A stretch of 34,728 nucleotides of DNA from the IMG/VR virus record IMGVR_UViG_2660237933_000001. One strand, given 5' to 3'. Both the position numbers and the translations under genes were made by a program. Shown here piece by piece: positions 1 to 34,728 of this stretch. The stretch is from a virus. Its lineage: Duplodnaviria > Heunggongvirae > Uroviricota > Caudoviricetes. The notes beneath the pieces are model-generated. The model ran no database searches and was not told where the DNA came from. It saw nothing but the letters and a program-made list of their open reading frames with translations. Positions within the stretch are counted from its first letter, which is position 1. Each line of letters begins with the position of its first letter.

Positions 1-483
1 ATGACGAAGAAAAAAGCACATAAACCTGGTTCAGCGACCATCGCGCTTAACAAGCGCGCCCGTCACGAATACTTTATCGAAGAAGAGTTCGAAGCGGGAC
101 TTGCCCTGCAAGGCTGGGAAGTTAAATCCCTGCGCGCAGGAAAAGCCAATATCAGCGACAGCTACGTCCTTCTGCGTGACGGAGAGGCATTTCTGTTTGG
201 CGCTAACATCACGCCAATGGCCGTGGCCTCCACGCATGTGGTGTGCGATCCTACCCGTACCCGCAAGTTACTTCTCAACCAGCGCGAACTGGACTCATTG
301 TACGGTCGCGTCAATCGAGAAGGCTATACCGTAGTGGCGCTCTCCCTGTACTGGAAAAATGCCTGGTGCAAAGTGAAAATCGGCGTCGCCAAAGGTAAGA
401 AACAGCACGATAAACGTTCAGATATCAAAGAGCGCGAATGGCAGGTGGATAAAGCACGTATCATGAAAAACGCCCACCGTTAA
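1..483 (+). CDS. smpB: SsrA-binding protein SmpB
   Basis: 160-aa ORF whose sequence ([30 protein letters not shown]...) I recognise as enterobacterial SmpB; located directly upstream of tmRNA as in E. coli. Confidence 0.95.
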
Positions 484-697
484 ACCTGCACTCCAATTAT
501 TGACCAGTTCCTCACCGCGCCTCCCTCTCCGGCGGCGCGAATGAACATCTTATTGGCTATCACATCCGACACAAATGTTGCCATCCCATTGCTTAATCGA
601 ATAAAAATCAGGCTACATGGGTGCTAAATCTTTAACGATAACGCCATTGAGGCTGGTCATGGCGCTCATAAATCTGGTATACTTACCTTTACACATT

Positions 698-1060
698 GGG
701 GCTGATTCTGGATTCGACGGGATTTGCGAAACCCAAGGTGCATGCCGAGGGGCGGTTGGCCTCGTAAAAAGCCGCAAAAAATAGTCGCAAACGACGAAAA
801 CTACGCTTTAGCAGCTTAATAACCTGCTTAGAGCCCTCTCTCCCTAGCCTCCGCTCTTAGGACGGGGATCAAGAGAGGTCAAACCCAAAAGAGATCGCGT
901 GGAAGCCCTGCCTGGGGTTGAAGCGTTAAAACTTAATCAGGCTAGTTTGTTAGTGGCGTGTCCGTCCGCAGCTGGCAAGCGAATGTAAAGACTGACTAAG
1001 CATGTAGTACCGAGGATGTAGGAATTTCGGACGCGGGTTCAACTCCCGCCAGCTCCACCA
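698..1060 (+). ncRNA. ssrA: tmRNA (transfer-messenger RNA)
   Basis: Begins GGGGCTGATTCTGGATTCGACGGG, ends ...GGGTTCAACTCCCGCCAGCTCCACCA; internal tag reading frame GCAAACGACGAAAACTACGCTTTAGCAGCTTAA (ANDENYALAA-stop) at 787-819; length 363 nt. Confidence 0.95.
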
Positions 1061-1070
1061 AATAAATCAA

Positions 1071-1102
1071 GGGGTTACGTGAAAGCGTAGCCCCTTTTTC
1101 TT
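1071..1102 (+). terminator. Rho-independent terminator downstream of ssrA
   Basis: Stem GGGGTTACG / CGTAGCCCC (one mismatch) with loop TGAAAG, followed by TTTTTCTTT. Confidence 0.55.
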
Positions 1103-1118
1103 TGGTAGTGGCGGCAAA

Positions 1119-1157
1119 ATGGCGACAGACTTTTGCGTCCATCTTGCCTGTCGCCAT
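1119..1157. promoter_or_regulatory. Candidate operator: 10-bp perfect inverted repeat ATGGCGACAG / CTGTCGCCAT
   Basis: Repeat arms at 1119-1128 and 1148-1157 separated by 19 bp, sitting 27-65 bp upstream of the ATG at 1184. Confidence 0.3.
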
Positions 1158-1183
1158 CTTGAAATCATGCAAAGAGGTTTCAC

Positions 1184-1666
1184 ATGGAAGAACTTCACTT
1201 TGTTTACATCAATGCAAATGGTCGTATCGCTGTTCACTCTATACAGAGCATCAGTTATAGCGAAAATCATATACAGGGCATTTGTAAGAACACCGATCGA
1301 ATAAAAACCTTCCGAAAAGACCGCATTCTTAAACAGTACGATTCACCAGAACAAGCCATTCAGGAATGCGCGTCATTCCTCCCCGAAAGCTACTCACATC
1401 TCACTAAGCAGTCTGGTCCGAAAAAAAATACATTCGATGTGTGTTTCACCGGATTTAAGAAAGCAGATAAAGAAAGATTGGTTGATAAGGCGAATGAACA
1501 AGGATTAACGGTAAGAACCTCTATAACCCAAAGCCTTCAGATGCTCTGTTGCGGTTACAATGCAGGCCCATCAAAAGTATCGGCAGCCAGGATGAAAGGC
1601 ACAATCATCATAGATGAGCCTGGCTTTATACATTTTCTTGAAACGGGTGAGATTCCAGATGAATAA
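1184..1666 (+). CDS. Hypothetical protein, N-terminal WYL-like region and C-terminal BRCT-like region
   Basis: 160-aa ORF with AGAGG 6 nt upstream of the ATG; N-terminal ...GICKNTDRIKTFRKDRI resembles the WYL-domain signature; C-terminal DVCFTGFKK...GLTVRTSITQSLQMLCCGYNAGPSKVSAARMKGTIIIDEPGFIHFL resembles a BRCT fold pattern. Domain calls are from motif memory only. Confidence 0.55.
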   Translation: MEELHFVYINANGRIAVHSIQSISYSENHIQGICKNTDRIKTFRKDRILKQYDSPEQAIQECASFLPESYSHLTKQSGPKKNTFDVCFTGFKKADKERLVDKANEQGLTVRTSITQSLQMLCCGYNAGPSKVSAARMKGTIIIDEPGFIHFLETGEIPDE

Positions 1667-1667
1667 A

Positions 1668-1685
1668 AACCTGCCGTAGCAGGTT
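1668..1685. terminator. Hairpin between convergent genes (likely ogr terminator, possibly bidirectional)
   Basis: AACCTGC-CGTA-GCAGGTT perfect 7-bp stem; on the minus strand it is followed by TTTTTATTC. Confidence 0.5.
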
Positions 1686-1692
1686 CTCTTTC

Positions 1693-1911
1693 TCAAAAAT
1701 TCATATGCCCCTGACCACCTGGCAATGGATGTGGAGGAGCAGTAGCAATCAGTGCGGGTGTCACAATAAACCGGACCACTGTTTCATGAGTAACAAAAGT
1801 GCTCCCGCAGTTAATATTTTGGCACTGGCAGTAACGCTCTTTGGTGCTTTCAGTTACTTGAAAACTGCTCCTTGTGTGTGCCGCATGACCACACTTTGGA
1901 CAATTCATCAT
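1693..1911 (-). CDS. ogr: Ogr/Delta-type zinc-finger late-gene activator
   Basis: Start chosen at the MM doublet (MMNCPKCGHAAH...KERYCQCQNINCGSTF...RFIV...PHPLPGGQ), giving about 72 aa with a CxxC...CxC...C pattern like P2 Ogr; the ORF track shows a longer 87-aa frame. Confidence 0.8.
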   Translation of the reverse strand: MMNCPKCGHAAHTRSSFQVTESTKERYCQCQNINCGSTFVTHETVVRFIVTPALIATAPPHPLPGGQGHMNF

Positions 1912-1979
1912 ATCCAGATCCCTACCTTTGCTATCAGAATCATTGTAATGATACACAAAATATCAATATTGAGAACACT

Positions 1980-3080
1980 TTATTCCATTTCAAGATCATC
2001 AATCTTCACTTCGAGTTCAATACTGGTTGTAAAACCGTTATCCGGGCTGACGGTATGTGTCAGAGTCGTAATGGTCCATTCCGCATCATCTATCGGCTGT
2101 TTAAAACCACTGACCTTCACAGGCATTTCCGTGTAGAGATCTGCCCGCCCTTCTGCCAGTTGTAGCGAAAATGACGCAACGCCGCGTTGCAGGCGTTCCC
2201 ACTGCATTTTCGCCGCTCGTTCGGCGTTGCTCCGGTTGGCATAAGTGCGATTAAGTACCAGCACGTTTTCATCCGTACCCACCAGGTAATCGCCCTGCTT
2301 CGCTTCTGGCTCTTTCTTCTGCTTCTTAGTTCTGCGCTTACGCTTCACCGTGGTGCTTTCTTTCTTCGCAGGTTCGCGGGTATGCAACCAGCTGGCAATT
2401 ACGCCCGTGTAGGCTCCGCGATCTGCCAGGGTAAATCGGTGACTGTCGCCGTCCTTGCGTGTGATAGTGATCACTGGCAGAGGTTTACCAGTGGCGCTTT
2501 TGCCCTGCCCCTGCCGGATGAATAACAGATTGCCATTTTTCACCGACGCGATGGCACCGTACTGTCGCGCCAGCCGCATCAGAAAACTGCCGTCACTCTC
2601 ATTAGTCTGGTCTATATGCTCCACGGGCTTATCCGACAGGTCTTTACCCAGTGCCATCTTCAGCTTGTGCCGCGCGGCTATTTCCTTCACCACTTCCCCG
2701 ACGGTGGTCTTATGCCACGATTTTTCACGGCGGGTATTCAGCGTTTCCCGAAAATCAGCACTTCGCGCCCGGATAGTCAGGCGGTCCGGTGCGCCAGTGT
2801 GTTCAATCTCGTCCACTGTGAATGCCCCTTTCGGGAAAAGCGGCTGCCCCTTCCAGCCCAGCGCCAGCGTAATAACCGCACCACGGCGCGGCAGCACGAT
2901 TTTTCCGTCAGCGTCATCCAGCTCCAGATCAAGCTGGTCCGCTTCAAAGCCCCGGTTATCCGTCAGCGTCAAACTCATCAGGCGGTTATCCAGCACAGTG
3001 GTGATATCCCTGCCCTCAATACTGATGCTGAATGCGGGAGTTTTGTTGCCTTTGTTAAGCAGTTCAGAGCTGAAATTCAC
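1980..3080 (-). CDS. D: Tail protein D (P2 gpD-like)
   Basis: 366-aa ORF, N-terminus MNFSSELLNKGNKTPAFSISIEGRDITT..., position and size as P2 gpD at the end of the FI-FII-E-T-U-D operon. Confidence 0.85.
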   Translation of the reverse strand: MNFSSELLNKGNKTPAFSISIEGRDITTVLDNRLMSLTLTDNRGFEADQLDLELDDADGKIVLPRRGAVITLALGWKGQPLFPKGAFTVDEIEHTGAPDRLTIRARSADFRETLNTRREKSWHKTTVGEVVKEIAARHKLKMALGKDLSDKPVEHIDQTNESDGSFLMRLARQYGAIASVKNGNLLFIRQGQGKSATGKPLPVITITRKDGDSHRFTLADRGAYTGVIASWLHTREPAKKESTTVKRKRRTKKQKKEPEAKQGDYLVGTDENVLVLNRTYANRSNAERAAKMQWERLQRGVASFSLQLAEGRADLYTEMPVKVSGFKQPIDDAEWTITTLTHTVSPDNGFTTSIELEVKIDDLEME

Positions 3081-3562
3081 GACAGCAGCCCTCCCACCGT
3101 TTTACTGATATCGCTTAAGGCAGACGTTGCCGTGTCCTGCAAATTATTCAGTTGCGCACTGAGATCACCGAACATATCGGACAGGGATTCATCCACTCGT
3201 TTGAGCGACAGGGTGAACTCAATCCGGCGCGGCATACCGTCGCGGAAAAACTCCGTTTTAGTCTGATTCAGTCCCTCAATCACATACATGCCGTAAATCG
3301 TGCCGCTGCCTTCAATCAGGGGCCATGCTTTCCCCTGTTCTGCCATCTGCTCCAGTGCCAGCAACGACAGCCTGCCGCCTGTTATTTCCGGCATAAGAAC
3401 ACCGGAAAGCGTCAGCATGTCGTTTTCCGGTCCCAGAAACTGCGTGGACGGACGTCGGTTTACCCGACTGTTTGCCGCATGTCGCCAGCTGCGTTGATAC
3501 TGCAGTTCCTGATACGGAACGGTGCGCAGCATAAACACGTACAATCCCAGCACCATCATCAT
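3077..3562 (-). CDS. U: Tail protein U (P2 gpU-like)
   Basis: 161-aa ORF overlapping D start and T stop by 4 nt; synteny and recalled similarity to gpU. Confidence 0.85.
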   Translation of the reverse strand: MMMVLGLYVFMLRTVPYQELQYQRSWRHAANSRVNRRPSTQFLGPENDMLTLSGVLMPEITGGRLSLLALEQMAEQGKAWPLIEGSGTIYGMYVIEGLNQTKTEFFRDGMPRRIEFTLSLKRVDESLSDMFGDLSAQLNNLQDTATSALSDISKTVGGLLS

Positions 3563-6500
3563 GCGTCGTATCCCCCCTGATCGCTGTAGTTACTCCTGGC
3601 TTTTGCCTTCAGCCTGCGTTCACGTTCATCAAGCTGGCGTGCCACCTCCCGCGCAATATCCTGCGCACTTTGTCCTGGCTGCGTCTGAATGATGATCTGC
3701 GTCGGTGCCTCAATCCGTTGAACGAGCGGCACAGTGGCTGCGCGACTCACAATTGCTTCTCCACCTTTCGCGGGAAGTGCCAAAGGGTGCAACGGTGGAA
3801 GCTCTGCTGGCGCGGCAGCAACGCCCATCATTCCGGCAACAACGGCAGCCAGTGCAGCTGTATTTCTCCGGCTGGTCACATTTGCCGGGCCGTTAACAAT
3901 TTCCGGCCCGTTTTCACCGACGATGCCAAACTGCCCGCGCGGGATATACCCACCGCTGTCATACATCCCCGCAAAGCCATATCCCCATGATGGAAAACCA
4001 CCCGATGGCATCATCACTTTACCGTCTGCATTCACCGTCGCAGGTTGCTGACGCGTCACGCTTTCCGGCAGTTTTGCCTTTGCGGCCTCTTTACTGACAA
4101 TGCCGAGCTTCTCCAGCAACCAGGAAACGCCGGATTTCAGGGAGTCCAGCGGATGCATGACCATATTCAGCCCTTCCGCCAGTGCCTCCCCGAATCGCCG
4201 CCCCATTGCCGCTGCGCTCTGCAGTTCGGCAGAGGTCGACTTAACGGGCGTCAGCAGATCAGTAAACCAGCCCCACAGCGCCTGCACTTTGTCGCCAATC
4301 CACTGGAACACGGGCTTAAGCGGTTCGAACGCTGCACTGATGGGACCTGCCGCCGCTTTGAATCCTTCCACCACGCCACCGAGAAATGCGGTGATGGGTT
4401 GCCAGTATTTCCAGACAACCAGCGCCACGCCCGCCAGTGCAGTAACCACAAGACCTATCGGACTGAGCAGAGCACCTAACAGACCAGATATGGCATACAG
4501 GGCAACGCGCAGCATCGCCAGCGGGCCGGATGCGAGCACACGCAGCACCGCGCCTGCGGCAGCCAGCCCACCGCGTAGTGCTGCCAGTGGATTCATAAAC
4601 ATCACAGCAACAGCACGTAAACCGGATAATCCAGACCGCAAAAGTGCAACCGGCGCACCTGCTACAGTTTTCAGGACATTCCCCATCAGTGATACCGTGC
4701 GACGCAAAGACGACAACGGAGCAGTAAGTAAACCCGCTGCGTTGCCCGATGAAGCAAGCCCGCGTCGCAGCAGTGCCAGTGGTGCGCCAGCCAGCCAGGA
4801 CAACGCGCTGCTGGTTCGAGTTACTGCTGCCGTAACGGAAGGTAACGTTTTGATACCCAGCACAGAGAATCCCAGACGGATCACTGCCAGCGGCCCCAGC
4901 ACTGCAGCCAGCGCCACCGCTAAGGTGCCGAGGCCTACGGTAACCGCAGCCACAACAGCCACTACTTTCATCAGTGTGCCTGTCAGTTCCGGGTTAGCTT
5001 CCACCCAGCGGCGCAACGCCCCCGTGACGCTTTTCACCGTGTACAGAATATCCATCAGCGGCTGGCGCAGCGTTTCGCCCAGGCTGCTGAAGGTGTTCTG
5101 CGCTCCGGTTTTGACCAGCAACCACTGAGCAGAAAGTGAGTCTTTGTTGATGTCGGATTCTTTCTGCATCGAACCGAGCGCATCATTGCCCGCTGTCAGT
5201 TTTAGCTGGCGCTGTAGTTCCGGCAGGTTGTTTGCCAGTTTCGCCGCGTCATCGCCAAACTCTTTACCAAACAACATGGTCATGGCAGACAGACGCTTGT
5301 CCTGCGGCAGTGCGTTCACCTTCTCCAGTACACGCTGGATGGTTCCCATCGCATCCTTCGTCATCTGCTTTTCAATCACTTCAGGATTGAGTTTCAGCAG
5401 ATTCATCCCTTCAAAGAAACTCTTGCTTTGCATGGTGGCAATGGACAATTCACGCACCATCGCGTTTGCTGCACTGGCTGCAACCTCCGGCGCAGCGCCC
5501 AGTGTCAGAAAGGTGGAACCCAGTGCCGCCGCTTTACGATAATCCAGACGGTCAGCCACACCGCCCAGACGTTGCATCACATCAATGATGTCCGCCCCTT
5601 TCGACATGGCGTTATCATCCAGATAGTTCAGCGCATCGCCGAGCTGTTCAATATTGCGGGTAGGTATTTTGTAGAGCTGGGCGATTTTCCCCAGACTTTC
5701 TGACAGTTCATCCGCTGGCAGCTCAAAGGCTGTTGCCGCCTTTGCTGCCGTACTGGCGAAGGCCAGCAGGTCACGTTTCTGGTCTTCCCAGCTGTCGTCA
5801 GGGTTTGCCACGTTCATGCGCGCACCACCTTCAACCAGTGCAGCGAAGTCCACCGCACCGTTTTCCATCGGCAACTGTTCGCTGGCAGCCTTGATGGCAT
5901 CCTGCATTTCGTAAAAACGCGCAGTGCGGTTGCCATTATCGTCACGCAGACCATTGACCTGCTTTGCCACACCTTTCATGGCATCTTCCATGCTGGCATA
6001 GCTTTTTACCGCCGCCATCACTGGCGCGCCCATTGCCAGCCCTGCAGCCGTGGTGGTGGCTCCGGCTCCTGCGATACGATCGCGCACTTCAAGCCGTCTT
6101 GAGTATTGTTCTCTGGCAGCGTTCATCCGTGCCTGTTGTTCACCCAGACGTTTAAGTGCTTTTTGCTGGCCCTCCAGTGCCTGCCTTGTTTCTTCAGCAT
6201 TTTTCTTAAGTTCTCGCTGGGCACTACTGAGTTGCCTGGTATCAATCCCTGATTCTTTAAGTGCCTGACGTTGTCTCTGGACCGCCCCCAACAAGCCGTT
6301 ATAGGTCTGCTGAAGTTCCTGTACTCGTGTTTTGGCCTGACTGAATAACTTTGCCTGCGCGGCGGTTGGCCTGTTAGTGGCAGCAAATTGTGTGGCGAGT
6401 TTTGCCGCCTCTTCGCGGGCTGCGTTCAGGTTGTTGGCTGTTATGGCTAGTTGCGAGCGCGTCTTGCGAAACTCATCAATTCTGCCAGCCTGCTTATTCA

Positions 6501-6636
6501 GTTCTTTGAGGCTGTTTCTGGTATTCTGAATTGCGCCAGCCAGCTCTTTCGAACTGGCCTGTGCAGCACGGAATGGGCGGGTGAGTTTGTCAACCGCATT
6601 AAGAATGACCTGCAGACGCAGGTTGTTATCACTCAT
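3559..6636 (-). CDS. T: Tail tape measure protein (P2 gpT-like)
   Basis: 1025-aa ORF with long coiled-coil N-terminal region and Ala/Gly/Leu-rich hydrophobic central region typical of tape measure proteins; follows E/E'. Confidence 0.9.
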   Translation of the reverse strand: MSDNNLRLQVILNAVDKLTRPFRAAQASSKELAGAIQNTRNSLKELNKQAGRIDEFRKTRSQLAITANNLNAAREEAAKLATQFAATNRPTAAQAKLFSQAKTRVQELQQTYNGLLGAVQRQRQALKESGIDTRQLSSAQRELKKNAEETRQALEGQQKALKRLGEQQARMNAAREQYSRRLEVRDRIAGAGATTTAAGLAMGAPVMAAVKSYASMEDAMKGVAKQVNGLRDDNGNRTARFYEMQDAIKAASEQLPMENGAVDFAALVEGGARMNVANPDDSWEDQKRDLLAFASTAAKAATAFELPADELSESLGKIAQLYKIPTRNIEQLGDALNYLDDNAMSKGADIIDVMQRLGGVADRLDYRKAAALGSTFLTLGAAPEVAASAANAMVRELSIATMQSKSFFEGMNLLKLNPEVIEKQMTKDAMGTIQRVLEKVNALPQDKRLSAMTMLFGKEFGDDAAKLANNLPELQRQLKLTAGNDALGSMQKESDINKDSLSAQWLLVKTGAQNTFSSLGETLRQPLMDILYTVKSVTGALRRWVEANPELTGTLMKVVAVVAAVTVGLGTLAVALAAVLGPLAVIRLGFSVLGIKTLPSVTAAVTRTSSALSWLAGAPLALLRRGLASSGNAAGLLTAPLSSLRRTVSLMGNVLKTVAGAPVALLRSGLSGLRAVAVMFMNPLAALRGGLAAAGAVLRVLASGPLAMLRVALYAISGLLGALLSPIGLVVTALAGVALVVWKYWQPITAFLGGVVEGFKAAAGPISAAFEPLKPVFQWIGDKVQALWGWFTDLLTPVKSTSAELQSAAAMGRRFGEALAEGLNMVMHPLDSLKSGVSWLLEKLGIVSKEAAKAKLPESVTRQQPATVNADGKVMMPSGGFPSWGYGFAGMYDSGGYIPRGQFGIVGENGPEIVNGPANVTSRRNTAALAAVVAGMMGVAAAPAELPPLHPLALPAKGGEAIVSRAATVPLVQRIEAPTQIIIQTQPGQSAQDIAREVARQLDERERRLKAKARSNYSDQGGYDA

Positions 6637-7065
6637 CGTTGGCCCCGCTTCTCTGAATCGCTTTATACCGCCATTCCAGCACTTCGGTCAGCGGCATAAC
6701 GTCAGTAACGGATGGCGGCCAGTGAAAAATGGTGGCGATATCTGCCACCAGATCGTCAACCGTCAGGCTGTCGGTAAACCGGCAAGCACCGACTTCTTCA
6801 ACAAAAAAGTGACAACCTCAACCGACATGGCAGTGAGATCTGCCGGGTCCATCTCTGCAATTTCCTGTGCAGTCAGTGCCGGGCTGGAGATGCGGGGGAT
6901 CACGGTCATCATCGCGTTCACATCCATATCCATAATGGCCTGCAGGCGTGTACCGCGTAGCGCACCAGACTGCGGTTTACGCAGCACAATTTCGGTAATT
7001 TCTGTTTTACCGCGCTTGATAGGGGTATCCAGTTGAATGGTCTTTTCAGTCTGCTTATCGCTCAT
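6629..7065 (-). CDS. E: Tail assembly chaperone E and its -1 frameshift product E+E'
   Basis: E is the 100-aa frame 6763-7065. A slippery heptamer T_TTT_TTG (plus strand CAAAAAA, 6802-6808) lies in the ACT TTT TTG codons; the -1 frame runs from there to a TGA at 6629-6631, overlapping the T start, as in P2 E/E'. Confidence 0.7.
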
Positions 7066-7119
7066 TTTGTTGTCCTGTGAATTGGGTTCTGGCGCGGAAT
7101 CCCGCGCCGTTCAGATACA

Positions 7120-7635
7120 TCAGAGGCCGAGGGCGTTGCGGTGCGCTTCCATCAGGTCCACACCGTCCACAATTTCCACCATGTTGATAAGGTCCACTTC
7201 ATAGAGCACCTCACCATTGATGGTCAGCTTCGCGTAGCTGTTGGTACTGGTCACTTTGGTGGTGTTGCTTTCGCCCGTCTTCCACTCACCGGAATCCACT
7301 TCTTTGTGACGTCCACGTACCACAAGCTCCACGGGCTGCACTTCCCCGGTATCGTCACGCTGGATAGAGCCGGTAAAGCGCAGCTGGATGCCATCCACCG
7401 TGGCTTTGCCCATCTGCTTAAACAGCAGCAGTTCAGTACCACCAATGGAAAATTCTGTATCCAGTGCACTGTCATCCAGTCCCAGATCCACATCCACCGC
7501 CCCCGGCATACCGCCGCCGCGATACTTCTCATATTTGCGGGTGAATTTCGGCAGCGTCAGCGACTCAACGATTCCCTGCCAGTTGTTCCCGTCGTTAAAC
7601 AGGTTCAGATGTTTTAATTTGCGTGGTAAAGCCAT
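7120..7635 (-). CDS. FII: Tail tube protein (P2 gpFII-like)
   Basis: 171-aa ORF MALPRKLKHLNLFNDGNNWQGIVESLTLPKFTRK... recalled as gpFII family. Confidence 0.9.
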   Translation of the reverse strand: MALPRKLKHLNLFNDGNNWQGIVESLTLPKFTRKYEKYRGGGMPGAVDVDLGLDDSALDTEFSIGGTELLLFKQMGKATVDGIQLRFTGSIQRDDTGEVQPVELVVRGRHKEVDSGEWKTGESNTTKVTSTNSYAKLTINGEVLYEVDLINMVEIVDGVDLMEAHRNALGL

Positions 7636-7644
7636 GTTGTCCCC

Positions 7645-8817
7645 TTACGCGCTGACCTGGCTGGCGAAATTCACCAGGTACTGATCGGTGATGCGCTGGC
7701 GCAGCATCAGATTTTCAAGTGGCGGCACTGGCGTGTAGTCGTAGTCGATGGTGAGTTTTCCGGCTTTAAGCGTGTCTTTGTCGTTCACCGACTCATCCAA
7801 CCAGCAATCACCACCAATGAGATAGCCCTGACTGACCAGGTTGCGCATTTTGGCGCGGATACCTTCGATAATGTCGCGGGCCAGCGACGGGTTCAGCGGT
7901 TTGTCCACCGCCCACATATGTGCTTCTGCCATTGTGTCCATCAGTACCTGCGCTGTGCGGGTGTAGTTTTCGAAGGCAAAAAGCGGATCATCGCTCAGAC
8001 AGCGGGAACCCCAGAAGCGGAAACCATCCTTGCGCACAAGCGTGGTGACGTCGTTCTGGTTAAGCAGTCCCGCATCGGTTGCCGGGTCCTGCAGATCCCA
8101 GAACACATCAGCAGAAATTCCGGTGACACCGTTCACGCCCACGTTGGACAGGCTTTTGTGCCACCCGGTCTGCTCATCAATTTTGGCACGCAGACCAAGC
8201 GCACGGGCGGTGGCATATGCCGTTGCTTCGGCATTCAGCACCGTGTCCCAGCCAGTAAAGTCGGGCCAGATCAGCATCCCTTCGCGCTGGCTGAAGTTTT
8301 CACGGTAAGTGATTGCCTCCTGCACAGTCTTGCAGCCATACGCTGACAGGTAAGCAAACCCACGCAGGCTTTGCGCCACACTCAGCAACTCAGTAGCTAC
8401 CGCCTTGGTGTCGTGACCTGGTACACCCAGAATGCGCGGTTTAACGCCGAGCTGTGACTGAGCAGATAACAGAGCTTTCATGCCTGTTTTTTTACCTTCA
8501 GCAGTCACTGCGCCGATGATATTGGTCGTGGTTTCTTCTTCCGTTTCACCCTGCGGCACACGCACAACAACGGTCACGGGTTTTGCCTGGTCAGCGATGG
8601 CATCCAGCGAACGGGCCAGCGTGCCGGACTCACCCGCTTTACCGCTGGCAGTCAGCACATCAGTGATCAGCACGGGTTTATTAAGAGGAAACATTTTTGC
8701 ATCGGCATCATCGCCCGTGCAGACCATACCCACGATGGCGGTGCTCACCGTGGTAATGGATCGGGTGCCTTCGTTGACTTCAACAACGCGCACCCCGTGG
8801 TGGTAATCCTGAGCCAT
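7645..8817 (-). CDS. FI: Contractile tail sheath protein (P2 gpFI-like)
   Basis: 390-aa [43 protein letters not shown]... recalled as gpFI family. Confidence 0.9.
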
Positions 8818-8893
8818 AGTGGCGAACCTCCTGATTGGATTAGGCTTCGCCCTATGTTGAAGTGATTGTGCCTGACAAACAGCTAAGCGCAGT

Positions 8894-8911
8894 TGTACCG
8901 TTATTCACACA
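8894..8911. promoter_or_regulatory. Candidate late-promoter activator site (TGT-N12-ACA dyad) upstream of FI
   Basis: TGTACCGTTATTCACACA in the FI-invertase intergenic region; extended motif TTGTACCG-N5-CACACAAA is shared with the site at 20878-20899. Confidence 0.45.
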
Positions 8912-8959
8912 AAATGACGGTATTTGTCTGCTTTCAGGGATAATCAAAATAAAGCTGAT

Positions 8960-9526
8960 TCAGGGAGATTTATTGCTCTTATTTGCCGGAAGTTTTCGAT
9001 AAATGGTAGAAACGCCTACATCAAAAATCAGTGCAATACGCTGTCTTGATTCTCCGGCCTCGAGTAAACGTCCAATCTGTGCCCACTGTTCAGTGGTCAA
9101 CTTAGGACGGCGTCCACCTACTCTGCCTTTAGCACGAGCTGCAGCCAGCCCTGCCCGGGTACGTTCAACTATCAGTTCGCGTTCCATTTCAGCCAGGGCA
9201 CCCATGACATGAAAAAAGAAACGGCCCATTGGGGTACTGGTATCAATACTGTCAGTCAGGCTTCGGAAATTCACACCACGCTGGCGCAACTCTTCTATCA
9301 GCGTAACAAGATGCCGCATACTGCGCCCCAACCTGTCCAGCTTCCAGACAACCAGCGTGTCTCCTGCCAATAGTGTCCTGAGCAGTTTTTTAAGCCCCGG
9401 TCTGTCGGACTTAGTGCCACTGATTTTGTCCTCAAAAATCCGCTCACATCCCGCGCAGTTCAGCGCATTACGTTGCAAATCGGTGTTCTGGTCATTTGTT
9501 GACACGCGTACATAGCCAATAAGCAT
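8960..9526 (-). CDS. Serine recombinase, DNA invertase of the Gin/Hin/Pin/Cin family
   Basis: MLIGYVRVSTNDQNTDLQRNAL...GDTLVVWKLDRLGRSMRHL...DSIDTSTPMGRFFFHVMGALAEMERELIVERT is near-identical in pattern to Mu Gin; start placed at the second ATG (GGGAG 6 nt upstream). Confidence 0.9.
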   Translation of the reverse strand: MLIGYVRVSTNDQNTDLQRNALNCAGCERIFEDKISGTKSDRPGLKKLLRTLLAGDTLVVWKLDRLGRSMRHLVTLIEELRQRGVNFRSLTDSIDTSTPMGRFFFHVMGALAEMERELIVERTRAGLAAARAKGRVGGRRPKLTTEQWAQIGRLLEAGESRQRIALIFDVGVSTIYRKLPANKSNKSP

Positions 9527-9581
9527 GATCATCTCCCTGAATAAAAATAGGGGATGATGCCAGTTAGCCGTAATCGCTGCA

Positions 9582-9607
9582 TTTTCTTAAACGTTGGTTT
9601 GGGAGAA
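9582..9607. repeat. Inversion crossover site, left (hix/gix-like, 26 bp)
   Basis: TTTTCTTAAACG-TT-GGTTTGGGAGAA; inverted copy of the site at 11439-11464, sharing TTCTCCCAAACCAA. Confidence 0.65.
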
Positions 9608-9970
9608 GCGGCAAAACGGGATGTGGGTAACGGGCAAAACCAAATTCCTGATATGTCAGCGTGGGAGTGTGGGGGAGATACAACGACGGGATGGAGGCGA
9701 AGCCCGGATGGTTATATTGAACAATGGGGGCTAACTGAGGCCACAACAAATGAAGTTTTGATTAATTTTCCTATCCCATTTCCGACAGCCGTCATTTCTA
9801 TTAATGAACATGACCAGGCTCCTGTGGCAGGGAAAATGTCAGTATGGCAATTCTATAAATTGACTAACTCAAATGTCATAGCAGAGAACCTGGGATCTCT
9901 TGATAAAGGAAATCCATCCTTCAATGTTCCAACTGTCGCTGGTTGCCGCTGGTTTGCTACAGGAAGATAA
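9596..9970 (+). CDS. Alternative tail-fibre C-terminal segment (silent orientation, no own start)
   Basis: Open frame runs through the left crossover site encoding ...GLGE-AAKRDVGNGQ...; the same GGTTTGGGAGAA (GLGE) codons occur in the H frame at the right site, so inversion gives an in-frame H fusion. Confidence 0.6.
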   Translation, partial: GLGEAAKRDVGNGQNQIPDMSAWECGGDTTTGWRRSPDGYIEQWGLTEATTNEVLINFPIPFPTAVISINEHDQAPVAGKMSVWQFYKLTNSNVIAENLGSLDKGNPSFNVPTVAGCRWFATGR

Positions 9971-9971
9971 A

Positions 9972-10412
9972 ATGAGTAAATATCTTTACGATGCAAAAAC
10001 TAATATGTTTTACCCATTTACTCTGGAAAGTCAGTATAAGGAGTCTGGGTTATGGCCTCATAATGGAGTTGAAGTTGATGAGGATATATTTATTAAGTAC
10101 CTGTCCCCACCTCCAGGGAAAGTGAGAGTTGCGGGTGATGATGGCTATCCTGCATGGGATGACGTACCGCCGCTAACTCATGAAGAACAACTGTCAGAAG
10201 CGGAACGAAAAAAACAGGCACTCATAAATCGAGTTAATGAATATATTAACAGTAAGCAGTGGCCAGGAAAGGCTGCTATTGGTCGTCTGAAAGGTGAGGA
10301 ACTGGCGCAATATAATTCATGGCTTGATTATCTGGACGCACTGGAAATGGTTGATATTTCCAGTGCTCCAGATATTGAATGGCCTACGCCTCCGGCTGTT
10401 CAGGCCAGATGA
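9972..10412 (+). CDS. Tail fibre assembly protein (alternative, for the silent fibre tip)
   Basis: Starts 1 nt after the alternative fibre segment stop (MSKYLYDAKTNMFYPF...); C-terminal ...LDYLDALEMVDISSAPDIEWPTPP parallels the other assembly protein; the ORF track shows a longer frame starting at 9900. Confidence 0.7.
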   Translation: MSKYLYDAKTNMFYPFTLESQYKESGLWPHNGVEVDEDIFIKYLSPPPGKVRVAGDDGYPAWDDVPPLTHEEQLSEAERKKQALINRVNEYINSKQWPGKAAIGRLKGEELAQYNSWLDYLDALEMVDISSAPDIEWPTPPAVQAR

Positions 10413-10977
10413 TATCCGGCGCGGTGCTGGTATCTGTTGCCGTCACCGCGTCAATGTAATCCAGCACGGCGTTAAGTCGGGTTGTTTCTGCCTGCGTCAG
10501 CTTCCGCCCGGCCTGCAATTTCAGTTGAATCAGACTGATGGAAGCCATTGCAGCATCAATCAGCGACTGGCGCTGTGCTTCTGCCGCGTCTACTGCGGCA
10601 CTATGCTGTGCCTCAGTATCTGTCACCCATTTCTCACCATCCCATTTATCGTATGGCGTTAACGGTGAAAGCGTGACATAACCGTCTTTGATGGCACCGA
10701 TATAATCCACTGTAACAGCTGCGCCATTTTCGATTGAGTAAGCAGTCTCATTGCGGTGGTCTTCTTCATGGCTCCATCCCTTACCCGTAAATACTGCCAC
10801 TTTCCCCGGAATGTATTCGCCCGGGTCAATACCAGTGGAACAGGCGGGCATACTTACACCAGTATTAATATATTCATCAGACCAGCCAGTATATTCAGAC
10901 GTTACTGCATCATAATAAAAACAACGCATATCACCCGGCACTGTAGCCAGCCCATTTTTATCAAAAACAGGTTTCAT
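10384..10977 (-). CDS. G: Tail fibre assembly protein (gpG/Tfa-like, expressed orientation)
   Basis: 197-aa ORF immediately downstream of H; C-terminal ...LDYIDAVTATDTSTAPDIIWPEQP motif typical of Tfa proteins. Confidence 0.8.
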   Translation of the reverse strand: MKPVFDKNGLATVPGDMRCFYYDAVTSEYTGWSDEYINTGVSMPACSTGIDPGEYIPGKVAVFTGKGWSHEEDHRNETAYSIENGAAVTVDYIGAIKDGYVTLSPLTPYDKWDGEKWVTDTEAQHSAAVDAAEAQRQSLIDAAMASISLIQLKLQAGRKLTQAETTRLNAVLDYIDAVTATDTSTAPDIIWPEQPEA

Positions 10978-12500
10978 TATTTAGCCCTTACTAAAAAGTT
11001 GAATGCAATGTTACGTGGGCGTGTTTCGGTGCCGCCTGGTACATTAAAAGCCGCAGCGGTGCCACTACCATCATCCTGACTAATACCACTCGTATATATG
11101 CCGTTCGAATTACGCTGGAGGGCGAAAACCGTTCTTGTTCCAGTACCAGCAGAAGGACCGTAGTATTGCAAATTAAATTGTTTCATCAGGTCAGACTGCG
11201 TACTAAGTAATCCACGTCCACTATCTACACCACGACCATCATCCCAGATACGAATGAAATCACCGCGGGCTTCAGGTAATACCAGCGAAGGAAACACTTT
11301 CGCCAGCACAGGGTAATCAGTGGCAGAGAATTTCGCGCCGTTGAACTTCAAAAACACCATACTGGACCAGCTGTCGATTACAGTATTTGGCATTGCCTCG
11401 GAGGGCCAGAAGAACGGAACGCCAATAGCTGGAGCGCCTTCTCCCAAACCAAGGTATGTGAGAAGACCAGCTACATCCTTTCCACTCAAATTAGTCAGCG
11501 TATTGTCCAGCGGTTGTTTACCTGCCAGCGCATTAAGCATTGTCGTGGCAAAGTTCGGGTCATTCCCCAGCGCTGCCGCCAGTTCGTTCAGTGTATCCAG
11601 TGCCGCAGGTGCAGAACCCACCATTGCCGCAATCGCCGATTTCACAAATGCCGTGGTGGCAATCTGTGTATTGTTGACCGACTGTGCCGCAGTAGGTGCG
11701 GTTGGCGTTCCGGTGAGTGCCGGACTCGACAGCGGCGCTTTCAGTGCCAGCGCATTGTTAATGGTGGTACTGAATTTCGGATCATTGTTAATGGCTGCGG
11801 CTATTTCTTTCAGCGTGTCCAACGTGGCTGGCGCACCATTAATAAGAGCCGTCAGAGCCGCCTGAACAAACGCGGTGGTCGCAATCTGCGTGGTGTTATT
11901 CCCTGCGGCTGGCGTTGGCGCTTTGGGTGTCCCGGTAAACGTCGGACTTTCTTTGGGTGCATACTGTGAATGCGGGTCCGGTGCGGCAAGATGTTTTGCC
12001 ATCTGATCATCCGCGTACACCTTCAGCTCCAGTGCCTTGTCATCCACATACTTGCGGGTTGCCAGCACTACGGCAGGGTCGATTTTCAGGGTGATATTGT
12101 CCGTGCTGCTGGTAATCAGCACCATGCGCACGGTCTGAGTGCGCCCGCTACCTTCAGCCAGTTGCGGCTTATAGCTTTCCGGGCAGTTGCCCACGGCAAT
12201 CAATGCCCCGGACTCATCAAACAAGCCCACTTCACGTATCCACCAACCGCCCTCGTTTTCAGGGATCACCTGTTCGGCAATAATCTGGCTGCTGTTCTGC
12301 GGGTCGATATAGAGCATATTCAGCGCAGCCCGGCGTTTCTCATTTACCAGTGCAGTCTGCTTTGAGTCTGGCGTTGGCAATACTCCGCCGCCATCGCCGA
12401 CCGCCATATGGGTAATTTTTAGCGGCACACCGAGCGCGGCGGCGCTGGCAAGTTTCGCCGCGCCAATATCCGTCAGCAGGGTATAAAATTTTGTGCTCAT
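10977..12500 (-). CDS. H: Tail fibre protein (P2 gpH-like)
   Basis: 507-aa ORF, N-terminus MSTKFYTLLTDIGAAKLASAAALGVPLKITHMAVGDGGG... recalled as gpH constant region; the C-terminal ~158 aa lie inside the invertible segment. Confidence 0.9.
   Translation of the reverse strand: MSTKFYTLLTDIGAAKLASAAALGVPLKITHMAVGDGGGVLPTPDSKQTALVNEKRRAALNMLYIDPQNSSQIIAEQVIPENEGGWWIREVGLFDESGALIAVGNCPESYKPQLAEGSGRTQTVRMVLITSSTDNITLKIDPAVVLATRKYVDDKALELKVYADDQMAKHLAAPDPHSQYAPKESPTFTGTPKAPTPAAGNNTTQIATTAFVQAALTALINGAPATLDTLKEIAAAINNDPKFSTTINNALALKAPLSSPALTGTPTAPTAAQSVNNTQIATTAFVKSAIAAMVGSAPAALDTLNELAAALGNDPNFATTMLNALAGKQPLDNTLTNLSGKDVAGLLTYLGLGEGAPAIGVPFFWPSEAMPNTVIDSWSSMVFLKFNGAKFSATDYPVLAKVFPSLVLPEARGDFIRIWDDGRGVDSGRGLLSTQSDLMKQFNLQYYGPSAGTGTRTVFALQRNSNGIYTSGISQDDGSGTAAAFNVPGGTETRPRNIAFNFLVRAK
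11439..11464. repeat. Inversion crossover site, right (26 bp)
   Basis: TTCTCCCAAACC-AA-GGTATGTGAGAA inside H, inverted relative to 9582-9607. Confidence 0.65.
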
Positions 12501-13102
12501 GGATTCACTCTCATTGTGTCAATAACATGGACCGCCCCGCCTTCATGCGCGGTGCCGCCAGAAATAATTGTTTCGTTGATATACGGATAGATCGTGATTT
12601 CTTCGCCAAGATAGCTGGCGGCCCCCACCCAATGCGGACCGCTGGTCTGCAGATTGATGGACATGCCGATCATGTGACGGCTACATGGTTTGGCATCGCT
12701 TATCAGCCGCTCAAGTTCCAGATAGGTATCTTCAGTGATGCCCTGGTCCTGCACGCCGATATCCAGGCGAAACGTGCCCGGTGTTTCTCCGGTCTGCCAC
12801 CACTCAATAATGCGGATCAGGAATCCGAACGGTTCCACCACCCGCCGCACGGCACTGGTGGTTCCTTTATGCTGATGAATATAAAAAGCATCCTTCACTA
12901 CCTGGCGTTTGACGCTTTCTGTCCAGCCCTCGTCCCAGCGATCCACAGAGAACGCCCAGGCGAGATAAGGCAGGAAGTTGACCGGACAGGTAGCCGGATT
13001 CCACAAGTCACGCAGCGGCACCTGCAAATCAGAAATCCCGCTACAGGTTTGCGCCAGTCGGCGCTCCAGTGAAGTTGAACCCGGTGGCAGCAGACTATTC
13101 AT
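12497..13102 (-). CDS. I: Baseplate protein (P2 gpI-like)
   Basis: 201-aa ORF, synteny J-I-H and recalled similarity. Confidence 0.85.
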   Translation of the reverse strand: MNSLLPPGSTSLERRLAQTCSGISDLQVPLRDLWNPATCPVNFLPYLAWAFSVDRWDEGWTESVKRQVVKDAFYIHQHKGTTSAVRRVVEPFGFLIRIIEWWQTGETPGTFRLDIGVQDQGITEDTYLELERLISDAKPCSRHMIGMSINLQTSGPHWVGAASYLGEEITIYPYINETIISGGTAHEGGAVHVIDTMRVNP

Positions 13103-14003
13103 CCGTTCCTCCGTTGGTTACGCTCCACTGCGTACATGATGCCGCCTGTGTTTTGTTCAGGACCACATCCGCCAGCGGAGAAGCCAGTTCCACACGTTGA
13201 ACACCCTCAACATGCAGAGCAGCAAAGATGGCGCTACGGCGAATATCCCGACCAAGCCTCGTCTGGCTGGCAATGTACTTCTGCAGACTGGCTTTTGCCG
13301 CTGCCATTACCGGCTCTGCTTCCGGTCCCGGATAGAGAAAAATGGTGGCTTCCACGCGATACGGGATGATTTCTGCGCTGCGAACCGTAAGACGGTCAGC
13401 CACCGGGCGGACGTTCTCACTGTTCAGAGCTTTTTCCACCACGTCCAGCAGGTCTTTTTCTGCAGTTCCATCGCCTTCGCGGCTAAGGACAGTCAGCACC
13501 ACCTCTGCAGGTGCCGGGCTGGTTGCACTGGCATCCGCCACCCGACCGTCGGCGCTTCGGGCATGAAATTCATAAGCTGCAGTTGGCCCCGCAACAGAAA
13601 GCCCTTCAAAGGCTGCAGGCACACGCAGGCGCAACGCTTCATCGCTTTCCATCACAGCTGCAACGGGCGGCACAGCATCATTATCAGCAGGCGTCACCGT
13701 CAGGCGTGTCACGTTGTAGTTGGCAGCGAGCTGGTCAAGATCGCCGCCCATCGCGTAAGCCACCATCACCGCCTGCGCGGCTTCGTTAATGCGCTGGCGC
13801 AGAAGCAACTCACGGTAAACGTTCTCCTGCAACAATTTAGTGGCGGGTTCAGATTCCAGTTCCAGCGTGCGGATCACTGCTTCCTGCTCATCTTTCGGAT
13901 GAAGCGCCACAAATTCTGCCTTGCGTTCGGCAAGCAGCGTCTCAAAGTCCGGCACATCCACAATCTGCGGTGCAGGCAACTGCGAAAGGTCAATCACTGC
14001 CAT
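13095..14003 (-). CDS. J: Baseplate protein J (P2 gpJ-like)
   Basis: Start placed at MAVIDLSQLPAPQIVDV... (gpJ-like N-terminus), 14 bp overlap with W. Confidence 0.85.
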   Translation of the reverse strand: MAVIDLSQLPAPQIVDVPDFETLLAERKAEFVALHPKDEQEAVIRTLELESEPATKLLQENVYRELLLRQRINEAAQAVMVAYAMGGDLDQLAANYNVTRLTVTPADNDAVPPVAAVMESDEALRLRVPAAFEGLSVAGPTAAYEFHARSADGRVADASATSPAPAEVVLTVLSREGDGTAEKDLLDVVEKALNSENVRPVADRLTVRSAEIIPYRVEATIFLYPGPEAEPVMAAAKASLQKYIASQTRLGRDIRRSAIFAALHVEGVQRVELASPLADVVLNKTQAASCTQWSVTNGGTDE

Positions 14004-14349
14004 TCTCTGCTCCTGTTGATACGGAAAGGGACACAGGCACACCGTTATTCCGCCGCCCGGTCAGCTCCACCACCATTGAACCGTCAAAATTGCTGTTGAT
14101 GGTGATGGAATCCAGCGTCAACCGTGGCTCCCAGCGACTCAGCGCCACATACACTGCCGACATGACCTGCAGGCGTAATGTCGGATTTTGTGGCTGATCT
14201 ATCAGTGCCGACAGCAGGGAACCATATTCCCGGCGGGCAATACGGCTACCCTGCGGTGTCAGCAGAATGTCCCGCACCGACTGGCGCAGATGATCAATAT
14301 CAGTAATGACTTTGCCGCTGGTATTGTTCATCCCGCTATAAAGCGTCAT
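13990..14349 (-). CDS. W: Baseplate wedge protein W (gp25-like)
   Basis: 119-aa ORF, synteny and recalled GPW/gp25 family similarity. Confidence 0.85.
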   Translation of the reverse strand: MTLYSGMNNTSGKVITDIDHLRQSVRDILLTPQGSRIARREYGSLLSALIDQPQNPTLRLQVMSAVYVALSRWEPRLTLDSITINSNFDGSMVVELTGRRNNGVPVSLSVSTGAENGSD

Positions 14350-14924
14350 ACCGGGCCTCCGGTTGTATCGCCGCCTTTCAGGACGCCAGTATGCTGATGC
14401 GCATCAACCACGATCCCGTTAGAACTCATCGCTCCGCCGCCCTGGGTAACGCCACCATTGATCACCACTTCGCTGTTAATGCGCGTGCGGTCAGCCTCCA
14501 GTACAAACTCACTGGTTTTCATGGTGATGTTGTCAGCGGCCTCAATGACCATTGATTTGATGCCCCTGACATACCAGCGCCCGGTGGCGGGTTCGTATTC
14601 AAACCAGCCACCGTCAGGATGTTCTGTCACGCAGGCGTCCGCCGACGTCGACGGTGGCGCGAACTGATTCGAATAGATGGCGGGTAACGCAAAGGCGGTT
14701 TCCAGATTGCCGCCCAGACTCAGCAGCACCACCTGCTCACCTTCCGATGGTCGCCACCATGTGCGGGCATTCCCGGCACGCAGCGTCAGCCAGCTGATCC
14801 AGTTGGTTTCAAGCTCGCCCGTTTTCACCCGGCAAAGCCAGTTTTCCCTGTCCACTTCGGTGACTACCCCTGTGCGGATCAGGTTGGTGATAAGGCGCAT
14901 GATTTCGGTTAATTGTGCGTTCAT
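14346..14924 (-). CDS. V: Baseplate spike protein V
   Basis: 192-aa ORF MNAQLTEIMRLITNLIRTGVVTEVD... recalled as gpV family. Confidence 0.85.
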   Translation of the reverse strand: MNAQLTEIMRLITNLIRTGVVTEVDRENWLCRVKTGELETNWISWLTLRAGNARTWWRPSEGEQVVLLSLGGNLETAFALPAIYSNQFAPPSTSADACVTEHPDGGWFEYEPATGRWYVRGIKSMVIEAADNITMKTSEFVLEADRTRINSEVVINGGVTQGGGAMSSNGIVVDAHQHTGVLKGGDTTGGPV

Positions 14925-14970
14925 AGGGAAAGGTTGCCATCAGGGGAAGAAAGGCGGCAGTGCTGCAACT

Positions 14971-14988
14971 TGTATCAGTGCTGATACA
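14971..14988. promoter_or_regulatory. Perfect palindrome TGTATCAG-TG-CTGATACA (TGT-N12-ACA) between S and V
   Basis: Lies in the 68-bp S-V intergenic gap where P2 carries its pV late promoter; could instead be a stem-loop. Confidence 0.3.
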
Positions 14989-14992
14989 AAGA

Positions 14993-15439
14993 TCACCCCG
15001 CCAGCCATTGCAGAATCATGTCGCGGGTCATTGCCTCAACATCATCATTTACACCCAGCAGGCGGCGCTCTGCGTAACGGACCTCCGGTCCTTTGCGACT
15101 GACGCGATCACGCAGGCCGTAATGGTGAACACGGGCAATACGCTGCACCTTGCCTTCAAACTGTACGCTGGCAGAGTCGGCGCTGGCGGCAGTTTTCAGG
15201 TATTTTGTGGTGCGCAGCTTTGCAAACATCTGACGTTTGATGCGCCCCTTCTTGCTGCGTGCTGTTACCCTGCGCGGTTCATAACTGCTGCCATCTGGAT
15301 TGCGCTGCATCCTGATATTCTGCTGCTGTGTCCGGCGCAGTTCCTGCGCCAGCTGGCGCATCATGCGGCTTCTCGTGGCTGGTTCCAGATTCGCCAGCAA
15401 GGCACTCAGCCAGTCGTCCACCTTCTGCAGTTCAGCCAC
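14993..15439 (-). CDS. S: Tail completion / virion morphogenesis protein S
   Basis: 148-aa ORF, synteny R-S-V and recalled family similarity. Confidence 0.8.
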   Translation of the reverse strand: MAELQKVDDWLSALLANLEPATRSRMMRQLAQELRRTQQQNIRMQRNPDGSSYEPRRVTARSKKGRIKRQMFAKLRTTKYLKTAASADSASVQFEGKVQRIARVHHYGLRDRVSRKGPEVRYAERRLLGVNDDVEAMTRDMILQWLAG

Positions 15440-15884
15440 GTTTCACCGTCCACATTTCTTCAGGTTCATCGGGTTCTGCTACAGCTTCAACGCTCGACAC
15501 ACTGCCGTCAGTGCTGACCAGCACACGTTCCGTCAGTTGCAGGTTAAGGCTGATATCACAGACATCGTTGCGCAAAATATCCACATCAAAGGTGAATAGC
15601 TTTTCCCGTAACGCCGGGTTATTGATGGCATCGGGCTGGTTATCCCGAAGCCACAGTAAAACCGGGGCCATCAGCAGATTCTGGTCGCCGCTGAAATCCT
15701 CTATCACCACGTTCAGGGTGTAGCGGTACTCCCATGACATGGAGCTGGCCCCCGTGGCAACCAGCGAACCGTTATCCACAAACAGATGCAGTTTGTCCGG
15801 GTTATTGCGGACATAAGGCACCGCTTTATTGAGGGCGTGGCGCAGGGATTGTGGTTTGTTCACTGTTTCGCTCCTGACACGCAA
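15432..15884 (-). CDS. R: Tail completion protein R
   Basis: 150-aa ORF, synteny; start uncertain. Confidence 0.75.
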   Translation of the reverse strand: MRVRSETVNKPQSLRHALNKAVPYVRNNPDKLHLFVDNGSLVATGASSMSWEYRYTLNVVIEDFSGDQNLLMAPVLLWLRDNQPDAINNPALREKLFTFDVDILRNDVCDISLNLQLTERVLVSTDGSVSSVEAVAEPDEPEEMWTVKRG

Positions 15885-16116
15885 TAATCATGTCCACTTT
15901 GTCTGCACAGACCGCCCAGGCGGCCTCCGTTTCATCCAGCAACGCGTTCAGGTCACCGTTAGTGCGCGGCGCTGCCTGCCCCAGCCGACACGGCGTCACT
16001 CGCGGACAACCACTGACGGTAAGCTGCACCTCCGGTGAGTGTGGGGCGTTCCCGCAGCCGGATAATGTCAGCAGGCAAAGGAGTATCAGCCCAGCGGCGT
16101 AAATCCTCGTTCTCAC
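15826..16116 (-). CDS. lysC: LysC (Rz1-like outer-membrane lipoprotein spanin), nested in lysB/R
   Basis: Alternative frame overlapping the lysB 3' half; signal peptide ending in lipobox LTLSGC. Confidence 0.55.
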   Translation of the reverse strand: MRTRIYAAGLILLCLLTLSGCGNAPHSPEVQLTVSGCPRVTPCRLGQAAPRTNGDLNALLDETEAAWAVCADKVDMIIACQERNSEQTTIPAPRPQ

Positions 16117-16387
16117 GTTTCAGTTCCTCAATCCGGTGTTGTCGTTGTCTCAGTAGTGCGCTGGTCTGTTCTGCGTCGGCATAGAGTCGCGCCTGCTCCC
16201 GGTTGTTGGTTTCTGTCAGAATGGACAGGCTGATAAGCTGGCTGTTGCTCTTTGCCAGTGCCTGGCTTTTGCTCTGCAGCTCATCTGCCTGCGTGCTGAT
16301 GGTCTGGCTGGCATCAGCCAGCCGCCACGTCTGCCAGCCCAGCGCCGCCAGTAATAACGCCAGCACAACCAGCAGCAACCGGTTCAT
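15959..16387 (-). CDS. lysB: LysB (Rz-like inner-membrane spanin)
   Basis: 142-aa ORF with N-terminal transmembrane segment MNRLLLVVLALLLAALGW and coiled-coil rest. Confidence 0.8.
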   Translation of the reverse strand: MNRLLLVVLALLLAALGWQTWRLADASQTISTQADELQSKSQALAKSNSQLISLSILTETNNREQARLYADAEQTSALLRQRQHRIEELKRENEDLRRWADTPLPADIIRLRERPTLTGGAAYRQWLSASDAVSAGAGSAAH

Positions 16388-16761
16388 GCTGCTACCTGTT
16401 GCGCCATCTGATTACGGGTGATCCAGAAGGCAATAACGGTCAGTAGATAAAAGACCAGGGTAAGAGCCCACCCCGTCCAGGCGAGACTGACGACAATCAG
16501 CAATCGCATCATCCAGCTGATAAATACGTTTTCTTTTCGGGTAATTGTCTTCAGCAAAGATGCCCTCAACTCCTGCCAGAGCGGGCCGTTCTTAATTAAC
16601 GCAGCCAGTGATACCGGAATTACTGCCCATGTCAGCAGGCAGGCTACCCAGACACCAGATGCTGCCAGTACCGGAAAAATCCCCTGCGGATACACCATTG
16701 CGGCGATTAACAGCGCTATCCATAACATCAGAAACAGCCCGCTGATTACTTTCTTTTTCAT
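16384..16761 (-). CDS. lysA: LysA-like membrane protein (lysis timing)
   Basis: Start placed at MKKKVISGLFLMLWIALLIAAMV...; multiple hydrophobic segments; position between K and lysB. Confidence 0.7.
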   Translation of the reverse strand: MKKKVISGLFLMLWIALLIAAMVYPQGIFPVLAASGVWVACLLTWAVIPVSLAALIKNGPLWQELRASLLKTITRKENVFISWMMRLLIVVSLAWTGWALTLVFYLLTVIAFWITRNQMAQQVAA

Positions 16762-16762
16762 T

Positions 16763-17275
16763 TCAGTTTGCTCCCTGTAAGCACCAGGCCATCTCCCGCG
16801 CACGGCGGTTATCCAGCCCCTGATTAAACACACCTTTTACATACACCCAGCGCGGCAACTGTCGGCACGCATCCGCCCAGCGCCGCTGATTGAGCAATTT
16901 CACCAGCGTGGAACTGCAGGCATTGCCCGTACCCACGTTGAAGGCAAACGACACCGCAGCGTCATACACCTTCTGCGGCGGCTGTTGCTTCACACACCTT
17001 TCCAGCGCCCGCTCCACACGCAGCACGTTGGAGATCAGCCCTTCTGCTGCCTGTCGCTCCGTAATGGTTTTGCCGGGAATGACGCCCGACGTATTACCAA
17101 TGCCGTCGGTCCAGACACCCGCGCTGCACTGATACGGCTGCAGACGACAACCTTCGTAATCGGCAATCAGTTTCAGCCCTTCCACGGAGGTGTGAAGCTG
17201 CTGAAAACCCGGCAGCGTGGCAGCAATAGCCAGCACGGCCCCGACAAGGCAGCGTTTAACGATTGATGGATTCAT
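16763..17275 (-). CDS. K: Endolysin (lysozyme-like) with N-terminal signal-anchor-like segment
   Basis: 170-aa ORF; hydrophobic N-terminus MNPSIVKRCLVGAVLAIAATLPG followed by a lysozyme-like EGLKLIADYEGCRLQPYQCSAGVWTDGIGNT motif. Confidence 0.8.
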   Translation of the reverse strand: MNPSIVKRCLVGAVLAIAATLPGFQQLHTSVEGLKLIADYEGCRLQPYQCSAGVWTDGIGNTSGVIPGKTITERQAAEGLISNVLRVERALERCVKQQPPQKVYDAAVSFAFNVGTGNACSSTLVKLLNQRRWADACRQLPRWVYVKGVFNQGLDNRRAREMAWCLQGAN

Positions 17276-17471
17276 AGTCCTCCCGCGAGATCTGCCCGTC
17301 GCGCAGAAGCTGGTAGGCTTTGTGTTTGTAGTACCAGTTGATAGCCAGCATCAGCACACCGATCATCAGGCCGCCCAGCGTTGAGGCATCCTTGATGGAC
17401 AAATCGCCCAGCCAGGCCAGCACGACGGCGATGCAATACGTGATAAAGGCGCTGATTCGCTCAAGCGTCAT
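17256..17471 (-). CDS. Y: Putative holin
   Basis: 71-aa ORF with two hydrophobic segments and a charged C-terminus, directly upstream of the endolysin. Confidence 0.6.
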   Translation of the reverse strand: MTLERISAFITYCIAVVLAWLGDLSIKDASTLGGLMIGVLMLAINWYYKHKAYQLLRDGQISREDYESINR

Positions 17472-17474
17472 AAT

Positions 17475-17678
17475 TCAGTCCCATAGCTGGACGGTCTGCA
17501 CGGTGGTGGTTGTCGGAATGTCCGGCAGCTCCACCTGCAGCCCGTGAGGTAAAAAGGGGCCGTATTCGGCAAGCCCCGGATTTGCCTTCAGTACCTGCTC
17601 CGTGACACCCTGCGTGCGCCCGTAATGACGCCAGCAAAGTGCGTCCACCGTGTCATACTGATGCGCACGCACTTTCAT
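17475..17678 (-). CDS. X: Tail protein X (LysM-like)
   Basis: 67-aa ORF MKVRAHQYDTVDALCWRHYGRTQGVTEQVLKANPGLAEYG... recalled as gpX family. Confidence 0.8.
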   Translation of the reverse strand: MKVRAHQYDTVDALCWRHYGRTQGVTEQVLKANPGLAEYGPFLPHGLQVELPDIPTTTTVQTVQLWD

Positions 17679-18205
17679 CAGATAAGCTCCACTGTGCAGT
17701 GCGGCGCATCCTGCACCCGGCTGATGGCCCAGCGGGCGTCACGCCATAAATCACCGCTTGCTTCCGCCAGTTCCTCGCCTCGCTTCGCACCGGATGCCGT
17801 GGCGTCATAGTCCTGGTAACGTTCGTTGAGCATGGCGCGTGCCCAGCAGTAAACCGCGTTGAAATAGTGCTGAATGCGCTCGCTTTTGCCGTCCAGTTGT
17901 TCCGCCGGGACTTCTGCCAGCGAGGCATACCCCAGCATCTGCTGGCGTCTGCGAAACTCATACAGCTCTGCGTTGACCTCCGAAATTGCCGACAGGGCAA
18001 CCTGTTTTAAACGCGGCTGCGTCACCGTGCCGTCAGTGCGCATCACACTGCGAAACTCCGACAGCTCCACATCAGGCCAGAACGGCGTATTCCTGATGAT
18101 TTCCGCCTGTTCCGGTGCCTGTTCTGGCGCAACAAACTTCATGCTGCTTTCTCCTGAAATAGAGGGCGGTGGACGGGGTTTTGATGTGGCAGTGCCTTTC
18201 GCCAC
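17678..18205 (-). CDS. L: Capsid completion protein L
   Basis: Synteny and recalled similarity; the true start may be the internal MKFVAPEQ... Confidence 0.75.
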   Translation of the reverse strand: MAKGTATSKPRPPPSISGESSMKFVAPEQAPEQAEIIRNTPFWPDVELSEFRSVMRTDGTVTQPRLKQVALSAISEVNAELYEFRRRQQMLGYASLAEVPAEQLDGKSERIQHYFNAVYCWARAMLNERYQDYDATASGAKRGEELAEASGDLWRDARWAISRVQDAPHCTVELI

Positions 18206-18237
18206 CCCGTGCCGCCCGTGCGCGGGGGCACGTTCTG

Positions 18238-18888
18238 TCAGCGGCTGTCATTGCGCAGTCTGCGCTCCAGCTGCTGTTTGTCTTTTTTCACGCCACAGCG
18301 GGGATCGAGCTGTAACGCATGGTTGAGATGATTAAGGGCAGACGCCGGATTTCTTTCACTCAGGACAGCGCCAATCGCTTTATGCAGACGCGCCCGTGAC
18401 TGGTCCGGCATATCCATACCGTCTGTCAGCTCCAGGGTCTGCAGCAACAGATCGGCATCAAAGCCGGTGGCGGCAAGCATTGCGCTCTGGGCTGCATCTG
18501 CCATTTCCTCTGCCAGCACGGTCTGCACGTTGCGGTTACCTAACGGCATCACCCAGCCATGACGCAGGGCGTGACACCCGATCTCCAGCGCCCCGGCATA
18601 ATCTCCGGCATCAATGCGCCACAGCATCACGTACATCAGCACGTCATCCTGTTGAGCGCCTCCGGCAGCCAGGACACCCTCCGCCCAGGCGGCGTACTTC
18701 GGCAGCAGCTCCACCTTGATTTCCGCTTTTTTGACCGTGGACTGAACGCCCTTGAGACGGCGGCGGTCTTCCGCCAGTTGCAGCAGCATCAGGTCATAGC
18801 CCGACGCGTGGCGAACGCTGCCGCCCTCGCGGGCGGCCTGTTCAGCCTGAACGCGCAGGCGATGCTGCCGTGCGGGACTCAGGCTCAT
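18238..18888 (-). CDS. M: Terminase small (endonuclease) subunit M
   Basis: 216-aa ORF MSLSPARQHRLRVQAEQAAREGG... recalled as gpM family. Confidence 0.85.
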   Translation of the reverse strand: MSLSPARQHRLRVQAEQAAREGGSVRHASGYDLMLLQLAEDRRRLKGVQSTVKKAEIKVELLPKYAAWAEGVLAAGGAQQDDVLMYVMLWRIDAGDYAGALEIGCHALRHGWVMPLGNRNVQTVLAEEMADAAQSAMLAATGFDADLLLQTLELTDGMDMPDQSRARLHKAIGAVLSERNPASALNHLNHALQLDPRCGVKKDKQQLERRLRNDSR

Positions 18889-18891
18889 GAA

Positions 18892-19950
18892 TTACGCTCC
18901 GGTTTCTGCTGCTGCGGCGCTGAAGTCGCCAATCTGGATGTTTTCCACCAGTGCGGCGCAGCGGTAGTCCTCAACCACATAGGCTTCGTTAACGGATTCA
19001 AAGTTTTCAATCCGGTCACGTTTCGGGTTGTCGATAACTGAGCGGCGGCGGGTGTCTTCCTGCCAGTAGATGGACAGGTTATCCAGACGGGTGATCAGCA
19101 GTGCATTCGGCGGGAAGAACGGCGCACGCACGGCCTGCAGGCCACCCATGCGTTTCTGACTGATGATCATATCGGCAGCCAGTTTTTCACTGTTTTCCTG
19201 CTCTTTGTTGACCAGCGGGAAATACTTGTCAGACAGCAGTTCACGACCGCAAATCACCACCAGATCGTCATCGTCCTGGTAGACCACATCGATAAGCTCA
19301 TTGACGGCATCCATCACCACGGCGTCCAGGTTGGCATATTCGCCACCTTTCCCGACTTTCACCGCACCCGGTGTGGTTTCACCGCCCGTGGTGGTGCTGC
19401 CCATGACGTGATCCGGTGCATCTTCACGGATTTTCTGCAGCCAGCCTTTGTTCACATCCTGTAGCAGCGGGTTTTCGCTACGGTTGGAGGTTTTCGCACG
19501 CTTCACGCCGTTAAAGCCGATCATGATGCGGTCCAGAGCCTGACGTTTCACGATGGCGTCACGGATGCGCACCTGGAAATCCTGAAACTTCGCCCACAGG
19601 TCCAGCTTCGCGTAGGTCAGCACCGTGTCAAAGTTGGTCTGCTCGCATTTATATTCCACATCGACCATCAGCGTCGGATCGACAGGTTCACGCTCTTTCG
19701 CGGTGGTGTCAGTGGTTCCGGCAATGGTGCTGCCAACTCCCAGCCCCAGCAGCTGACCGGACTGCTCAGTCACTGGCGTGACGTTAATCAGCGTCAGGAA
19801 AGCGGCGGACTGCTGGATCTGGTCTTCCAGCGTCTGCTGCACAGACGGCTCCACGGTGAACTTGCTGGACAGTTCTTCAACTGCCACACCGTTCAGACGC
19901 GCCAGCTGCTGCAGGTAAGCGTTAAAAGCAAAGCGGGTATTCTTCTTCAT
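18892..19950 (-). CDS. N: Major capsid protein N
   Basis: 352-aa ORF MKKNTRFAFNAYLQQLARLNGVAVEELSSKFTVEPSVQQTL... recalled as gpN family. Confidence 0.9.
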   Translation of the reverse strand: MKKNTRFAFNAYLQQLARLNGVAVEELSSKFTVEPSVQQTLEDQIQQSAAFLTLINVTPVTEQSGQLLGLGVGSTIAGTTDTTAKEREPVDPTLMVDVEYKCEQTNFDTVLTYAKLDLWAKFQDFQVRIRDAIVKRQALDRIMIGFNGVKRAKTSNRSENPLLQDVNKGWLQKIREDAPDHVMGSTTTGGETTPGAVKVGKGGEYANLDAVVMDAVNELIDVVYQDDDDLVVICGRELLSDKYFPLVNKEQENSEKLAADMIISQKRMGGLQAVRAPFFPPNALLITRLDNLSIYWQEDTRRRSVIDNPKRDRIENFESVNEAYVVEDYRCAALVENIQIGDFSAAAAETGA

Positions 19951-19966
19951 CGGGTTTTGTGCTCCA

Positions 19967-20800
19967 TCAGCAATTGGTCAGAGTGTCAGCGGGGGCGTTA
20001 CCGCCTGTTACACGCTGGCGGTAGTCCTGGCGACTGTCTTCATGACTCAGCTTATTCACCAGTTCGTTAAAGGCGGTTTGCTGCTCCTGCAGAGCAGTCT
20101 CCAGCTCAGACAGGCGTTCTTCCTGCTCAGACAGGGATTTTTCGGTGCGTGCGCTCAGGTTCTGCTGCTCAGTGGCGACCAGCTCCACGGCCTTATGCAC
20201 ATCAGAGAATCGGGCGTCATCGGACTGCTCTTTTTTGGCGAACAGCGCCGTGACACGGGCAAACAGGGACGGTTTGTCATCCTGGATTTCTTCCAGTTCG
20301 ATCACCGTTTCCTCTGCAGCGGTAAAGAGATTGGCAGGATTCTGCTTGCGGTTTGCCAGCGGGTTATGGGCCGCACTGGCGCTGAATGTCAGCATTTCAG
20401 TGCCCAGACTGGCGGGATCATCAGTGGCAGCCAGGCCGACCAGGTAGGCTTTGCCCGTATCAGCAAACTTCGGGCTGACTTCCATAGAGGTGAATAATTT
20501 CTGGCCTTTTTTCACCAGCTCTACCAGGGATTCCGTTGGCTCAACGTCGGCATACAGCGCCATCTTGCCCGCCAGCGGACCTTCCGTGATTTCTTCAGCA
20601 AACAGCGCCGTCACCTTGCCGTAGCGGTTAAAGGTGCTGTCCGGCAGATAAGACTTGATGTGCTCAAGGTTAATCAGCGCGGTATACACCGCCGGGTTGT
20701 AGCTGGCTGCCATCTGTTCCAGCCATTCACGCTGGATTTCGCGTCCGTCGGTAGTGGCACCTTCCACCCCGATGCGAAAACGCTTTGCTTTCACTGTCAT
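19967..20800 (-). CDS. O: Capsid scaffolding protein O
   Basis: 277-aa ORF, synteny upstream of N and recalled similarity. Confidence 0.85.
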   Translation of the reverse strand: MTVKAKRFRIGVEGATTDGREIQREWLEQMAASYNPAVYTALINLEHIKSYLPDSTFNRYGKVTALFAEEITEGPLAGKMALYADVEPTESLVELVKKGQKLFTSMEVSPKFADTGKAYLVGLAATDDPASLGTEMLTFSASAAHNPLANRKQNPANLFTAAEETVIELEEIQDDKPSLFARVTALFAKKEQSDDARFSDVHKAVELVATEQQNLSARTEKSLSEQEERLSELETALQEQQTAFNELVNKLSHEDSRQDYRQRVTGGNAPADTLTNC

Positions 20801-20878
20801 GAGCCGTGCTCCGTTAGAAAAAACTTACTGGAGCCTTATGGTTGCGGTGATGGGGGCAGTGAAACAATGCGCGGTATT

Positions 20879-20896
20879 TGTACCGACAACCACACA
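20879..20896. promoter_or_regulatory. Candidate late-promoter activator site (TGT-N12-ACA) in the divergent O/P intergenic region
   Basis: TGTACCGACAACCACACA; extended TTGTACCG-N5-CACACAAA shared with the FI upstream site. Confidence 0.45.
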
Positions 20897-20942
20897 AACC
20901 GCAGGCGGGGAAAGCCTTCATTCAAGGCTGTAGGTTTGTGCC

Positions 20943-22709
20943 ATGAACACCACACTGACACCCGCAGATCTCGATCCCCGTCGGCAGGCCATGCTGCTGT
21001 ACTTTCAGGGATACCGCGTAGCCCGCATTGCTGAAATGCTGGGCGAGAAAGTTGCAACTGTTCACAGCTGGAAGAAACGCGACAAGTGGGGTGACTATGG
21101 GCCGCTGGATCAGATGCAGCTCACCACCGCCGCCCGCTACTGCCAGCTCATTATGAAGGAGCACAAAGAAGGGAAAGATTTCAAAGAGATTGACCTGCTG
21201 GCGCGCCAGTCGGAGCGCCACGCGCGGATCGGCAAGTTTAACAATGGCGGCAACGAAGCCGACTTAAACCCTAACGTCGCCAACCGCAACAAAGGCCCGC
21301 GCCGTCAACCGGAAAAAAATGTCTTCACCGATGAACAGCTTGAGAAGCTGGAAGAAATTTTCCATTCCTCCATGTTCAACTACCAGCGCCACTGGTGGGA
21401 AGCCGGAAAAACCAACCGCATCCGCAACCTGCTGAAGTCACGCCAGATCGGCGCGACCTTTTACTTTGCCCGTGAAGCCCTGATTGACGCCCTGCTTACC
21501 GGACGTAACCAGATTTTCCTTTCTGCCAGTAAGGCACAGGCTCACGTCTTTAAGCAGTACATCATCGACTTCGCCAAAGAAGTGGAGGTGGAGCTGAAAG
21601 GCGATCCGATGGTGCTTCCTAACGGGGCCACGCTTTACTTCCTCGGCACTAATGCCCGCACGGCCCAGAGTTATCACGGCAACCTGTATCTGGATGAATA
21701 TTTCTGGATACCGAAATTCCAGGAGCTGCGCAAAGTGGCTTCCGGTATGGCTATTCACAAAAAATGGCGACAAACCTATTTTTCCACGCCATCCAGCCTG
21801 ACACACAGTGCTTATCCGTTCTGGTCCGGTGCGCTGTTTAACCGTGGGCGCAACAAAGCCGATAAGGTGGACATCGACCTGTCCCACAACAATCTGGCCC
21901 CCGGCCTGCTGTGCGCAGACGGGCAATACCGCCAGATAGTCACCGTGGAAGATGCGGTGCGCGGCGGCTGTAACCTGTTCGACCTCGACCAGCTACGCAT
22001 GGAGTACAGCCCGGACGAATACCAGAACCTGCTGATGTGCGAGTTTGTGGACGATCTCGCGTCCGTGTTTCCGCTCAGCGAGCTGCAGGCGTGCATGGTG
22101 GACAGTTGGGAAGTCTGGACCGACTTTCATGCACTGGCGCTGCGCCCATTTGGCTGGCGCGAAGTGTGGATCGGTTATGACCCGGCGAAAGGTACGCAGA
22201 ACGGCGACAGTGCCGGATGCGTGGTGGTGGCACCGCCAGCCGTGCCGGGCGGCAAGTTCCGCATTCTTGAGCGTCACCAGTGGCGCGGGATGGACTTTCG
22301 CGCCCAGGCTGACGCCATCAAAAAACTGACCGAACAGTACAACGTGACCTATATCGGCATCGACTCAACCGGCGTTGGTCACGGGGTTTACGAGAACGTG
22401 AAAGCGTTTTTTCCTGCCGTCCGGGAGTTTGTCTACAACCCCAACGTTAAAAACGCCCTGGTACTCAAGGCATACGACATTATCAGCCACCGCCGTCTGG
22501 AGTTTGACGCCGGGCACACCGACATTGCGCAGTCATTCATGGCAATCCGTCGCGCCACCACCGCCAGTGGCAACCGCCCGACCTATGAAGCCAGCCGCAG
22601 CGAAGAAGCCAGCCACGCCGATCTGGCCTGGGCAACGATGCACGCACTGTTTAATGAACCGCTGCAGGGCGAGTCCGCCAATACAAGCAATATTGTGGAG
22701 ATTTTTTGA
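20943..22709 (+). CDS. P: Terminase large (ATPase) subunit P
   Basis: 588-aa ORF MNTTLTPADLDPRRQAMLLYFQGYRVARIAEMLGEK... recalled as gpP family; divergent from O. Confidence 0.9.
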   Translation: MNTTLTPADLDPRRQAMLLYFQGYRVARIAEMLGEKVATVHSWKKRDKWGDYGPLDQMQLTTAARYCQLIMKEHKEGKDFKEIDLLARQSERHARIGKFNNGGNEADLNPNVANRNKGPRRQPEKNVFTDEQLEKLEEIFHSSMFNYQRHWWEAGKTNRIRNLLKSRQIGATFYFAREALIDALLTGRNQIFLSASKAQAHVFKQYIIDFAKEVEVELKGDPMVLPNGATLYFLGTNARTAQSYHGNLYLDEYFWIPKFQELRKVASGMAIHKKWRQTYFSTPSSLTHSAYPFWSGALFNRGRNKADKVDIDLSHNNLAPGLLCADGQYRQIVTVEDAVRGGCNLFDLDQLRMEYSPDEYQNLLMCEFVDDLASVFPLSELQACMVDSWEVWTDFHALALRPFGWREVWIGYDPAKGTQNGDSAGCVVVAPPAVPGGKFRILERHQWRGMDFRAQADAIKKLTEQYNVTYIGIDSTGVGHGVYENVKAFFPAVREFVYNPNVKNALVLKAYDIISHRRLEFDAGHTDIAQSFMAIRRATTASGNRPTYEASRSEEASHADLAWATMHALFNEPLQGESANTSNIVEIF

Positions 22710-23746
22710 TGGGAAAGAGTAAGAAAAACCGCGCTGCGGCGATGAATCACATCCAGTATAAAAGCCAGACTTCAGCCGAAGCATTCAGCTTCGGCGATCC
22801 CGTTCCTGTTCTGGACCGCCGAGAATTACTGGACTATGTGGAATGCATACAGATGGACCGTTGGTATGAGCCGCCCGTCAGCTTTGACGGACTGGCGCGC
22901 ACCTTCCGCGCCGCCGTGCATCACAGTTCCCCGATTGCAGTAAAGTGCAACATTCTGACCAGTACCTATATCCCTCATCCGCTGCTCAGCCAGCAGGCTT
23001 TTTCGCGTTTTGTGCAAGACTATCTGGTATTTGGTAACGCCTACCTGGAGAAACGCACGAACCGCTTCGGTGAAGTTATCGCCCTTGAACCTGCCTTGGC
23101 GAAATACACACGACGCGGGTTAGACCTGGATACCTACTGGTTTGTGCAATACGGTATGACAACACAGCCGTATCAGTTCACGAAAGGCAGCATCTTTCAT
23201 CTGATGGAACCGGACATTAACCAGGAGATCTACGGCCTGCCCGGCTATCTTTCTGCCATTCCGTCAGCCCTGCTCAATGAGTCCGCCACGCTGTTCCGCC
23301 GTAAGTATTACATCAACGGCAGCCATGCAGGCTTCATCATGTACATGACCGACGCCGCGCAGAATCAGGAGGATGTGAACAATCTCCGCAACGCGATGAA
23401 AAGCGCCAAAGGTCCAGGCAACTTCCGCAACCTGTTTATGTACTCGCCTAACGGCAAAAAGGACGGCCTTCAGATCATCCCTTTGTCAGAAGTTGCGGCG
23501 AAGGATGAGTTTCTGAATATCAAAAATGTCAGCCGCGATGACATGATGGCAGCACATCGCGTTCCGCCACAGATGATGGGGATTATGCCAAATAATGTTG
23601 GGGGTTTTGGGGATGTGGAGAAGGCTAGTCTTGTATTTGTTCGCAATGAATTGATGCCACTACAGAAGCGACTACATGAACTAAACGAATGGGTGGGTGC
23701 AGAAGTAATACGTTTTGATGACTATGTTTTAGGTGTTCAGGAATAA
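22706..23746 (+). CDS. Q: Portal protein Q
   Basis: 346-aa ORF overlapping the P stop by 4 nt; recalled as gpQ portal family. Confidence 0.9.
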   Translation: MMGKSKKNRAAAMNHIQYKSQTSAEAFSFGDPVPVLDRRELLDYVECIQMDRWYEPPVSFDGLARTFRAAVHHSSPIAVKCNILTSTYIPHPLLSQQAFSRFVQDYLVFGNAYLEKRTNRFGEVIALEPALAKYTRRGLDLDTYWFVQYGMTTQPYQFTKGSIFHLMEPDINQEIYGLPGYLSAIPSALLNESATLFRRKYYINGSHAGFIMYMTDAAQNQEDVNNLRNAMKSAKGPGNFRNLFMYSPNGKKDGLQIIPLSEVAAKDEFLNIKNVSRDDMMAAHRVPPQMMGIMPNNVGGFGDVEKASLVFVRNELMPLQKRLHELNEWVGAEVIRFDDYVLGVQE

Positions 23747-23753
23747 AAGAAAA

Positions 23754-23775
23754 GGCGCTAATCTCAGCGCCTTTT
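23754..23775. terminator. Bidirectional rho-independent terminator
   Basis: GGCGCT-AATCTC-AGCGCC perfect stem flanked by A-run upstream and T-run downstream; sits between convergent Q and the 112-aa cargo gene. Confidence 0.65.
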
Positions 23776-23792
23776 ATCTAACTAACCATATA

Positions 23793-24131
23793 TTAACAAA
23801 CGGCGTATAAACCATCAAATCCAACGGAATGAACCTTTTTTGATGCTACTTCATTACTACGGCGTTGGATCACTTTTGCAATACTTTTTAAAATTGAAGG
23901 GGGTGCATTGCGAACCTTAACTTGACTCAAAACTTTGGTTACACCGAATTTCACTACCAAAACACCAAAGATTTCATCAGAGTATGATTCTGAAATTGAA
24001 TAAACACCGCTCAGATCTAAATCTACGGTATACCCTTCTTTAATGAACCCTTCAATCTTGTGTCGTTGGGGGATAGCCTGATTGCGCGAAGCCAGGTCAC
24101 CCTCGGGTAACTTGTATGCGATTTTGTTCAT
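23793..24131 (-). CDS. Hypothetical STAS-like (anti-sigma-factor-antagonist-like) small protein
   Basis: 112-aa ORF; strong AGGAGG RBS; start overlaps the upstream gene stop (TAATG). Motif DLDLSGVYSISESYSDEIFGVLVV resembles the SpoIIAA/RsbV-type phosphorylatable-serine region. AT-rich. Confidence 0.6.
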   Translation of the reverse strand: MNKIAYKLPEGDLASRNQAIPQRHKIEGFIKEGYTVDLDLSGVYSISESYSDEIFGVLVVKFGVTKVLSQVKVRNAPPSILKSIAKVIQRRSNEVASKKVHSVGFDGLYAVC

Positions 24132-25105
24132 TACTCTCCTCCTAACGCCCGCATTATTTCCATAAGCTGAGGGTCATTTTCTTCGCTATCTTTATCGACT
24201 GCCAGTTCATGAATCTTAAAACGGCAAGAAATTGCTACACCCGGCCATTCAGTACGTAATTCAGTATAGCTCACTTCATCACCTATTGCTTCTAAGCATA
24301 CATTTCCTGAAGCCAGTTGCAATTCCCCGTTATATGTTTTTATCAATTTCATCAAGTGATACAACCCAAGCCCTTGATGATTATTATCTTTTTCTTTGAC
24401 CGAAACCCCGTGGCCAAACACACTACCCCCAATAAAGTCCTGGGGAAGCTGCTGTGCCCAATCATCCTGCAAATCAGCATGCTTAGATGAATGTCCCTCT
24501 TGAATACACCATGCGATCGCATCCTGGTGAGTCTCAATTCCGGGTATACCAGCTCGCCGCAATTCTCGGAGAAATCCTAACCCACAGTCCGCCAAAGAAA
24601 ATTCTAAATAGTGCTCTTTTTTTTGAGTGTGGGGTACAGCCGAACGTTGTGCAAAAGAAAAACCCGTTGATTTTCCATGCGACCAAACGTTATCGTGAAG
24701 CTCACCTATAACATGGGTTAGATCTGTAAGTCCCTTGGGACAATCTCTCGGATCACGATCAGGGAATGTTAACTGCCTTACACAACTGTTAATACTACCA
24801 GTGGCAACGTCAACAGCTTCAACATTGGTTAATGCTGTAACCAAACTGTAATTTCTTCCAACATTTACACGTTCCTGTTGATACTGATCCTCTCCCCATA
24901 AAGCACCATGTAAATTGATAGCTCGCATATAGCCAGGGCATGACAAAACACAGTTATCTTCGGTAATTTTGTGATGATTCACGTAAGCTGCTAAGACAGT
25001 GATAAAACCAGGATGCCAATGATTGTTTGGCAATTGCAATTCATTAGTTTCCTTTTGATGAAACGCAGCGGTATGCACAATAGCGTCTTTTAATCCTAAC
25101 CCCAT
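24131..25105 (-). CDS. Hypothetical GHKL-family ATPase / serine-kinase-like protein
   Basis: 324-aa ORF. C-terminal half has an N-box-like ELHDNVWSHG (E, N+4, H+8, G+9 spacing as in SpoIIAB/RsbW), a G1-like DCGLG and a G2-like GLGLYHL; N-terminal ~125 aa unassigned. AT-rich. Confidence 0.6.
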   Translation of the reverse strand: MGLGLKDAIVHTAAFHQKETNELQLPNNHWHPGFITVLAAYVNHHKITEDNCVLSCPGYMRAINLHGALWGEDQYQQERVNVGRNYSLVTALTNVEAVDVATGSINSCVRQLTFPDRDPRDCPKGLTDLTHVIGELHDNVWSHGKSTGFSFAQRSAVPHTQKKEHYLEFSLADCGLGFLRELRRAGIPGIETHQDAIAWCIQEGHSSKHADLQDDWAQQLPQDFIGGSVFGHGVSVKEKDNNHQGLGLYHLMKLIKTYNGELQLASGNVCLEAIGDEVSYTELRTEWPGVAISCRFKIHELAVDKDSEENDPQLMEIMRALGGE

Positions 25106-25134
25106 GAACCGAACCTTTTTTATGCATTTTTCTT

Positions 25135-25163
25135 ATCATATAACTTAGGACTGATCAGCGCAA
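25135..25163 (-). promoter_or_regulatory. Candidate sigma70 promoter for the cargo pair
   Basis: On the minus strand TTGCGC-17 bp-TATGAT about 30 bp upstream of the 324-aa ORF start. Confidence 0.25.
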
Positions 25164-25222
25164 AGCTCCCGACACTATTGAATCATACTAAATTAAGGCC
25201 TATACCACACAGCACAGCGCGC

Positions 25223-25242
25223 GCTCGTATCCCCGCCACGCC
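25223..25242 (-). other. cos-like cohesive-end site
   Basis: Minus strand reads GGCGTGGCGGGGATACGAGC; the first 13 nt match what I recall of the 186 cohesive end (GGCGTGGCGGGGAAAGCAT) and the P2 one is similar. Confidence 0.5.
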
Positions 25243-25446
25243 TGCCCGCTTTATGCAGTGGTTTTCATGCACCTGCATGATCTACGCAAAAGCCCGCCAG
25301 TTCTGGCGGGCCTTAGCAAAAACGATCCTCAAACGATCATGCGATCTCATGCGGCATAGACATGCACTACAGAGCTAACGCCTCGCAAGGGCTCGTTGTT
25401 CAACCTTGCTGACGCCAGAAGCAAGTTCAGACGCCAGCAACGTTTC

Positions 25447-25680
25447 TTAATGCAGCCAGCTGTCGTCTTCCCACACTTTCTGCATAATTTTCATCACTTG
25501 TTTTCTTTCTTCGTCCAGTTGCAGTCCGGTAAGTTCCACACCGTTAGAGCTACCTTTGCGGATACGAATTACCGTTTTGGGATACAGGGGGCGCAGGTTG
25601 CGGTAAAGCTCGGACTCCAGAGCGTCCAGGGTAGACTGGCTAATCTTCTGCTCTTTATCGATCATTATTTCAATGCGCAT
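25447..25680 (-). CDS. dinI: DinI-like protein
   Basis: MRIEIMIDKEQKISQSTLDALESELYRNLRPLYPKTVIRIRKGSSNGVELTGLQLDEERKQVMKIMQKVWEDDSWLH matches the DinI pattern (MRIEV...EL..R......V....NG......KE....I.E.WE..D.W); GAGGTGA RBS upstream. Confidence 0.8.
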   Translation of the reverse strand: MRIEIMIDKEQKISQSTLDALESELYRNLRPLYPKTVIRIRKGSSNGVELTGLQLDEERKQVMKIMQKVWEDDSWLH

Positions 25681-25690
25681 AAAAGTCACC

Positions 25691-25879
25691 TCAGCTGATG
25701 ACATCCATTGAGCGGTTGTATTCGTGGGTTCTGATTTTTGCCATGAGTTCATCTGTTAGTTCAGAAACCCACTGCAGGGCCAGCCCCTTCTCTTCATCAC
25801 TACACTCACTAGCCGCTACAAGCTTAAGAAAAAAATCAATGCGCTGGAGCTTCAAAGACTCCAAAAAATAGTCCTGCAT
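25691..25879 (-). CDS. Hypothetical 62-aa protein, possibly the N-terminal (antirepressor) part of a Tum-like unit
   Basis: First ORF downstream of the LexA box and immediately upstream of the DinI-like ORF, in a different frame; 186 Tum is recalled to carry a DinI-like C-terminal domain. Confidence 0.4.
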   Translation of the reverse strand: MQDYFLESLKLQRIDFFLKLVAASECSDEEKGLALQWVSELTDELMAKIRTHEYNRSMDVIS

Positions 25880-25919
25880 CTTTCCTCCTATGACACCAAA
25901 GCAATACTGTATACATAAC

Positions 25920-25939
25920 CACTGTTTATATTTACAGTA
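25920..25939. promoter_or_regulatory. LexA box (SOS operator)
   Basis: CACTGTTTATATTTACAGTA matches the consensus TACTGTATATATATACAGTA at 17 of 20 positions with an intact CTGT-N8-ACAG core; about 45 bp upstream of the 62-aa ORF start. Confidence 0.65.
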
Positions 25940-26031
25940 TATAATAATCTTACTGATGTAAAACGTTTTTTTACGTTCATCAGCCTGATATGCCTGGTAT
26001 TATTAAGAGCACGAATTGTTAACCCGCGTAA

Positions 26032-28446
26032 TTAATACAGATCCCGCCACTTATCATCTTCCTGCAAACGCTGGTTCCGATAGAAGATACGCAGGCCTGC
26101 TCCTGACGGAATACTGCCGCCGCGAAGGAGTAAACCGACCTCTTTCTCGCTGCCATCAAATCCTCTGGACTTCAGCTCATAGACGAGCTGCTGTCGCTGA
26201 TGGTCTGTAATTCGCTGTTTGTAGTCTTTACGCCGTTTCGGTTTCACCAGGCGTAACCTTGCAGCCAGTTCCCGGCGCTCTTTTTTGCTCATACTGTGCA
26301 GGTAATCGTGCAACTCCTTGTCATCCATGCGGGTAATGTCCATTCTGGTATCCCCATAAGCTGATTTGTCTTTCCCTTGTTGGTTCAAATTTTCAGCAAG
26401 GGGACAGTTATTGCCACGAGTCCAAGGGGCGCAAGCGCCCTGGTCGGCTGCCGCCTCCTGAACGTCAACGGCCTTACGAACCATTTTCCACTTCACTGCA
26501 TGAGTGCAGATTTTGCCCTCTGCAATGGGTGACCAGATGCCATAAATACGAATGCCGTGATCGCCATAGGCGGTCGGCTCTTCGTTGATTTCATAAGCGG
26601 TTCTGATGAGGTGATATTTACGGGGAACCAGTACGCCGCCCTGCTTCATGATGTAGGTGGCAAAACAACCAGCATCAGCTGCAGCCAGAATGGCATCAAG
26701 GCGCTGGTTATCCAGTACCGGCGCACCTGCTTTTTTGTCACCCTGTTGCCTTGCCGCCTGACCAGCCAGCAATCGCAGTTCACGGTAAGCCTGACGCCCC
26801 GGAATGCCAAAGAAGCGGAATTGCTGAACACGATGCAGAGACGCCCAGGCATTAACGTATTCAGCGTTATCACGCAGAGATTTACCCGTTTCCTTGCTGA
26901 TCTCGCCAGCCAGACCACGCCCGTCAATGTTCTTACTGATGTATTTCGCGATGTAGCTAGTCGGCGTTCCTTTGCGCGGGTTTATCAGCTCAGACTTAAA
27001 GCGTGGCCCCGTGTTATTACCCAGCTCCTCGCGGTCTTCACGGATAGCAAACTTACGCAACAATGCAGTAATGGCGCGGCGGTCTTTTTTGCGCATGAAA
27101 CACAACAGGTGCCAGTGAACTGTGCCGTCATGATGCGGCTCAGCCACCCGCACGCCATACCAGCGCAACCCGGCTTTGTGCATCGCCTTACGAAATGCAG
27201 CAAACATGCCGACCAGATAATCACTGCTTTGTCTTACCGTCGCATTTGTCCAGGTCGGGTTGGGCCTGCCGTTATTTAGCGTGGAATGGAAACGTGACGG
27301 ACAGGTGATGGTGTAGAAAACGGCGCAGTCACCGCGCATTTCCGCGATAAGCTCCAGACCTTTAACACAGGCCATCATCTCATTGCGGCGATGCGCAGGG
27401 TTGCTGCTGCTGGCGTTTACCACATCCTCCATGTCCAGCGTGTCGCCGTCTTCGTTCACCAGTTCATGAGAACGGAAAAACTCCAGCGACTTACGGCGCT
27501 GCTCACGTTTATGCATCACGGCTTCATAGCTGACATAGGGAGATGCTTTTTTGCTGACCAGGCAAACAGCACGCAACTGCTCTTCCCGCCATTCGCAACG
27601 CATCTTCCATAATTTCCGGTACCACCAATCGGCGCACAACATACGCGCCAGCGAACCCGGAATGAGTTCATAGGGCACGGGTTTACGGCGGTTTCTTTTC
27701 CGGCGGAGTTGCTCAAACGCAGGCGGTATGACATCCAGTCGCAGGGTTTCTGCTGCCACCTTTTCCCATGTCTTGCGGATTTCTTCTGGCTTAACATCAT
27801 CGGTGGCGTACAAATCACCACAAGCGGCATCAAGACACATACTCATATGCGCAGCGACAAGAGTAGACAGGCGTTTCACCTGATCCTGACTCATTTCAGG
27901 CAAGATCAGCAGGCCGTCCAGCCCTTCATGGCTTGCCATAAAGCGAAAAGAAGTGGATAGCTGACTGTCGCGTACATGCTCCAGTCGTTCCAGACATGGC
28001 TTAATCGTCTCACGCAAATAGCGGGAATAAGCCTTTGGCCTGCCCAGGCTGCTGAAGTATTCAATACGTTGCATCAGCGGCTTGCTGATATGGGAAGGCT
28101 GGGCGTTAACGTCCGCCAGTATGACCATGTCCGGATTAAAACGCTGCTGCTCATGCGCCAGCTTTGCCCGGCTAATAAGCTTATCCTGCTCCATTTCGCG
28201 CTGGACAGGATCACGGGATTCATTAAAGAAATAACGCTCCCAGACCTGATCACTCAGTGCCTCGCGGCGCAGTTGTTCCTGCTCGTTATCGGCAGCGTAC
28301 AGAGTGATCAGGTTTGAAAGCGCAGAAACCGGCGCAACTTCCGCCGGGTCCAGATAAGGGTTAATAGCCTTTTTCGGGCTGTTCCATGAGAATGCTGCGG
28401 CGGCCTCGTTAAAGCCGCTGCAGTTGTTCATATCAGCATGGCTCAT
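26032..28446 (-). CDS. A: Replication initiation protein A (rolling-circle nickase)
   Basis: 804-aa ORF with an HxH-containing segment (GTVHWHLL) and a tyrosine motif [16 protein letters not shown], as recalled for P2/186 gpA. Confidence 0.9.
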
Positions 28447-29300
28447 GCACGCACTCCGTACACGGCAGAACTATCCACGCCACGCGAAGAATCAAATCCC
28501 ACCCAGCAGCGTGCCCCAGAAACAGCGATGATTTCTGTTGCAGATTTACTCTCACCAGCTGCTACGCCGATGCTGCGTTTTGCCTTGATGTAGTGGTGAG
28601 TAAAATTGCGATACAGCGAACGGATCAGGGATGTGTCACTGTTAGAAACAATGACCGGATGTCCTTCTGATGACCGATGTTCAAGAACGGATGCCAGGTG
28701 ATACTGGTCATCTTCAGTGAAACCATCAGTGTGATAGCCGGAAAACGTACCGTCATACGGCGGATCGCAATACACCACATCCCCCGCCTTCAACATCGCC
28801 AGCGTTTCATCAAAGCTGGCGCAGATAAACGTTGCTCGCAGGGCCTTTTCTGCAAATGCGCGAATTTCTTTTTCAGGGAAATACGGATTTTTATAATTAC
28901 CGTAGGGAATGTTGAAATGCCCGCTCTTGTTATAGCGACATAAACCACGGTAACCGTGACGATTGAGATACAGGAAATATACCGCTTTCATGAAATCAGT
29001 AATTTCAGTTGAGTAATTAAACTCCTGCCTTATGTTGTAATAAGCCACCTCCCTGTTTGCGATCTCAAATAAAACTCTGGCGCGAGATATAAACGATTCA
29101 CAATCAGCAGCAACCTTTTTATAGAGGTTGATTAAATCAGGATTAATATCCGCAACAAGATAGCTGGGGTAATCCGTCTCCATCATCACAGCACAGGAAC
29201 CCGCGAAAGGTTCAACCAGTCGCGGGCCAGCAGGAAGATGTTTTTTCAGTTCGGACATAATGGTAGTTTTATTACCCGCCCATTTCAGGATGGTGCTCAT
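28443..29300 (-). CDS. dam: DNA adenine methyltransferase (Dam-like)
   Basis: [11 protein letters not shown]..., EPFAGSCAV (FxGxG) and VVYCDPPY (DPPY) motifs; start placed at the internal ATG with GGAGG RBS, overlapping the upstream stop (ATGA). Confidence 0.9.
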
Positions 29301-29599
29301 ACAGCACCTCCTGCAATAACATATCCTAAAGCTTCTAATGGGGTTAATGGGCGAATTGATAGCATCACCCATTGTTCTGAAACTGCCATGACGTCATTAA
29401 CCGGAAGCACATGAGAGATAACAGCGGCCCATTCCCTACCCGTAAATACGCCATGCTTCCATTCGCAAAGAGAAAGAACATCACCAACTTTATAGCCACG
29501 ATCGTCTTTACGAAGTTCAGCCGTCTTTTGACCTGCAACCACAGCGTTGAAATACTTAGGTGCAATTTTTAATTGATGGATACGCACTGCCCTTGTCAT
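29297..29599 (-). CDS. DUF3850/ASCH-like small protein
   Basis: [47 protein letters not shown]... fits the DUF3850 pattern as I recall it; GGAGG RBS 7 nt upstream of the ATG at 29599. Confidence 0.6.
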
Positions 29600-29821
29600 A
29601 CAGCACCTCCGTTGTAATGTTTGCCTTTCAGCTCTACGATTTCCTGGCAGGTAATGCAGCTGCACTCCCGGAATGGCGCGGCGTCGTGCTGGCGGAATTG
29701 GCGCTTCACATTCAATACAAAGCACGCGAGACACGCCCGGTGTTTTGGCACGGGCAGCACGAATATGGCGCTGGCGTTCTTCTTCAACGCGCTGCTGTAC
29801 GAGATCCATTGCATCAGCCAT
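29596..29821 (-). pseudogene. TraR/DksA-type C4 zinc-finger gene, apparently frameshifted and fused in-frame to the downstream DUF3850-like ORF
   Basis: Frame from 29821 encodes ...[22 protein letters not shown] then loses the second CxxC; the expected [15 protein letters not shown]...stop continues in another frame ending at TGA 29596-29598. The frame break is near 29655-29662. Confidence 0.45.
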
Positions 29822-30060
29822 TAGTGGATCTCCTGCGCTTCGTTCTGGATTGCTTCAGCAGTTACACGCAGCAGTTCTGCCGCTTCGACGTGGTTTAGCT
29901 GGCGGGATGTGATATGACACGCCAGGCTATCAAGGCGAGCTGCCATTGCTTCAGCCCTTGCCCGGCGTTCTTCCAGACGAGCCTCTGTCAGTAAAATATT
30001 AAGCCCTGCGTCATCCGGTCCGGTTTTAGTCGAGAGGGTTTCAATATTACGCATAATCAA
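29821..30060 (-). CDS. Hypothetical early-region protein
   Basis: 79-aa ORF within the minus-strand early operon; no recognisable motif. Confidence 0.5.
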
Positions 30061-30121
30061 TTCTCCTGAATTTAGATAAAGGGATGCCCGGCGGGTTTAC
30101 GCCATTAATTTCATTAGTTGG

Positions 30122-30463
30122 TTAATTCGGCATGGTTAGCCGTCTGGGAAATAAGCTCACCACTGCACGAAAATGATTCATTGCTTTAATCAACTCCCGC
30201 TTTTCGTCAGTGGTCAGCTCATTAATGCTGATGCTATGACGTTCAGCTGGAATTTTTGCCATAAAGAATATGGCAGCCAGTGCCCGTTTATTTTGTTCGC
30301 TATTAATATCGCGTGGATCACGCATATCTTTAATAAACCGCTCAAGCTCTGACTCAATATTCAGACCAAAAACTTTCGCCCTTAACTCCGCAATGTGATT
30401 AAGTCCATTCAGGCGTTGACCGGGGCTTAATGGAACAGTCGCCGCAGCGCCTTCAATAGCCAT
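30122..30463 (-). CDS. Hypothetical early-region protein
   Basis: 113-aa ORF in the early operon between cII and A; no family assigned. Confidence 0.5.
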   Translation of the reverse strand: MAIEGAAATVPLSPGQRLNGLNHIAELRAKVFGLNIESELERFIKDMRDPRDINSEQNKRALAAIFFMAKIPAERHSISINELTTDEKRELIKAMNHFRAVVSLFPRRLTMPN

Positions 30464-30627
30464 TTGTTCCCCCGTTTTTTCGTAGATAGTTCTGCCAGCA
30501 ATTCATCTTGTGAACGGCACGGATGCCAGCGTTTACCATCCTCACCCATGATCCAGCCGTGACCGTAGTGCATTGCCGGGCTTTGTTTAACCAGCAGCGA
30601 TGCAAATGATGGTTCTTTCGTAAGCAT
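30427..30627 (-). CDS. Hypothetical small early protein (position of 186 fil)
   Basis: Start placed at MLTKEPSFASLLVKQSPAMHYGHGWIMGEDGKRWHPC... to avoid overlap with cII; function not established from sequence. Confidence 0.45.
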   Translation of the reverse strand: MLTKEPSFASLLVKQSPAMHYGHGWIMGEDGKRWHPCRSQDELLAELSTKKRGNKWLLKALRRLFH

Positions 30628-30634
30628 AAGCACC

Positions 30635-31144
30635 TCACAGCAAACCGAATGAAGCACCAAGGCCAGTCATGGTATCAACTGCACTCGCCATCGCCGGGTT
30701 AGCCTGTAAACGGGCCTGCAATGAAACAGCAGCCAGCGCCATCAGTCGTGTTACAGAGTTAATGCTGCTGATAGCATCACGACGACCTGCACTGGTTTTT
30801 ACATTGCCAGATACCGCACCTGCAGCAACACGCCCGATCTCTGCGGTTGCACTCATGACGTAATGCGGCAGTTTCTCTTTTGCTACCTCATTAATCGGTA
30901 CACATGGCAGGCAGTGAATCTGTGCCAGAAAACCATCTATCAGCGTTGAATCTTCAGTAAGATCGGTAAGCAGCCAGATTTCTGGCGCATTGAGCTGATG
31001 CGGTTGATCTGGGTTGAGTTTGTTCCGCAGAGTCTGGACATTCATTCCTGCACGTTCTGCCAGCTTCGCCATATTGTGACGAAGTGCAAAAGCTCTACAG
31101 GCTTCATCAAAATGCGGGTGTTTGGAAATCTTATAATCAAACAT
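30635..31144 (-). CDS. cII: CII-like transcriptional regulator (186 CII family)
   Basis: 169-aa ORF MFDYKISKHPHFDEACRAFALRHNMAKLAERAGMNVQTLRNKLNP... recalled as phage CII (186-type); second gene of the minus-strand early operon. Confidence 0.75.
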   Translation of the reverse strand: MFDYKISKHPHFDEACRAFALRHNMAKLAERAGMNVQTLRNKLNPDQPHQLNAPEIWLLTDLTEDSTLIDGFLAQIHCLPCVPINEVAKEKLPHYVMSATAEIGRVAAGAVSGNVKTSAGRRDAISSINSVTRLMALAAVSLQARLQANPAMASAVDTMTGLGASFGLL

Positions 31145-31176
31145 GCTACCCCCTTAGAAAGTTCTCATAATTGAAC

Positions 31177-31419
31177 TTACTTACCAACAATGACGCGGAA
31201 GTTGGAATGACCGAGGGATTCACGGACCTGATCGGTTTTGTACATTAAATAACGCAGGCTTACGCGGCCTTTGTTTTTTTCTTTCTTGACCATGTATTTA
31301 GCAAGCTGACCATGGTGAATTTTTTGATACACGGAGCCGCGGGAGATACCTTCCCATTCCGCGAACTCTGCAGGCGTAGCCATCTCTTTTGGTACACGAA
31401 TTGAAATATCAGTGCTCAT
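31177..31419 (-). CDS. apl: Apl/Cox-like excisionase-repressor (small HTH protein)
   Basis: 80-aa ORF, first gene of the early operon, divergent from cI; HTH-like segment ATPAEFAEWEGISRGSVYQKIHHGQL. Confidence 0.65.
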   Translation of the reverse strand: MSTDISIRVPKEMATPAEFAEWEGISRGSVYQKIHHGQLAKYMVKKEKNKGRVSLRYLMYKTDQVRESLGHSNFRVIVGK

Positions 31420-31477
31420 AGTGCAGTATCTCCCGATTAAGGTTTGGTTTACGTCGTTTTATCTCGTTTTACTTGAT

Positions 31478-31521
31478 TCAATATTTGATACATCGAGATA
31501 CTACGATCCAATATTTGATAC
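31478..31521. promoter_or_regulatory. Switch-region operator candidates: direct repeats of AATATTTGATAC
   Basis: TCAATATTTGATAC at 31478-31491 and CCAATATTTGATAC at 31508-31521, 30 bp apart, in the 119-bp gap between divergent apl and cI. Confidence 0.4.
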
Positions 31522-31538
31522 GTCAACAGGATTAAAAA

Positions 31539-32171
31539 ATGATACAGGTAAAGGCTGGAGAGAATACAGGGGGAAGAGAAGCTATCCATAGACTAATGGC
31601 AGCCTATGATTTCAAGTCCAGACAGCAACTTTGCGATCACTTAGGCGCATCAAAAAGCACCATGGCAAACAGATACTTAAGAGATAGTTTTCCTGCAGAG
31701 TGGGTGATTCAGTGCGCCTTGGAAACAGGAGTTTCTTTACTGTGGCTAACCACCGGACAGGGGGAGCCAGGTCCAAACATTGAACCTAAAAAAAATATCA
31801 ATTCCGTGAACTCCAGCAAGGTTGTACCTCTTTCTGAACTAGTATCTCCTGAAATTGACAAGGCGACTCTCAACGGTGGTTTATTGGTCGATGCTGGAAA
31901 AGCAATCATTGATAGCAGCATACTCCCCTCAGACTCAAGCAACCTACTGCTGGTGACTACTTCTGGTGATTCTTATTTAATAGATCGCAACCAAACACCA
32001 CCAGTGAATGGTATGTGGTTAGTCGATATCGACGGGATAAAAAGCATTGTTAAATTGACTCGACTCCCGGGAAACAGATTAGTAGTGCATCAGGATGATT
32101 CATCGTTTGAGTGTGGCCTGGATGACATTGAGGTAGTAGGCCGTGCACTGAAAATCATTAAGAGCCTTTGA
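31539..32171 (+). CDS. cI: CI-like immunity repressor
   Basis: 210-aa ORF divergent from apl and directly upstream of int (1-nt gap), as in 186 cI-int. Confidence 0.7.
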   Translation: MIQVKAGENTGGREAIHRLMAAYDFKSRQQLCDHLGASKSTMANRYLRDSFPAEWVIQCALETGVSLLWLTTGQGEPGPNIEPKKNINSVNSSKVVPLSELVSPEIDKATLNGGLLVDAGKAIIDSSILPSDSSNLLLVTTSGDSYLIDRNQTPPVNGMWLVDIDGIKSIVKLTRLPGNRLVVHQDDSSFECGLDDIEVVGRALKIIKSL

Positions 32172-32172
32172 T

Positions 32173-33186
32173 ATGACCATCAGAAAACAGCCGAACGGAA
32201 AATGGTTGTGTGAGTGCTATCCCAATGGACGCAATGGCAAGCGCGTGCGTAAGCAATTTGCCACGAAAGGCGAAGCCATAGCATTCGAAAACTTCACCAT
32301 GGACGAAGTAAACAAAAAGCCATGGCTTGGTGAGAAGGAAGATCGGCGGCGATTATCAGAAGTGATTGAGCAGTGGTATTCCCTATATGGTCAAACACTC
32401 GCAGACCCCAAACGCCTGATGGCGAAACTTAGAATTATCTGTAATGGTCTAGGCGATCCCATCGCCTCTGAGCTGACAGCAGGTGATTTCACAAAATATC
32501 GGGAAGCCAGATTAAAGGGGGAGGTCCAAAATGAAGACGGCTCGTTCATGTCACCCGTTAAACCTCGCACAGTTAATCTTGAGCAGCGTAACCTGTCATC
32601 GGTGTTCGGTACATTGAAAAAACTAGGACACTGGTCCGCACCAAACCCGCTGGCAGGGCTTCCAACCTTCAAAATTGCTGAAGGTGAACTGGCTTTTCTT
32701 TCCACGGACGAAATCAAACGCCTGCTTAATGCCTGCGCCGAATCTCAAAACACCAGCCTACTAATGATTGCAAAAATATGCCTGGCTACTGGTGCGCGAT
32801 GGAGTGAAGCAGAAAACCTGCAGGGCCATCAGTTATCAAAATACCGGATCACCTATACCAAGACAAAAGGTAAGAAAAATCGTACCGTGCCGATATCTCA
32901 AAATCTGTATGACGAACTCCCCAAGAACAGAGGGAAGCTATTCACCCCGTGCAGAAAAGCCTTTGAACGAGCAGTAAAGCGAGCAGGCATCGAGCTACCA
33001 GAGGGCCAATGCACCCACGTGCTGCGTCATACATTCGCCAGTCATTTTATGATGAATGGCGGGAATATTCTGGTTCTGCGCGATATTCTTGGGCACTCAG
33101 ATATTAAAATGACAATGGTTTACGCTCATTTTGCCCCAGAACATCTTGAAGATGCTGTGACCAAAAATCCTCTGCACAATTTATAA
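32173..33186 (+). CDS. int: Tyrosine integrase
   Basis: 337-aa ORF; C-terminal HVLRHTFASHFMMNGGNILVLRDILGHSDIKMTMVYAHF contains the tyrosine-recombinase R/H-x-x-R...Y pattern. Confidence 0.9.
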   Translation: MTIRKQPNGKWLCECYPNGRNGKRVRKQFATKGEAIAFENFTMDEVNKKPWLGEKEDRRRLSEVIEQWYSLYGQTLADPKRLMAKLRIICNGLGDPIASELTAGDFTKYREARLKGEVQNEDGSFMSPVKPRTVNLEQRNLSSVFGTLKKLGHWSAPNPLAGLPTFKIAEGELAFLSTDEIKRLLNACAESQNTSLLMIAKICLATGARWSEAENLQGHQLSKYRITYTKTKGKKNRTVPISQNLYDELPKNRGKLFTPCRKAFERAVKRAGIELPEGQCTHVLRHTFASHFMMNGGNILVLRDILGHSDIKMTMVYAHFAPEHLEDAVTKNPLHNL

Positions 33187-33198
33187 TGGAGAATAATC

Positions 33199-34728
33199 GT
33201 GATTAAAAATATAGACATTCAATCAGATGCTGTTGCTAAATTGAGAATGGACTCTATTCGTTCAGAAATTCAAAGTTATAACCCCGAATTATTCATTGAA
33301 TTCTGCATGCAATATAATCTACAAAAATTTGATGATAATTTACACATGCTGCGTCATATGCCGTGGATAGTAAACTTATGTTTAAAATGGTCAGCATCTG
33401 TAATAGGCAAGAATAGAAAGTTCAAAACCCTTACAAAAAATCAAGCCATCAAGCTATTTCAAAAAGCCTATGAAACTTTAAGTATCATCCCCATTGGTCT
33501 TGAAAAGAAAAACGGAGTGCATTTTTTTCCAAGAAATAATTTATACCAGCAAGGTATTTATCAAAAAATTGACGCAATAAACTCCATTAGCAGACAGGTA
33601 TTTTTATTCTCACAACTCGAAAACACTCATAAAATAAAGACATCGTTTTTCAAGTTAACAAACATTTCAATTGATGATTTTTTAAAACTATCTTACATTT
33701 TAATATCACTAATAACAACGGAACATCCCGTCAGAAAAATAAATGTTAATAGTTTCAGTGTGTTATTCCCTATTTTACCCAAAGATACCGTAGAGAACTT
33801 TCTCGATGCAATCTCAATAAATTACAGTGAGCTATCAAAATTTTCAAAATCCAAGACATTTGAAAAGCCTTTGTTAGAATACTATTCATCTTCACCGTAC
33901 TTAGAAAATCCTTTAATCAAAAAAGGTTCTGATTATTTCCAGATACATGCACAACTAACATCAAGAAGCATACAAACATTTATATATGACCTTTTAAGAA
34001 GAACTGACGCTGAAAAATTCATGGACAGTTTTGGAACTGTATTCGAAAGAGCATTAGGAAAAATTATTCAAGAGAGTAATATTCCTGTTATCACAGAGGA
34101 TCATCTTAAAGAAAAGTTACCCAAAGATAATAAAGTAGTTGATTTTTTGTTTCCACACGCGAATGCAAATATATTCATTGATGCCAAGGGGGTTGAAATA
34201 CATCAAAAAGGCATGGTTACTTTACGGCCAGAGGATATTTCAGGAAAAATAAAAAAGTCTGTTTTAAAAGCTATCGAGCAAGCTCATGAAGTTAACAGAG
34301 AAATTTACTTAGACGATAAAGCAACAATAACCCCATTCAGGAAAGAATCTTTTGTGATATGCATTACATATAAAAACTTATTTTTAGGTAATGGTACATT
34401 CCTTGCCAGTACATATGCAGAAACTGAGATGCTAAAGATATATGATAAATTCAATACTGACTACCACATACCTAAAGAAAATATATTTTGCTTAGCTTTT
34501 GATGAATTTGAGTACCTTGTTGCATCCTGCAAAAATGCACATGTGCCTCCTCATATGGTTCTGCAATACGCAGTTGAAAAGAACAAAGAACCATCCAGTG
34601 CAGCCTTCCTTTTTTCCCAACATATAGAAAGCTATTTTGATAGAGTTATTAATTCTGATGTAGTAAATGAGATGGGAATAAAAATGGTTGACTCAGTTCT
34701 GGAAAAAATTTCCCAAAATGAAAACTAA
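33199..34728 (+). CDS. Hypothetical 509-aa protein, possible PD-(D/E)xK nuclease-like core
   Basis: Long uninterrupted ORF, strongly AT-rich and Lys/Asn/Ile-rich, starting 12 bp after int; contains VVDFLFPHANANIFIDAKG (D...hhh-D-x-K); no Walker A motif seen. Confidence 0.6.
   Translation: MIKNIDIQSDAVAKLRMDSIRSEIQSYNPELFIEFCMQYNLQKFDDNLHMLRHMPWIVNLCLKWSASVIGKNRKFKTLTKNQAIKLFQKAYETLSIIPIGLEKKNGVHFFPRNNLYQQGIYQKIDAINSISRQVFLFSQLENTHKIKTSFFKLTNISIDDFLKLSYILISLITTEHPVRKINVNSFSVLFPILPKDTVENFLDAISINYSELSKFSKSKTFEKPLLEYYSSSPYLENPLIKKGSDYFQIHAQLTSRSIQTFIYDLLRRTDAEKFMDSFGTVFERALGKIIQESNIPVITEDHLKEKLPKDNKVVDFLFPHANANIFIDAKGVEIHQKGMVTLRPEDISGKIKKSVLKAIEQAHEVNREIYLDDKATITPFRKESFVICITYKNLFLGNGTFLASTYAETEMLKIYDKFNTDYHIPKENIFCLAFDEFEYLVASCKNAHVPPHMVLQYAVEKNKEPSSAAFLFSQHIESYFDRVINSDVVNEMGIKMVDSVLEKISQNEN

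Follow-up and report, generated by a model that had tools for sequence, protein, structure and literature searches.

ORF160, the short gene between ssrA and ogr in this E. coli prophage, is an accessory gene of the phage, dispensable and low in GC, and not a host gene, and the protein that it encodes appears to join an N-terminal WYL domain to a single BRCT domain. The palindrome ahead of the gene is best read as part of the phage attachment site, namely the P' arm-type integrase sites of attP together with inverted copies specific to the lineage, rather than as a conserved operator of ORF160. The analyses below support the domain identities, the cargo status of the gene and its neighbouring repeat as arm sites. 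Our explanation as a whole, in which arm sites, a dispensable WYL-BRCT cargo gene and bipartite recognition of DNA are put together, is one that we favour with moderate confidence.

The ssrA-proximal junction

The window, by which we mean the whole stretch of 34,728 nucleotides analysed here, carries smpB and ssrA at one end and the CI repressor, the integrase and a further cargo gene at the other (Table 1). Positions 1016-1692 form the junction on the ssrA side of a P2-like E. coli prophage of the Fels-2/186 type. The 45-mer at the 3' end of ssrA recurs at the int-distal junction of two IMG/VR relatives, L089 and L090, and attR was read from these relatives; the far end of the window itself found no match among complete E. 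coli genomes. The terminator that follows ssrA travels with the phage, being kept in Fels-2, in phage Cartapus and in the group of relatives at about 70% identity.

The initial annotation described a 160-aa reading frame near ssrA, convergent with ogr and sharing a hairpin terminator with it, and all of this holds. ORF160 begins with the ATG at 1184 and ends with the TAA at 1664-1666, it has a ribosome-binding site (AAAGAGG) 6 nt ahead of the ATG, and the hairpin lies between the stop codons of the two genes.

Table 1. Features of the window, with positions counted from its first nucleotide.
Feature	Position	Strand	Remarks
smpB	1-483		window start
ssrA (tmRNA)	698-1060	+	integration target, 3' end phage-supplied; ARAGORN
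att core / identity segment	1016-1060		45-bp ssrA 3' end, also within attP; identical 45-mer in Cartapus attP
Intrinsic terminator of ssrA	1069-1096	+	phage-borne; 12-bp stem and T run
Tandem direct octamers	1109-1127	+	TGGCGGCA (1109-1116) and TGGCGACA (1120-1127), 11 bp apart; putative P' arm-type sites
Inverted copies	1134-1156	-	degenerate TGGACGCA (1134-1141), exact TGGCGACA (1149-1156, arm 2)
Cassette (ORF160 and own terminator)	1129-1692	+	564 bp in place of 49 bp of Fels-2
ORF160 (WYL-BRCT protein)	1184-1666	+	160 aa; RBS 1171-1177
WYL domain, aa 3-52	1190-1339	+	five-stranded Sm-like barrel; Y8 … T42-F43-R44-x-D46-R47 conserved
BRCT domain, aa 85-154	1436-1645	+	T89-G90 and K131 invariant
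Hairpin between ORF160 and ogr stop codons	1668-1685		7-bp stem; probably a bidirectional terminator
ogr	1693-1911	-	late-gene activator, convergent with ORF160
gpD	1980-3080	-	then gpU, gpT and the remaining late genes
186-type CI repressor	31539-32171	+	Pfam Phage_CI_repr and Phage_CI_C
Tyrosine integrase	32173-33186	+	
509-aa cargo ORF			closes the window, after the integrase

Domain structure of the ORF160 protein

A homologue search returned 112 relatives of about 160 aa, from Enterobacterales and beyond, whose alignment consists of two conserved blocks. The AlphaFold (AF2) model built on this alignment has two domains as well (pLDDT 91.4), a five-stranded barrel at aa 3-52 followed by two helices, a linker, and a beta-alpha-beta-beta-alpha-beta-alpha unit at aa 85-154. 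Modelled alone the N-terminal domain reaches a pLDDT of 93.9, and its fold is the five-stranded Sm/SH3-like barrel of WYL domains. The motif TFRKDRI occupies aa 42-48, with T42, F43, R44, D46 and R47 present in at least 90% of the family; at the position of the WYL tripeptide ORF160 reads H-I-Q and the family consensus Y-I-Q, only the Y/I positions being kept. Sequence models applied to ORF160 alone pick up little of this, since Pfam WYL (PF13280) gives no match at E ≤ 10 and the PADLOC WYL model only an E of 0.041, and among 36 close homologues a single one matches Pfam WYL (E 0.003). Four fused relatives retrieved with the family profile (P0144, P0248, P0250 and P0199), on the other hand, score 27.6-28.6 bits with Pfam WYL at the homologous position, above the gathering score of 21.8. 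When the profile of the N-terminal domain was widened with relatives from the representative library (profile A3), it aligned with the WYL domain of PafBC at E 2.8e-6, with PafC at 3.3e-4 and with PafB at 2.4e-3, placing 'YiqG' on the W-Y-L motif of PafBC and 'RTFRkDRI' on 'RxFRlDRI'; the narrow profile (A2) returned only chance streptokinase matches from the PDB. A fold search has among its top WYL structures the ssDNA-bound CapW and DriD (PDB 9c5g, 7tzv, 8tp8). The WYL-like N-terminus that the initial annotation proposed is thus upheld by structure, by the family profile and by relatives above the Pfam cutoff.

The C-terminal domain had been described as BRCT-like. Pfam BRCT (PF00533) scores ORF160 at 18.6 bits, which is below the gathering score of 21.3 (E 0.0022), and it matches 31 of the 36 homologues (best E 2e-6), several relatives lying above the cutoff. 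RFC1 and LigA have the BRCT domains that come nearest to the family profile, at E of about 5e-5, and the modelled order of strands and helices is that of the BRCT fold. In BRCT domains the phosphate pocket is formed by S/T-G after beta1 and by a lysine that starts alpha2 (PMC10386641), and the same pocket mediates the binding of DNA ends by RFC1 (PMC6334254). The corresponding T89, G90 and K131 do not vary among 36 sequences, K131 standing at the N-terminus of helix 129-137. Family profile, pocket residues and fold agree, and judging from them the domain is an RFC1/LigA-type BRCT domain whose conserved T-G…K motif is a predicted phosphate pocket.

The combination differs from what is found in better-known proteins on both sides. 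The WYL regulators PafBC, DriD, CapW and BrxR have an N-terminal winged HTH and a WCX extension and measure about 290-330 aa, whereas ORF160 has 160 aa, neither HTH nor WCX, and a BRCT domain after the WYL domain. No HTH was found with Pfam or NCBIfam or in the model, where the barrel begins at residue 3. Since HTH and WCX are lacking and a BRCT domain is there instead, ORF160 does not belong to the HTH-WYL transcription factor family. RFC1 (p140), LigA and subunit B of T5-like ligases, for their part, are associated with ligase, clamp-loader or catalytic modules that are absent from ORF160, which has a single BRCT domain fused to WYL.

Public names for proteins of this family, 'DNA ligase' and '(putative) exonuclease', are misnomers that rest on the BRCT tail. 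PHROG 2561, labelled 'DNA ligase', matches ORF160 over its full length (E 2e-76). Of the NCBIfam models for LigA and for DEDDh exonucleases only the BRCT tail aligns, with scores of 24.9 against a cutoff of 389 and 17.6 against 444, and neither an adenylation/OB domain nor a DEDDh exonuclease domain, nor any other catalytic domain, was found in ORF160. In a profile search of 1.84 billion representatives, 190 clusters reached E ≤ 1e-30; at E ≤ 1e-3 there were about 2,500, a number that includes BRCT-only matches. Relatives are fused to an unknown domain of about 200 aa, to TM segments or into tandem modules, and among these partners no effector domain was found. We also rejected membership in the PADLOC candidate PDC-S48, a model of 411 positions, because there is no full-length match: only the BRCT tail aligns, aa 82-153 with model positions 334-406, and the fused relatives likewise match by this tail only. 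No full-length match of ORF160 to any PADLOC defence family was found. The architecture itself has been listed before, in the domain census of Makarova et al. 2014 (PMC4012209), where, as in PHROG 2561, the domain combination is identical; the census gave no function, context or structure. Our literature search found no functional study or phenotype for WYL+BRCT proteins, for BRCT domains in anti-phage defence or for PDC-S48.

Gene context and function

In distant relatives the homologue is found next to the lysogeny genes. It directly follows CI in Mannheimia PHL101, where its annotated RBS lies within the end of cI, and the order is CI, homologue, gp03, int in Vibrio PV94 and CI, homologue, Int in L092, a 45% identical relative with gaps of only 2 and 14 nt between these genes. 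In L093 the order is HTH, Flk_N, homologue, YebY, Int, and in Burkholderia phages an XRE gene is followed by a hypothetical gene and the homologue, which there converges with gpD. A marine homologue adjoins Mrr and a methylase. In Cartapus the order is cI, int, a RES-domain cargo gene, attP, ORF160 and ogr, and the present phage in its circular form would likewise have cI, int, cargo, attP and ORF160 on one strand, with cI and int upstream. The family is old in P2-like phages (Peduoviridae) and normally belongs to the cI–int lysogeny operon, yet it is dispensable. The arrangement recalls rexAB of lambda in that, in the distant relatives, the gene stands directly after cI on the same strand. 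There is, however, no sequence relationship between rexAB and ORF160, and in the present phage attP separates ORF160 from cI and int, and in the prophage ssrA and its terminator lie ahead of the gene.

What could such a gene do for a lysogen? Among specific roles we place first an anti-phage or superinfection-exclusion factor of the prophage, or a sensor feeding a host effector, that would be triggered by the ssDNA or the DNA ends of an incoming phage; we regard this as a tentative possibility. In relatives the homologue is transcribed together with cI, which is where exclusion genes are classically found, and ORF160 occupies a slot for cargo at att, with a second variable cargo gene as its neighbour. 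A sensory role of the WYL domain is known from BrxR and CapW, and the partial match to PDC-S48 and the neighbours of the marine homologue point in the same direction. Set against this are the lack of an effector domain, the restriction of the PADLOC match to the BRCT domain, a literature without an experimental report, and a conservation over long distances with fixed synteny that is unlike the fast turnover of defence cargo. The suggestion of the initial annotation that a WYL protein may be attached to a defence system finds no counterpart here, where the gene stands alone.

Second comes the idea that ORF160 helps a DNA ligase to recognise nicks, much as the BRCT-bearing B subunit of split T5-like phage ligases does, and would promote the sealing of phage cos nicks or repair. 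The PHROG label would be accounted for in this way, as would the resemblance in sequence and fold to the BRCT domain of LigA and to ligase subunit B of PR1/Eps7. But this similarity is confined to the BRCT domain, no partner catalytic subunit is encoded nearby, the gene is dispensable and is absent from P2 and 186 as well as from Fels-2, and a position in the lysogeny operon suits a function in the lysogen rather than a lytic one. We consider a ligase helper unlikely.

The palindrome ahead of ORF160

The perfect 10-bp inverted repeat reported ahead of ORF160 is present, with the arms ATGGCGACAG (1119-1128) and CTGTCGCCAT (1148-1157) and 19 nt between them, and it lengthens to 14 nt at 93% (1115-1128 and 1148-1161). 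Only three places in the 34.7-kb window have a perfect inverted repeat of at least 10 bp with a loop of at most 40 nt, where first-order Markov shuffles of the whole window give 1.46 on average, and the repeat exceeds chance. The octamer TGGCGRCA has 12 copies in the window against 3.85 expected, three of them inside 1109-1156.

These octamers explain the palindrome. Its arm 1 is the second octamer of a direct tandem, GTGGCGGCAAAATGGCGRCAG, and the tandem on the P' arm, GTGGCGGCAAAATGGCGACAG, is built from TGGCGGCA and TGGCGACA. The consensus of 186-type integrase arm sites is tgccGCCActt (Nilsson et al. 2011, PMC3448106), and tAGTGGCGGCAaa at 1106-1118 corresponds to its reverse complement, the aagTGGCggca motif (PMC3448106). 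The same tandem is found on the int-side (P) arm in Cartapus, as TGGCGACAttttGGCGGCA, in Fels-2, and in L089 and L090, which carry the 509-aa cargo gene of the window and have the tandem some 95 bp ahead of the 45-bp core ATGTAGG…CCACCA. Each side of the core thus has two or more direct repeats, as in 186-type arm sites. The tandem is kept in every relative, including Fels-2, which has no ORF160, and it differs at other integration targets, examples being TGGCAGCA and TGGCGATA at tRNA-Met. When six sequences are aligned, the strictly conserved block extends from the core across the ssrA terminator to position 1128, precisely where arm 1 stops. Because of the consensus match, the presence of the tandem on both arms and in Fels-2, and the end of conservation at 1128, positions 1109-1127 are most likely the integrase arm-binding sites of the attP P' arm, a prediction made from sequence comparison.

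Arm 2 has a different distribution. It is confined to the E. coli group at 97-100% identity, where all the close relatives retain it; loci with an orthologue at 69-72% identity have no arm 2 and carry a degenerate inverted copy beside the tandem, and arm 2 is absent also from the cI-linked homologue loci. The inverted copies at 1134-1141 and 1149-1156 are possibly additional arm-type sites specific to the lineage. As the inverted copies of the arm site are what creates the palindrome, the structure would be recombination architecture and not an operator. The att-site features described here are ordinary 186-type architecture, sharing with it the aagTGGCggca motif and the direct repeats on both sides of the core; the difference is the inverted copies, candidate Int sites that form the perfect 10-bp palindrome.

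The alternative put forward in the initial annotation, that ORF160 is a ligand-sensing regulator and the palindrome at 1119-1157 its own operator, has some attraction, since WYL proteins are frequently regulators, a perfect inverted repeat just ahead of the RBS is improbable by chance, and arm 2 is kept in all close relatives. An operator would need to be kept with its gene across orthologous loci, however, and arm 2 is missing at those with 69-72% identity, while arm 1 belongs to the arm-site tandem with its match to the 186-type consensus and is conserved in a phage that lacks the gene. Where the gene follows cI, as in PHL101, PV94 and L092, there is no room for an intergenic palindrome at all. 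Moreover, the protein lacks an HTH and starts directly at the WYL barrel, and the promoter scan was empty. We judge an operator of ORF160 to be very unlikely, and read the palindrome as arm-type sites with inverted copies. Since the exact 10-bp arm 2 is conserved across the 97-100% group, a lineage-specific regulatory use of it, for example in Int- or ORF160-dependent control, may exist.

The palindrome had also been placed over a putative promoter. The promoter scan found no consensus sigma-70 site on the + strand between ssrA and ORF160, and manual inspection of this interval yielded weak candidates only, with about 6 of 12 matches. The strong ssrA terminator precedes ORF160 in the integrated and in the circular state alike, and we have set aside an integration-dependent switch, with read-through from cI and int across attP, on this account. 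The missing promoter and the strong terminator upstream count against our explanation, in which ORF160 would be expressed in the lysogen. An RNA element at 1100-1190 was considered and rejected, the fold being unremarkable (z -1.58).

Distribution of ORF160

By megablast ssrA is matched in all 5426 of 5426 complete E. coli genomes, and in 165 of the 5426 the match runs on through ORF160 and ogr. The remaining genomes stop matching at about 1060-1066; comparison with unoccupied ssrA loci, which had been suggested for locating the att core, thus ends at the ssrA 3' end. Since the other E. coli genomes stop there, ORF160 is not a host gene of empty ssrA loci. Nor do all related phages have it: Fels-2, SopEPhi and RE2010 are without ORF160, and beyond ssrA they have no more than the first 68 bp in common with the window before ogr follows directly. 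The cassette has a GC content of 42% and the gene one of 41%, against 52% for the prophage. ORF160 therefore shows the patchy presence among relatives, the terminator of its own and the deviant GC that mark morons and other accessory cargo; a promoter of its own was not found.

Where a homologue occurs in the IMG/VR loci, ORF160 converges with ogr, which is followed by gpD on the same strand, in 80 of 80 cases. Homologues with as little as 58% protein identity still show the ogr-gpD order, and so do loci at other integration targets, tRNA-Met among them. Across phage records the homologue is found in 28 of 50,697. The initial annotation left open whether ORF160 is phage cargo at the att-proximal end or a separate element, and the former is the case. 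A host gene or separate small element beside ssrA, to which the lower GC and the position outside the ogr-to-int block might have pointed, has practically no chance of being correct, since ORF160 is not found at the unoccupied ssrA loci of E. coli genomes, lies inside the Cartapus genome between attP and ogr, and always travels with ogr and gpD.

Proposed mechanism and significance

We propose that the stretch after ssrA would be the P' arm of attP, on which the phage-supplied ssrA terminator is followed by the tandem of 186-type Int sites, and that in the present lineage one or two further inverted copies would have given rise to the palindrome. Ligand binding, expression and the biological role of ORF160 we infer by analogy. 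The nearest relatives of its BRCT domain, those of RFC1 and LigA, act at 5'-phosphate ends and nicks (PMC6334254 for RFC1), and the BRCT domain of ORF160 would bind a 5'-phosphate DNA end or a nick through its T-G…K pocket. The WYL barrel, like those of PafBC, DriD and CapW, would bind single-stranded nucleic acid, and the two domains jointly might recognise gapped DNA or an ss/ds junction with a 5' phosphate. How could such a protein act? Because it has no catalytic domain we suppose that it would act by occupancy or marking, so that in lysogens it may occupy such DNA, mark it or recruit other factors to it. Possible roles would be the exclusion of superinfecting DNA or a modulation of the DNA-damage response of host or prophage.

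More generally, WYL-BRCT proteins might constitute an uncharacterised class of HTH-less WYL sensors, residing in the lysogeny modules of P2-like and other phages, that would read ssDNA together with a 5'-phosphate end and would either exclude superinfecting phage or satellite DNA or tune RecA/SOS-linked prophage induction, acting by occupancy or recruitment. On this view the placement of the gene across attP from int in the Fels-2-like lineage, next to the inverted Int sites, could in addition couple its expression to the integration state. This proposal is speculative and, stated in this full form, rather doubtful.

Our analysis corrects a widespread misannotation, in which these proteins are called DNA ligases or exonucleases, and it maps the attP arms of the ssrA-integrating Fels-2-like phages. 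It also illustrates that a striking palindrome adjacent to a gene need not be an operator but can belong to the recombination architecture. To our knowledge, every characterised WYL protein links the sensing of ssDNA or of a ligand either to an enzyme or to an HTH. Fusion of a WYL domain only to a BRCT domain of the nick or 5'-phosphate type, kept over long evolutionary distances in the cI–int operon of P2-like phages, points to a possible further route by which prophages may read DNA damage or incoming DNA.

Discussion

The functional names that members of the ORF160 family carry in public records are artefacts of BRCT similarity. Among them are 'DNA ligase' (NC_049342 gp44 and NC_008201 ORF34) and 'putative exonuclease' (NC_070909 gp32); ligase and exonuclease domains are absent from the proteins so named, as they are from PHROG 2561, the family, also labelled 'DNA ligase', that ORF160 matches over its full length. 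The best BFVD match to this 160-aa WYL-BRCT protein is H9EB15 of Vibrio phage SSP002 (162 aa, TM 0.39), the sole match of similar length aligned across the entire protein. H9EB15 may be a relative with both domains, encoded by a different phage.

Among relatives from the family profile search, nine proteins (P0113, P0115, P0121, P0123, P0144, P0154, P0163, P0170 and P0199) make up a set in which the WYL-BRCT module is fused or duplicated: it is joined, on the N- or C-terminal side, to a ~200-aa domain that lacks annotation and has the motifs 'AFR[DE]ALD…WTQG…F.F..GD', joined to transmembrane segments, or tandemly duplicated. Pfam searches of these fusion partners and tandem forms returned zero matches.

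Besides the repeat upstream of ORF160, the only perfect inverted repeats of at least 10 bp with short loops in the window lie at 10338-10366 and 23750-23775.

Features around the attachment site
Feature	Location	Strand	Remark
509-aa ORF	window 33199-34728	+	immediately 3' of int
Intrinsic terminator ending ssrA in lysogens	window 1069-1096		phage-supplied
Start of second, P4-type integrase gene	L089 7860-8300 (outside window)		past int-distal att core
Start of second, P4-type integrase gene	L090 2550-3000 (outside window)		past int-distal att core

The ssrA terminator is kept in attP of the related phages Fels-2 and Cartapus and of the loci whose ORF160 orthologue is ~70% identical. In the relatives L089 and L090, which share the 509-aa ORF, the int-distal junction bears the att core (ATGTAGG…CCACCA), and since a P4-type integrase gene starts past this core, we take it to indicate that ssrA carries tandem islands in both.

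The 509-aa ORF itself has a GC content of 31.6%, with zero matches in Pfam and PADLOC searches or by megablast against 5426 complete E. coli genomes. Because the equivalent slot in Cartapus is occupied by a RES-domain protein instead, the interval between int and attP, on the opposite side of attP from ORF160, looks like a variable cargo hotspot.

Follow-up and report, generated by a model that had tools for sequence, protein, structure and literature searches.

A probable two-state inversion switch of the Mu-G type in the tail-fibre module of a P2-like prophage

The question raised by this locus, in which a DNA invertase gene adjoins two tail-fibre C-termini that face one another, is whether the intervening DNA is inverted so as to exchange the tip of the fibre, or is a relic or product of some other process. 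The DNA analysed, here termed the window, is a single stretch of 34,728 nucleotides (34.7 kb). The structural elements of a Gin/Hin-type invertible tail-fibre cassette are all present and intact, and the locus is best read, with a probability of about 0.9, as a two-state Gin/Hin-family (Mu-G-type) inversion switch that a P2-like prophage carries in its tail-fibre module.

The prophage and its split fibre gene

The P2-like nature of the tail module, proposed in an earlier sequence-only reading, is borne out by gene order, Pfam families and megablast. The window has the P2 order D-U-T-E-FII-FI ... H-I-J-W-V ... terminase/portal, gpA, CI, integrase, and includes the Pfam families Phage_GPD, Tail_P2_I, Phage_sheath_1, Phage_GPA, Phage_CI_repr and Phage_integrase; the RefSeq annotation of a 97.9% identical relative and megablast matches to Peduovirus-type phages likewise identify it as P2-like (Peduoviridae). 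In gene content the prophage appears to be complete, having a full P2-like complement for structure, replication, immunity and integration, and it adjoins smpB-ssrA in E. coli. E. coli genomes that match this region do so at a median of 2, and up to 9, places. The fibre gene H lies downstream of, and on the same strand as, homologues of P2 I, J and W, and the chaperone and sheath genes flank the switch. According to a survey of P2-like phages (bioRxiv 10.1101/2024.10.15.618418), an invertase is often present at this hotspot, together with inversion of the neighbouring genes. The features of the locus are:

8960..9526, - strand: DNA invertase gene, 188 aa from ATG 9526
9442..9505, in the 5' coding part of the invertase gene: putative Fis-dependent recombinational enhancer, from synonymous-site conservation
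9442-9456: box II of the putative enhancer, GCGCGGGATGTGAGC, 15 bp
9491-9505: box I of the putative enhancer, GTGTCAACAAATGAC on the - strand, 15 bp
9582..9607: proximal (left) crossover site, 26 bp, core dinucleotide TT at 9594-9595
9596..9970, + strand: silent fibre C-terminal module Hv' of 124 aa, without a promoter in the present orientation; Pfam Gp53-like_C 2.6e-12
9972..10412, + strand: silent tail-fibre assembly chaperone Tfa', partner of Hv', 146 aa; Caudo_TAP 2.7e-34, PHROG 188 8e-58
10384..10977, - strand: expressed tail-fibre assembly chaperone Tfa, partner of the current Hv, 197 aa; Caudo_TAP 4.8e-28, PHROG 105 4e-84
10977..11450, - strand: fibre C-terminal module Hv, expressed in the present orientation, 157 aa plus stop; PHROG tail fibre / tail collar fibre 5e-51, 3e-49
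11439..11464: distal (right) crossover site, within the H reading frame, 26 bp, core dinucleotide AA at 11451-11452
11453..12500, - strand: constant N-terminal part of H, outside the segment, ~350 aa; Pfam Phage_tail_fib 3.8e-65 over residues 1-150
10977-12500, - strand: whole fibre gene H in the present orientation, 507 aa

The invertase has the N-terminal resolvase catalytic domain (Pfam Resolvase, PF00239, 1e-52) and C-terminal HTH (HTH_7, PF02796, 1e-15) of a small serine recombinase, and matches PHROG 125 'DNA invertase' (3e-100). Its full-length ORF matches the Mu Gin structures 3UJ3/4M6F across 184 residues (E 4e-92), in agreement with its initial description as a Gin-like serine invertase adjoining the segment. 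The VRVSTNDQ nucleophile motif aligns with Gin, and the catalytic Ser (Hin S10 / Gin S9) and Arg43 are at the expected positions. Residues Lys47, Lys/Arg48 and Lys/Arg51 (helix B), together with Gln151, Arg154 and Leu155 (DBD helix 1), are uniquely conserved in Fis/enhancer-dependent invertases (McLean et al. 2013, PMC3798978); at the equivalents of these Hin positions the invertase has K, K, R, Q, R and L. Translation most likely starts at ATG 9526 (MLIGY..., as in Gin and RefSeq relatives) rather than at the upstream in-frame ATG at 9532, which would yield a 190-aa protein. A simple scan between the proximal site and the ATG found no sigma-70-like promoter for the invertase.

The invertible segment, of 1.86 kb, contains two convergent promoterless cassettes; the constant part of the fibre lies outside it, and the two opposed C-termini, each followed by its own chaperone, lie inside. 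The proposal of two convergent tail-fibre assembly genes and two alternative fibre C-termini is thus confirmed by the ORFs and by Pfam and PHROG, the latter including matches of Hv' to tail-fibre and virion structural families. Hv and Hv' fall in different PHROG/Pfam families, and no similarity between them was detectable beyond the GLGE junction; that between Tfa and Tfa' is confined to the C-terminal ~70 aa (36% identity). The convergent chaperone genes share 29 nt at their 3' ends, and both silent ORFs, Hv' and Tfa', are intact, without stops.

Crossover sites and putative enhancer

The proximal site (L) reads TTTTCTTAAACG-TT-GGTTTGGGAGAA and the distal site (R) TTCTCCCAAACC-AA-GGTATGTGAGAA, each being an imperfect dyad in which two 12-bp half-sites flank a 2-bp core (12-2-12). 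The half-sites of L agree at 8/12 positions; the outer half-sites are degenerate, which could reduce the rate of flipping. When the alignment was recomputed, the two 26-bp sites proved to be inverted copies, as the sequence-only reading had held, identical at 21 of 26 positions and with reverse-complementary cores (AA/TT), i.e. the inverted 26-bp sites of Fis/enhancer-dependent invertases. They form the rank 1 inverted repeat of the region 7500-13000 (9582-9608 / 11438-11464; 27 nt, 81% complementary). The 14-nt core TTCTCCCAAACCAA common to L and R is present in 2 copies in the 34.7-kb window, one per strand; shuffles gave a mean of 0.02 matches with one mismatch allowed, and 0/100 shuffles had two. 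The proximal site lies ~80 nt upstream of the invertase ATG.

Inverted repeats of at least 12 nt number 25 pairs within 5.5 kb. Only two crossover sites score in the whole 34.7-kb window, with no third above threshold, and a multiple-inversion system, which would have more than two (as in shufflons, p15B Min and the EPEC three-IR P2 locus), was therefore rejected.

The proximal site is accompanied by a candidate enhancer within the invertase gene. Across 75 homologous genes, conservation at third codon positions is 0.88 for codons 8-12 (box I) and 0.76 for codons 24-28 (box II), against a mean of 0.53 and a highest value of 0.70 for any 5-codon window elsewhere. Both boxes are G-N13-C 15-mers, with centres 49 nt apart and a total span of 64 nt, the spacing in known enhancers being 48 nt. 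Box I lies ~97 bp from the centre of the proximal site; the Hin enhancer, of 65 bp, is about 100 bp from hixL (PMC3798978). Enhancers of Din-family invertases carry one Fis site at either end. The layout agrees with that of Hin/Gin, and a putative cis-acting enhancer is apparent as a conservation footprint at the homologous position, the assignment resting on conservation together with homology of position. A strict Fis-consensus scan of the window returned no pair spaced 46-50 bp. The conserved boxes and the Fis-contact residues of the invertase suggest that inversion is Fis-dependent.

The flipped form and related systems

Gly-Leu-Gly-Glu is indeed encoded at both sites in their respective frames, as first reported, and flipping the segment in silico keeps H in frame, with both forms open: the 507-aa protein ending ...YLGLGEGAPAIGVPFFW... 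becomes one of 474 aa ending ...YLGLGEAAKRDVGNGQ.... The earlier claim that inversion exchanges the C-terminus of H and its matching assembly protein therefore holds, the more so as RefSeq annotates the fused 474-aa fibre in flipped relatives. The point of the swap needs correction: the C-terminus is exchanged in frame, but at the core dinucleotide (11451-52 / 9594-95), which falls in a Leu codon four codons upstream of sequence divergence, and not at the divergence point itself.

Both orientations, for which the sequence-only reading had advised a search, are present among natural relatives, with breakpoints on the predicted sites. Six complete E. coli genomes contain the flipped junction in one piece at ~97% identity, and 30 contain the native junction; full-length junction matches among close relatives (96-98% identity) are 6 vs 7, so that the two orientations are of comparable frequency. 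Between the window and the flipped E. coli S163-2, collinearity is lost at 9591-9608 and 11438-11464. In 79 related loci from dozens of genera of Enterobacterales, the proximal site is typically at -80 from the invertase ATG and the distal site typically 1.1-2.2 kb away; every site pair detected among them has reverse-complementary cores, AA/TT or GA/TC. This copy, represented by one sequence of the locus, probably also flips in its own host.

The proposed mechanism is as follows. The constant part of H (11453-12500, -) would be driven from the upstream tail operon, each inward-facing cassette supplying a receptor-binding C-terminus and then its own Caudo_TAP chaperone. Invertase dimers would bind both 26-bp sites and form an invertasome with Fis on the putative ~64-bp enhancer in the 5' coding region of the invertase gene, with cleavage at the AA/TT core dinucleotides followed by 180-degree rotation of one half. 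Because both cores lie in frame within the ...L-G-L-G-E... motif, the fibre would be complete in either orientation (507 or 474 aa) and would share a transcript with the matching chaperone, and a lysogen population would therefore release virions with two fibre tips. These presumably recognise different receptors and, by analogy with Mu, P1 and carotovoricin, may confer different host ranges; the unrelated tip sequences and different PHROG/Pfam families are suggestive only of such a difference.

The closest experimental precedent in our comparison is the P2-prophage remnant of EPEC E2348/69 (NC_011601.1:2977580-2979467), in which sequencing has demonstrated inversion within clonal cultures, 93 +/- 4% being in the forward orientation (Goldberg et al. 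2014, PMC4272514 Table S1). Its proximal site is identical to that of the window (26/26), its distal site is identical in the inner half-site and core, the published end-points of its inversion coincide with the core dinucleotides and its invertase is 80% identical. The gene order is also the same (invertase / gp53-like module / Tfa-441 / Tfa-603 / fibre-tip module, adjoining sheath and tube genes), with a segment of 1888 bp compared with 1883 bp. By contrast, the remnant lacks the constant part of H, a truncated integrase abuts its distal site, and the fibre-tip modules and chaperones are only 37-42% and 59-64% identical, respectively, to those of the window. In Salmonella, the pin/gin-like invertase of Fels-2, fin (STM2702), lies beside an inversion by which identical fibre N-termini acquire alternative C-termini (PMC7953296); by this published description Fels-2 is a P2-like prophage with the same arrangement, differing in host and in fibre modules.

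Comparison with Mu G supports the assignment to the Mu G-segment type made in the sequence-only reading, in that the split fibre, in-frame sites and natural occurrence of both orientations are all found. In both systems the constant part of the fibre, the segment and the invertase follow one another on one strand, two cassettes (Sv-U in Mu) converge, the 26-bp sites are 12-2-12 dyads, crossover is inside the fibre ORF at an ...LGL... motif (FIQNLGLQE in Mu) and the enhancer, putative in the window, is within the invertase gene. They differ in dimensions, the Mu segment being ~3 kb with ~330-aa variable and 169-aa constant parts (1.86 kb, 124/157 aa and ~350 aa in the window), and in their sites, gix having a TC core and 34-bp perfect repeats, whereas those of the window have AA/TT cores and are perfectly identical over only 14 nt. 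Between the two systems the fibre tips show no sequence relationship and the chaperones only a weak one (26-33% identity), and the backbone of the window is P2-like, not Mu-like.

With Hin/hix the window shares the recombinase subclass and the Fis-contact residues, and its putative enhancer, like that of Hin, is within the recombinase gene and ~100 bp away from the proximal site; the core dinucleotide of hixL is AA. Hin, however, sits inside its own invertible segment and flips a promoter, whereas the invertase here is outside and the promoter stays in place while coding cassettes are exchanged. A Din-family invertase also swaps a fibre C-terminus in the e14 P segment (Pin) and the P1 C segment (Cin), though on lambdoid and P1 backbones; the e14 inverted repeat AAACCTTGGTTTGGGAGAAGG, listed by Goldberg et al. 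(PMC4272514), contains the core of the window's sites.

Alternative readings and implications

It is quite unlikely that the switch is frozen, i.e. that an intact cassette inherited from an active ancestor no longer flips to a meaningful extent, owing to poor invertase expression or degenerate half-sites, and that the silent module is a relic. The imperfect outer half-sites and the lack of a promoter-like site directly upstream of the invertase fit such a state, the window by definition shows one orientation, and the strong bias of the homologous EPEC segment (93% forward) implies that flipping rates can be low. However, the invertase ORF runs to full length and retains all catalytic and Fis-contact residues, the proximal site is the same at all 26 positions as one that flips experimentally, neither silent ORF has acquired a stop, and relatives at 96-98% identity occur in both orientations (6 vs 7 full-length junction matches). 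That the repeats reflect chance, or serve general (RecA) recombination or mis-assembly instead of the adjacent recombinase, is scarcely credible. Short inverted repeats do abound, with 25 pairs of 12 nt or longer in 5.5 kb, but the 14-mer is seen twice against 0.02 expected, the 12-2-12 dyads are those of gix/hix, the site positions relative to the invertase are conserved in dozens of genera, the detected pairs having reverse-complementary cores, and natural inversions break exactly at the sites. Efficient RecA recombination, moreover, needs far more than 14 nt of perfect identity, so the shared core is too short.

A different proposal, which we regard as very doubtful, accepts inversion and places its main selected role in the lysogen rather than in phage host range, via a fibre-derived protein, made in one orientation, that blocks adsorption of other phages, or via the invertase acting in trans on other invertible segments of the genome. 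It has a precedent in the PinQ-driven inversion of the e14 P segment, which yields StfE2 and blocks adsorption of other phages (PMC12529663), and finds support in Kutsukake et al., as cited by Goldberg et al. The EPEC homologue still flips despite loss of the constant part of H, so inversion can persist without a functional fibre, and the several matching places per matching E. coli genome (median 2, up to 9) make action in trans plausible. The second invertase in the Kutsukake study is presumably Fels-2 Fin. Against this role, the prophage here looks complete, the fibre is intact both ways with each tip having its own chaperone, as expected of virion fibres, and H belongs to the late tail operon, which would usually be silent in a lysogen. 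An additional benefit of the switch to the lysogen, either through a fibre-derived product of one orientation that hinders adsorption of competing phages or through cross-flipping of other invertible segments of the chromosome, is unlikely; if true, cross-flipping would couple several phase-variable loci.

The Mu-G-type switch favoured here belongs to a common and already known kind of system, reported in P2-like phages for Fels-2 fin and EPEC; it adds nothing new to the Din-family paradigm, and is of use chiefly for annotation. Together, the 417-nt 'gp53-like' ORF and the second chaperone form a silent cassette and should not be counted as independent genes, and a fibre protein predicted from one assembly is one of two forms, assemblies tending to break at such a locus or to take an arbitrary orientation. 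For host-range prediction and the engineering of P2-like phages, both tips should be considered.

Anatomy of the segment and its crossover sites

The invertase and the genes of the adjoining segment are arranged as follows.

8960-9532, minus strand: small serine recombinase (invertase), Resolvase and HTH_7 domains
9596-9970, plus strand: ORF fragment, silent fibre C terminus (Hv'), Gp53-like C-terminal fibre domain
9972-10412, plus strand: tail-fibre chaperone, Caudo_TAP
10384-10977, minus strand: tail-fibre chaperone, Caudo_TAP
10977-12500, minus strand: P2 H-type fibre (H), Phage_tail_fib N-terminal domain; its expressed C-terminal module (Hv) is 10977-11450

The ORFs and domain matches bear out the sequence-only reading, in which the segment contains two convergent assembly genes together with two alternative fibre C termini. 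The convergent chaperone genes share 29 nt at their 3' ends (10384-10412, about the last nine codons of each, on opposite strands), an overlap annotated likewise in relatives. The Hv and Hv' tips are unrelated in sequence and belong to different families; sequence comparison of Hv found no similarity to Mu S, Mu S' or the silent module.

The longest inverted repeat in 7500-13000 is 9582-9608/11438-11464 (27 nt, 81% complementary). The 26-bp inverted sites proposed to bound the segment likewise stand on recomputation: the left site, TTTTCTTAAACG-TT-GGTTTGGGAGAA, and the right site, TTCTCCCAAACC-AA-GGTATGTGAGAA, align as inverted copies at 21/26 positions, each being an imperfect dyad of 12-bp half-sites flanking a 2-bp core. 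The inner half-site plus core, TTCTCCCAAACCAA (14 nt), is the same in both, and occurs twice in the 34.7-kb window, once per strand; shuffles give an expectation of 0.02 even when one mismatch is tolerated. Scanning the entire window by half-site revealed no third crossover site; this is a two-site system and not a multi-site shufflon.

In agreement with its earlier assignment as a Gin-like serine invertase, the enzyme matches Mu Gin (PDB 3UJ3/4M6F) at E 4e-92 across 184 residues and has an intact VRVSTNDQ nucleophile motif; the Gin alignment and RefSeq relatives move its start to the ATG at 9526. All of the residues conserved solely in Fis/enhancer-dependent invertases (Hin K47, K/R48, K/R51, Q151, R154 and L155; McLean et al. 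2013, PMC3798978) are present. A putative enhancer was sought through codon-level synonymous variability in 75 invertase genes, 79 related loci having been collected from species-representative genomes. Two sharp troughs, at codons 8-12 and 24-28, have third-position conservation of 0.88 and 0.76, compared with a background of 0.53 +/- 0.17 and at most 0.70 in any other 5-codon window. The corresponding window sequences, box I, GTGTCAACAAATGAC (9491-9505), and box II, GCGCGGGATGTGAGC (9442-9456), are both G-N13-C 15-mers; the pair covers 64 nt, with 49 nt between the two centres, and its nearer member lies ~97 bp from the centre of the proximal site. The published Hin enhancer has a matching layout, being 65 bp long with Fis sites at both ends and located ~100 bp from hixL within the recombinase gene (PMC3798978); the Gin enhancer is also located within the invertase gene (Kahmann et al. 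1985, as referenced in PMC3798978). When Fis sites were searched for by strict consensus (G-N13-C with an AT-rich centre, paired at 46-50 bp), box I was recovered in Mu and the window alike, but the window gave no pair. Judged by sequence, the two boxes probably bind Fis.

A perfect 12-nt inverted repeat (ATTCAGGGAGAT/ATCTCCCTGAAT, 8958-8969/9531-9542), exactly bracketing the invertase, suggested a mobile invertase cassette, a reading rejected because the repeat is not conserved in four close relatives (L001-L004) and chance alone would produce about one such pair in 5.5 kb. A promoter/terminator scan of 8700-12700 gave three promoter-like sites, compared with 5.1 in shuffles, and none upstream of the invertase.

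Inversion product and natural orientations

When 9594-11452 is reverse-complemented in silico, H remains open, changing from 507 aa ending ...TYLGLGEGAPAIGVPFFW... to 474 aa ending ...TYLGLGEAAKRDVGNGQ..., so the proposed in-frame exchange of the H C terminus holds. Searched with 700 nt spanning the predicted flipped junction, 6 complete E. coli genomes gave an uninterrupted match (96-98% identity); the native junction is found in 30 genomes at at least 80% coverage, seven of them full length. RefSeq annotation of two flipped genomes reproduces the predicted arrangement exactly, with a 1425-nt fused fibre gene. By blastn, flipped E. coli S163-2 is collinear with the window over 7102-9608 and 11438-15802 and inverted over 9591-11464; the breakpoints therefore sit on both crossover sites. 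The concern that a single orientation might be all that is ever seen was thus checked, with relatives found in both orientations and the invertase ORF intact.

In 20/79 species-representative assemblies (including L012, L013, L032, L034, L059 and L070) the contig stops at the proximal site, 64-131 nt ahead of the invertase start, the pattern expected from short-read assembly of a two-orientation segment, or of a repeated invertase gene. Locus L006 is a 716-nt contig whose coverage is ~3x that of a neighbouring contig in the same assembly.

Inversion within cultures was reported for the P2 prophages of EPEC E2348/69 from paired-end mapping (Goldberg et al. 2014, PMC4272514), including a two-state event at NC_011601.1:2977580-2979467, 93 +/- 4% forward (Table S1), the end-points of which are, on inspection of the locus sequence, both core dinucleotides. 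The EPEC locus resembles that of the window in its proximal site (26/26 identical to the window left site), the inner half-site and core of its distal site, its invertase (80% identical) and its cassette order, while its fibre tips and chaperones are diverged homologues, at 37-42% and 59-64% identity respectively. It (L085, NC_011601.1:2976324-2979507) is missing the fibre constant part, and a truncated integrase pseudogene abuts its distal site; since it flips in culture (PMC4272514), inversion persists in a decapitated remnant.

These comparisons bear on how the window segment should be viewed. Inversion by chance or through RecA is excluded by the statistics, architecture and conservation of the sites. 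A frozen relic, i.e. a switch that no longer flips, is unlikely, given that the ORFs are intact, that the sites are identical to those of a functioning locus and that both orientations occur among relatives. Continued flipping of the EPEC remnant without a fibre N terminus is the one observation here that specifically supports the proposal that the switch would also serve the lysogen, either by an adsorption block of the reported PinQ/StfE2 type (PMC12529663) or by acting in trans on other segments, but such an added role is improbable.

Prophage setting and cargo

Outside the fibre module, the following features were located.

1-483: smpB, 100% identical to E. coli
698-1060: ssrA (tmRNA), tag ANDENYALAA, 100% identical to E. 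coli
1184-1666, plus strand: ORF of 160 aa between ssrA and gpD; weak BRCT similarity (E 2e-3, below the Pfam cut-off)
23793-25105, minus strand: two-gene cargo pair at the P2 old/tin hotspot, flanked by the portal gene and gpA
28443-29372, minus strand: D12-class (Dam-type) N6-adenine methyltransferase (Pfam 7e-76), just downstream of gpA
33199-34728, plus strand: ORF of 509 aa directly downstream of the integrase, ending exactly at the window end

The P2-like prophage starts directly after ssrA, gpD/ogr end first, and continues through terminase, portal, gpA, the methylase, CI and integrase; this gene set and the smpB/ssrA identity indicate an apparently complete P2-like prophage adjoining ssrA in E. 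coli. Beyond the integrase, the window contains no stretch of 12 nt or more that directly repeats the ssrA 3' end, and the right attachment site and prophage end therefore lie outside it. PADLOC gave only weak matches for the cargo ORFs: the 160-aa ORF has a PDC-S48 candidate match (4e-7), and the cargo pair, possibly an uncharacterised defence module, encodes a DUF4325/STAS-like protein (112 aa; weak DrmA-fragment match, 5e-6) and a 324-aa protein with sub-threshold GHKL-ATPase similarity (E 0.09). The 509-aa ORF matched no Pfam or PADLOC family.

Relation to known switches and proposed mechanism

With P2 FI/FII/E/T/U/D on one side of the segment and I/J/W/V on the other, the locus follows the Mu G paradigm within a P2 backbone; its anatomy and flanks support the initial interpretation as a Mu G-type segment within a P2-like tail module. 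The Mu junction peptide, ...NLGLQE..., parallels ...YLGLGE... in the window, whereas the core of Mu gix (from NC_000929) belongs to the TC class and the window core is AA. The differences from Mu are quantitative: besides the core, the window segment and its variable parts are shorter, the constant part is longer and the perfect repeat is only 14 nt. The switch is regarded as already known, because the arrangement has been described for Fels-2 fin/STM2702 (PMC7953296) and the EPEC P2 prophages (PMC4272514), and a survey of ~1000 P2-like phages reported that a hotspot downstream of the baseplate genes 'often' has a DNA invertase and adjacent-gene inversion (bioRxiv 10.1101/2024.10.15.618418).

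In the related loci, as in the window, the invertase ATG is typically preceded by the proximal site at a distance of 80 nt, and the distal site is 1.1-2.2 kb further. In a few the proximal site is much more distant (L036 Salmonella, -1012; L026 Erwinia, -584), suggesting DNA inserted between site and invertase. Where both sites were detected their cores are always reverse-complementary, and fall into two classes, AA/TT and GA/TC, between which no productive cross-recombination would be expected. Partial matches to the 3.7-kb region occur in 2967/5426 complete E. coli genomes and in 81 phage records; among the latter are Peduovirus-type phages of Klebsiella and Escherichia whose annotation lists a 'DNA invertase' together with two 'tail fiber assembly' genes.

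In the proposed mechanism, transcription of the fixed tail operon would pass from the H constant part into the cassette that happens to face it. The invertase, assisted by Fis, would exchange the cassettes at the AA/TT cores by one subunit rotation of 180 degrees, and each fibre tip would move together with its cognate chaperone. Unrelated tips of different families are, at the sequence level, as would be expected for alternative receptor-binding domains. By analogy with Mu, P1 and carotovoricin, for which host-range precedents are cited in PMC4272514 and PMC7953296, the two orientations may differ in host range.

Follow-up and report, generated by a model that had tools for sequence, protein, structure and literature searches.

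We have identified, in a 186/P2-like prophage, an AT-rich cargo cassette of approximately 1.4 kb that consists of two adjacent minus-strand genes, here called K and S, and that very probably encodes a cognate kinase/STAS pair homologous to VapK/VapS. We favor the possibility that the two genes, swappable cargo of a cos-proximal defence hotspot, make up a self-contained phospho-switch that has its output inside the pair, although our preference for this reading is tentative. The output is placed within the pair because there is no effector gene nearby. An anti-phage role seems slightly more probable than not, while the narrower idea that K itself is the effector output strikes us as unlikely, if worth serious consideration. 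All positions given below refer to the window, that is, the whole stretch of 34,728 nucleotides that was analysed.

The cassette fills the slot that runs from the terminator past portal gene Q to the cos core, and the local order is Q, S and K, cos, a Tum/DinI-like gene and A. On the left, a terminator scan detected an intrinsic hairpin at 23750-23775 (11-bp stem, T-run) that is bidirectional and common to Q on the plus strand and S on the minus strand; this hairpin is the counterpart of P2 tQ and forms the left border of the cargo. On the right, a pattern match located a 186-type cos core, GGCGTGGCGGGG (reverse complement), at 25231-25242, and the cargo border lies where BLAST against phages shows that backbone homology to other P2-like phages restarts, at 25216-25217 (query position 67-68). 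In P2, where cosL is at 1-19, tQ at 160-181 and Q runs from 187, the Q-cos interval is only about 170 bp, compared to about 1.5 kb in the prophage studied here. The GC content of the K-S module is 0.39-0.47 versus 0.52-0.60 for the prophage backbone. These results bear out an earlier sequence-only reading of the window, which had described an AT-rich cargo in a GC-rich backbone, on the strand opposite to Q, with a terminator on the Q side and cos beyond, in a slot that is short in P2. A relaxed scan additionally gave a weak sigma-70-like promoter candidate (TTGCGC-17-TATGAT, 8/12 matches) at 25135-25163 on the minus strand, which lies within the cargo and ends 29 nt 5' of the K start. We treat this candidate as tentative because a standard promoter scan of 23.6-26.1 kb gave zero sigma-70 sites.

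The module was found in 19 of 5426 E. coli genomes, versus roughly 1270 that share its flanks, and in phage 813R9, a close relative, another gene occupies the same slot. The pair is therefore variable cargo and not conserved core, as had been suspected from the sequence, and the slot is, both by its location and by its variability between related phages, the gpA-gpQ cos-proximal hotspot. This locus has already been described as a defence hotspot and has so far been found filled with defence systems (Rousset 2022). A 62-aa gene and the DinI-like (Tum) gene beyond cos were considered as parts of the module and rejected; both are backbone genes that are found with many other cargos. GapS1 (33199-34728), another defence gene, is present in the same prophage approximately 8 kb from K-S.

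Gene K (24131-25105, minus strand) is an ORF of 324 aa that encodes a STAS-like/GHKL serine-kinase-like protein of the phrog_3364 family. Residues 125-297 (24215-24733, minus strand) make up a GHKL (Bergerat-fold) kinase domain with an N box (E135/N139/H143), a G1 box (D173-x-G175-x-G177) and a G2 box (H243-x-G245-x-G247). The motifs ELHDNVWSHG, DCGLG and GLGLYHL, on which the sequence-only reading had based its GHKL assignment, are confirmed in K, and across an alignment of 55 K homologues N139, D173, G175, G177, H243, G245 and G247 are invariant while position 135 is E in 48 and D in 7. In the ATP-lid region, the family has its own insertion of roughly 30 residues (residues 209-242; 24380-24481, minus strand), which shows up as a gap in hhalign and BLAST alignments to VapK, a protein without it; the insertion has conserved residues (W216, Q218, P221 and G226) and is predicted with low pLDDT (53-56). 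Residues 1-120 (24746-25105, minus strand) comprise an N-terminal alpha/beta sensor-type domain and a conserved linker helix (95-113), and structural comparison weakly suggests that this part may be a diverged STAS-like domain shortened at its N-terminus.

Profile searches, to which the sequence-only reading had looked for support, came out in favor of one gene of the pair: S scores above the cut-off for the STAS-like family DUF4325, but K stays under the threshold of Pfam HATPase_c (13.6 bits, E 0.09, cut-off 26.4), and for K the motifs and the fold stand in. VapK is likewise under the HATPase_c threshold, at 23.4 bits. PDB sequence searches with K and S, run with single sequences and with profiles, gave no meaningful match, the VapS and CapS crystal entries going undetected as well, and an NCBIfam search with both proteins gave zero matches. 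In PADLOC-DB v2, K matches PDC-M65A only (E 0.007) and S matches only the DUF4325-like segment of the DrmA model, locally (E 5e-6). The pair thus lies outside the named defence systems, in keeping with the earlier reading. In terms of sequence, K is best described as a divergent homologue of VapK/CapK-class kinases, combining a short STAS-like N-domain with a SpoIIAB-type GHKL serine-kinase domain whose ATP site is intact.

The predicted structure of K is that of a Bergerat fold, and its top structural matches are SpoIIAB, in a match that takes in the N-terminal helices, with RsbW and UsfX next; the earlier description of K as anti-sigma-kinase-like therefore holds. As SpoIIAB is an anti-sigma factor, this result is what would be expected of a classical partner switch, in which K would sequester a host or phage sigma factor or transcription regulator encoded elsewhere, S would free that regulator and phosphorylation of S would reset the system, with lysogenic conversion, superinfection exclusion or host takeover, and not killing, as the consequence. 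Also in line with such a switch are the pairing and the conserved serine motif, which are as in SpoIIAA/AB, and the position of the pairs in Salmonella prophages, where they sit in the late-gene moron slot, antiterminator Q to lysis. Like SpoIIAB/SpoIIAA and RsbW/RsbV, K and S are adjacent co-translated genes, and helix 2 of the STAS partner has a serine at its start. Nevertheless, we consider a classical partner switch quite unlikely given that: (i) genes for a sigma factor or a PP2C phosphatase are absent next to K-S in all 62 loci and between Q and cos in the window; (ii) the host range of the family is very broad, from Enterobacterales to Gallionella, so that any target acting in trans must be universal; and (iii) the closest sequence relatives of K, namely VapK and CapK, are sensors and not anti-sigma factors. 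The pair further departs from SpoIIAB/AA and RsbW/V in that K is extended at its N-terminus by a further domain of some 120 residues, S is a DUF4325 protein rather than a canonical STAS protein, and K-S resides on phages and mobile elements of Proteobacteria.

Gene S (23793-24131, minus strand) encodes a protein of 112 aa that is presumed to be the substrate and antagonist of K. Its sole Pfam domain is DUF4325 'STAS-like' (PF14213; E 3e-9, 36.8 bits, cut-off 23), and all 60 S homologue clusters are PF14213. Residues 47-53, S-E-S-Y-S-D-E (23973-23993, minus strand), constitute a candidate phospho-acceptor motif; when 55 distinct S proteins are aligned to VapS, S47 and D52 are conserved in 55/55 and S49 and E53 in 54/55. 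The serine-containing STAS-like protein that had been read from the sequence is thus confirmed. VapS S48 aligns to position 48 of S, which is variable (E in 36, G in 6, S, D and A in 3 each), and S47 and S49 flank it. A variable residue, mostly E (36/55), opposite the VapS serine counts against the preferred reading, in which S47 and S49 are only candidate acceptors. By sequence comparison, S belongs to the VapS class and consists of a bare DUF4325 STAS domain, with conserved serines at and beside the canonical phospho-acceptor position. Many S homologues are 93-100 aa long, comprising the STAS domain only and missing the C-terminal inhibitory helix used by VapS. The last residue is A, C or V in 40 of the 55 proteins, 19 of which end in '-AA'; to regard these C-termini as possible degrons is speculative.

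Translation of S is coupled to that of K by a signal at 24129-24143 (minus strand), consisting of an AGGAGG at 24138-24143 and a TAATG stop/start overlap at 24129-24133 in which base 24131 is common to the K stop TAA and the S ATG. Direct reading of the sequence therefore upholds the original call of two coupled ORFs of 324 and 112 aa. In other loci the K-S junction is likewise an overlap, or else a gap of no more than about 40 nt.

There is precedent for a kinase/STAS pair in phage defence. In VapKSC, ssDNA-activated VapK phosphorylates the STAS antitoxin VapS and thereby releases the PIN toxin VapC, and the system defends against phage Bas42 (Chambers et al., EMBO J 2026, PMC13373217). In CapKS, an ssDNA-activated HTH-STAS-GHKL kinase acts with a STAS-wHTH repressor over CBASS, Bub and Thoeris operons (PMC13373217). 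In hhalign, K matches VapK over the GHKL domain with a probability of 90.7 % (E 1.3e-6, approximately 25 % identity), and VapK 54-285 aligns with a member of the K family, P0189 (E 2e-9), with the N-domain included, via a common FLRP motif. Anchored in this way, the alignment puts the ssDNA-stacking residue (VapK F54, CapK W68) on an aromatic column of K, the candidate counterpart column 29, which is His in the protein studied here and H, Y or F in 51 of 55 homologues. The relationship between S and VapS rests on common Pfam membership (VapS matches DUF4325 with E 2.7e-17), as hhalign gave a probability of only 15 % for this comparison.

K-S shares with VapKSC the K-then-S order, a homologous kinase domain, an S of similar size (112 aa versus 116 aa for VapS) and ties to mobile elements and defence contexts. 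It differs from VapKSC in that the cassette has neither VapC/PIN nor any other third gene, the first ~25 residues of VapK's STAS domain are missing from K, the ATP lid of K has the insertion, and the tail of S is short and variable instead of forming a conserved inhibitory helix. The likeness to CapKS lies in the pairing of a kinase with a presumed STAS substrate that has a conserved serine, in the K-then-S order and perhaps in an aromatic position proposed to contact ssDNA. Unlike its CapKS counterpart, K starts inside the STAS-like domain, without an N-terminal HTH, S lacks a wHTH, and there is no operon downstream, S being followed by the terminator and the convergent Q.

The two-gene form is a stable property of the family. 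In a GTDB survey, S lies directly 3' of K in 56 of 57 loci, each from a different species, and this adjacency, together with the cluster numbers (about 295 for K and 60 for S), places the pairing far above chance. The proteins from 171 representative K clusters are all about 290-330 aa long with no added domains. A natural K-S fusion exists (locus L060), and phrog_5816 covers both proteins. Within 3.5 kb of K-S, no third gene recurs in 62 loci, and a VapC-like PIN toxin gene is absent from these loci and from the window. The absence of a recurring neighbour, across various elements and phyla, speaks against the possibility that K-S is a VapKSC-like switch with its effector in trans, S inhibiting a distant toxin that K would release upon ssDNA. 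The modularity of such pairs would fit this alternative well, since their outputs range from a PIN toxin (VapKSC) to a 1-TM protein (the P4 system 69 discussed below) and a wHTH with an operon (CapKS), and GapS1 would be at hand in the same prophage. However, the many short S homologues have no VapS-type inhibitory helix, and the fusions argue for S acting on K and not on a remote partner, and so we think it rather improbable that the effector is located elsewhere.

K is frameshifted or truncated in approximately 9 of the 57 loci, just one of which has a disrupted S as well, although this asymmetry is statistically non-significant and many of the affected loci are in metagenome-assembled genomes. 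Such disruptions could suggest that K-S is what remains, decayed and now functionless, of a larger system such as VapKSC minus the PIN gene. We have dropped this idea, which is exceedingly improbable, because the catalytic and motif residues are invariant at identities down to ~35-40 % and the two-gene form is constant, being the sole form across 57 species; furthermore, both ORFs in the window are undamaged and remain coupled.

The hosts of the family include Enterobacterales, Pseudomonas, Acinetobacter, Vibrio, Burkholderiales, Neisseria and Gallionella. The cassette is mobile and moves among P2-like, P22-like and P4-like elements; it is present in P22-like, P4-like and Ralstonia/Burkholderia P2-like elements as well as in the prophage studied here. 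Besides these P4-like satellites, K-S sites include integrase islands, and mobile-element or defence genes are the nearest neighbours of K-S in 12 of 20 cases. Variable regions of phages carry anti-defence as well as defence genes, and K-S might accordingly be a counter-defence module that helps the phage by disturbing host immunity of the CapKS/VapKSC type, either as a decoy substrate or as a competing kinase. Its homology to host immune regulators would suit this role, as would the late-gene slot and the presence of the family in the deposited phage genomes RSA1 and vB_SBP7. Still, we judge counter-defence to be very unlikely: K-S also occurs at chromosomal sites with no phage genes near (L007, L032 and L047), satellites and integrase islands are typical locations for defence cargo, the cassette's own promoter candidate, terminator and orientation opposite Q suit expression in the lysogen, and the gpA-gpQ slot has held defence systems so far.

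With regard to mechanism, our preferred reading of K-S as a self-contained switch would work as follows. K would sense a cue of phage infection or DNA damage, most likely ssDNA, which would bind in a groove formed by its N-domain and kinase domain, as in CapK and VapK, and once triggered would phosphorylate S at S47 or S49. Unphosphorylated S would keep K in an inert complex and would be antitoxin-like, possibly proteolytically labile. When S is lost or phosphorylated, K would be free to phosphorylate host or phage targets, or to sequester them in the manner of SpoIIAB, and the resulting growth arrest or abortive infection would protect the lysogen population. In its most specific form, namely a new anti-phage class in which K is both sensor and effector, S is a bare ClpXP-labile antitoxin, and ssDNA, or loss of S in the course of infection, frees K to phosphorylate or sequester an essential factor of host or phage, we find this model doubtful. 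In favor of an anti-phage module we count the hotspot site, the rarity of the cassette, slot swapping, the mobile and defence neighbours, GapS1 and the activity of VapKSC against Bas42; the K-biased disruption (non-significant) and the S C-termini (speculative) are no more than hints of a toxin/antitoxin-like arrangement. Counting against the preferred reading are the lack of a PADLOC or NCBIfam model match and the weakness of the promoter candidate. In addition, SpoIIAB-type kinases normally act with high specificity on their STAS partner, and a toxic or promiscuous K would thus be without precedent.

Kinase/STAS phospho-switches have been known to link DNA damage to bacterial immunity only since 2026, and the described cases act via a separate output, either a repressor domain or a PIN toxin; in the catalogued relative system 69 a membrane protein is the likely output. 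The K-S family, by comparison, travels as a small cassette among prophages and satellites and has kept the switch with no output gene. Its function would reveal whether a SpoIIAB-type chassis is capable of effector activity on its own or instead plugs in to a conserved host target, and K-S would extend the prophage-encoded defences by a small (1.4 kb), portable, DNA-damage-responsive module. If K were indeed sensor and effector, this would be the first kinase/STAS 'toxin-antitoxin' without a separate effector, one in which the partner-switching chassis alone executes immunity.

The sequence-only reading had also called the pairing unusual. This stands insofar as the pair is unnamed in PADLOC and NCBIfam, but the 2026 characterisation of CapKS and VapKSC means that kinase/STAS pairing now has precedent, and the slot and arrangement were catalogued in 2022. 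Table S5 of Rousset et al. 2022 gives, for the P2 locus, 'hypothetical + hypothetical + DUF4325 + DinI', an entry, listed and undescribed, that matches K-S both in gene arrangement and in its gpA-gpQ location; neither DUF4325 nor HATPase is present in their Table S2 of evaluated systems. GHKL, STAS and related terms are unmentioned in the Vassallo 2022 screen. Rousset et al. 2022 also report a hotspot-borne P4 system 69, 'HATPase_c | DUF4325 (+ 1-TM protein)'; unlike K-S, this system has a clear HATPase_c kinase, from another family, and its likely effector is the third protein, a membrane protein.

The prophage in the window is 186/P2-like, and its terminase gene P (20943-22709, + strand) and portal gene Q (22706-23746, + strand) are followed by two ORFs on the opposite strand, a 112-aa STAS-like protein (S; 23793-24131, -) and a 324-aa GHKL kinase-like protein (K; 24131-25105, -). 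The sequence-only reading described these as a translationally coupled, AT-rich cargo between the terminator after Q and cos. Both the observation and its interpretation are right, and each detail of the former was confirmed: the K stop overlaps the S start (TAATG) with AGGAGG ahead of the overlap, GC content is 0.39-0.47 in the pair versus 0.52-0.60 in the backbone, and a hairpin terminator (23750-23775) and a 186-type cos core (25231-25242) flank the pair. P2 itself indeed has a short Q-cos interval of only ~170 bp. From the GC dip and the point where homology to other P2-like phages restarts (25216-25217, just before cos), we place the limits of the cargo at ~23.78-25.22 kb. Across cos is a 186-type SOS module (25447-25945) consisting of a DinI-like gene (25447-25752, -; annotated 'SOS induction modulator' in phage 813R9), a 62-aa gene (phrog_698; 25691-25879, -) and a LexA box (CTGTTTATATTTACAG, 25922), with replication gene A beyond it (26032-28446, -). 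The 62-aa gene and the DinI-like gene, a Tum-type antirepressor, are backbone and lie outside the K-S cassette.

The cassette is variable cargo. It is present in 19 of 5426 complete E. coli genomes, compared with ~1270 that contain the flanks, and in the close relative vB_EcoM-813R9 the same slot is filled, in the same orientation, by another single gene with a Hypoth_Ymh domain; the pair is not conserved core in related phages. In RefSeq it is labeled 'hypothetical protein' and 'STAS-like domain-containing protein'. The earlier statement that P2-like prophages carry anti-phage systems near cos was also sound, as the gpA-gpQ interval beside cos is a P2 defence hotspot (Rousset et al. 2022, PMC9122126). 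Table S5 of that study includes the arrangement 'hypothetical + hypothetical + DUF4325 + DinI', and both DUF4325 and HATPase are absent from its table of evaluated systems. Three earlier findings temper the novelty: the hotspot had been described, a 2022 catalogue already lists the arrangement, and work published in 2026 characterised related switches. The new element is a widespread two-gene variant that lacks an effector, and no paper describing such a variant was found in the literature searched.

Profile searches bore out the proposed domain assignment for S, which matched Pfam DUF4325 ('STAS-like') at 36.8 bits, but not for K, which scored below the HATPase_c cut-off (13.6 versus 26.4 bits). 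PADLOC and NCBIfam searches gave no real match to either protein, in keeping with the view that the pair falls outside named defence systems. S did match PADLOC model PDLC02567 (DISARM DrmA) over profile positions 314-397 (E 5e-6), which suggests the presence of a DUF4325/STAS-like domain in some DrmA proteins. K belongs to phrog_3364, a PHROG of unknown function, and its homologues (~295 clusters) are all 'hypothetical' and without Pfam domains; an exhaustive HMMER search of 1.84 billion proteins returned 171 representative clusters at E <= 1e-30, nearly all 290-330 aa long, covered end to end and without added domains. In structural comparisons of the predicted fold, SpoIIAB, RsbW and UsfX ranked at or above every histidine kinase, and only two topoisomerase II ATPase domains scored comparably. 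A classical partner switch, in which the pair acts on a regulator encoded in trans, would suit this ranking, although we consider it unlikely.

There is precedent for kinase-STAS pairs in phage defence. When activated by ssDNA, the HTH-STAS-GHKL kinase CapK phosphorylates the STAS-wHTH repressor CapS and thereby de-represses a downstream immune operon, and in VapKSC, which protects against phage Bas42, the STAS-GHKL kinase VapK phosphorylates the STAS antitoxin VapS at S48 to release the PIN toxin VapC (Chambers et al., EMBO J 2026, PMC13373217). Using VapK and VapS sequences from the deposited AlphaFold file of that study, we found that: (i) VapS is also a DUF4325 protein (E 2.7e-17) and VapK, like K, is sub-threshold on HATPase_c; (ii) the K profile aligns with the VapK kinase domain (hhalign probability 90.7 %, E 1.3e-6, ~25 % identity), although VapK lacks the extra ~30 ATP-lid residues of K; (iii) the K-family member P0189 aligns with VapK F54-285 (E 2e-9), with an identical FLRP motif in both; and (iv) in the profile alignment, column 29 of the K family, which is H, Y or F in 51/55 sequences (His in the K protein of the window), lies opposite F54, which corresponds to CapK W68 and is proposed to stack on ssDNA (PMC13373217), and the near-invariant P32 lies opposite VapK P57. 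The S position aligned with VapS S48 is variable (E36/G6/S3/D3/A3 in 55 proteins). An S47-x-S49-[YF]-[AS]-D52-E53 motif is conserved in the same alignment (S49 and E53 in 54/55) at the phospho-serine site of STAS antagonists, and the phospho-acceptor is probably S47 or S49. Judged by these alignments and by DUF4325 membership, K is a diverged kinase of the VapK type in which the STAS-like sensor domain is shortened, and S is its presumed VapS-like substrate.

The pair differs from its relatives in its output. VapKSC has a PIN toxin and CapS its own wHTH, and P4 'system 69' of Rousset et al. (HATPase_c | DUF4325) has a third gene encoding a 1-TM protein, whereas the window pair has none of these. 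Across loci from 57 distinct GTDB species, most of them in the Gamma- and Betaproteobacteria, plus a few MAGs labeled Kuenenia, Pirellulales and Magnetococcales, S directly follows K in 56, the only exception (L031) stopping at a contig edge. When all ORFs lying up to 3.5 kb from the pair at 62 loci were clustered, no third gene recurred; the most frequent neighbours were integrases, P2 portal and terminase, and lysozyme. The cassette occurs in a Pseudomonas P4-like/AlpA-DUF927 element, in P22-like Salmonella prophages between antiterminator Q and the lysis genes, beside an integrase in Vibrio, at the cos-proximal end of the P2-like phage RSA1 and close to the genome end of vB_SBP7. Fused forms also exist, as phrog_5816 (441 positions) matches K at 158-232 and S C-terminally at 345-440, and a 372-aa ORF in a Succinivibrio MAG (L060, 6094-7212), with a C-terminal DUF4325 domain, matches both profiles. 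K and S are a conserved, coupled VapK/VapS-homologous pair carried on mobile elements with catalytic motifs intact and no effector nearby. Our working model is that K would sense ssDNA or DNA damage and then phosphorylate S. Because no other gene travels with the pair and fusions exist, we favor as most likely an output that resides in the K-S complex, where S would hold K in check much as an antitoxin does. An effector encoded in trans seems improbable to us. The nearest neighbours at diverse loci are mobile-element or defence genes in 12/20 cases and housekeeping genes in 4/20; that the pair serves as a counter-defence decoy is, in our estimation, very unlikely.

K is frameshifted or truncated in ~9/57 species loci (L054, L055, L056, L057, L059, L061, L062, L063 and L064), including a complete Neisseria weixii genome and several MAGs, and S is broken too in only one of these, an asymmetry that is not statistically significant. 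A costly or toxic K would be expected to be lost while S is kept, and the pattern gives a weak hint of this; that the pair is simply a decayed remnant is extremely improbable. A second weak hint comes from the S C-termini (window 23793-23840; loci L002-L065), which end in Ala, Cys or Val in 40/55 distinct proteins and in '-AA' in 19/55 (e.g. RRRALAAA, PASAA), the E. coli and Klebsiella forms ending in 'AVC'. These resemble ssrA-type ClpXP degrons, a property that would suit a labile antitoxin.

The window contains other cargo and variable regions. A 509-aa ORF (33199-34728, +) lies in a very AT-rich island (GC 0.33), with the integrase gene 13 nt upstream, and its stop codon coincides with the end of the window. 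Pfam and PADLOC v2 gave no match to it, but the name 'GapS1 family protein' is given to its homologues, among them a cluster in E. coli that is 100 % identical. Since GAPS1 is known to act as an anti-phage system with a single gene, the ORF is a second defence cargo, on the integrase side. A lower-GC region (8960-10977) encodes a serine invertase (Resolvase + HTH_7; 8960-9532, -) beside opposed tail-fibre-assembly genes (9900-10412, +; 10384-10977, -) and looks like an invertible host-range switch of the Mu G-segment or P1 C-segment type. In a second such region (GC 0.43) at the left end (1001-2136), ORFs 1184-1666 and 1705-2136 have no Pfam assignment; the former weakly matches the PADLOC candidate system PDC-S48 (E 4e-7) over its C-terminal 70 residues only. 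Finally, positions 28443-29372 encode a Dam-type D12 adenine methylase, and the gene before it (29297-29821) a DUF3850/ASCH protein that carries a TraR/DksA zinc finger; this gene pair is also found in the P2 locus lists of Rousset et al. 2022 (PMC9122126).

Follow-up and report, generated by a model that had tools for sequence, protein, structure and literature searches.

Coliphage 186 Tum binds the CI repressor and keeps CI from binding to the operators (Shearwin et al., 1998, as cited in PMC3121763). In the 186 annotation, the promoter p95 has its -10 element on the first half of a LexA box, and tum itself carries three internal starts, which give truncated products; the partial terminator t95a and orf97 follow. 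For the DinI-like protein of P2-like phages, annotation notes give the role 'modulates SOS induction'. In Fels-2 and PSP3 the tum region is split by a stop codon (Lemire et al., 2011, PMC3121763), and in PSP3 the upstream gene was reported to be the antirepressor and the downstream gene a DinI homologue (personal communication cited in PMC3121763). The GenBank record of PSP3 describes tumA as 'similar to 5' end 186 tum; UV induction of prophage' and tumB as 'similar to dinI and 3' end of 186 tum'. Phage 186 keeps an internal Shine-Dalgarno sequence and a GTG codon before its DinI module, from which a free DinI-like product is made even so; both activities are thus provided by the fused as well as by the split form. 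A literature search for tumA/tumB returned nothing relevant.

In DuoHS, a prophage of E. coli HS, deletion of tum or a lexA(Ind-) background abolishes induction by mitomycin C; with the deletion, both mitomycin C-induced lysis and the formation of virions are lost (Ortiz de Ora et al., PMC12055606). Primer NHR28 (ATAGGAGGAAAGATGTGAGGTGACTTTTATGCGCATTG) joins the ATG and the TGA of a 62-aa ORF without touching the DinI-like gene. Because the deletion removes only this ORF, the 'tum' of DuoHS is the same 62-aa ORF to which the first-pass annotation of the DNA described here had drawn attention. Outside the P2-like phages, the double operators of colicin genes bind two LexA dimers cooperatively, with very tight repression and tight or late induction (PMC2994835). 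For colicin N the heterology indices are 7.55 for the distal and 11.61 for the proximal box (PMC2994835).

The window, by which we mean the whole 34.7-kb stretch of DNA that was analysed, is an E. coli prophage of the P2 family (Peduoviridae). Along its minus strand a DNA methylase gene is followed by the gene for replication protein A (804 aa, 28446-26032), the tum unit and two cargo genes, beyond which the portal and terminase genes are found on the opposite strand. The tum unit (25879-25447), with all its genes on the minus strand, is thus directly 3' of replication gene A, and the succession of A and a tum unit with a DinI-like module is common to 186, PSP3, Fels-2, SopEPhi, DuoHS and Klebsiella phages. 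In the immunity region, at 30.6-33.2 kb, there are a CII homologue, an ORF at the position of Apl, a 186-type CI and an integrase. E. coli S171-1 shares 99.8% identity with the segment from 23700 to 26100, and about a quarter of the complete E. coli genomes (1280 of 5426) match parts of that segment. The unit of DuoHS (L014:24620-25052) has about 97% nucleotide identity to that of the window, including the promoter-operator and both genes, and the sequence flanking the ORF deleted in DuoHS is identical in the window.

We read this locus as the SOS operon of an E. coli prophage, a Fels-2/186-like member of the Peduoviridae; it would consist of a tumA-type antirepressor gene and a free DinI-like gene, and we assign this reading a probability of about 0.9. 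The unit is of an already known and experimentally characterised kind, a two-gene DNA-damage switch. The proposal made at first pass, that a LexA-controlled Tum/DinI-like unit makes this prophage SOS-inducible, is supported by the homologies, by conservation and by the nearly identical unit of DuoHS.

LexA box 1 lies at 25920-25939 on the minus strand, where it reads TACTGTAAATATAAACAGTG (CACTGTTTATATTTACAGTA on the plus strand). With three mismatches to the 20-mer consensus TACTGTATATATATACAGTA, it is the sole site of that quality in the window, and none of 100 dinucleotide-preserving shuffles gave its equal, so that the near-consensus operator claimed earlier is borne out. It shows the features by which SOS boxes of Gammaproteobacteria are recognised: CTGT-N8-ACAG, an A+T-rich spacer and a place in a promoter region. 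The looser core CTGT-N8-ACAG is less informative, with two sites in the window against 0.6 expected; the second copy, at 16213, sits inside a late gene, and its spacer is G+C-rich. The box had been placed about 45 bp upstream of the 62-aa ORF; it is indeed upstream, the distance to the ATG being 40 nt. All ten relatives compared have a LexA box at the equivalent position upstream of the homologous gene.

From the sequence we infer a tum promoter equivalent to p95 of phage 186, with a putative -35 element TTTACA at 25957-25962 and a putative -10 element TACTGT at 25939-25934, both on the minus strand; the latter is formed by the first six bases of LexA box 1. The arrangement TTTACA-N17-TACTGT is kept in Fels-2, SopEPhi, Klebsiella phage ST437-OXA245phi4.1 and Yersinia phage MLG42, while the sequence of the spacer diverges. 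A strict consensus promoter scan called none at this position. At the other end of the unit, a strong hairpin followed by UUUUG (25287-25314, minus strand) is the likely terminator of the tum operon. Its predicted RNA fold has an energy of -24.8 kcal/mol (z -4.3), with no equally stable fold in 200 shuffles, and its position matches that of t95a in phage 186; a simple terminator scan missed it, the T-run being short. A scan also reported a weak hairpin spanning the stop of tumA and the start of dinI, which was set aside as chance (two sites against 0.9 expected).

The first-pass annotation missed GGTTATGTATACAGTA, which comes right after box 1 and forms a second, overlapping and degenerate SOS box. 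SOS box 2 (CAGTGGTTATGTATACAGTA; 25905-25924, minus strand) matches the promoter-operators of the colicin type column for column. The 16-nt cores of the two boxes, at 25937-25922 and 25922-25907, have a single base in common, an overlap also seen in the colicin-type double operator. In the Fels-2 clade GGTTAT-T-TACAGT directly follows the box. A 56-nt query taken from the operator region had matches in 214 plasmid records, of which many are Col-type plasmids, small and mobilizable; in the three plasmids inspected the match was just upstream of the pesticin, colicin N and cloacin genes. The aligned pattern is ACTGTA-ATA-AA-CAGTGGTTAT-T-TACAGT, in which CAGTGGTTAT-T-TACAGT is invariant. Over 38 nt the operator is identical to that of colicin N at 33 positions, among them the non-consensus left half (GTGG) of box 2. 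Operator quality was judged by mismatch counts and by alignment to colicin operators with published heterology indices. A literature search with the operator string found no match. Phages 186, PSP3 and ESSI-2 and the Yersinia phages have a single SOS box. The window most likely carries a double SOS operator of the colicin type, and LexA may be expected to occupy both boxes.

The first gene of the unit, of the tum/tumA type, is at 25691-25879 on the minus strand and encodes 62 aa; it is preceded by a GGAGG Shine-Dalgarno sequence at 25884-25888 and ends with TGA. BLASTP of the 62-aa ORF gave no alignment with 186 Tum and none with PSP3 TumA. In tblastn searches, the ORF and the Tum N-terminus both fell on one and the same reading frame, which in Yersinia enterocolitica phages encodes a 60-aa 'tum protein'. 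As this shared match was obtained despite the negative BLASTP results, homology was tested with profiles. When 1.84 billion representatives were searched exhaustively with phmmer, 66 members of the family came out, almost all stand-alone proteins of 55-75 aa, and a family HMM was made from 33 clean, diverse members and the 62-aa ORF.

The family HMM matched residues 5-48 of 186 Tum with 34.9 bits and 120 fused, 146-aa Tum proteins with about 36 bits. It gave 37 bits with the Yersinia phage 'tum protein' and 55 bits with YenM324, against 6 bits for the best decoy in a six-frame translation of the window. Comparison by hhalign of the family with the N-terminal halves of 88 distinct fused Tum proteins gave a probability of 96.5% (E 7.7e-10), with residues 3-44 of both aligned ungapped. 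In the reciprocal direction, an HMM of the Tum N-terminal half scored 11.6 bits for the 62-aa ORF and up to 38 bits for members of the family. The motif common to the family and the Tum N-terminal half reads roughly E-x-x-x-(L/I)-(Q/E)-R-(I/V)-(D/E)-x-(I/F)-x-(R/K)-L-x-A-x-x-x-C-x-x-x-(D/E)-(K/R)-x-x-A-L-x-W-(I/V)-(A/S)-E-L. At the level of profiles, the 62-aa ORF is homologous, if diverged, to residues 3-48 of 186 Tum, which lie in its antirepressor half; similarity to the N-terminal region of Tum, whose absence had been named at first pass among the grounds for refutation, is thus seen with profiles, BLASTP being negative. PSP3 TumA scored only 4 bits with the family HMM, and the link to the phage in which antirepressor activity of the upstream gene was explicitly reported is therefore indirect.

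The 62-aa ORF belongs to PHROG 698, of 'unknown function'. It has no family in Pfam, NCBIfam or PADLOC and is a 'hypothetical protein' everywhere, in RefSeq as in the phage records, and DinI homologues are LexA-controlled prophage genes elsewhere too, for example in Gifsy. An SOS-modulating moron, consisting of a DinI-like gene and an unrelated small protein, with no control over the lysis-lysogeny switch and with induction, if any, by another route, would fit these facts. Against this stand the profile homology of the small protein to the N-terminal half of 186 Tum, the loss of mitomycin C-induced lysis and virion formation in DuoHS upon deletion of exactly this ORF, and the structure of the CI repressor of the window, which is without an S24 self-cleavage domain. 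We consider a moron of this kind highly unlikely, and return to the reading of the 62-aa ORF as the antirepressor gene of the unit. The gene has a dN/dS of 0.06-0.12 (0.07-0.09 in comparisons with relatives at a dS of about 1), and compared with E. coli HS it shows four synonymous substitutions and a single non-synonymous one (T51S; 98% identical).

The second gene, of the tumB type, extends from 25447 to 25680 on the minus strand and encodes a DinI-family protein of 77 aa. Its product matches the Pfam family DinI (PF06183) over profile positions 1-63 of 63, with an E value of 6.6e-23 and 81.3 bits against a cut-off of 24.2. It is 41% identical, without gaps, to residues 71-145 of 186 Tum, and aligns end to end with the E. 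coli DinI structure 1GHH (E 2.7e-6), including the C-terminal motif W-E-(D/S)-x-D-(S/D)-W. The likeness to DinI noted at first pass is in this way confirmed. With NCBIfam equivalog PRK10597 the protein scores 42.7 bits, the cut-off being 111; as judged from its sequence, it is a phage paralogue and not an orthologue of chromosomal dinI. The ORF list had given it 101 aa, with a start at 25752. The annotations of all relatives use the equivalent of the ATG at 25680, which is almost certainly the true start, and a GAGGTG Shine-Dalgarno sequence for this ORF is present at 25687-25692, overlapping the tumA stop codon. The gene is under purifying selection (dN/dS 0.00-0.06, and 0.05-0.06 in comparisons with relatives at a dS of about 1); there are eight synonymous and no non-synonymous differences from E. 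coli HS, and Fels-2 and E. coli HS encode exactly this protein. Membership in the DinI family suggests that it may bind RecA filaments and alter their co-protease activity; its most likely role is to tune the RecA filament, and hence the strength or duration of the SOS signal, and it would not be the inducer.

The two ORFs are in different frames, as had been observed, with starts offset by 199 nt; they are separated by a gap of 10 nt and do not overlap. Whether this is a genuine pair of genes or a frameshifted tum had been left undecided. Taken together, the 62 and 77 aa come roughly to the length of 186 Tum (146 aa), and the DinI frame has 25 open codons ahead of its ATG, as might be expected of a tum broken by a frameshift, a nonsense mutation or a sequencing error, with SOS inducibility lost or weakened. 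The distribution of the layout is at odds with such an accident. Both ORFs are intact in 68 phage records, including Fels-2, SopEPhi, RE2010 and SEN8, along with many prophages from Klebsiella, Yersinia phage MLG42 and several E. coli phages, and the layout is present in about 1280 of 5426 complete E. coli genomes. Relatives end the first gene with TGA, TAA or TAG, leave 10-12 nt between the two genes and have them offset in frame by 1, 2 or 0, a variety that fits independent cistrons and not one recent lesion. Across both genes dN/dS is 0.05-0.12 at a dS of about 1, indicating purifying selection. No fusion of the 62-aa family, as the N-terminal part, to a DinI domain was found among the 66 representatives, and the split form works in DuoHS. 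Longer phmmer matches proved to be upstream start miscalls, chimeric or frameshifted fragments, or low-complexity repeats. Since each gene has its own Shine-Dalgarno sequence and ATG, is under purifying selection and varies in its frame relative to the other, there is no frameshift, and a broken tum is barely credible. The unit is a genuine two-gene operon of tumA and a DinI-like gene, which settles the question in favor of the two-gene form.

The active antirepressor might also be conceived as a fused, Tum-like protein made by programmed frameshifting or stop-codon readthrough. A +1 shift in the last 20 or so codons of the 62-aa ORF of the window would join the two frames, the genes of PSP3 and MLG42 share a frame with only a stop codon between them, and phage 186 yields both full-length and truncated products. 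Such recoding would have to accommodate frame offsets of 1, 2 and 0, together with an open extension upstream of the DinI ATG that is not conserved among phages, being 25, 14, 4 or 1 codons long; no single mechanism fits all of these, and the junction shows no sign of a conserved slippery motif. In Yersinia YenM and ESSI-2-type phages the Tum homologue stands alone, without a downstream DinI gene, from which it follows that the small protein works by itself. A recoded fusion is accordingly exceedingly unlikely, and the two separate products are taken as the functional ones in what follows.

The presumed target of the antirepressor is the 186-type CI immunity repressor, a protein of 210 aa encoded at 31539-32171 on the plus strand. 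It is flanked by the ORF at the Apl position (31177-31419) and the CII homologue (30635-31144), both on the minus strand. The window CI aligns over its full length with 186 CI (32% identity, E 1e-35), and contains the Pfam domains Phage_CI_repr and Phage_CI_C and no Peptidase_S24 domain. Because this self-cleavage domain is absent, an antirepressor is needed for SOS induction; a CI of this type requires an induction route that is independent of RecA and based on an antirepressor. By analogy with 186, Tum would contact CI in this phage as well. The window CI is only 44% identical to that of DuoHS, with a conserved N-terminal and a divergent C-terminal domain, and the action of Tum on it is therefore extrapolated.

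The following course of events is envisaged. In the lysogen, host LexA would be bound to the double operator (25939-25905), covering the -10 element and the start site of a sigma-70 promoter, and the operon would be silent. After DNA damage, activated RecA would bring about the self-cleavage of LexA, and the promoter would then fire to give a bicistronic mRNA. The 62-aa antirepressor made from the first cistron would, if it acts as 186 Tum does, bind the 186-type CI non-covalently and block its binding to the operators. The early lytic promoter would be derepressed and the prophage would excise and replicate. The second cistron would supply the free DinI-like protein, corresponding to the C-terminal half of 186 Tum and to its internally initiated, truncated products.

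Two extensions of this scheme are put forward tentatively, and we regard them as somewhat doubtful. Given its closeness to the operators of Col plasmids (33/38 nt, with the non-consensus half-site in common), the operator is perhaps a horizontally shared cassette that would keep prophage induction tightly shut, late or at a high threshold, and confined to few cells. A single Tum perhaps also cross-induces heteroimmune P2-like prophages: the near-invariant 62-aa Tum is paired with CI proteins that are 38-57% identical overall, and the fact that one Tum is found with divergent CIs sharing a conserved N-terminal domain suggests such cross-induction. The colicin-like double operator thus offers a modest lead on induction thresholds, and the pairing of one Tum with many types of CI a modest lead on crosstalk between prophages. 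For annotation the consequences are more immediate. The prophage is to be described as probably SOS-inducible and of the 186/Fels-2 type, and not as a non-inducible prophage of the P2 type. At present only the accessory DinI-like gene gets a name, and 186 Tum itself is labelled 'RecA filament binding protein DinI'; thousands of annotations would be put right if the TumA-type antirepressor had a family model.

DuoHS has the same two cistrons as the window, tum (ECHS_RS04495) and the adjacent DinI-like gene (ECHS_RS04500), in the same position between replication gene A and the cargo and portal genes. A single residue separates its Tum from that of the window, and the DinI-like protein is the same in both, whereas the downstream cargo genes differ. 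The operon with its double operator and promoter hexamers recurs in the Felsduovirus members Fels-2 (STM2728 and STM2726.1) and SopEPhi (orf10/orf11). Fels-2 Tum is 98% and its DinI-like protein 100% identical to those of the window; these prophages reside in Salmonella, however, and have other downstream genes, and SopEPhi is more divergent (dS about 1), with another relative frame. PSP3 shares the layout of two genes behind a LexA box downstream of A, tumB coding for a 77-aa DinI homologue. Its TumA is very divergent, there is a single SOS box, and the two genes are in the same frame with a stop codon between them.

Phage 186 resembles the window in having a LexA box over the -10 element, the unit after gene A, a terminator downstream and a CI/Apl/CII-type switch. 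In contrast to the window, it has both modules fused in one 146-aa Tum, with a linker of about 25 aa, and a single SOS box. The dinI-gfoA/gftA operons of the Salmonella prophages Gifsy-1 and Gifsy-2 (PMC3121763) are also LexA-repressed and encode a small antirepressor along with a separate DinI homologue, but dinI comes first, the antirepressor and repressor families are unrelated and the phages are lambdoid. The likeness to the colicin, pesticin and cloacin genes is confined to the operator. These have CCAG where box 1 of the window has the consensus ACAG, their flanking promoter and leader sequences are unrelated, and the operator that there controls a bacteriocin is found in the window before a prophage antirepressor.

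The gene for the probable functional antirepressor, the 62-aa tumA (25691-25879 of the window, minus strand), is labelled 'hypothetical protein' in the databases (comparison records L001, L003 and L014, the last being the E. coli HS prophage DuoHS), and in one record it is called 'levan regulatory domain protein'. It is without any model in Pfam or NCBIfam, and its PHROG family, 698, is listed as 'unknown function'. The Tum of phage 186, in contrast, has been given the label 'RecA filament binding protein DinI'. Taken together, these labels amount to a systematic annotation gap.

The presumed target, the 186-type repressor CI (31539-32171, plus strand), is 38-57% identical to the CIs of phages that encode an identical or near-identical 62-aa Tum (L014-L018). 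Across these repressors, the window's included, conservation is strong in the N-terminal HTH domain (aa 12-75), and the C-terminal domain varies. This pattern suggests that the N-terminal domain is the contact site of Tum, and that Tum could act across immunity types.

Directly 5' of its DinI module, the fused tum gene of 186 still carries the Shine-Dalgarno sequence AAGGAGG together with a GTG start codon (L002 9265-9305). Their position matches the intercistronic junction in phages with a split tum, such as Fels-2, which is consistent with either a gene fusion or the deliberate co-production of a free DinI-like protein. In the window, a weak hairpin, GTCATC...GGTGAC with TTTT (25685-25702, minus strand), covers both the stop codon of tumA and the Shine-Dalgarno sequence from which the DinI-like gene is translated. 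Such a hairpin could influence translation of the second cistron, but its occurrence falls within the range given by chance.

Two overlapping cargo genes (23793-25105, minus strand) lie where P2 has its tin/old hotspot, with the likely terminator of the tum operon on one side and the portal gene on the other. The 324-aa product has weak similarity to a GHKL-ATPase (phrog_3364) and the 112-aa product is a STAS-like DUF4325 protein. The pair resembles a kinase and its STAS partner. It may be a defence system; PADLOC gave weak matches only. At the int end of the prophage, 13 nt beyond the integrase stop codon, begins a 509-aa ORF (33199-34728, plus strand) for an antiphage protein of the GapS1 family (NCBIfam NF047931, 442 bits; cut-off 320), with no match in PADLOC v2 or Pfam; it is a defence cargo gene.

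The tum operator (25905-25939, minus strand) is most likely a double overlapping SOS box of the colicin type. At 33 of 38 positions it matches the operator of colicin N, and the pesticin and cloacin promoters of small Col plasmids align with it likewise. Only one SOS box is present in 186, PSP3, the Yersinia phages and ESSI-2.

Follow-up and report, generated by a model that had tools for sequence, protein, structure and literature searches.

At the end of a 34,728-nucleotide stretch of viral DNA, in the following called the window, an AT-rich reading frame follows directly upon the gene of a tyrosine integrase (int). Its location raises the question whether it belongs to the prophage or to its neighbour, which protein it encodes, and what this protein does for its carrier. 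An earlier note, made from the letters alone, had proposed either cargo inserted between int and the attachment site or the first gene of an adjacent island, and had likened the product to single-gene nuclease or abortive-infection effectors. Judged by its sequence, the gene 3' of int is gapS1, which is already known, named and characterised; the locus reveals nothing new on GapS1 itself. What can be regarded as settled is the annotation of the window: it is a prophage whose copy of a validated defence gene looks functional. The features used in the argument are compiled in Table 1.

Table 1. Features of the window and its immediate surroundings (window numbering)
Feature	Position	Strand	Evidence or remark
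smpB	1-483		upstream of ssrA
ssrA (tmRNA), integration target of the prophage	698..1060	+	ARAGORN; tag peptide ANDENYALAA
attL core, 45-bp 3' end of ssrA	1016..1060	+	single copy in the window
Candidate Int arm-type site AGTGGCGGCAnnnTGGCG, attL side	1107..1124	+	single match in the window
Apl/Cox-type gene	31177-31419
Promoter-like site at cI	31515-31543		consensus scan
186-type CI repressor gene (cI), opening the presumed lysogenic operon	31539..32171	+	Pfam Phage_CI_repr 5.5e-31, Phage_CI_C 9.2e-28
Tyrosine integrase gene (int)	32173..33186	+	Pfam Int_N 1.6e-28, Phage_integrase 7.4e-25
GGAG Shine-Dalgarno sequence, 6 nt 5' of the GTG start of gapS1	33189..33192	+	direct sequence reading
gapS1, complete 509-aa GapS1-family anti-phage protein	33199..34728	+	NCBIfam NF047931 and identical NCBI protein
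Internal ATG (Met17) of gapS1, possible alternative start	33247..33249	+	start of the published functional clone
Predicted PD-(D/E)xK nuclease core of gapS1, residues ~271-400	34009..34398	+	best-conserved segment
Predicted catalytic motif D315...D328-A-K330 of gapS1	34141..34188	+	conserved in homologues; equivalent to founder D313/K328
attR core, just outside the window	~34855-34899		exact copy at 7657-7701 of contig L002

Reading frame and prophage boundaries

The frame opens with the GTG at 33199 and closes with a TAA that occupies the last bases of the window (34726-34728); hence, the gene is complete. The description of a frame running to the window edge is therefore correct as to its extent, but not in the sense of an open end. 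Because the int stop ends at 33186, the two genes are separated by exactly 12 bp, as had been noted before. At the base composition of gapS1, an open frame of 509 codons would occur by chance with a probability of about 8e-19, and the remaining five frames across the gene contain stop-free stretches of at most 66 codons. The GC content is 31.6% (GC3 27.6%), compared to 47.2% for int and 52.4% for the remainder of the prophage, which supports the view of a compositionally foreign gene.

Two start codons have to be considered. We prefer the GTG at 33199 over the ATG at 33247, since it is preceded by the better Shine-Dalgarno sequence, residues 1-16 are conserved in homologues, and a predicted helix comprising residues 10-25 spans Met17. 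The NCBI protein that is identical to the product (509 aa) also begins at this GTG. The published clone WP_152927281.1 begins at Met17 and yet defends; thus, the first 16 residues are apparently non-essential.

The gene resides in a P2/186-type (Fels-2-like) prophage that has integrated at ssrA. The 45-bp end of ssrA occurs only once in the window (1016-1060), and consequently the attachment site does not lie between int and gapS1. The second copy was found on contig GCA_000785775.1 (L002), which matches the final 3000 bp of the window with 100% identity: an exact copy of the 45 bp is located 127 bp after the gapS1 stop and is followed by ypjA. This finding indicates that gapS1 is prophage cargo between int and attR, and that the prophage extends from about position 1061 to about 170 bp past the window end, comprises about 33.8 kb and has gapS1 as its last gene. 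Of the two placements suggested in the earlier note, which had advised searching for the ssrA repeat, the cargo position was thus the right one, and the first gene of a neighbouring island was rejected due to the attR beyond the gene. The same layout was observed in eight related prophages and phages. In addition, the sequence AGTGGCGGCAnnnTGGCG matches once in the window, where 0.01 matches are expected by chance, at a distance of 47 bp after attL; it also occurs once in L002 (7542-7559), where the gapS1 stop precedes it by 12 bp and the attR core follows at a distance of 98 bp. Its placement suggests that the two copies are probably Int arm-type binding sites, in which case the attP arm would lie directly after gapS1.

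The prophage contains further regions of low GC content, which may be mentioned here. On the minus strand, a second cargo patch of lower GC content (23793-25105, 40-45% GC) lies between portal-like and replication genes, at the position of the P2 old/tin hotspot, and harbours an overlapping gene pair. The 324-aa protein of this pair gave no usable match to the Pfam, NCBIfam, and PADLOC profiles or to PDB sequences; its sequence, inspected by eye, points to a GHKL-type ATPase motif. In the 112-aa protein, Pfam recognises a STAS-like DUF4325 domain (3e-9), for which no defence literature was found. On the plus strand, just inside attL, ORFs of 160 and 143 aa occupy a patch with 42.7% GC (1184-2136); this is where phage 186 carries tum/orf97. 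The C-terminus of the 160-aa ORF is weakly similar to C-termini of LigA and DEDDh exonucleases and to PADLOC PDC-S48 (E ~1e-6), and the 143-aa ORF gave no matches.

Family membership and predicted nuclease core

The product of gapS1 matches the NCBIfam profile NF047931 ("antiphage GapS1") with an E-value of 1.9e-132 and 442.4 bits (cutoff 320), whereby residues 20-475 align with profile positions 1-455 of 455. An identical 509-aa protein is deposited in NCBI/UniRef as "GapS1 family protein [Escherichia coli]"; the cluster of this protein consists of 53 members on 82 contigs and includes members from Salmonella and Citrobacter. Typical of the family is a single protein of about 450-520 aa that lacks an NTPase and has its nuclease domain in the C-terminal part; with 509 residues, a nuclease core at about 271-400, no NTPase and no partner gene, the product possesses this architecture. 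The profile search recommended by the earlier note gave a match above the cutoff, and the notion of a single-gene effector of the nuclease or abortive-infection type agrees with the published family. The lack of an NTPase motif had been recognised correctly as well: a Walker A motif was not found in the protein, and Pfam signaled no NTPase domain and no significant domain at all, the sole hit being a TPD match far below the threshold.

Searches in other collections were less informative. PADLOC-DB v2.0.0 (2023), which had also been recommended, gave no match to the product; probably, this library predates GAPS1, in which case the result does not speak against the GapS1 identity. DefenseFinder does detect GapS1. 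PHROGs returned phrog_14259, an uninformative family of "unknown function". Shedu (SduA, DUF4263), a further candidate of the earlier note, was rejected because the DUF4263/Shedu models were not matched. Searching the PDB sequences by means of phmmer and a 21-sequence profile gave nothing relevant; thus, a solved GapS1 structure was not found. WP_005477165.1, the founder of the family from Vibrio, was recovered neither by word-indexed homology searches nor by a genome scan. For the comparison of active sites, the respective region of the founder was rebuilt from the mutagenesis primers of Mahata et al.

The motif VVDFLFPH...IFIDAKG, which had drawn attention to the frame, is present in the product, with VVD at residues 313-315 and IDAKG at residues 327-331. 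The active site of the founder reads DNKIQGKVV-D313-FLHQRNGTSIFIDA-K328-GVEPNQKI and the one of the window protein DNKVV-D315-FLFPHANANIFIDA-K330-GVEIHQK. The spacing is the same, and both share the context KVV-D-FL...IFIDA-K-GVE, with D313 and K328 in the founder corresponding to D315 and K330. Residues D315 (codon 34141-34143), D328 (34180-34182), K330 (34186-34188), E283 (34045-34047), and Q361 are invariant in 21 homologues with identities down to 29%. The residues singled out beforehand, an aspartate and the DAK triplet, are thus the predicted catalytic ones. Conservation also holds among 22 distant relatives, which originate from Colwellia, anammox bacteria, Desulfobacterales, Nitrosomonas, Planctomycetota, Chloroflexi, Collimonas, and others: all 22 retain D315, and 21 retain (D/E)-x-K. 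The only locus of these without (D/E)-x-K, in the genome of an uncultured Verrucomicrobiales (L025, match 1023-2416), has retained D315; it may be a decayed copy, contain a frameshift, or be affected by an alignment artefact.

An AlphaFold2 model built on the alignment reached a pLDDT of 87.5 and a pTM of 0.87. In this model, E283 is located in a helix (271-293), D315 at the start of a strand (316-319), D328-x-K330 in a second strand (324-330), and Q361 in a further helix (349-371). As modeled, this layout is the canonical PD-(D/E)xK arrangement, and the C-terminal half of GapS1 is predicted to adopt a restriction-endonuclease fold. The structure search advocated in the earlier note thus led to a nuclease-like predicted fold. 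Conservation is highest in the nuclease core and lowest in the first 100 and the last 60 residues, a pattern which would fit a conserved effector combined with a variable recognition surface.

Function and the variable slot behind the integrase

The definition of the GAPS1 family goes back to Mahata et al. (bioRxiv 10.1101/2023.03.28.534373), who reported that GAPS1 of a Gamma-Mobile-Trio (GMT) island of Vibrio parahaemolyticus guards E. coli against several coliphages. The exchanges D313A and K328A in the predicted PD-(D/E)xK site of the founder abolished defence; T7 escapers mapped to the capsid gene 10, and co-expression of the founder with gp10 led to dormancy, not to death. According to the same study, three E. 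coli homologues were protective when cloned, growth arrest was shown in E. coli ZH142-A, and one native homologue was needed for protection in a clinical isolate. Carriage of GAPS1 by temperate phages has been reported previously.

Two of the tested genes can be linked to the window. The visible 380 nt of the cloned insert encoding WP_152927281.1 correspond to positions 33247-33626 with 379 of 380 nt being identical; the single difference, C33530T, replaces Pro111 by leucine (P111L). Within the visible sequence, gapS1 of the window is therefore one of the alleles that were shown to defend E. coli. An accession search of the supplements of Mahata et al. identified WP_152927281 as the sole accession of the window protein's cluster. 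The other gene is P0064, which a cluster look-up identified as the tested E. coli homologue EJP5250929.1; its product and the window protein agree in 57% of residues over 506 aa. We are therefore highly confident that the gene is a known single-protein anti-phage defence of the GapS1 family, carried as AT-rich "moron" cargo between int and att. It probably confers on the lysogen resistance against a number of coliphages, which bears on phage-host range and on phage therapy.

How the gene would be expressed can be deduced from its surroundings. The genes cI, int, and gapS1 follow each other on one strand with gaps of 1 bp and 12 bp, and a consensus scan of the plus strand between the cI promoter region and gapS1 detected neither a promoter-like nor a terminator-like site. 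In the simplest reading of this spacing and the scan, the three genes form one lysogenic operon, and transcription of gapS1 would start, together with that of cI and int, at the lysogenic promoter. The protein would then be made in lysogens and protect host and prophage from superinfecting phages. The family literature suggests that the trigger would be a major capsid protein, which is T7 gp10 in the case of the Vibrio founder, that defence would require the nuclease motif, and that the infected cell would enter growth arrest or dormancy rather than lyse, so that the spread of the phage would be stopped. The variable N-terminal and C-terminal helical parts may form the sensing surface and might hold back the FokI-like cleavage domain as long as no trigger is bound. 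Note that a phage which builds capsids itself carries a presumably capsid-sensing nuclease here; the placement in the cI-int operon could be the reason why this is tolerated, as its expression would then depend on lysogeny and cease upon induction.

A nuclease at this position might also serve purposes other than defence. It could be an orphan restriction or nicking endonuclease similar to type IIS enzymes that cleaves DNA at a particular sequence, with the DNA of host or prophage being protected by methylation, e.g. by the adenine methylase of the prophage. We consider this very improbable: neither phmmer nor the profile search linked the sequence to a restriction enzyme of the PDB, and the methylase is located about 4 kb away and is a conserved backbone gene that is also present where the slot behind int is empty or filled otherwise. 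Moreover, GapS1 homologues need no partner to defend when expressed from a plasmid, and the escape mutations affect the capsid gene and not DNA sites. A type IIS restriction-modification system was rejected, as the neighbours of gapS1 are int and the att arm and no cognate methyltransferase is adjacent. A toxin or addiction module, which would stabilise the prophage by killing cells that lose it, is suggested by the combination of a nuclease fold with a mobile element and an AT-rich, apparently horizontally acquired gene. However, there is no antitoxin ORF, gapS1 being flanked by int and the att arm, and in some otherwise similar prophages the slot is empty. Among the systems of Mahata et al. 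(bioRxiv 10.1101/2023.03.28.534373) only GAPS3, GAPS5, and GAPS8 were reported to be toxic on expression, whereas E. coli expressing GAPS1 or its E. coli homologues was protected in plaque assays. Addiction is thus highly unlikely.

The location directly 3' of int, beside the att arm and probably within the same operon, would also suit an accessory nuclease that cooperates with Int at attP during integration or excision. However, unrelated proteins or nothing at all are found in the slot of prophages with int genes that are 81-96% identical and with the same att core. GapS1 also occurs on GMT islands, on a Klebsiella plasmid, and in diverse non-enteric genomes, and the prophage already has an Apl/Cox-type gene. 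Therefore, we regard this role as extremely unlikely and retain anti-phage defence as the probable function of gapS1.

The exchange of cargo in the slot deserves a closer look. With int included in the query, 15 complete E. coli genomes and 12 Klebsiella phage records were found to contain the int-gapS1 pair with a nucleotide identity of about 80%; in the E. coli genomes, the annotation by PGAP is mostly "gapS1". This allele was reached only by the query that includes int; with gapS1 as the sole query, megablast matched none of 5,426 complete E. coli genomes. The Klebsiella records, namely OK490395.1 and its 11 siblings (phage Kp48xx), are unannotated and contain int-gapS1 at 161-2679, which leaves about 160 bp to the end of the record; possibly, these are the phages mentioned as "GAPS1 + Lamassu-Fam (n=12)" in a 2026 INPHARED preprint.

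In order to survey the slot, a sample of E. coli and Salmonella prophages and phages with an int of 81-96% nucleotide identity was compiled (L001, L003, L004, L027-L033). Its occupants comprise three GapS1 alleles of 509, 506, and 508 aa, which are mutually 57-78% identical; a 352-aa family (WP_001748162.1, WP_059320302.1) with a truncated relative of 128 aa; a family of 401-418 aa (WP_069914412.1, WP_001244285.1 of E. coli S88, ADQ92376.1 of Salmonella phage RE-2010); and a 222-aa protein (WP_001083625.1). In PEC148, the slot is empty. Every occupant begins between -4 and +14 bp from the int stop and has a GC content of 30-35%, compared to 45-48% for int. In 8 of 10 loci checked, the ssrA att core lies about 85-135 bp past the cargo gene, or 118 bp past int if the slot is empty. 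For the occupants other than GapS1, Pfam, NCBIfam, and PADLOC gave no match above threshold, and PDB sequence searches provided nothing usable. We propose tentatively, and with more doubt than conviction, that the int-attP slot of ssrA-integrating Peduoviridae of the Fels-2/186 type is a defence hotspot; the three unrelated families could then be new single-gene anti-phage proteins. This swapping of cargo between int and att yields a short list of unannotated proteins as candidates for defence and is the only lead of this locus with some discovery value.

Comparison with known systems

The principle of a fixed locus in temperate phages that takes up interchangeable AT-rich defence cargo is the one known from P2- and P4-like hotspots. 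Rousset et al. 2022 (PMC9122126) describe the psu-int hotspot in P4-like satellites and the cI-int hotspot in Vibrio K139-like phages; in those passages of their paper that mention an integrase, the int-attP slot is not among the hotspots. With respect to function, Upx (PDB 9wuf) is an analogue, as it is likewise a single-protein PD-(D/E)xK defence nuclease, but it does not belong to the GapS1 family. It comprises 1212 aa and two nuclease domains with a regulatory middle domain between them, whereas GapS1 has 509 aa and one core; the Foldseek TM-score is 0.34 and sequence identity 11-13%. Moreover, Upx senses terminase/gp16 and not the capsid. The solved folds closest to the modeled GapS1 core are the type IIS cleavage domains of FokI and N.BspD6I, with a D...D-x-K active site; there is, however, no sequence similarity to these enzymes, and GapS1 has no cognate methyltransferase.

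Within the family, the founder WP_005477165.1 from the GMT island VPaI-6 belongs to the same NCBIfam family as the window protein and shares the single-protein architecture as well as the motif KVVDFL...IFIDAKGVE including its spacing. Nevertheless, its identity to the E. coli homologues amounts to no more than about 24-29%, and the capsid trigger and dormancy were shown for the founder; its carrier is a Gamma-Mobile-Trio island, whereas gapS1 of the window resides in a P2/186-type prophage. More closely related is the allele of EJP5250929.1 and of the BEN5202 prophage, which occupies the same slot after int in the same prophage lineage. With 57% identity over 506 aa it is divergent, mostly in the first 100 residues and in the tail at the C-terminus, so that its phage range may differ. 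The closest counterpart is WP_152927281.1 (Mahata et al., Fig. 6a), which is essentially the same gene and, cloned alone, protected E. coli against diverse coliphages. The clone differs from the gene described here by its start at Met17, by a leucine in place of the proline at position 111, and by its location on an arabinose-controlled plasmid instead of in a prophage.
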